A DNA stretch of 20,000 nucleotides. Origin: an uncultured virus (IMG/VR IMGVR_UViG_3300035498_001325) (taxonomy: Duplodnaviria > Heunggongvirae > Uroviricota > Caudoviricetes). Positions 1-20,000 of this stretch are shown here, piece after piece; the first letter of the stretch is position 1; each line of letters opens with the position of its first letter. The position numbers and the translations under genes are program-made. The DNA lies in IMG/VR virus record IMGVR_UViG_3300035498_001325, one strand, 5' to 3'. The notes below the pieces were generated by a model, which worked only from the letters and a program-made list of their open reading frames with translations, searched no databases and had not been told where the DNA came from.

Positions 1-105
1 GAAAATCAGATTAAAGATAGTCATACAATTTGTGCAAAGGTTATGGCTAAAGGCAACAAACTTGAAAAACTTGAAGAAGCTTTCTTGTATGACGATAACT
101 ACTAA
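1..105 (+). CDS. 3' end of an unknown CDS (partial)
   Basis: Frame 1 is open from base 1 (ENQIKDSHTICAKVMAKGNKLEKLEEAFLYDDNY) to TAA 103-105, followed immediately by a terminator. Confidence 0.6.
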   Translation, partial: ENQIKDSHTICAKVMAKGNKLEKLEEAFLYDDNY

Positions 106-139
106 AAAAATAGGGTGGATTTATTCCACCCTTATTTTA
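104..139. terminator. Bidirectional intrinsic terminator
   Basis: AGGGTGGA-tttat-TCCACCCT hairpin with an A-tract before and T-rich tract after, between convergent genes. Confidence 0.8.
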
Positions 140-1781
140 TATCCTTAATTAATAATTGGATTGTAAATGTACCTTTTGGAAATTCATTATACTGCACTGA
201 ATAAATAATATTTATTTTTCCATTTAATTCATCAAATATATTTACTAATTGAGAAAAACCAATAGCTTTAAATTTATTACCTTTTTGAGATAATTCCATT
301 TGTACTACGTTTTTATTTTTACCTACTATTCTCTTACTTATTATTTCAACATCTTCTGTATAGAATAAAGGTTCTTCATTCTTTTCTCCAAAAGGCTGCA
401 ATTGATTTAAGTTATTAAGCATTTTATTAGATATTAAATTAAAGTCTATTTGATTGATTATATCAATAGAATTTTGTTCTATCTCATTGTTTTTTAAAAA
501 ATCTCTATAATCTTCATTACATATTTTCTTTAATTTATCTAAATTACTTGCTTCAACTTTAAGACCACACGCACTTTTATGACCGCCACCTTCTATAAAG
601 TCATTTTTTTCTACAATTTGATTTATAGGATAATTATATACAGACCTGCCTGAACCGTGTAAATGTTCTTCACCGCATAAACAAAAACAAGGTTTATTAT
701 ATCTGCCGCTTATTTCTCCTGCAATGATACCAACTATACCTGTAAGATTTTCTTTTATATGTATAACGATAAAATCATCATTATCATCTACTACTAAATC
801 ATTTATTATATTGCTTTGTATTTCTTTTCTTTTTGTATTAAGATTTATTAAATAGTTTGCTTTTTGTTTGCATTTAGCTATATCTTCTTCTAAGAATAAA
901 TCCATAACTAAATCAGCACTTTCTAATCTACCTGCTGCATTTATACAAGGAGCTATATAAAAACCTACATCAGTTGAAGTTATTTTGTGGATATTTAAAG
1001 CTCTTATAAGTTCTCTAAGACCTATATTCTTAGCACCTCTACTTAATAAATCTAAGCCTTTTTTTACAATTAGTCTATTCTCGTCTAATAAAGGCATTAC
1101 ATCTGCTATAGTTGCTATACAGGTTAATTCTGTTATTTCTTCAACTAAGAGAATATCATAAAAAGAAGTCTGTATTTTATATTCTTCAAATTCTTTTAAT
1201 TTATCTAGTAATGCAATAGCTAATTTATAAGCAACAAAACAACCGCAAATATTTTTAAATGGGTAACTATTATCAATTTGAGGATTTACTGTTATTTCTG
1301 TTGGTAATATGTCATCCTCAAAACTATGGTGGTCAGTTACAATAACGTCTATACCTAATGAATTTGCGTATTTAACCTGTTCGTGAGCTTTTATACCATT
1401 ATCTACTGTAATAATCAAGTTAGTGTTCTTATCGTCCGCTACGTCTATTAAATGCTGATTTATACCATATCCATCAGTAAATCTATTAGGTATAAGAAAA
1501 TTGACTGCAACAAATTCTTTTAAGGCTAAATACAATACAGTCGTAGAACAAACGCCATCTACGTCATAATCACCTATTATTGTAACTATTTCTTTATTCT
1601 GTATAGCCTTTATTATTCTTTCTATTGCTTTATCCATATTAGTAAGCAAATATGGACTATGTTCTTTAATATTGAAATTTATGAAGTTCAATATATCCTC
1701 TTTACTCATTTTCTTATAATCAAGTATATTCTTCATTATATCTTTTAGTGTTTCTGCTTTGTTTAATATATTATATTCCAT
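132..1781 (-). CDS. recJ: RecJ ssDNA 5'-3' exonuclease (DHH/DHHA1)
   Basis: Motifs GDYDVDG, TVDNG, TDHH, ATIADVMPL, APCINAAGRL, GSGRS, GGGH and QPFGEKNEEP. ATG 1781 has SD GAGGTG at 6 nt; the ORF track starts at GTG 1790. Confidence 0.93.
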   Translation of the reverse strand: MEYNILNKAETLKDIMKNILDYKKMSKEDILNFINFNIKEHSPYLLTNMDKAIERIIKAIQNKEIVTIIGDYDVDGVCSTTVLYLALKEFVAVNFLIPNRFTDGYGINQHLIDVADDKNTNLIITVDNGIKAHEQVKYANSLGIDVIVTDHHSFEDDILPTEITVNPQIDNSYPFKNICGCFVAYKLAIALLDKLKEFEEYKIQTSFYDILLVEEITELTCIATIADVMPLLDENRLIVKKGLDLLSRGAKNIGLRELIRALNIHKITSTDVGFYIAPCINAAGRLESADLVMDLFLEEDIAKCKQKANYLINLNTKRKEIQSNIINDLVVDDNDDFIVIHIKENLTGIVGIIAGEISGRYNKPCFCLCGEEHLHGSGRSVYNYPINQIVEKNDFIEGGGHKSACGLKVEASNLDKLKKICNEDYRDFLKNNEIEQNSIDIINQIDFNLISNKMLNNLNQLQPFGEKNEEPLFYTEDVEIISKRIVGKNKNVVQMELSQKGNKFKAIGFSQLVNIFDELNGKINIIYSVQYNEFPKGTFTIQLLIKDIK

Positions 1782-1804
1782 TCCGTTCACCTCTTCCTCA
1801 ATAT

Positions 1805-1960
1805 ATTATAAAAGCCTGTACTTTGTGACATACTCCCCCACCTACGCTACGCTAAGAGGTGGGAGCTTCTGATTCAACAGACGTTTCCCACTCAATACAT
1901 CCAGTGATGTAAGTATCAATGGGCTAACCCCGTGTGTCCCACGGTTCTTTTATACTAAGA
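1805..1960 (-). ncRNA. TnpB omegaRNA (reRNA): scaffold plus flank-derived guide
   Basis: GC-richer structured segment after the tnpB stop (GAACCGTGGGACACACGGGGTTAGCCC... to TCAC), followed by the putative guide AAAGTACAGGCTTTTATAAT (1824-1805). The 5' end is uncertain and may overlap tnpB. Confidence 0.75.
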
Positions 1961-3058
1961 TAATGCTATTCGCATACCCTCGTTTTTGATATTTATACTT
2001 GCATTTACATCCCTGTCGTGATGTGTTCCACATTGAGGGCAATCCCACGCTCTGATTGACAAATTCTTTGTATCGGGGTTTTTATATCCGCAACAAGAAC
2101 AAGTTTGAGAACTTGCAAAAAACTTGTCTATCTTAATCAGTTGTTTGCCTTGTTCTTCCAACTTGTATTTCAAAAATGTTGTAAACATTCCCCAACCATT
2201 ATCCGCTACAGACTTTCCAAAGTTCAACGCTTGTGACATTGCTTTCATATCAAGATTTTCAATACAAACACAATCGTAATTTTTAGCTAACTTGTTTGAT
2301 AACTTATGTAAGAAATCTTTCCTTTGGTTAGTTACCTTTTCAAATAGTCTATCAACTTTTAGACGTTGTTTGTTACGATTATTACTACCCTTAACACACT
2401 TAGATAGTTTTCGTTGTTCTTTTGCAAGTCTTTTCTGTACTTGTCTGTAGTACCTTGGACACTCTGCAAAAGTGTTATTATTAGCAACGTATAACTCTTT
2501 CATTGAGAAATCAAAACCTAGGAAAGTTGTGGGTTCTATTGCTTGTACTTGGCTTTCGTACTCGCATAAGATACTTACATAATACTTTCCACTTGGAGTT
2601 TGGCTAATCGTTGCGGATTTTATTTTGTAGTCATTTGGAATTTGCCTATGTACCTTGACTTTAACTAAATCCTTTAGTTTAGGTAATTTTAATAGGTTGT
2701 TTTCTAAAGTGATACTGCCTTTTTGATTGTTAGTAGTATAACTTTTTCTATTCTTATGCTTAGATTTGAACTTAGGAAATCCCACTTTTGGATTGGTGAA
2801 AAAACTCTTGAACGCTTTTTGCAAGTTCATCTGAACATTAGAAAGTGCTAAACTATCAACGTCTTTGAGCCATTCAAATTCGGTCTTATACTGTGCAGGT
2901 GTATTATTTAGAGTTTGCTTATGCTCTTTGTAGTAGTCTATCTTATCTAATAACATCTTATTCCAAATAAACCTAACACATCCAAAACATTGAGCAAAGA
3001 ATACTCTCTGTTCATCGTTTGGATATATTCTAAACTTATAGGCTTTATTACGTTTCAT
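1955..3058 (-). CDS. tnpB: RNA-guided endonuclease TnpB (367 aa)
   Basis: N-terminal KAYKFRIYP, RuvC-I GFDFS, RuvC-II IENL, Zn finger CSCC/CPQC, RuvC-III DRDVNASINI. ATG 3058 is preceded by SD GGAGG; the 47-aa extension in the ORF track spans the left-end hairpin and promoter. Confidence 0.95.
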   Translation of the reverse strand: MKRNKAYKFRIYPNDEQRVFFAQCFGCVRFIWNKMLLDKIDYYKEHKQTLNNTPAQYKTEFEWLKDVDSLALSNVQMNLQKAFKSFFTNPKVGFPKFKSKHKNRKSYTTNNQKGSITLENNLLKLPKLKDLVKVKVHRQIPNDYKIKSATISQTPSGKYYVSILCEYESQVQAIEPTTFLGFDFSMKELYVANNNTFAECPRYYRQVQKRLAKEQRKLSKCVKGSNNRNKQRLKVDRLFEKVTNQRKDFLHKLSNKLAKNYDCVCIENLDMKAMSQALNFGKSVADNGWGMFTTFLKYKLEEQGKQLIKIDKFFASSQTCSCCGYKNPDTKNLSIRAWDCPQCGTHHDRDVNASINIKNEGMRIALS

Positions 3059-3091
3059 TTTTTCTCCTCCAATCCTAAAATTTATGATATT

Positions 3092-3120
3092 ATTATAATA
3101 CTTTACACTTAATTTGTCAA
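3092..3120 (-). promoter_or_regulatory. sigmaA promoter inside the IS, driving tnpB
   Basis: TTGACA-17nt-TATAAT, perfect consensus. Confidence 0.85.
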
Positions 3121-3192
3121 TAGTGAAACGCAATTCTTCCCCCACTTTAGAAGTGGGGGAATTCTTGCTGAAATTAGTTAAATAAATTTTTC

Positions 3193-3221
3193 TTGACAAA
3201 TAATAAAATAAGTAATATAAT
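3193..3221 (+). promoter_or_regulatory. sigmaA promoter for the 23-aa peptide
   Basis: TTGACA(3193)-17nt-TATAAT(3216). Confidence 0.85.
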
Positions 3222-3241
3222 AAGTATGAGGTGATAAATAT

Positions 3242-3313
3242 ATGAGTATTAATTTAATACCATTTATAGTTTTCATGGGGAGCGTTGTAATGTCTGTCAA
3301 AATATTCTTTTAA
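3242..3313 (+). CDS. 23-aa hydrophobic peptide MSINLIPFIVFMGSVVMSVKIFF
   Basis: Has its own consensus promoter, SD GAGGTG and a terminator directly after the stop. Not in the ORF track. Confidence 0.7.
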   Translation: MSINLIPFIVFMGSVVMSVKIFF

Positions 3314-3341
3314 AAAGGGAGATAAATAATTATCTCCCTTT
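3313..3341. terminator. Bidirectional intrinsic terminator
   Basis: AAAGGGAGATAA-ataa-TTATCTCCCTTT. Confidence 0.8.
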
Positions 3342-3345
3342 AACA

Positions 3346-4170
3346 TTAACTTTCTTTAATTGTATTAAACATTTCTTTTAAATCATTATTTATAATATGT
3401 TTTATCTTTGAATTAAAGGATTTATAATAATAATTATTACTTAAATCAAAAACCATAGAGAATAACAAATCACAACTATATGAGAAATTATTCTTTAATT
3501 CAGGCACTTTATCTTTTAAATTAAATTGTTTAATACTGAAATTATCAAACTCAACATACCCAAAATTTTGTAAGATATATTCCAAGTTTTTATTTATATC
3601 TTTCTTATTTCTCAAACTCTTTTTGTCAAAAGTACTTGTATCGTTTACACAAGTTTTTAATATAATATTAAATTCTTTAATTTTACATAATTGCTTAAAA
3701 GTAAAGTTGTGTGACATAACCTCACAAAACATATAATCTTTATCTGTTAATGCTTTAATAAGAGTTGTATCTATTTTATATACTTCTATATGTACTTCGT
3801 TTATGTTCTTATTCTTTATTAAAAACTCAATATTTTCAATTTTATCTAAATCTTCTTGATGAATATGTATCTTAATATAACAGTTCTTTTTATTTAATAA
3901 TCCTAAAAGCTCGTCTAACTGAGGATGGTTAAATAATTTTAATCCATATATATTTATTTCAGAGAAAAGCAAAATTTCCTTTATAAACTCATATTTAGTT
4001 ATATCTGCATATTCCACATAACCATAAGGATTATAACTACTAATAACAATATTATATATTTCAGGAAATTCAGGCTTATAGAAATCATCTTTTGTTTCTC
4101 TTACACGGTAATTATTCTCAAATACCTTTATAACATAGTTCCCGTTTTTGCATTTATGTCTATATTCCAT
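3346..4170 (-). CDS. Degenerate phage radical-SAM-like protein lacking CxxxCxxC
   Basis: KNGNY..K.......RET.DD...PEFPE N-terminus, NHPQL, FDN..I.Q and EMF..I C-terminus resemble a phage radical-SAM family as I recall it. No cysteine triad is present. Confidence 0.6.
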   Translation of the reverse strand: MEYRHKCKNGNYVIKVFENNYRVRETKDDFYKPEFPEIYNIVISSYNPYGYVEYADITKYEFIKEILLFSEINIYGLKLFNHPQLDELLGLLNKKNCYIKIHIHQEDLDKIENIEFLIKNKNINEVHIEVYKIDTTLIKALTDKDYMFCEVMSHNFTFKQLCKIKEFNIILKTCVNDTSTFDKKSLRNKKDINKNLEYILQNFGYVEFDNFSIKQFNLKDKVPELKNNFSYSCDLLFSMVFDLSNNYYYKSFNSKIKHIINNDLKEMFNTIKES

Positions 4171-4190
4171 TCTTCACCATTCCTTTTTTG

Positions 4191-4685
4191 CTATTTCATA
4201 ACTTTCCACTTCAAATGGTAAAGAAAACTCGTCAGAGGTAAAGTATTGTTTATTGACTTTTGGAATTTCTTTATTCTTCTATGAACACTTCTTTCAGTAA
4301 TATCAAAATGTTTAGCAGTTAAGTATAATATATCACTTGTTTTGCAATTTGGTATATTATTTATCAAGTTCATTACATAAACAATAGTTATATTTTTAGA
4401 TTTATACTTATTAAATAATTTATTTACCATCAATTCATCATTAAAAGAATAAGTATTATTATCTACTTTTTTTGTAAATCTCTCAATCTTATTATCTTGT
4501 ATGTTTTTTAATATAAGACTACTTGTTTTTTTAACAGATAAATCAGAATATCTATTAAATATTTCACGGGTATAAGTATTAGGACTTTTTTGTTCCTTTT
4601 GATAATTAAAAACATAGTTAATTACAGCTTTTTCATTGATACCAATTTCTTTGCAATATTCCTCAATAGTTGCATAAGATGTCAT
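4191..4685 (-). CDS. Putative DNA-binding protein with C-terminal HTH
   Basis: TAKHFDITERSVHRRIKK is an HTH-like motif. SD GGAGGT. Confidence 0.55.
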   Translation of the reverse strand: MTSYATIEEYCKEIGINEKAVINYVFNYQKEQKSPNTYTREIFNRYSDLSVKKTSSLILKNIQDNKIERFTKKVDNNTYSFNDELMVNKLFNKYKSKNITIVYVMNLINNIPNCKTSDILYLTAKHFDITERSVHRRIKKFQKSINNTLPLTSFLYHLKWKVMK

Positions 4686-4737
4686 ATTTTTACCTCCCTT
4701 AAAAATTACTTATATACAACAAGTTCTTTATAGGATG

Positions 4738-4766
4738 ATTATAACATAAATTGGTAATTAAGTCAA
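4738..4766 (-). promoter_or_regulatory. sigmaA promoter (extended -10)
   Basis: TTGACT-17nt-TATAAT with TGn. Confidence 0.75.
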
Positions 4767-4928
4767 TACCAGTATAAAAATATTTTTAAAAATCATAAAC
4801 ATTTCATTTGTACTGTTAAGTATAATCTTATTTATTTTTCTATATAATATATTTTTTTATCAGTACAAAAGAATATATTTAGTAAAAATCAAGTAGGTTA
4901 TTTATAGTATTTTTAGGAGTGTGATATT

Positions 4929-5873
4929 ATGCCAGATTTAAAGAATCAAGAAATCGACTACACTACTTATGGTTTAGGTTGTATACCTGATGAATATGAC
5001 CCAAGAGATTATGTTTATACTCCACCAGCAGGTGCAAGCTCAACTATTTATCCTATATCATTTAGATTAAAGCAAATGCCTATTAAAAATCAACAGAATA
5101 TTAATTCTTGTGTTGCTCACGCTTGTGCTTTGATTAAAGAAATACAAGAGTATTATGAAACAGGTAGAGAATTAAGATTTAGTGTTGGTTTCCTTTATGG
5201 TTACAGATTAAGTAATCAGTATCAAGGTGAGGGTATGTACCCAAGAGAAGCATTAACAAATATGTTAAATATTGGTAATGTTTTATATGATTTATTTCCT
5301 GAAAATTTCGAATATAACGATATTCAACCTATCGTTACAGCTAAAAAGGCTAACTGCTTAAAGAACGCAGGTGAATATAAGATTAAGAGCTATGCAAGAG
5401 TTACTGATTCTAACTCTGTAAAAGCTGCTCTTTATGGCAACAATTCTCCTGTTATGGTTATTTGTAATATTTACAATAACTTCTATAAGGTAGATGGTAG
5501 TGGTATTGTTCCTAATAAGAGTGGTACTTCAACAGGTAGCCATGCAATGGTTATTATTGGTTGGACTACTTTAAACGACAAAGAATATTATGTTGTTCAG
5601 AACAGCTGGGGTCCTGAATGGGCAGATAATGGCTTATGCTATATTCCTACTGACAGTGATATTATTACTGATATGTATACATCTGTTGATAAGGAAAATA
5701 CAACCATTACATTCTCTGATGTAACAGGTGGTAAGCACTGGGCTGAAAGTTATATCAAGACTTGTGTAAAAGCAGGTTTAATCAATGGTTATACAGACGG
5801 CACTTTCAAACCTAACGATACAATTACAAGAGCTGAAATTTGTACTATGTTTGCTAAGTTGTTAAATAAATAA
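4929..5873 (+). CDS. Papain-like (C1) cysteine peptidase with C-terminal SLH domain
   Basis: Q..NSCVAHA (Gln/Cys), GSHAMVIIGW (His), QNSWGPEW (Asn). SLH: FSDV..HWA...GLINGYTDGTFKPNDTITRAE. No signal peptide visible. Confidence 0.9.
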   Translation: MPDLKNQEIDYTTYGLGCIPDEYDPRDYVYTPPAGASSTIYPISFRLKQMPIKNQQNINSCVAHACALIKEIQEYYETGRELRFSVGFLYGYRLSNQYQGEGMYPREALTNMLNIGNVLYDLFPENFEYNDIQPIVTAKKANCLKNAGEYKIKSYARVTDSNSVKAALYGNNSPVMVICNIYNNFYKVDGSGIVPNKSGTSTGSHAMVIIGWTTLNDKEYYVVQNSWGPEWADNGLCYIPTDSDIITDMYTSVDKENTTITFSDVTGGKHWAESYIKTCVKAGLINGYTDGTFKPNDTITRAEICTMFAKLLNK

Positions 5874-5916
5874 TTTATTAAGCAAAAGTGAACTATAAAT
5901 TTTACTAAATATATAA

Positions 5917-5959
5917 GAAAAAGTAGTAGTAAATCAAATTTTACTACTACTTATTTTTT
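5917..5959. terminator. Bidirectional intrinsic terminator
   Basis: AAGTAGTAGTAAA...TTTACTACTACTT between convergent genes. Confidence 0.75.
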
Positions 5960-6491
5960 ATTTTAAATAATTATATATATCTATCCAATTATTAACCCTA
6001 TGTAAAAGTTCTCCCTCATAAAATTCTTGATTATAAGGTCTGTTATATACTAAAACCTTTATTCTTCTTTTTAATAAATCATATATATTGTATGGACTAT
6101 CGTCAATCATAATATCTATATTATTATTTATACAAGCTTTTCCTTTATTACCTGCATTAAATAAAATATTATCATATAAAATTCCATTTTCCTTTAACCA
6201 TTTAATAGTTTCATCAGAAGAAGAATAATCTCTTGCGGTAATAATAATTATTTTATTATTTCTTTTTAATTTCTTAATAAAAAACTTAGCATACTTTTCA
6301 ATAAACAAATCTGTATTATAGAAAGTATTTATCATTTCATCATATTCAATATCGCCAAGCTCATTTTTTAAATAATTTGAATTATTATAATTTGATTTAT
6401 CTAAAATAATATTGTAATTCTTTTCAAGGAAGTTCCAATATTCATCACAAAAATTATTTAATGTGCTATCTATATCTATACCAATATTCAT
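5958..6491 (-). CDS. HAD-family 5'(3')-deoxyribonucleotidase (NT5C-like)
   Basis: IGIDIDSTL (DxD), ITAR, K, IDDSP and RPYN motifs. Confidence 0.85.
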   Translation of the reverse strand: MNIGIDIDSTLNNFCDEYWNFLEKNYNIILDKSNYNNSNYLKNELGDIEYDEMINTFYNTDLFIEKYAKFFIKKLKRNNKIIIITARDYSSSDETIKWLKENGILYDNILFNAGNKGKACINNNIDIMIDDSPYNIYDLLKRRIKVLVYNRPYNQEFYEGELLHRVNNWIDIYNYLK

Positions 6492-6576
6492 ATATAATCC
6501 ACCTTAAAAAAACCTTTTTATTTTAATATAAAAGAAAGAGTTAAATTTATAAAAAAATAAAAAGGGGGAGTTTTTA

Positions 6577-6840
6577 ATGAAAAATATCAAATATACAGAT
6601 AACATTATATCTAAGGTAAAAGAATTATTAAAAAATACCGAGTATAGTGATATTCTTAAATTTGGAAATATTAGCATTGAATATGCTGCTGGTTTCTATT
6701 TGTTAAACAATATTACTTTTAAGAAAAACGGTAAAGCAATTTATGTATATAATCATAGAATTGCTTCTGAAGAACAAACCTTATTTATTTATGATAGTTT
6801 TGACGAACTAATTGATGGAAATGTAAAAAGAACAGTGTGA
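6577..6840 (+). CDS. Hypothetical protein
   Basis: 87-aa ORF with SD GGGGAG, first gene of a + strand run leading to thyX. Confidence 0.7.
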   Translation: MKNIKYTDNIISKVKELLKNTEYSDILKFGNISIEYAAGFYLLNNITFKKNGKAIYVYNHRIASEEQTLFIYDSFDELIDGNVKRTV

Positions 6841-6858
6841 GAAAGGAAAAACATATAT

Positions 6859-7212
6859 ATGTTAAAAATATGGGAATTGCTGTATGATTTATTTATAACA
6901 GAAATTGATGATAAACATTTTATGAAAGACTTTTATTTTGTAGGAGATATTCTTTATATTCCTACAAATGACTTTGTTGTTAAAGTAGATGTAAAAAAAT
7001 CAAATTGGGGCGATTATTACGACACTGTATGTTTTGAAGTAATAACAAAAAATGGTGTTATAGATAAAATTGAAATTAATTTAGGTGTACTTTTTAATTC
7101 TAAATTCATAAGTGGGAATATAGAATGGAAGCCCGAAGAACCTACCAAAGAAGAAATATTAGAAATAAGAAAGTTTTTACATAATGTATTAAAAATATAT
7201 AGCAAAATTTAA
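6859..7212 (+). CDS. Hypothetical protein
   Basis: 117-aa ORF with SD AAAGGA, closely spaced in the run. Confidence 0.7.
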   Translation: MLKIWELLYDLFITEIDDKHFMKDFYFVGDILYIPTNDFVVKVDVKKSNWGDYYDTVCFEVITKNGVIDKIEINLGVLFNSKFISGNIEWKPEEPTKEEILEIRKFLHNVLKIYSKI

Positions 7213-7233
7213 TAGAAATGAGGAAAAAACAAT

Positions 7234-9057
7234 ATGGAAACAAAATTAAAAGTAACATTATTAGATTACACACCTGAACCTGAAAAGTTAATTGCAGCAG
7301 CAGCTAAATTGTGTTATAGTTCATCTGACATTGAACACTTATATGAAAACCAAACTCCTGAGAAAGTAGAAAGTTTTTTAAATAGATTGGTAAATATAGG
7401 ACATTGTTTTGATGAAGAAACAGAAGTTCTTACTTCTACTGGATTTAAACCATGGAAAGATATAACAGAAAACGACCTTATTGGAGCTATTAATCCCACA
7501 ACGATTGAATTTGAAGGTTTTGAAAAACCAATTCAATTATTTAATTATGAAATAGATGATGATATGATTGAATTTAATCATAAATTGTTAAGTTTAAAGG
7601 TTACGACAGGACATAATTTATTTTGTTCAATATCAAATACTGCTAAAAATAGAGTAAATCCTACATTTAAATTGATAAGAGCAGACGAAACATTAAGAAC
7701 AGGTAAGGAAGTTTGGGAATCTCCATTAAGGATGTTAAGATGTGCTAACAATAAAAACAACGAAACCAATGATAGTGATATTATCTTCGCATTATATGGT
7801 TTTTTTATTGGTGATGGAAGTACTACAACCAATCATTCAATTATTTTTCATTTAAAGAAAAAACGTAAAATAGACTATTTAAAAAATTTATGTGAGAAAT
7901 TAAATTTAAAGTTAGATATATTAAAGAATGATAAATATAGTATAAAAAACTTAAAGGATGATTTTAAAGAAATGTTTTATAATGAAAACAAAGATAAAAC
8001 ATTTCCTAATTCTTTTTTTACAATGACTAAAAATCAATTTGATTATTTTTTAGAAGGGTTACATAATTCTGATGGTAATTATATGGATTATATACGATAT
8101 CATAAAAGTATATATTATTTCACAATGAGCAAAGAATTAAAAGATAAAATACAAGCTTTATGTGCAATAAACGGTAGAGCTACTTCTGTAAAAGTTAGAA
8201 AAACAGGTTGTTATGTAATCAATATAAACAGGAACAAAGATAATACCCCTATGTTTAATGATTCAAGAAATAAAAAAGCTCATGCACAAAAAGTACATTA
8301 TAAAGGGAACGTATATTGTGCCACTATATCAACAGGGCTTTTAATGATAAGAAGAAATGGATTTGTTTGTTTATGTGGAAATTGCTCGCCAATGGAACAC
8401 ATTTCATTTACATTTGGTATAGAAGGTGTTAGTAGAACTTTAACGCATCAATTAGTTAGACATAGAATCGGATGTTCCTTCTCGCAAAAATCCCAGAGGT
8501 ATGTGTCTGAGGAACAATTTGAATATATTATGCCTGAACAAATAAAAGATAATTACCATACAAAACAAATTTATACTACTTTAATGCACGATATACAGCA
8601 GAAGTATAATGATATGGTGGATATTTTATTATATCAAAAAATAATGGATAACAATAAAGATTGGAAAGAATATAATAAATTGTTTATTAACGAGGAAGAA
8701 AATTATAGTGTAAGAGAAGTAATAGATAAATTTAAGGAATACGATAAGAAAACTTATTCTCAATATGAAAAATCTATTATTGAAGATGTTAGATATGTAT
8801 TGCCTAATGCTACTGAAACTAAAATTGTTGTTACAATGAACTTTAGAGCTTTAATGAATTTCTGTCAGGAAAGATGTTGTATGAGAGCACAGTGGGAAAT
8901 AAGAGAATTAGCTAACGAAATGATTAGATTAGTTAAACCTCTTTGTCCGCATTTATATAAATTATTAGCTCCAAGTTGCGTTACAGATAAATGCAAAGAG
9001 GGTTATATGAGTTGTGGTAAAGCTAAAGAAATGAAAGAATTTTTTGAAAATATTTAA
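7234..9057 (+). CDS. thyX: Flavin-dependent thymidylate synthase ThyX, intein-containing
   Basis: AAAAKLCYS, GH|CSPMEH, GVSRTLTHQLVRHR..SFSQKSQRYV, RYVLPNATET, N.R.L, ER.C.RAQWEIR. Spliced product about 281 aa. Confidence 0.93.
   Translation: METKLKVTLLDYTPEPEKLIAAAAKLCYSSSDIEHLYENQTPEKVESFLNRLVNIGHCFDEETEVLTSTGFKPWKDITENDLIGAINPTTIEFEGFEKPIQLFNYEIDDDMIEFNHKLLSLKVTTGHNLFCSISNTAKNRVNPTFKLIRADETLRTGKEVWESPLRMLRCANNKNNETNDSDIIFALYGFFIGDGSTTTNHSIIFHLKKKRKIDYLKNLCEKLNLKLDILKNDKYSIKNLKDDFKEMFYNENKDKTFPNSFFTMTKNQFDYFLEGLHNSDGNYMDYIRYHKSIYYFTMSKELKDKIQALCAINGRATSVKVRKTGCYVININRNKDNTPMFNDSRNKKAHAQKVHYKGNVYCATISTGLLMIRRNGFVCLCGNCSPMEHISFTFGIEGVSRTLTHQLVRHRIGCSFSQKSQRYVSEEQFEYIMPEQIKDNYHTKQIYTTLMHDIQQKYNDMVDILLYQKIMDNNKDWKEYNKLFINEEENYSVREVIDKFKEYDKKTYSQYEKSIIEDVRYVLPNATETKIVVTMNFRALMNFCQERCCMRAQWEIRELANEMIRLVKPLCPHLYKLLAPSCVTDKCKEGYMSCGKAKEMKEFFENI
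7405..8382 (+). mobile_element. 326-aa intein with LAGLIDADG homing endonuclease
   Basis: Block A CFDEETEVLT, block B VTTGHNL, LAGLIDADG-like YGFFIGDGS and FLEGLHNSDG, block F/G VYCATI...CGN followed by +1 Cys. It splits the conserved GHxSPxEH motif. Confidence 0.92.
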
Positions 9058-9100
9058 ATTTCCGTATATATATTTTTTATGAAGTAACTTATTAAAGTAA

Positions 9101-9129
9101 TTGACATTATACGATATTTGTGGTATAAT
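9101..9129 (+). promoter_or_regulatory. sigmaA promoter (extended -10)
   Basis: TTGACA-17nt-TATAAT with TGn. Confidence 0.85.
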
Positions 9130-9152
9130 GTATTAAAAACGAGGTGGTTGTT

Positions 9153-9362
9153 ATGAATATAATTGAAGCTTTTAATGAATCTTTGAAAAACTTTAATGGT
9201 AAAACAATGACTTGCGTAGGAACGATTATTACAGAAAATGACAAATACTTTGTAGCCATTAAGAATAATGGAGAAATTTTCTTTAAATACGAATGTGAAA
9301 ATCACGAAGATGCAAAGAAACAGTTATATATGATATTGGAATACGCAGGTAATGATTGGTAA
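9153..9362 (+). CDS. Hypothetical protein (69 aa)
   Basis: ATG 9153 with SD GAGGTG at 6 nt; the ORF track starts at GTG 9144. Confidence 0.7.
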   Translation: MNIIEAFNESLKNFNGKTMTCVGTIITENDKYFVAIKNNGEIFFKYECENHEDAKKQLYMILEYAGNDW

Positions 9363-9389
9363 AAAATCTTATTAAAGGAAGTTTTATCT

Positions 9390-9614
9390 ATGAACAAGAC
9401 ATATTGTGAAAAATGTAGAAGTGATATTGAGTATACCACTAAGGAAATCTTAATGGTAAGCGTATTAAAAGACGTTAAATGTTCTTTTACGGGGAAGATT
9501 GCGAATTGTAAACAATGTGGTAATCCTGTTTATACTGATGAGATAAACGATTATAATATTAAACAATTATATAATGATTACTGCAACAGATACAGTCAAA
9601 AAACTTCTACATAA
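9390..9614 (+). CDS. Stand-alone MqsA/YgiT-type zinc-finger protein
   Basis: CEKC-x30-CKQCG..VY..EINDYN...LY..Y resembles the N-terminal Zn domain of MqsA-like antitoxins. No HTH follows. Confidence 0.7.
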   Translation: MNKTYCEKCRSDIEYTTKEILMVSVLKDVKCSFTGKIANCKQCGNPVYTDEINDYNIKQLYNDYCNRYSQKTST

Positions 9615-9621
9615 ACACAAT

Positions 9622-9657
9622 AAAAAAGAGAGGATTTTATTCCTCTCTCTTTTTTTT
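9622..9657. terminator. Bidirectional intrinsic terminator
   Basis: AGAGAGGA-tttat-TCCTCTCT-type hairpin with A and T tracts. Confidence 0.8.
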
Positions 9658-9679
9658 AATTTTTTGATTATTAAATTAT

Positions 9680-10780
9680 TTAAAATTGACCTGCATTTTC
9701 TAATAACTTACCATATTTATAATAACCATTAGCATTACTAAATTCAGAGTTCTCAATTAAACTAACTTCAATAATACCTTCTAATTCAGCCTTTAAATAT
9801 GGATAAATTACATTACCACCGCCACCAGTTAATAATAAATGTTGCATACTACCTAACTGGTCATTAGATAAGTTAATTAAATTATCTACTATATCAATAG
9901 CAAATGGTTTAGCTGCATCTTCGATAATTTTAGATATATTATATTCCTTAGTATTATGGAATAATACACCCGTTCTAATTATTTCATCAATATCTTTCAT
10001 TTCTTTCTTAACACCAAATTTATCCATAATCAATCTAATACATTCATTATGTACCTGATTAATACCTTTGTTAAATTGGTCTGAGAGAACTTCTACATAT
10101 CTTCCAGTTTCCATCGTTACAATATCAGTAGTCTTATAGCCTGGGTCTACAACCATAATAGTACCTGATACTTTATTAGCTCTCTCTTGAATTATATTAC
10201 CTGTTTCATCAAGAATAAAATCATAGAAGCTACCTTCACCCTGAGAGATAATTCTTACATTTTTAACTCTAATAGATTTATGTACTGATTTTGGACCATA
10301 GTGCATTGTAAAATCAAAACCCCTACCATAATTATAAATCATATTAAATAAATTGTCTTTCTGATTTTTAAATTCAAGTACAGGTAAGCCTGATATTACA
10401 TCTACCTCTAATTCAGTATCATCTTCTTCTGTCAATAAAGCTAAAGCAGTAATAAACTTAATTCTATTTTCCTCTAATTCAGCCTTATTTTGTCTTAAAC
10501 TTAATCTACCATTACGTGTATTTGTAATAGCATTATGACCTATATAATACTTTTGACCCTCATAGGTAATAGCTAAAGCATTTAATAATTCTTCCTTACT
10601 TGATACATTAGCAACCCTACCAAAATCAGAAATAGGAGTACCAACAGCAGATAAAAATTTATATTGCTGATTTTCAGATAATACTTTTACCTGACCATAG
10701 CCTAAATCAATACCTACCAATAATTTTGTTGGCTGTTTAACTTCTACTTCTTCTTTCTTATTGAAATCAAAAATTCCCAT
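9680..10780 (-). CDS. ParM/StbA-family actin-like ATPase
   Basis: Phosphate-1 GIDLGYGQVK, SGLP, connect QGEG, phosphate-2 VVDPGYKTTD and adenosine LTGGGG motifs. SD AAGGAG. Confidence 0.9.
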   Translation of the reverse strand: MGIFDFNKKEEVEVKQPTKLLVGIDLGYGQVKVLSENQQYKFLSAVGTPISDFGRVANVSSKEELLNALAITYEGQKYYIGHNAITNTRNGRLSLRQNKAELEENRIKFITALALLTEEDDTELEVDVISGLPVLEFKNQKDNLFNMIYNYGRGFDFTMHYGPKSVHKSIRVKNVRIISQGEGSFYDFILDETGNIIQERANKVSGTIMVVDPGYKTTDIVTMETGRYVEVLSDQFNKGINQVHNECIRLIMDKFGVKKEMKDIDEIIRTGVLFHNTKEYNISKIIEDAAKPFAIDIVDNLINLSNDQLGSMQHLLLTGGGGNVIYPYLKAELEGIIEVSLIENSEFSNANGYYKYGKLLENAGQF

Positions 10781-10861
10781 CTTATCACACTCCTTATATA
10801 TTTAATATATATAAAAAATAAATTCTAAATAAATATAAATATATTTGTATTTTTTAGAACA

Positions 10862-10900
10862 AAAGAAAAAAAGGATAAGCATTTAACTCATCCTCTTTTT
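10862..10900 (-). terminator. Probable intrinsic terminator separating the upstream pair from the actin gene
   Basis: AAAAAAAGGAT...ATCCTCTTTTT imperfect hairpin, with a U-tract on the - strand. Confidence 0.5.
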
Positions 10901-10949
10901 CCATTAGAAATTATATATATCACTTTATGAAAGGTGTACGCAAAAAGTA

Positions 10950-11564
10950 TTAACTACCAAAATTACTACCAAAATTAACACTCTTTTTAGTTTTCATATC
11001 ATCAAGTCGTTTATTTAAATCTTGATTATTCTTCTTAAGCTGCTGTACGGCATCTAATAAACTTGATATCTTATCGTCCTTTTGCTTTTGAAGTATTTCT
11101 TCTCTTTTGCGAGTAACACAACGGAGAGCAATATCTTCAAAATCTCTCAAAAAGGTCTCATCGGTATTAAGTACCCTTCCTAATAATTTATCTCCCATTA
11201 CCTCTACAAGTTTATTATCTATACCTTGACGTGTTTTAAGAGGTATTATTCTATTTTTCTTGGGTAATTTTATTGTTATGTTATTTTCAATTACAGACTG
11301 TATATTTGAGATATTACTTAAATCTTCAAGCTGTGCGTATAAATGACTTTTATCACTTTCTGAAATTCCAAATAATCCAGTCTTTCTAATGCGTTTCATA
11401 GTTTCTTCTGAAATTCCACTACCACCATTTGATAAATTGGCTTTAGTATTAACCAAATCATACCAATTCAAATTGCAGTTTATCATTATATTACAAATAG
11501 TGTTTTTTTGTCTTTCATATTTAAGCTTTTCTTCTGCACTAAGATTTTCATAGTTTTTAACCAT
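10950..11564 (-). CDS. Hypothetical protein, possible degenerate HTH plus C-terminal coiled coil
   Basis: GISEETMKRIRKTG, heptad-like C-terminus, SD AAGGAG. Confidence 0.65.
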   Translation of the reverse strand: MVKNYENLSAEEKLKYERQKNTICNIMINCNLNWYDLVNTKANLSNGGSGISEETMKRIRKTGLFGISESDKSHLYAQLEDLSNISNIQSVIENNITIKLPKKNRIIPLKTRQGIDNKLVEVMGDKLLGRVLNTDETFLRDFEDIALRCVTRKREEILQKQKDDKISSLLDAVQQLKKNNQDLNKRLDDMKTKKSVNFGSNFGS

Positions 11565-11592
11565 TTTTTATCTCCTTTTTATGTATAGTTTT

Positions 11593-12639
11593 TTAGTTGA
11601 TTTTGAACTTTGGGTCTTCTATTTGATTGATGAAATCCATCACATAAACTCTACCCTCAACAGTAAGTGTTTTCCATTTTTCAACTATCATTTCAAGTAA
11701 TATATTTGACATAGTTTTTTCCTTGTCAACAAAAGCGTTCTTCTTATCTTCTTCTTTTGAAGATTGAAGATACATTTGATTATTACTTTCAATATTAAGT
11801 TGTGGCTTGTTTTCGGATAACTGTTGACTATTAACAGCTTCTGCTAATTCATTCATAGATTTAACAAATATTTTCTTATTTGTTTCGTTTCTTTTTTTAA
11901 TGAGTTCTTCCTCTACTTCTTGAAGCTGTGCAAGTTGAGCATCTACTTCTGAAATAGGATTAGCTTCAACTATTTCTTCATCAATAATATCTTCTAAAAT
12001 ATCTTCTGATACAATGTTTTCAGAAATAATATTATTAGAAGTAGTATTATTAGAAGTAGTAATATTATTAGAAGGAATGTTTTCAGTATCAACATTACTT
12101 GAAACGGATTTAGCGTTTTTACTTCTTTTGCGAGGAGTTTTATTAGCAACAATTTCATTATATACTTTTTCATTTACCTCATTTACTATATTGAGTTCTT
12201 CATCAGTACAATATTTTGATACATCAAATGAGAGTTTCTTGTATTCTTCTGCTGTTGAAATACCTTCTATTGCATCGAAATCTTCAACCTCTGAAGTTTC
12301 ATCGCCAATACCAAAGAATAAATATTTAAATGAAATGTTTAAAGCTCTTGCTAAAAAAACAATGACATTGCCACTTAAGCCACTTGTACTACTATAATTC
12401 TTTTCATCAAAACTTTTACCAAAGTATTTATTGATATTGTTTATATTTGCAACAGCACCGCCATATTTTTCTGTATTTTCTGCTGCAAATTTTCCTAATG
12501 AAATAGAGTTATCATTTGAGCTTTTCTTTTTACCGTTAAAGTTTACTCCCATTTTGCTTAAATAGGTTAAACCTCTTTCTCTTACTTCTTTTGTGAAGTA
12601 AATAGGAATTGCATTCTTTTTGCATCTAGACATAAACAA
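11593..12639 (-). CDS. Hypothetical protein with XRE/Cro-like HTH segment and acidic low-complexity linker
   Basis: SGNVIVFLARALNISFKYLFFG resembles XRE-family helices 4-5. Confidence 0.6.
   Translation of the reverse strand: MFMSRCKKNAIPIYFTKEVRERGLTYLSKMGVNFNGKKKSSNDNSISLGKFAAENTEKYGGAVANINNINKYFGKSFDEKNYSSTSGLSGNVIVFLARALNISFKYLFFGIGDETSEVEDFDAIEGISTAEEYKKLSFDVSKYCTDEELNIVNEVNEKVYNEIVANKTPRKRSKNAKSVSSNVDTENIPSNNITTSNNTTSNNIISENIVSEDILEDIIDEEIVEANPISEVDAQLAQLQEVEEELIKKRNETNKKIFVKSMNELAEAVNSQQLSENKPQLNIESNNQMYLQSSKEEDKKNAFVDKEKTMSNILLEMIVEKWKTLTVEGRVYVMDFINQIEDPKFKIN
12028..12074. repeat. In-frame short tandem repeat (TATTATTAGAAG x3)
   Basis: Copies at 12030, 12045 and 12063, encoding SNNII/SNNTT/SNNIT. 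Confidence 0.7.
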
Positions 12640-12694
12640 CCATTTTCCTTTCTATAAGATTTTTTATATTAATTTGGTGTGTTTCTATGTTTTC

Positions 12695-12723
12695 ATTCTA
12701 TCACAAGTTTTATTTTTTGTCAA
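12695..12723 (-). promoter_or_regulatory. sigmaA promoter (extended -10)
   Basis: TTGACA-17nt-TAGAAT with TGn. Confidence 0.8.
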
Positions 12724-12736
12724 GGATAAATTCATC

Positions 12737-12769
12737 AAAAAAAGCAGTTATTTTTAAACTGCCTTTTTT
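12737..12769. terminator. Intrinsic terminator
   Basis: AAAAAAAGCAGTT...AACTGCCTTTTTT. Confidence 0.75.
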
Positions 12770-12780
12770 AACAATATTTT

Positions 12781-13071
12781 TTAATTTTCTACTAAGATAT
12801 ATCCCTGATTAACCATATATACATTATATGATAATGGTATAAATTCTTGAACAAATTCTAATCTTTCGTTATCTGATGTTTTTACAATTATCTTGTCATT
12901 TTCAATATCTTCTTTAAAATCATTTAATTTATAAAGAAAATAATTCTTTGTTGTTTTACCTTTAGGTTTTAGAACAACCGTGTCAAAAGTAATATCATCA
13001 ATATAATACTCTTTATATTCATCTCCAAATTTACTTGTTTTTACATAATAACTATAATCTTTGTTGAACAT
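12781..13071 (-). CDS. Hypothetical protein
   Basis: 96-aa ORF with SD AAGGTG. Confidence 0.7.
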   Translation of the reverse strand: MFNKDYSYYVKTSKFGDEYKEYYIDDITFDTVVLKPKGKTTKNYFLYKLNDFKEDIENDKIIVKTSDNERLEFVQEFIPLSYNVYMVNQGYILVEN

Positions 13072-13092
13072 AAAGCATCACCTTATTTATTT

Positions 13093-13782
13093 TTATTTAA
13101 AAAAGGCTTTTCTGATAAAGTTACAAATCCTATTAGATTTATAAATATTAGGATAGAGGAAATCTATAAAGTCTTCACTATGAGTTGCAATACCTTTTCT
13201 CATTAATACCATTCTATTTGCATCGTATTCGGGTTTTGCAAATCTCTTTACTTCATCAATACTTAAATCGAAATCAGAAAAAGCCGTTCTTATTACTTCC
13301 ATTTGCTTAGAATTAAATCTTGAATCAGCAAATATTTTAATTTTTTCATAACTTAATTCATTGGTAACAAATCCTAATTCCACCTGCGTTAATTGGTCAA
13401 AATTTAATGGTTTAAGAATTTGAGCTTCTTCTATTGACATACCTTTATCTAAGCAATTCAATACTAATTTCATTGAAAAATCATCAAATTCGCCTTTTAT
13501 AAGAAAATCTATTTTATCTTCACTTGTTTTATTTAACATAGCTCCTAATAAGAAACTTAATTGTTTAGCATCAAAGCCCTCTACTAAAATTTTCTTAACT
13601 TGGTCTATAGATAATCCTTTTAAAAATCCAGTAGCTATTACCCCTAAAAGTTCCTGAGAATAATGTTTTTCATCTTTACAGTAATAATAAAAATCCTTCT
13701 TTTCTTGTTGTTCAGGTGTTAAAGTTTTCGGTCTATATCTATCACTACTCAACTTTTTCAATTTTAATATCACCCTATTCAA
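13093..13782 (-). CDS. Helical repeat protein (about 29-aa repeats)
   Basis: About 5 repeats of F(D/N)xxQ(L/M)xx(I/V)xxG/A..GLSx(D/E)x(V/I). TTG start with SD GGGGG. Confidence 0.7.
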   Translation of the reverse strand: MNRVILKLKKLSSDRYRPKTLTPEQQEKKDFYYYCKDEKHYSQELLGVIATGFLKGLSIDQVKKILVEGFDAKQLSFLLGAMLNKTSEDKIDFLIKGEFDDFSMKLVLNCLDKGMSIEEAQILKPLNFDQLTQVELGFVTNELSYEKIKIFADSRFNSKQMEVIRTAFSDFDLSIDEVKRFAKPEYDANRMVLMRKGIATHSEDFIDFLYPNIYKSNRICNFIRKAFFK

Positions 13783-13879
13783 AATAATATCCCCCTTTAT
13801 TGTTTTTTACAATAAAAAAATAGACTTAATATGATTAAAAATATTTTTTAAAAAAATTGAACTTTTTTAAAAAAAGTAC

Positions 13880-13908
13880 TTGACAAATTGCAAATACTGT
13901 GCTATAAT
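13880..13908 (+). promoter_or_regulatory. sigmaA promoter (extended -10) driving a non-coding transcript
   Basis: TTGACA(13880)-17nt-TATAAT(13903) with TGn, plus upstream A/T tracts. Confidence 0.88.
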
Positions 13909-13913
13909 TACTA

Positions 13914-14045
13914 ATGTAATCAAGGAACGGTAAAAATTGATTACAGGATAGATTGGGTTTGTAAAAAACTCCTTTTGTCTTAGTTTTAGTGTTTTGTGTT
14001 TTGTTTACGGTTGAAGAAAGCAGGTATTGATTACCTGCTTTTTTC
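13914..14045 (+). ncRNA. Putative ~130-nt small regulatory RNA
   Basis: Bounded by a perfect promoter and a terminator, with no credible ORF. 5' hairpin TGTAATCAA/TTGATTACA, anti-SD CTCCTTTT (13969-13976), GU-rich tract. Confidence 0.7.
14014..14045. terminator. Intrinsic terminator (bidirectional)
   Basis: AAAGCAGGTA-ttgat-TACCTGCTTT followed by a T-tract. Confidence 0.85.
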
Positions 14046-14078
14046 TTTTATTTATAAATGTTCTTTAATTATAAATAT

Positions 14079-14885
14079 TTAATATTGTTCTTCATCATTA
14101 GATGTTCTAATCTTTACTACATTCTCTAAACAAGATTTACCCATATAGAATGAAACGACTACACCAAAAGGCGTTGATATAAATGATAATAATTCAGATG
14201 GTAATGTACCTTTTATATACCACATAATCCAAGATACTACCCAAGTAAAACCAAACAATATTGTTACCATAATTGTAATTAATTTACTAAATTCTAAATT
14301 ATGGAAATAATAAGAAAGACTAATTGTTTCTTCTGTCATTTCTTCTGTTTCAGTTTTAGCTCTACGTGGGAAAAAAGTGTTTCTCTCTTTTTCTACCTTA
14401 ATAGATGGTTTAGTAACAACATTAGGAGCTATACTTTCCTTTATTACATTAGTTGCATAATTTACAGGAGTATCAACTTTTGATTGAGGAGATACTACTG
14501 CTTGTGGATTGTCAATAGGTATTTGTACATTTTCATTTAAAAACCTATTCATTGAAGCTATTTGTTCTTCTTCACCATTTTCTTCATTATTTTTAGTAGT
14601 ATCTTCTATAGTTTCTTCGTTTTCTACTGATTCTTCATTATTTACATTATTATCAATTTGCTCATTATTAAAAGTTTCAATATTATTTTCAATATTAACC
14701 CCCGTAGGTCTATTTTTTATATTTGGAGGTTCAGTATTATTTTGTACAGCATCAGGAATTTGATTGTATTCTTCTATTGGAATTTCATTATTACTTACAG
14801 TTTCAATATTTTCATTGTTATTTTCTTCATTATTATTTTCTTCAATATTTACTTCTTCATTATCTATTTTCTTTTTTCTACCCAC
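14079..14885 (-). CDS. Membrane protein: long acidic N/E-rich N-terminus plus two C-terminal TM helices (holin-like)
   Basis: LEFSKLI..TM..TM..FYMGKSCLEN resembles small Firmicutes phage lysis-region membrane proteins. GTG 14885 has SD GAGGTG at 6 nt; the ORF track starts at 14894. Confidence 0.65.
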   Translation of the reverse strand: MGRKKKIDNEEVNIEENNNEENNNENIETVSNNEIPIEEYNQIPDAVQNNTEPPNIKNRPTGVNIENNIETFNNEQIDNNVNNEESVENEETIEDTTKNNEENGEEEQIASMNRFLNENVQIPIDNPQAVVSPQSKVDTPVNYATNVIKESIAPNVVTKPSIKVEKERNTFFPRRAKTETEEMTEETISLSYYFHNLEFSKLITIMVTILFGFTWVVSWIMWYIKGTLPSELLSFISTPFGVVVSFYMGKSCLENVVKIRTSNDEEQY

Positions 14886-14945
14886 ATTCTTCACCTCTCC
14901 TTTTTTATATTTAATAGTTTTATTTAAATTTTTTATATAAAACTA

Positions 14946-14974
14946 TTGACAATCGACAAAAATAATGGCATAAT
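14946..14974 (+). promoter_or_regulatory. sigmaA promoter (extended -10)
   Basis: TTGACA-17nt-CATAAT with TGn. Confidence 0.75.
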
Positions 14975-15021
14975 ATTAACATAAATAAAGGAAATTTAAA
15001 TTAATTAAAGGAGAGATAAAT

Positions 15022-15648
15022 ATGTTTTTTAATAGAAAAAAAGAAAAAAGTAAAGATAATGTATTTACACCATTAGAAGAAGATATAGCTCAGTATATTC
15101 CCGATGACTATGAATTACTTTCTGATGAAAAAGAAAGAATGGAAAAATTAAATAATATTTGTAATGAATATAAATTAAACGACAAAACAAGAAAAGAACT
15201 TATTACTCCACCATTAAGAGATATGTCAAACAAATTAATAATTTTTTTTAGTTCTCATTCAAGATTTAACGGCAATATTCTTAATGATTTTCCTATAGAA
15301 GATTGGGAATATATATTTGATTTTGCCGATTGTGCAAGAATTGATAATAAAGAATTTAAAGAAGTTATAGATATGTGTAAAAAACACGATGATAAAATAT
15401 ATTATCCATCCGTACAGAGATTATTAACTTTAAATCGTAATCTTGAAGATTTTGGTATGGACAAATATTTATCAATAAAAGAATTTAATGAGATTTATTT
15501 AAGCGTAATTGATGATATAAAGGAAAATCCTTTATATTGGTACGCTGATAATACTTTCTTTACTCTTATAAGTAGAAAAACACACAAAGAACACGTTGCT
15601 ATTTATGAATTGTTATTTGAAAAGTATAAATATTGTACACGTTATTAA
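15022..15648 (+). CDS. Hypothetical protein
   Basis: 208-aa ORF with SD AAGGAG and its own promoter and terminator. Confidence 0.75.
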   Translation: MFFNRKKEKSKDNVFTPLEEDIAQYIPDDYELLSDEKERMEKLNNICNEYKLNDKTRKELITPPLRDMSNKLIIFFSSHSRFNGNILNDFPIEDWEYIFDFADCARIDNKEFKEVIDMCKKHDDKIYYPSVQRLLTLNRNLEDFGMDKYLSIKEFNEIYLSVIDDIKENPLYWYADNTFFTLISRKTHKEHVAIYELLFEKYKYCTRY

Positions 15649-15672
15649 AAGAGGTAGAAATACCTCTTTTTT
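15647..15672 (+). terminator. Intrinsic terminator
   Basis: AAAAGAGGTA-gaaa-TACCTCTTTTTT. Confidence 0.85.
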
Positions 15673-15767
15673 GTTGTAAAGATACAAAAAAATAAAGTGA
15701 TAAAAAAAATATATTTTATTTTTGTATATAAGAAAATTATATATAGTATTTTTAGGTGGTGATTTAT

Positions 15768-16184
15768 ATGATGATATTCGGAATTGAAGCAAGTGTATGG
15801 ATTGCAGCACTTATAGCTATATGTACTACTGTTGTTGGTATAGAAAAAGTCTATACATGGTTAAAACAAAAGTTCGATTATGCACATAATAAAGTCAATG
15901 AAGATGATGAATTAAAAACCACCATTACAAGGCAAGCAGAAGAATTAAAAATTCTAAGAACACAAAATAAGATAATTATGGATGGACTTATGATGATACT
16001 AAGAAATACAATTAAGAATGATGGTATTCGATATATAGAAAGGGGGAAGATATACCAAGATGAACTTGATGAATATGAACAAACCTATGCTGTTTACGAA
16101 CAAATGGGCGGTAACGGGATAGGAAAAAAATACCACAATGCAGTAATGGACTTACCTATATTAAAAAACACGAATCAGGATTGA
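15768..16184 (+). CDS. Phage holin-like membrane protein
   Basis: N-terminal TM, coiled coil, then G...ILR..I......Y...G.I...E.......Y..Y..MGGNG........V..LP, a pattern I recall from phage lysis modules. ATG 15768 follows SD AGGTGG. Confidence 0.65.
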   Translation: MMIFGIEASVWIAALIAICTTVVGIEKVYTWLKQKFDYAHNKVNEDDELKTTITRQAEELKILRTQNKIIMDGLMMILRNTIKNDGIRYIERGKIYQDELDEYEQTYAVYEQMGGNGIGKKYHNAVMDLPILKNTNQD

Positions 16185-16216
16185 GTTCATTGTTTCAAAT
16201 TCCATTTATTAATCTT

Positions 16217-16262
16217 AAAAAGAGGAAGTAGAGCTTATATTAAAAACCCTACTTCCTTTTTT
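16217..16262. terminator. Bidirectional intrinsic terminator
   Basis: AGGAAGTAG...CTACTTCCTTTTTT between convergent genes. Confidence 0.75.
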
Positions 16263-16299
16263 ATATGTAATCTAAAATACTATTATTTAAACCGAACTA

Positions 16300-17304
16300 T
16301 TAAACTGTTATATAATCAGAATCATTTGCAATTACTTCTTTTTCTTCTTCATCTTCTTTTTCAGGTGGAATTTCTTCTGAATCTTTATTCTCAGGATTGA
16401 GTTCTTCTAATGTCTTATCATAACCGTCAATATAATCTCTGTAAATGTCAATTGCATCATCAACAGGAGCATATTTAACGTACTTTGCTTTATCTTCTTC
16501 AATTTTCAATGCAAGTCTTGCAACCTTATCGCTTGCAATATTTTCTTCTTGTTTTGAATCATCACTCTGAGCTTCAGGTACAGCAATTTCAAGTGTAGAA
16601 ACATCTTTCCAAGCTACTAATGAAGTTCTTAATGTTGTACCAGTAACATCAATCAATGTGATATTAGCCTTACCTTCTTCATCATTTTCACCTGCAACTG
16701 TTGCTGTAAGTTCTTTAGCTTTGTCGTATAAAACTTGAATAGTAATAGGATTACCATCATTATCAAATTTCTTTACATCAAAACCATCTCTTACATCAAA
16801 AGTAGTATCATCAGGTTGAACAATTAATAACACATTAAGTCCAAGACCATCTATCTTAGTTAAATCTTTTTCAGCATTAATTAACTGAGTGTCATTAACT
16901 TCAATATCGGTTTCATTTTCTTTCTCTACCTTTGTAACAAGGTCAGCTTCTGAATAAACAGAAGTAGTATGGTCAGTAGTACCCTGTGTAAGATAAGCAA
17001 GGATATTGTTGCTTACAGCAGTAGTTTTTCTTGCCATTACCATAACAAAGTTTGCATAACGCTTATCTGCTGCTAATGCTTTTGCATCGTCTGCTGTGTT
17101 GTAATATACAGCCCAAAAATCATAATAAGGTGTTAAATCAACTGTTTCTATTAAATGCTTCATTGCTTCATATTCTGTATCATATACAGTAATATCGTTA
17201 GCATCATTTGCATCATTCTTGTAATAGAATTTCATTTGACCTTCATAGAAATTTTTAACATTTAAAGCAGGTACAACTGTTTTATTAAAAGCGAAAAATG
17301 ACAT
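16300..17304 (-). CDS. Acidic hypothetical protein, paralogue of 17343-17975
   Basis: Shares YY.F..V.Y....KRY....MVM.RKT.A..N...AYLT and LID..GT with its neighbour. SD GAGGTG. Confidence 0.8.
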   Translation of the reverse strand: MSFFAFNKTVVPALNVKNFYEGQMKFYYKNDANDANDITVYDTEYEAMKHLIETVDLTPYYDFWAVYYNTADDAKALAADKRYANFVMVMARKTTAVSNNILAYLTQGTTDHTTSVYSEADLVTKVEKENETDIEVNDTQLINAEKDLTKIDGLGLNVLLIVQPDDTTFDVRDGFDVKKFDNDGNPITIQVLYDKAKELTATVAGENDEEGKANITLIDVTGTTLRTSLVAWKDVSTLEIAVPEAQSDDSKQEENIASDKVARLALKIEEDKAKYVKYAPVDDAIDIYRDYIDGYDKTLEELNPENKDSEEIPPEKEDEEEKEVIANDSDYITV

Positions 17305-17342
17305 ATTAAATCACCTCATATTAAAATACATTTAACAACATC

Positions 17343-17975
17343 TTAAACATACATACTATCAAGATTAGGTATCTTTACCTCTTCTTCCTTTGGTGGTTCA
17401 GGTTCTTCATCATTTTTTATTTTACTTTCATCAAAGTTGACAAAAATATCAAAAATTTCCTTTGCACTCTGAGGAGTTGAAGCATATTCAAGAGTACCTA
17501 AAGCATCTATAAGGTGTAAAGTACCAACCTTATCATCAGATGTTAAAATACCGCCTGCTTCAAGACCACCATTAGTCTGCATACTTTTCTGTATTTGATT
17601 AAATACCTTTGTTGCTGTATTCAATTCAGGACTTTCTACAACAATGTAAGTATCTCTATAACCAAAATCGCCACAATCTGTAACTGCATCAAGGTTAAGA
17701 CCAGCCTTACCTGTTAAATAAGCCATTACTTCGTTTCTAATGGCTACTGTCTTTCTTGTCATAACCATCATATATTTTTCATAACGCTTATTTCTATCAG
17801 TTAATGAAGGACTATAAAACACTTCATAAAACTTATAGTATTGTCCGATATTACAAGTATCTAATATCAATTTTTCTGCGTCTTCAAGTTTATCAAAAGA
17901 CTTTCCAACTGTCGGCACTACATAACTGATTTTTTCTTTAATGAGATTTTCCATTGTTAAATCTGTTAATGCCAT
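17343..17975 (-). CDS. Hypothetical protein, paralogue of 16300-17304
   Basis: Same shared motifs. SD GGGGTGG. Confidence 0.8.
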   Translation of the reverse strand: MALTDLTMENLIKEKISYVVPTVGKSFDKLEDAEKLILDTCNIGQYYKFYEVFYSPSLTDRNKRYEKYMMVMTRKTVAIRNEVMAYLTGKAGLNLDAVTDCGDFGYRDTYIVVESPELNTATKVFNQIQKSMQTNGGLEAGGILTSDDKVGTLHLIDALGTLEYASTPQSAKEIFDIFVNFDESKIKNDEEPEPPKEEEVKIPNLDSMYV

Positions 17976-18041
17976 AAGACCACCCCTTTGTATTTAGATT
18001 ACATTTTATAAATACATCTTATAAAAAATAAAATTTTTCTA

Positions 18042-18070
18042 TTGACAACAAACAGAAATGGTGATATAAT
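18042..18070 (+). promoter_or_regulatory. sigmaA promoter (extended -10)
   Basis: TTGACA-17nt-TATAAT with TGn. Confidence 0.85.
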
Positions 18071-18116
18071 ATAAACAATATACAAAACAATTTCAACTAA
18101 GAAAGGAAATAAAGTT

Positions 18117-18389
18117 ATGAAAGTAATTAAAAAAACTAAATTAGGAAAAATGTATTTAATCTCAGAGGAAGAATTGAAAAATGTTGAAGCTAACTCAAGA
18201 TGTGAATTGGCTAATTACATATTATTTTGTTTTAATAATTTCTCTCAAAATGATGATTTATTTACCAACATTCAAATTTTAAAAAACATAATATTATTTT
18301 TATCTTGTAAACAAAAATATATTCCAAATTCACATAACAATATGACGTTTGATGAATATAGAGAAAACAATGCAACAAAAAAAGGGTGA
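18117..18389 (+). CDS. Hypothetical protein (monocistronic)
   Basis: 90-aa ORF with SD AAAGGA and its own promoter and terminator. Confidence 0.7.
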   Translation: MKVIKKTKLGKMYLISEEELKNVEANSRCELANYILFCFNNFSQNDDLFTNIQILKNIILFLSCKQKYIPNSHNNMTFDEYRENNATKKG

Positions 18390-18410
18390 ATAAAATCACC
18401 CTTTTCTTTT
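18377..18410. terminator. Bidirectional intrinsic terminator
   Basis: AAAAGGGTGA-ataaaa-TCACCCTTTT. Confidence 0.8.
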
Positions 18411-18538
18411 TAAATATCCTTGTTGATTCCAAAATTAGAAATCTTATTAGCCACGGTTAAAGCGGTTGTAAGCGTACCTGCAAAAAAACCAATGCAAAGT
18501 GCTGATATAATCACTAATATCGTCTGTACCATATACAT
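18410..18538 (-). CDS. 42-aa membrane peptide MYMVQTILVIISALCIGFFAGTLTTALTVANKISNFGINKDI
   Basis: SD GGAAGGA, one TM segment, last gene before the terminator. Not in the ORF track. Confidence 0.7.
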   Translation of the reverse strand: MYMVQTILVIISALCIGFFAGTLTTALTVANKISNFGINKDI

Positions 18539-18562
18539 CAACGTCCTTCCCCTAAAAACACA

Positions 18563-18922
18563 TTATTGAAATTCTTTACATTCATAACCATTTTTACTTA
18601 ACCATTCAGCTACCAAATGTCTATGACAAAAGTCTGATGGTTTTTCGTAGCAAATCAAGCATACATCTTTATTATTAGATAAAGTATATAAATCATTAAC
18701 TACGTTTTCTGCATTAAGTACATTTAAAACTCTTTCATCAAAATTCTTTATATAATAATCATTATCTTTAGTTTCTTTCCAAACTTTGAAAAAATCCCAT
18801 TTTGGAGCTAATTTTTTATATTGTAACCCTTTCCAACTATCAGGAGCTTTACCGCATATACTAATTGGAATTATATTTTCAGGTAACTTTCTTATATTCG
18901 CAAAATAACTTGTGTATAACAT
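18563..18922 (-). CDS. DUF488-family protein
   Basis: YTSYF...LAP......CLICYEKP.DFCHRHLVAEWL pattern. Confidence 0.8.
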   Translation of the reverse strand: MLYTSYFANIRKLPENIIPISICGKAPDSWKGLQYKKLAPKWDFFKVWKETKDNDYYIKNFDERVLNVLNAENVVNDLYTLSNNKDVCLICYEKPSDFCHRHLVAEWLSKNGYECKEFQ

Positions 18923-18949
18923 GAAAATACTTATCCCCCTAAAAATTAT

Positions 18950-19105
18950 TTATTGTTTTTTAATATTTACATTCAACTGTTCTCTTATTTCTTGTATTGA
19001 ATTGTCTACAAATTTTTTATATCTTTCATTAAATATATCATAGATAGTACCTAATGTAACTATTGCACCAACAAGAAATCCTATTATAAAGTAAAAAAAC
19101 CACAT
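18950..19105 (-). CDS. 51-aa membrane peptide MWFFYFIIGFLVGAIVTLGTIY...KKQ
   Basis: SD AAAGGA, N-terminal TM, fills the operon gap. Not in the ORF track. Confidence 0.75.
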   Translation of the reverse strand: MWFFYFIIGFLVGAIVTLGTIYDIFNERYKKFVDNSIQEIREQLNVNIKKQ

Positions 19106-19123
19106 TTTATATTAAATTCCTTT

Positions 19124-19273
19124 CTATATCTTTCCGAATATTTCTGTAATTGATTTTTCTATATTTTCTAAGCTTTTAATAAATGATTTAATTCGTCTTT
19201 CTCTTGTAAGTCTTGCCATAAGAAATCCTATAACAAAACTTACAATAAAGTTACTTATATGTAATAATACCAT
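19124..19273 (-). CDS. 49-aa membrane peptide MVLLHISNFIVSFVIGFLMARL...GKI
   Basis: SD AAGGTG, N-terminal TM, fills the operon gap. Not in the ORF track. Confidence 0.75.
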   Translation of the reverse strand: MVLLHISNFIVSFVIGFLMARLTRERRIKSFIKSLENIEKSITEIFGKI

Positions 19274-19285
19274 ATTTATTTCACC

Positions 19286-19867
19286 TTAAAAGACTTTCTT
19301 ACCAATCAATATAGCAACAACATTTCTTACTCCTGTTTCTGCAATAGAAACATTTGTTTTCATTTCTCCTATAATTTCCTTGTAGGAGGTGTTTTGTTGT
19401 TCTAATGATTTAATAATTCTTTTATATTCGGCAATCTGAGCTGTATTATCTTCAATTATTTGTTCATACTCCAATACCTGATTTTCGATACTATCAGAAG
19501 CCTCTGCAAATAATTTCTTTTCTTCCTCTAACTTATTTAACAATCTACCTATATAATCTTTATTATAATCATTACCAAGACCTAAATCAATTGAATATAA
19601 TGTAATTACATTAAGATTTGAATTATCTACTATAACAACCCAAGTACCATTTAAATATAAATCAACAAGTCTATTATTAAAATTAGCAATAGGCTTACCT
19701 GTATAAATAAGCTCTCCAAATTCAATCATTTTTGATATATCTTCTTTTATCTTAGTTTCATTATTAGCTATAAAAACAGTAATATCTGTTTTATTGGATT
19801 TATCCATTATTCTCTCAGCATATCTTTCTTTTGCGTGTTTGCTTATCGTAATCTTACTTAAATCCAT
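19286..19867 (-). CDS. Hypothetical protein: HAxERxxER N-terminal domain plus long coiled coil
   Basis: ISKHAKERYAERI...VVIVD...VITLY followed by heptad repeats. Confidence 0.7.
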   Translation of the reverse strand: MDLSKITISKHAKERYAERIMDKSNKTDITVFIANNETKIKEDISKMIEFGELIYTGKPIANFNNRLVDLYLNGTWVVIVDNSNLNVITLYSIDLGLGNDYNKDYIGRLLNKLEEEKKLFAEASDSIENQVLEYEQIIEDNTAQIAEYKRIIKSLEQQNTSYKEIIGEMKTNVSIAETGVRNVVAILIGKKVF

Positions 19868-19952
19868 TTTATCCCTGCTTTCTTTTCCATATTTTTTACT
19901 TTCTCTTTTTTATATTAGAATATTTAACAAATATTAATTATTTTTATGTACA

Positions 19953-20000
19953 TTACAACCTCATTTTAATGGCTTTATTTTCGATTCTACGGGCTTTTAT
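19953..20000 (-). CDS. Possible 3' end of an upstream CDS (partial)
   Basis: Open frame IKARRIENKAIKMRL* running in from the window edge. Confidence 0.35.
   Translation of the reverse strand: MKARRIENKAIKMRL

Follow-up and report, generated by a model that had tools for sequence, protein, structure and literature searches.

Lambda OOP RNA and P22 Sar are short phage antisense RNAs transcribed from constitutive promoters, and SR4/bsrG, RatA/txpA and par RNA II/fst represent the type I antitoxin sRNAs found on prophages and plasmids of the Bacillota. C-rich or anti-SD sRNAs of the same phylum (RsaE/RoxS, RNAIII and SprD) carry conserved C-rich motifs in loops or single strands. Stabilisers at the 5′ ends of Bacillus mRNAs include the aprE and ermC leader stem–loops, the cryIIIA STAB-SD and the early RNA stabiliser of phage SP82. 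To our knowledge, the small RNAs of phages infecting Gram-positive bacteria are hardly charted. For jumbo phages, non-coding RNAs are reported to have been mapped by dRNA-seq or ONT-cappable-seq in phiKZ (PMC8244752) and 201phi2-1 (PMC11512511).

The locus compared here with these systems lies in a 20-kb window (the whole stretch of DNA that was analysed) of AT-rich large-phage DNA with 26.9% G+C. The window codes for a RecJ-like exonuclease, a TnpB-type transposase homologue, an actin-like partition protein, a ThyX split by a LAGLIDADG domain and a papain-like protease with an SLH domain; no tRNA or tmRNA was found in it by ARAGORN. Its source is an AT-rich jumbo phage related to Bacillus phage G, which is the nearest named phage by the actin-like partition protein (59.8% identical). 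The nearest record is a viral contig of 224 kb, referred to here as G001, with 27% of the window k-mers in common. A putative RNA unit, antisense to both neighbours, occupies part of the 296 bp that separate the minus-strand genes A and B. The features are as follows, by position in the window:

13093..13782, minus strand: gene B, 229 aa, its start 98 nt from the −35 hexamer, on the opposite strand
13844..13877, plus strand: A/T-tract upstream element (T6A7 .. T6A7), near-palindromic, directly 5′ of the −35 hexamer
13880..13908, plus strand: extended sigma-A-type promoter, TTGACA (13880–13885), 17-nt spacer, TGc-TATAAT (13900–13908)
13915..13924, plus strand: start-site motif TGTAATCAAG, predicted +1 at G13916, 6-nt gap after TATAAT
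13915..13945, plus strand: 5′ hairpin (HP1), 9 bp with a 13-nt loop, perfect inverted repeat 13915–13923/13937–13945
13945..13981, plus strand: central hairpin (HP2), its 3′ arm containing CUCCUUUU, the putative anti-SD (13969–13976)
13982..14012, plus strand: GU-rich linker (UGUUUUG repeats), predicted to be single-stranded in the co-transcriptional fold
14013..14053, plus strand: intrinsic terminator hairpin and U-tract, the hairpin (14013–14045) lying 33 nt beyond the gene A stop codon
14079..14894, minus strand: gene A, 271 aa, converging on the terminator of the RNA unit

Like OOP and Sar, the unit is small, runs from promoter to terminator between and opposite protein genes and would yield a non-coding RNA (~70–130 nt) with a strong 3′ hairpin. 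Unlike these RNAs, each of which overlaps a defined target gene in its coding or start region, it overlaps no ORF, and antisense action would need read-through or a long gene B leader. With the type I antitoxins it shares an sRNA convergent to a neighbouring gene, a shared bidirectional terminator, a location on a mobile element and an AT-rich Gram-positive host. The convergent partner, however, is a 271-aa protein and not a hydrophobic toxin of ≤60 aa, and the overlap would consist of the terminator only. No ORF of ≥30 aa was found on the minus strand of 13783–14078, nor was any small hydrophobic ORF conserved; minus-strand frames of 18 and 14 aa have no SD and do not lie in the same frame in the two phages. 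As in RsaE/RoxS, RNAIII and SprD, a pyrimidine tract complementary to GGAG-type ribosome-binding sites is present, but it lies in a stem and its CUCC core is lost in G001. HP1 with its start motif resembles the Bacillus 5′ stabilisers, in which a hairpin at or near the 5′ end is often followed by a purine-rich, SD-like stretch; none of those has a fixed 10-mer, and any stabilisation by the element found here would be by inference. The phiKZ and 201phi2-1 RNAs are reported to be likewise small transcripts with no known role, encoded in a large phage genome and bounded by a promoter and a terminator. Those were observed in experiments on Pseudomonas phages, which have RNA polymerases of their own, whereas the RNA considered here is predicted and has a promoter of the host sigma-A type.

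The original prediction held that a perfect extended sigma-A promoter fires into ~130 nt that hold no credible ORF. This promoter scores 12/12 with TG and is the sole 12/12 site among the 26 promoter-like sites in 12000–16000. Perfect TTGACA-N17-TATAAT sites number five in the window, the one at 13880–13908 included, and sites with ≤2 mismatches number 25 against 11.9 expected, a count reached in 0 of 200 shuffles. Each of the remaining strong window promoters lies upstream of an SD and a start codon. The two arms of the A/T tract (13844–13858/13860–13874) are 93% complementary, and we infer a role for the tract as a UP element. For comparison, a run of ≥5 A within 22 nt upstream of the −35 hexamer was found at 23 of the 40 early promoters in G001 that have a 17-nt spacer, and at 8% of random positions. 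With TTGACA, a 17-nt spacer, (TG)nTATAAT and an upstream A/T tract, the site falls in the sigma-A early promoter class of this phage group. At the syntenic position in G001, on the same relative strand, TTGACA-17-TGgTATAAT again scores 12/12 with TG; 22 of 29 positions are identical, and all 12 hexamer positions, the TG and the 17-nt spacing are kept. By simple arithmetic, retention of 14 key positions at 76% neutral identity has a probability of about 0.02 (0.76^14).

From this locus, an RNA of ~134 nt is predicted, non-coding, starting at about G13916 and ending at the terminator. Apart from an ATG-TAA (13914–13919), which had been noted at the outset, no credible reading frame was found: there is no ORF of ≥30 aa on either strand of 13783–14078, and no short ORF of ≥8 aa is common to the window and G001 on either strand. 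The full predicted RNA folds at −42.1 kcal/mol (z −5.6), and the co-transcriptional order is HP1, HP2, the single-stranded GU-rich linker and the terminator. HP1, whose exact inverted repeat had been recognised correctly, folds at −7.7 kcal/mol (z −5.3; 0 of 200 shuffles as good) and HP2 at −12.1 kcal/mol (z −3.6), with 1 of 200 shuffles folding as well. The terminator, correctly called strong, has 14 pairs (5 of them G–C), a 5-nt loop and the tail TTTTATTTAT; its hairpin reaches −20.2 kcal/mol (z −7.8), and it classifies as an intrinsic terminator. It was called on the plus strand only by a simple scan and is probably shared with convergent gene A. The complementarity noted between the 5′ arm and the terminator is exact over 8 nt (GTAATCAA with TTGATTAC in the terminator loop, 14027–14034), and ATTGATTAC forms a direct 9-nt repeat with two copies 90 nt apart.

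The element AAAACUCCUUUU (13965–13976) and the GU-rich tract (proper, ~13982–14008) are both present as first described. The anti-SD had been described as exposed, and this proved wrong: CUCCUUU (13969–13975) is paired with AGGAUAGAuuGGGUUU as the 3′ arm of HP2, with a probability of being unpaired in the full-length ensemble of 1.3e-6 (8.9e-6 for CUCCU). The part predicted to be single-stranded is the GU-rich linker, not the anti-SD. A search of the whole window against Rfam 15, which had been proposed as a check, gave 0 matches at the gathering score. When matches with E up to 10 were admitted for 13700–14200, 11 weak ones were returned, the best being rli61 at 23.2 bits (gathering score, 50), and the best-aligned paired part of this match was the terminator hairpin. 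In G001, the only Rfam match was one group I intron at another place.

The flanking genes gave few clues to function. The gene A protein has an acidic, Asn/Glu-rich N-terminal part and a hydrophobic, two-helix C-terminus; its G001 homologue is 75% identical, no Pfam family was assigned, and its PHROG match is weak and of unknown function. For gene B, the G001 homologue is 76% identical at the protein level. Genes A and B and their neighbours gave no usable family in Pfam (E up to 5), PHROGs or the ESM Atlas. No sigma-A-like promoter of ≥9/12 suitably placed for gene A or gene B was found in the window. The start motif of G001, when reverse-complemented, creates TTGACT-17-TAGCAT, a 9/12 site on the gene B strand that overlaps the promoter of the RNA; the window has no counterpart of ≥9/12 on that strand. 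Three further ideas were examined and set aside. A motif of late or middle type common to the upstream regions of genes A and B (TTAAATATA and variants) was sought, but in G001 it lies near starts in 6 of 49 cases, and the reversed word in 3 of 42, which is no enrichment. For a replication origin, GC skew across the window has no turning point at the locus, and there are no iterons, only the A/T-tract palindromes. An 11-nt inverted repeat (13802–13812/13959–13969; chance expectation estimated at ~0.2) was rejected as a pairing site, as the sRNA and a gene B leader would bear the same word and not complementary ones.

To place the locus among relatives, protein and nucleotide collections were searched. 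A search of 5.8 billion proteins with gene B found only two clusters, its own and a 77%-identical one of the G001 type, the latter also seen on a contig of about 500 kb, and the gene A protein found only itself. The scan of viral contigs by protein gave three loci of the G001 type, which are identical across the intergenic region, and the architecture pattern (motif, 65–95 nt, terminator) returned the same three viral loci and 0 metagenome stretches. In the metagenomes, a separate scan built on an alignment of two proteins hit 599 stretches, and none was confirmed; blastn against annotated phage and plasmid collections gave no match, and tblastn with gene B found one unannotated record at 34% identity. 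The relatives found are one sequence type, represented by three identical contigs, and therefore all comparison rests on two variants.

Between these two variants, the flanking genes are syntenic (75–76% protein identity), their DNA is 77–83% identical and their third codon positions are 76–77% identical. Promoter, terminator stem and the initial 10 bases of the transcript are retained at the same place in G001. Its syntenic start sequence is TGTAGTCAAG, with a 5-nt gap after TATAAT and a single copy in 224 kb. The terminator is identical at 25 of 33 positions, the GCAGGT/ACCTGC stem being kept and the loop changed; the G001 version, in which a core stem and U5 are visible by eye, was not called by the simple scan, and its hairpin has a good U-run in the direction of gene A. 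The body of the RNA (13925–14012) is the least conserved segment of the locus, with 35 identities in 88 alignment columns, 20 of which are gaps, and its identity falls below that of third codon positions. Homology between the two bodies is nevertheless recognisable (z 3.5; a score equalled in 1 of 1000 shuffles). That of G001 is ~20 nt shorter. Two 10-nt indels fall in the body, and the G001 linker, with a 10-nt deletion, is cut down to GUGUGUG; both RNAs carry a short GU stretch ahead of the terminator.

The original prediction had staked itself on conservation of the hairpins and the anti-SD in relatives, and here it failed. G001 has UUCUUCUUUCUU at the place aligned to CUCCUUUU, HP1 has no local partner there, and the terminator loop lacks TTGATTAC. 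Besides the promoter-coupled start motif, no body block of ≥7 nt is conserved between the window and G001, and neither RNA body has a complementary stretch of >13 nt in the G001 genome or in the window. Some features of the RNA did recur. In both RNAs the 5′ end lies in a stem, which forms locally in the window and over a long range in G001. Both also contain two tracts, one rich in purines and one in pyrimidines, with a CU-rich 12–13-mer at the same relative position, and a 5-bp helix, AAGGA/UCCUU in the window, becomes AAGAA/UUCUU in G001 by one compensatory pair. The kept pyrimidine-rich tract and this compensatory pair hint at constraint on the RNA itself.

The 5′ arm of the RNA belongs to a widespread module, TATAAT-N5-TGTARTCAAG. 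When the pattern TTGACA-N16-18-TATAAT-N4-7-TGTARTCAAG was used for scanning, at least 133 stretches were matched in the viral collection and at least 126 in bacterial contigs (one genome per species); control scans with the 10-mer reversed or permuted gave 0 and 0 viral stretches. Among the matches listed, the motif follows TATAAT after a gap of 5 nt (105 of 125) or 6 nt (20 of 125), and it extends as A-G-A. Unique viral occurrences among these lie behind a near-consensus promoter in 123 of 125 cases, including 4 of the 6 non-seed occurrences. The sequences downstream of the 125 viral occurrences listed fall into at least 82 unrelated clusters with G+C from 0.19 to 0.61, and in 108 of the 125 an SD and an open frame follow the motif at a median distance of 48 nt. 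In motif-bearing phage loci among the matches listed, the exact 10-mer is present at 105 of 242 strong promoters. The bacterial matches listed come chiefly from Clostridia, with some from Erysipelotrichaceae and Staphylococcaceae and from stray phyla. Several are on short contigs with many copies, which are probably phage, and one MAG has 11 sites against 0 in the control; others precede ordinary genes, with tRNA genes downstream in 6 of 6 loci checked.

A hairpin is often associated with this motif. For 239 unique instances among the matches listed, pairing takes in at least 4 of the first 6 nt in 40% of cases and, with shuffled tails, in 22%; an exact GUARU complement within 25 nt occurs in 10% against 1.7%, and the mean MFE after the motif is −5.7 against −3.4. 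In related heat-shock promoters, the hairpin partner shifts register while the 10-mer stays fixed. The window has the 10-mer 6 nt after TATAAT and an HP1 that includes the motif; G001 has the 5-nt gap, but there the motif hairpin is a long-range stem only. The exact motif occurs once in the window and once in G001, both times at this locus, and Bacillus phage G has 0 sites. Strong promoters of G001 carry variants with ≤2 mismatches in 5 of 50 cases, as compared with 0.7% of random positions; the other variants drive normal mRNAs. In literature text, strings of 10 to 13 letters of the motif matched only unrelated primers or genes. As the motif is widespread and hairpin-associated, HP1 is best read as the local form of a general leader made of a start motif and a 5′ hairpin, and not as something particular to this RNA. 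The module probably serves efficient initiation and 5′-end protection, not target recognition, and it is more unusual than the RNA unit itself.

As for what the unit does, the interpretation first offered was upheld in part. The transcription unit looks early, sigma-A-driven and non-coding, in line with the A/T upstream element and the promoter kept in G001, whereas the anti-SD repressor mechanism was not borne out. Our best explanation, put forward tentatively and with low confidence, is that the locus is transcribed early as a non-coding unit and affects its neighbouring genes in cis. Host sigma-A RNA polymerase would start at about G13916 and make a product of ~134 nt, comprising the 5′ hairpin, the central hairpin, the GU-rich linker and the terminator hairpin, and transcription would stop at the terminator that also closes convergent gene A. 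A strong early promoter would thereby fire opposite to genes A and B, with two conceivable effects: any transcript reading through from gene A into gene B would find a perfect complement in the RNA, or the promoter would occupy DNA overlapping a weak promoter on the gene B strand. By either route, gene B would be held down or insulated early in infection. Since the expression signals are kept and the RNA sequence is not, cis action seems the most likely, as sequence drift would be harmless there. The terminator was called only on the plus strand, and read-through from gene A is therefore plausible. In favour of this reading we count the 12/12 promoter that is kept, the terminator stem that is kept with a changed loop, the drifting body, the lack of a shared ORF, the lack of a usable sigma-A-like promoter for genes A and B, and the overlapping 9/12 promoter in G001. 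Against it stand the U-run of the G001 hairpin, which suits gene A, and the fact that gene A read-through is only predicted; the overlapping gene-B-strand promoter is weak in G001 (9/12) and has no window counterpart of ≥9/12, and promoter retention is only modestly above neutral expectation (p ~0.02) with two variants compared. The pyrimidine-rich tract kept in both RNAs and the compensatory pair also count against it.

The drifting body would also fit a by-product without a function of its own, which we consider rather unlikely: a strong early-type promoter, kept by chance or as a relic of a lost small early gene, would fire into the terminator of gene A and yield an inert RNA. Gene A accounts for the terminator, the body, with its two 10-nt indels, evolves more rapidly than third codon positions do, and promoter retention has p ~0.02 only, relative to 76% neutral identity. 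This phage also builds small promoter–ORF–terminator units, such as a 23-aa ORF (3242–3313) with a perfect promoter, and a decayed one is conceivable. Yet no ORF remnant is common to both phages, the perfect extended promoter, A/T upstream element and start motif are kept in both lineages, and the 5′ end within a stem in both RNAs suggests selection for RNA stability. Another reading is a trans-acting, base-pairing early sRNA, and the architecture (5′ hairpin, internal hairpin, U/GU-rich single strand, strong terminator) is that of a stable sRNA. It would repress phage or host mRNAs through the pyrimidine-rich tract as an anti-SD, as originally proposed, or through the GU-rich linker; we regard this, too, as doubtful. 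CUCCUUU, which we take to be the core of the 16S anti-SD, would arise by chance in a 130-nt AT-rich RNA in ~1% of cases (arithmetic from base frequencies), the CU-rich 12–13-mer keeps its relative place in both variants, and both RNA bodies, matched to early ribosome-binding regions, beat mononucleotide shuffles (0 of 100 as good for each). The tract is nonetheless firmly predicted to be paired, its CUCC core is not conserved in G001, no body block of ≥7 nt is conserved besides the promoter-coupled start motif, and the fit of the G001 body to 34 early ribosome-binding regions is matched by 10.7% of 300 random genomic 80-mers. For the linker, ACAC is enriched in G001 early leaders (13.9/kb, against 0.76/kb in other upstream regions; 11 of 34 against 4 of 132), and the G001 linker can form 11-bp duplexes with two of these leaders (−13.7 and −13.6 kcal/mol). 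However, the GU linker shows no preference for 32 early leaders over 132 other upstream regions (Mann–Whitney p 0.82), and 28% of 400 random 22-mers give an equal count of duplexes of ≤ −8 kcal/mol. We treat the pairing of ACAC-rich leaders with the GU linker as a lead and not as support.

The start motif invites a different view of the RNA, namely a decoy or sponge: a cargo-less leader of TGTARTCAAG plus hairpin that titrates a leader-reading factor, or a mimic of a host RNA (CRISPR, antitoxin), the idea of a CRISPR repeat or guide RNA mimic having been prompted by a preprint (10.64898/2026.06.03.729762). This non-coding unit carries the only perfect motif copy in the window and in the 224 kb of G001, no other transcribed part is as well conserved as the motif, and its variants with ≤2 mismatches are over-represented at strong G001 promoters, as given above. 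The motif is equally well explained by promoter or start-site function, because it is locked to TATAAT (by a gap of 5 or 6 nt among the matches listed). No leader-reading factor is known and no Rfam family was matched, and we hold a decoy to be very unlikely. A wider joint reading, scarcely more probable, is that the TGTARTCAAG start element, usually with a hairpin, is an undescribed, deeply shared sigma-A initiation or 5′-leader element of hundreds of unrelated Bacillota phages and some host genes (tRNA, dps, heat-shock, glnA) that is read by a conserved host component; the RNA of the window would then be the bare, gene-less element, an early decoy or competitor, or an anti-leader RNA directed at CA-rich early leaders. 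That the unit encodes a very small peptide is the least probable of all, indeed extremely unlikely. Short frames do exist, such as one of 4 codons that opens with UUG 9 nt past AAGGAA and one of 13 aa whose start lies in the terminator, but none is common to G001, none has a convincing SD and start, and a 47-aa frame in G001 begins upstream of the predicted transcription start.

With cis action on the neighbouring genes as the preferred reading, the unit is a plausible new phage non-coding RNA, predicted and ordinary in kind. If validated, an early RNA from a phage related to Bacillus phage G would enlarge the set of known sRNAs in Gram-positive phages, and the locus, if the cis reading is true, would show clearly how a strong antisense promoter can gate the genes beside it. 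The start-site module is a candidate for strong, stable expression cassettes in Bacillota, and its 10-base motif could sharpen promoter and 5′-end annotation in gut and soil phage metagenomes.

Behind consensus promoters, the 10-mer start-site motif TGTARTCAAG was found by pattern scan in at least 133 viral stretches and at least 126 stretches of bacterial genomes, whereas two scrambled controls of the motif returned no matches each. It follows TATAAT at a spacing of 5 nt, at times 6, and is usually followed in turn by AGA and a hairpin. From the sequences downstream, both mRNAs and tRNAs appear to be driven from such promoters. No string match to the motif was obtained in printed literature text. 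The copy in the window and the other features referred to here are as follows.

Features of the window and of the related 224-kb viral contig G001
Window 13915-13924: copy of TGTARTCAAG
Window 1955-3199 (-): TnpB/IS200-IS605-type transposase homologue (PHROG 506, E 2e-127)
Window 3193-3221: perfect promoter, within the unit 3193-3341
Window 3242-3313: 23-aa hydrophobic ORF (MSINLIPFIVFMGSVVMSVKIFF), with an SD between the promoter and the ORF
Window 7234-9057 (+): ThyX thymidylate synthase interrupted by a LAGLIDADG-type domain (Pfam matches: LAGLIDADG_3, and Thy1 in two separate stretches)
G001 locus L280:9566-9899 (-): group I intron (51.7 bits to Rfam RF00028, whose gathering score is 50)

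The promoter of the predicted small RNA lies between the arms of a perfect 11-nt inverted repeat (GTTTTTTACAA at 13802-13812 and TTGTAAAAAAC at 13959-13969), for which we estimate about 0.2 occurrences by chance. At the RNA level, the repeat is expected to place the same word in the small RNA and in the leader of gene B, the minus-strand gene at 13093-13782.

Special layouts were seen at some motif loci. At two viral loci, L097 and L134, two TGTAATCAAG promoters converge across an interval of about 200 nt, within which lies a small ORF (about 35-45 aa) whose N-terminus is hydrophobic. The two transcripts would overlap completely as a sense/antisense pair, a layout that recalls a type I toxin-antitoxin. 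At seven bacterial loci (L178, L199, L201, L240, L243, L250 and L271), a CIRCE-like inverted repeat (TTAGCACTC..GAGTGCTAA) covers the -35 region of promoters that also have the TGTAATCAAG start motif, and here the 10-mer is fixed while the register of the downstream hairpin partner differs between species.

Elsewhere in the window, the 23-aa ORF unit adjoins the TnpB-like gene and is closed by a terminator-like hairpin; its product may be a small membrane peptide, or the gene may resemble a type I toxin, and G001 has a similar peptide unit. The TnpB homologue has its own perfect sigma-A-type promoter (3092-3120, minus strand) inside the phage genome. The domain arrangement of the split ThyX suggests an intein or inserted homing endonuclease.

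G001 also carries three copies (~118346 (+), 171948 (+) and 97138 (-)) of a promoter-driven, G+C-richer and apparently structured RNA. The copies have a block of some 50 nt in common, lack an SD and an ORF, and gave no Rfam match at the gathering score. Over the whole G001 record, the leaders behind sigma-A-type early promoters show a strong enrichment of CA-rich words: ACAC occurs in 11 of 34 early leaders vs 4 of 132 other upstream regions, or at 13.9/kb vs 0.76/kb. Often placed directly 5' of a U-run and the SD, these words may act as a translational enhancer or regulatory site.
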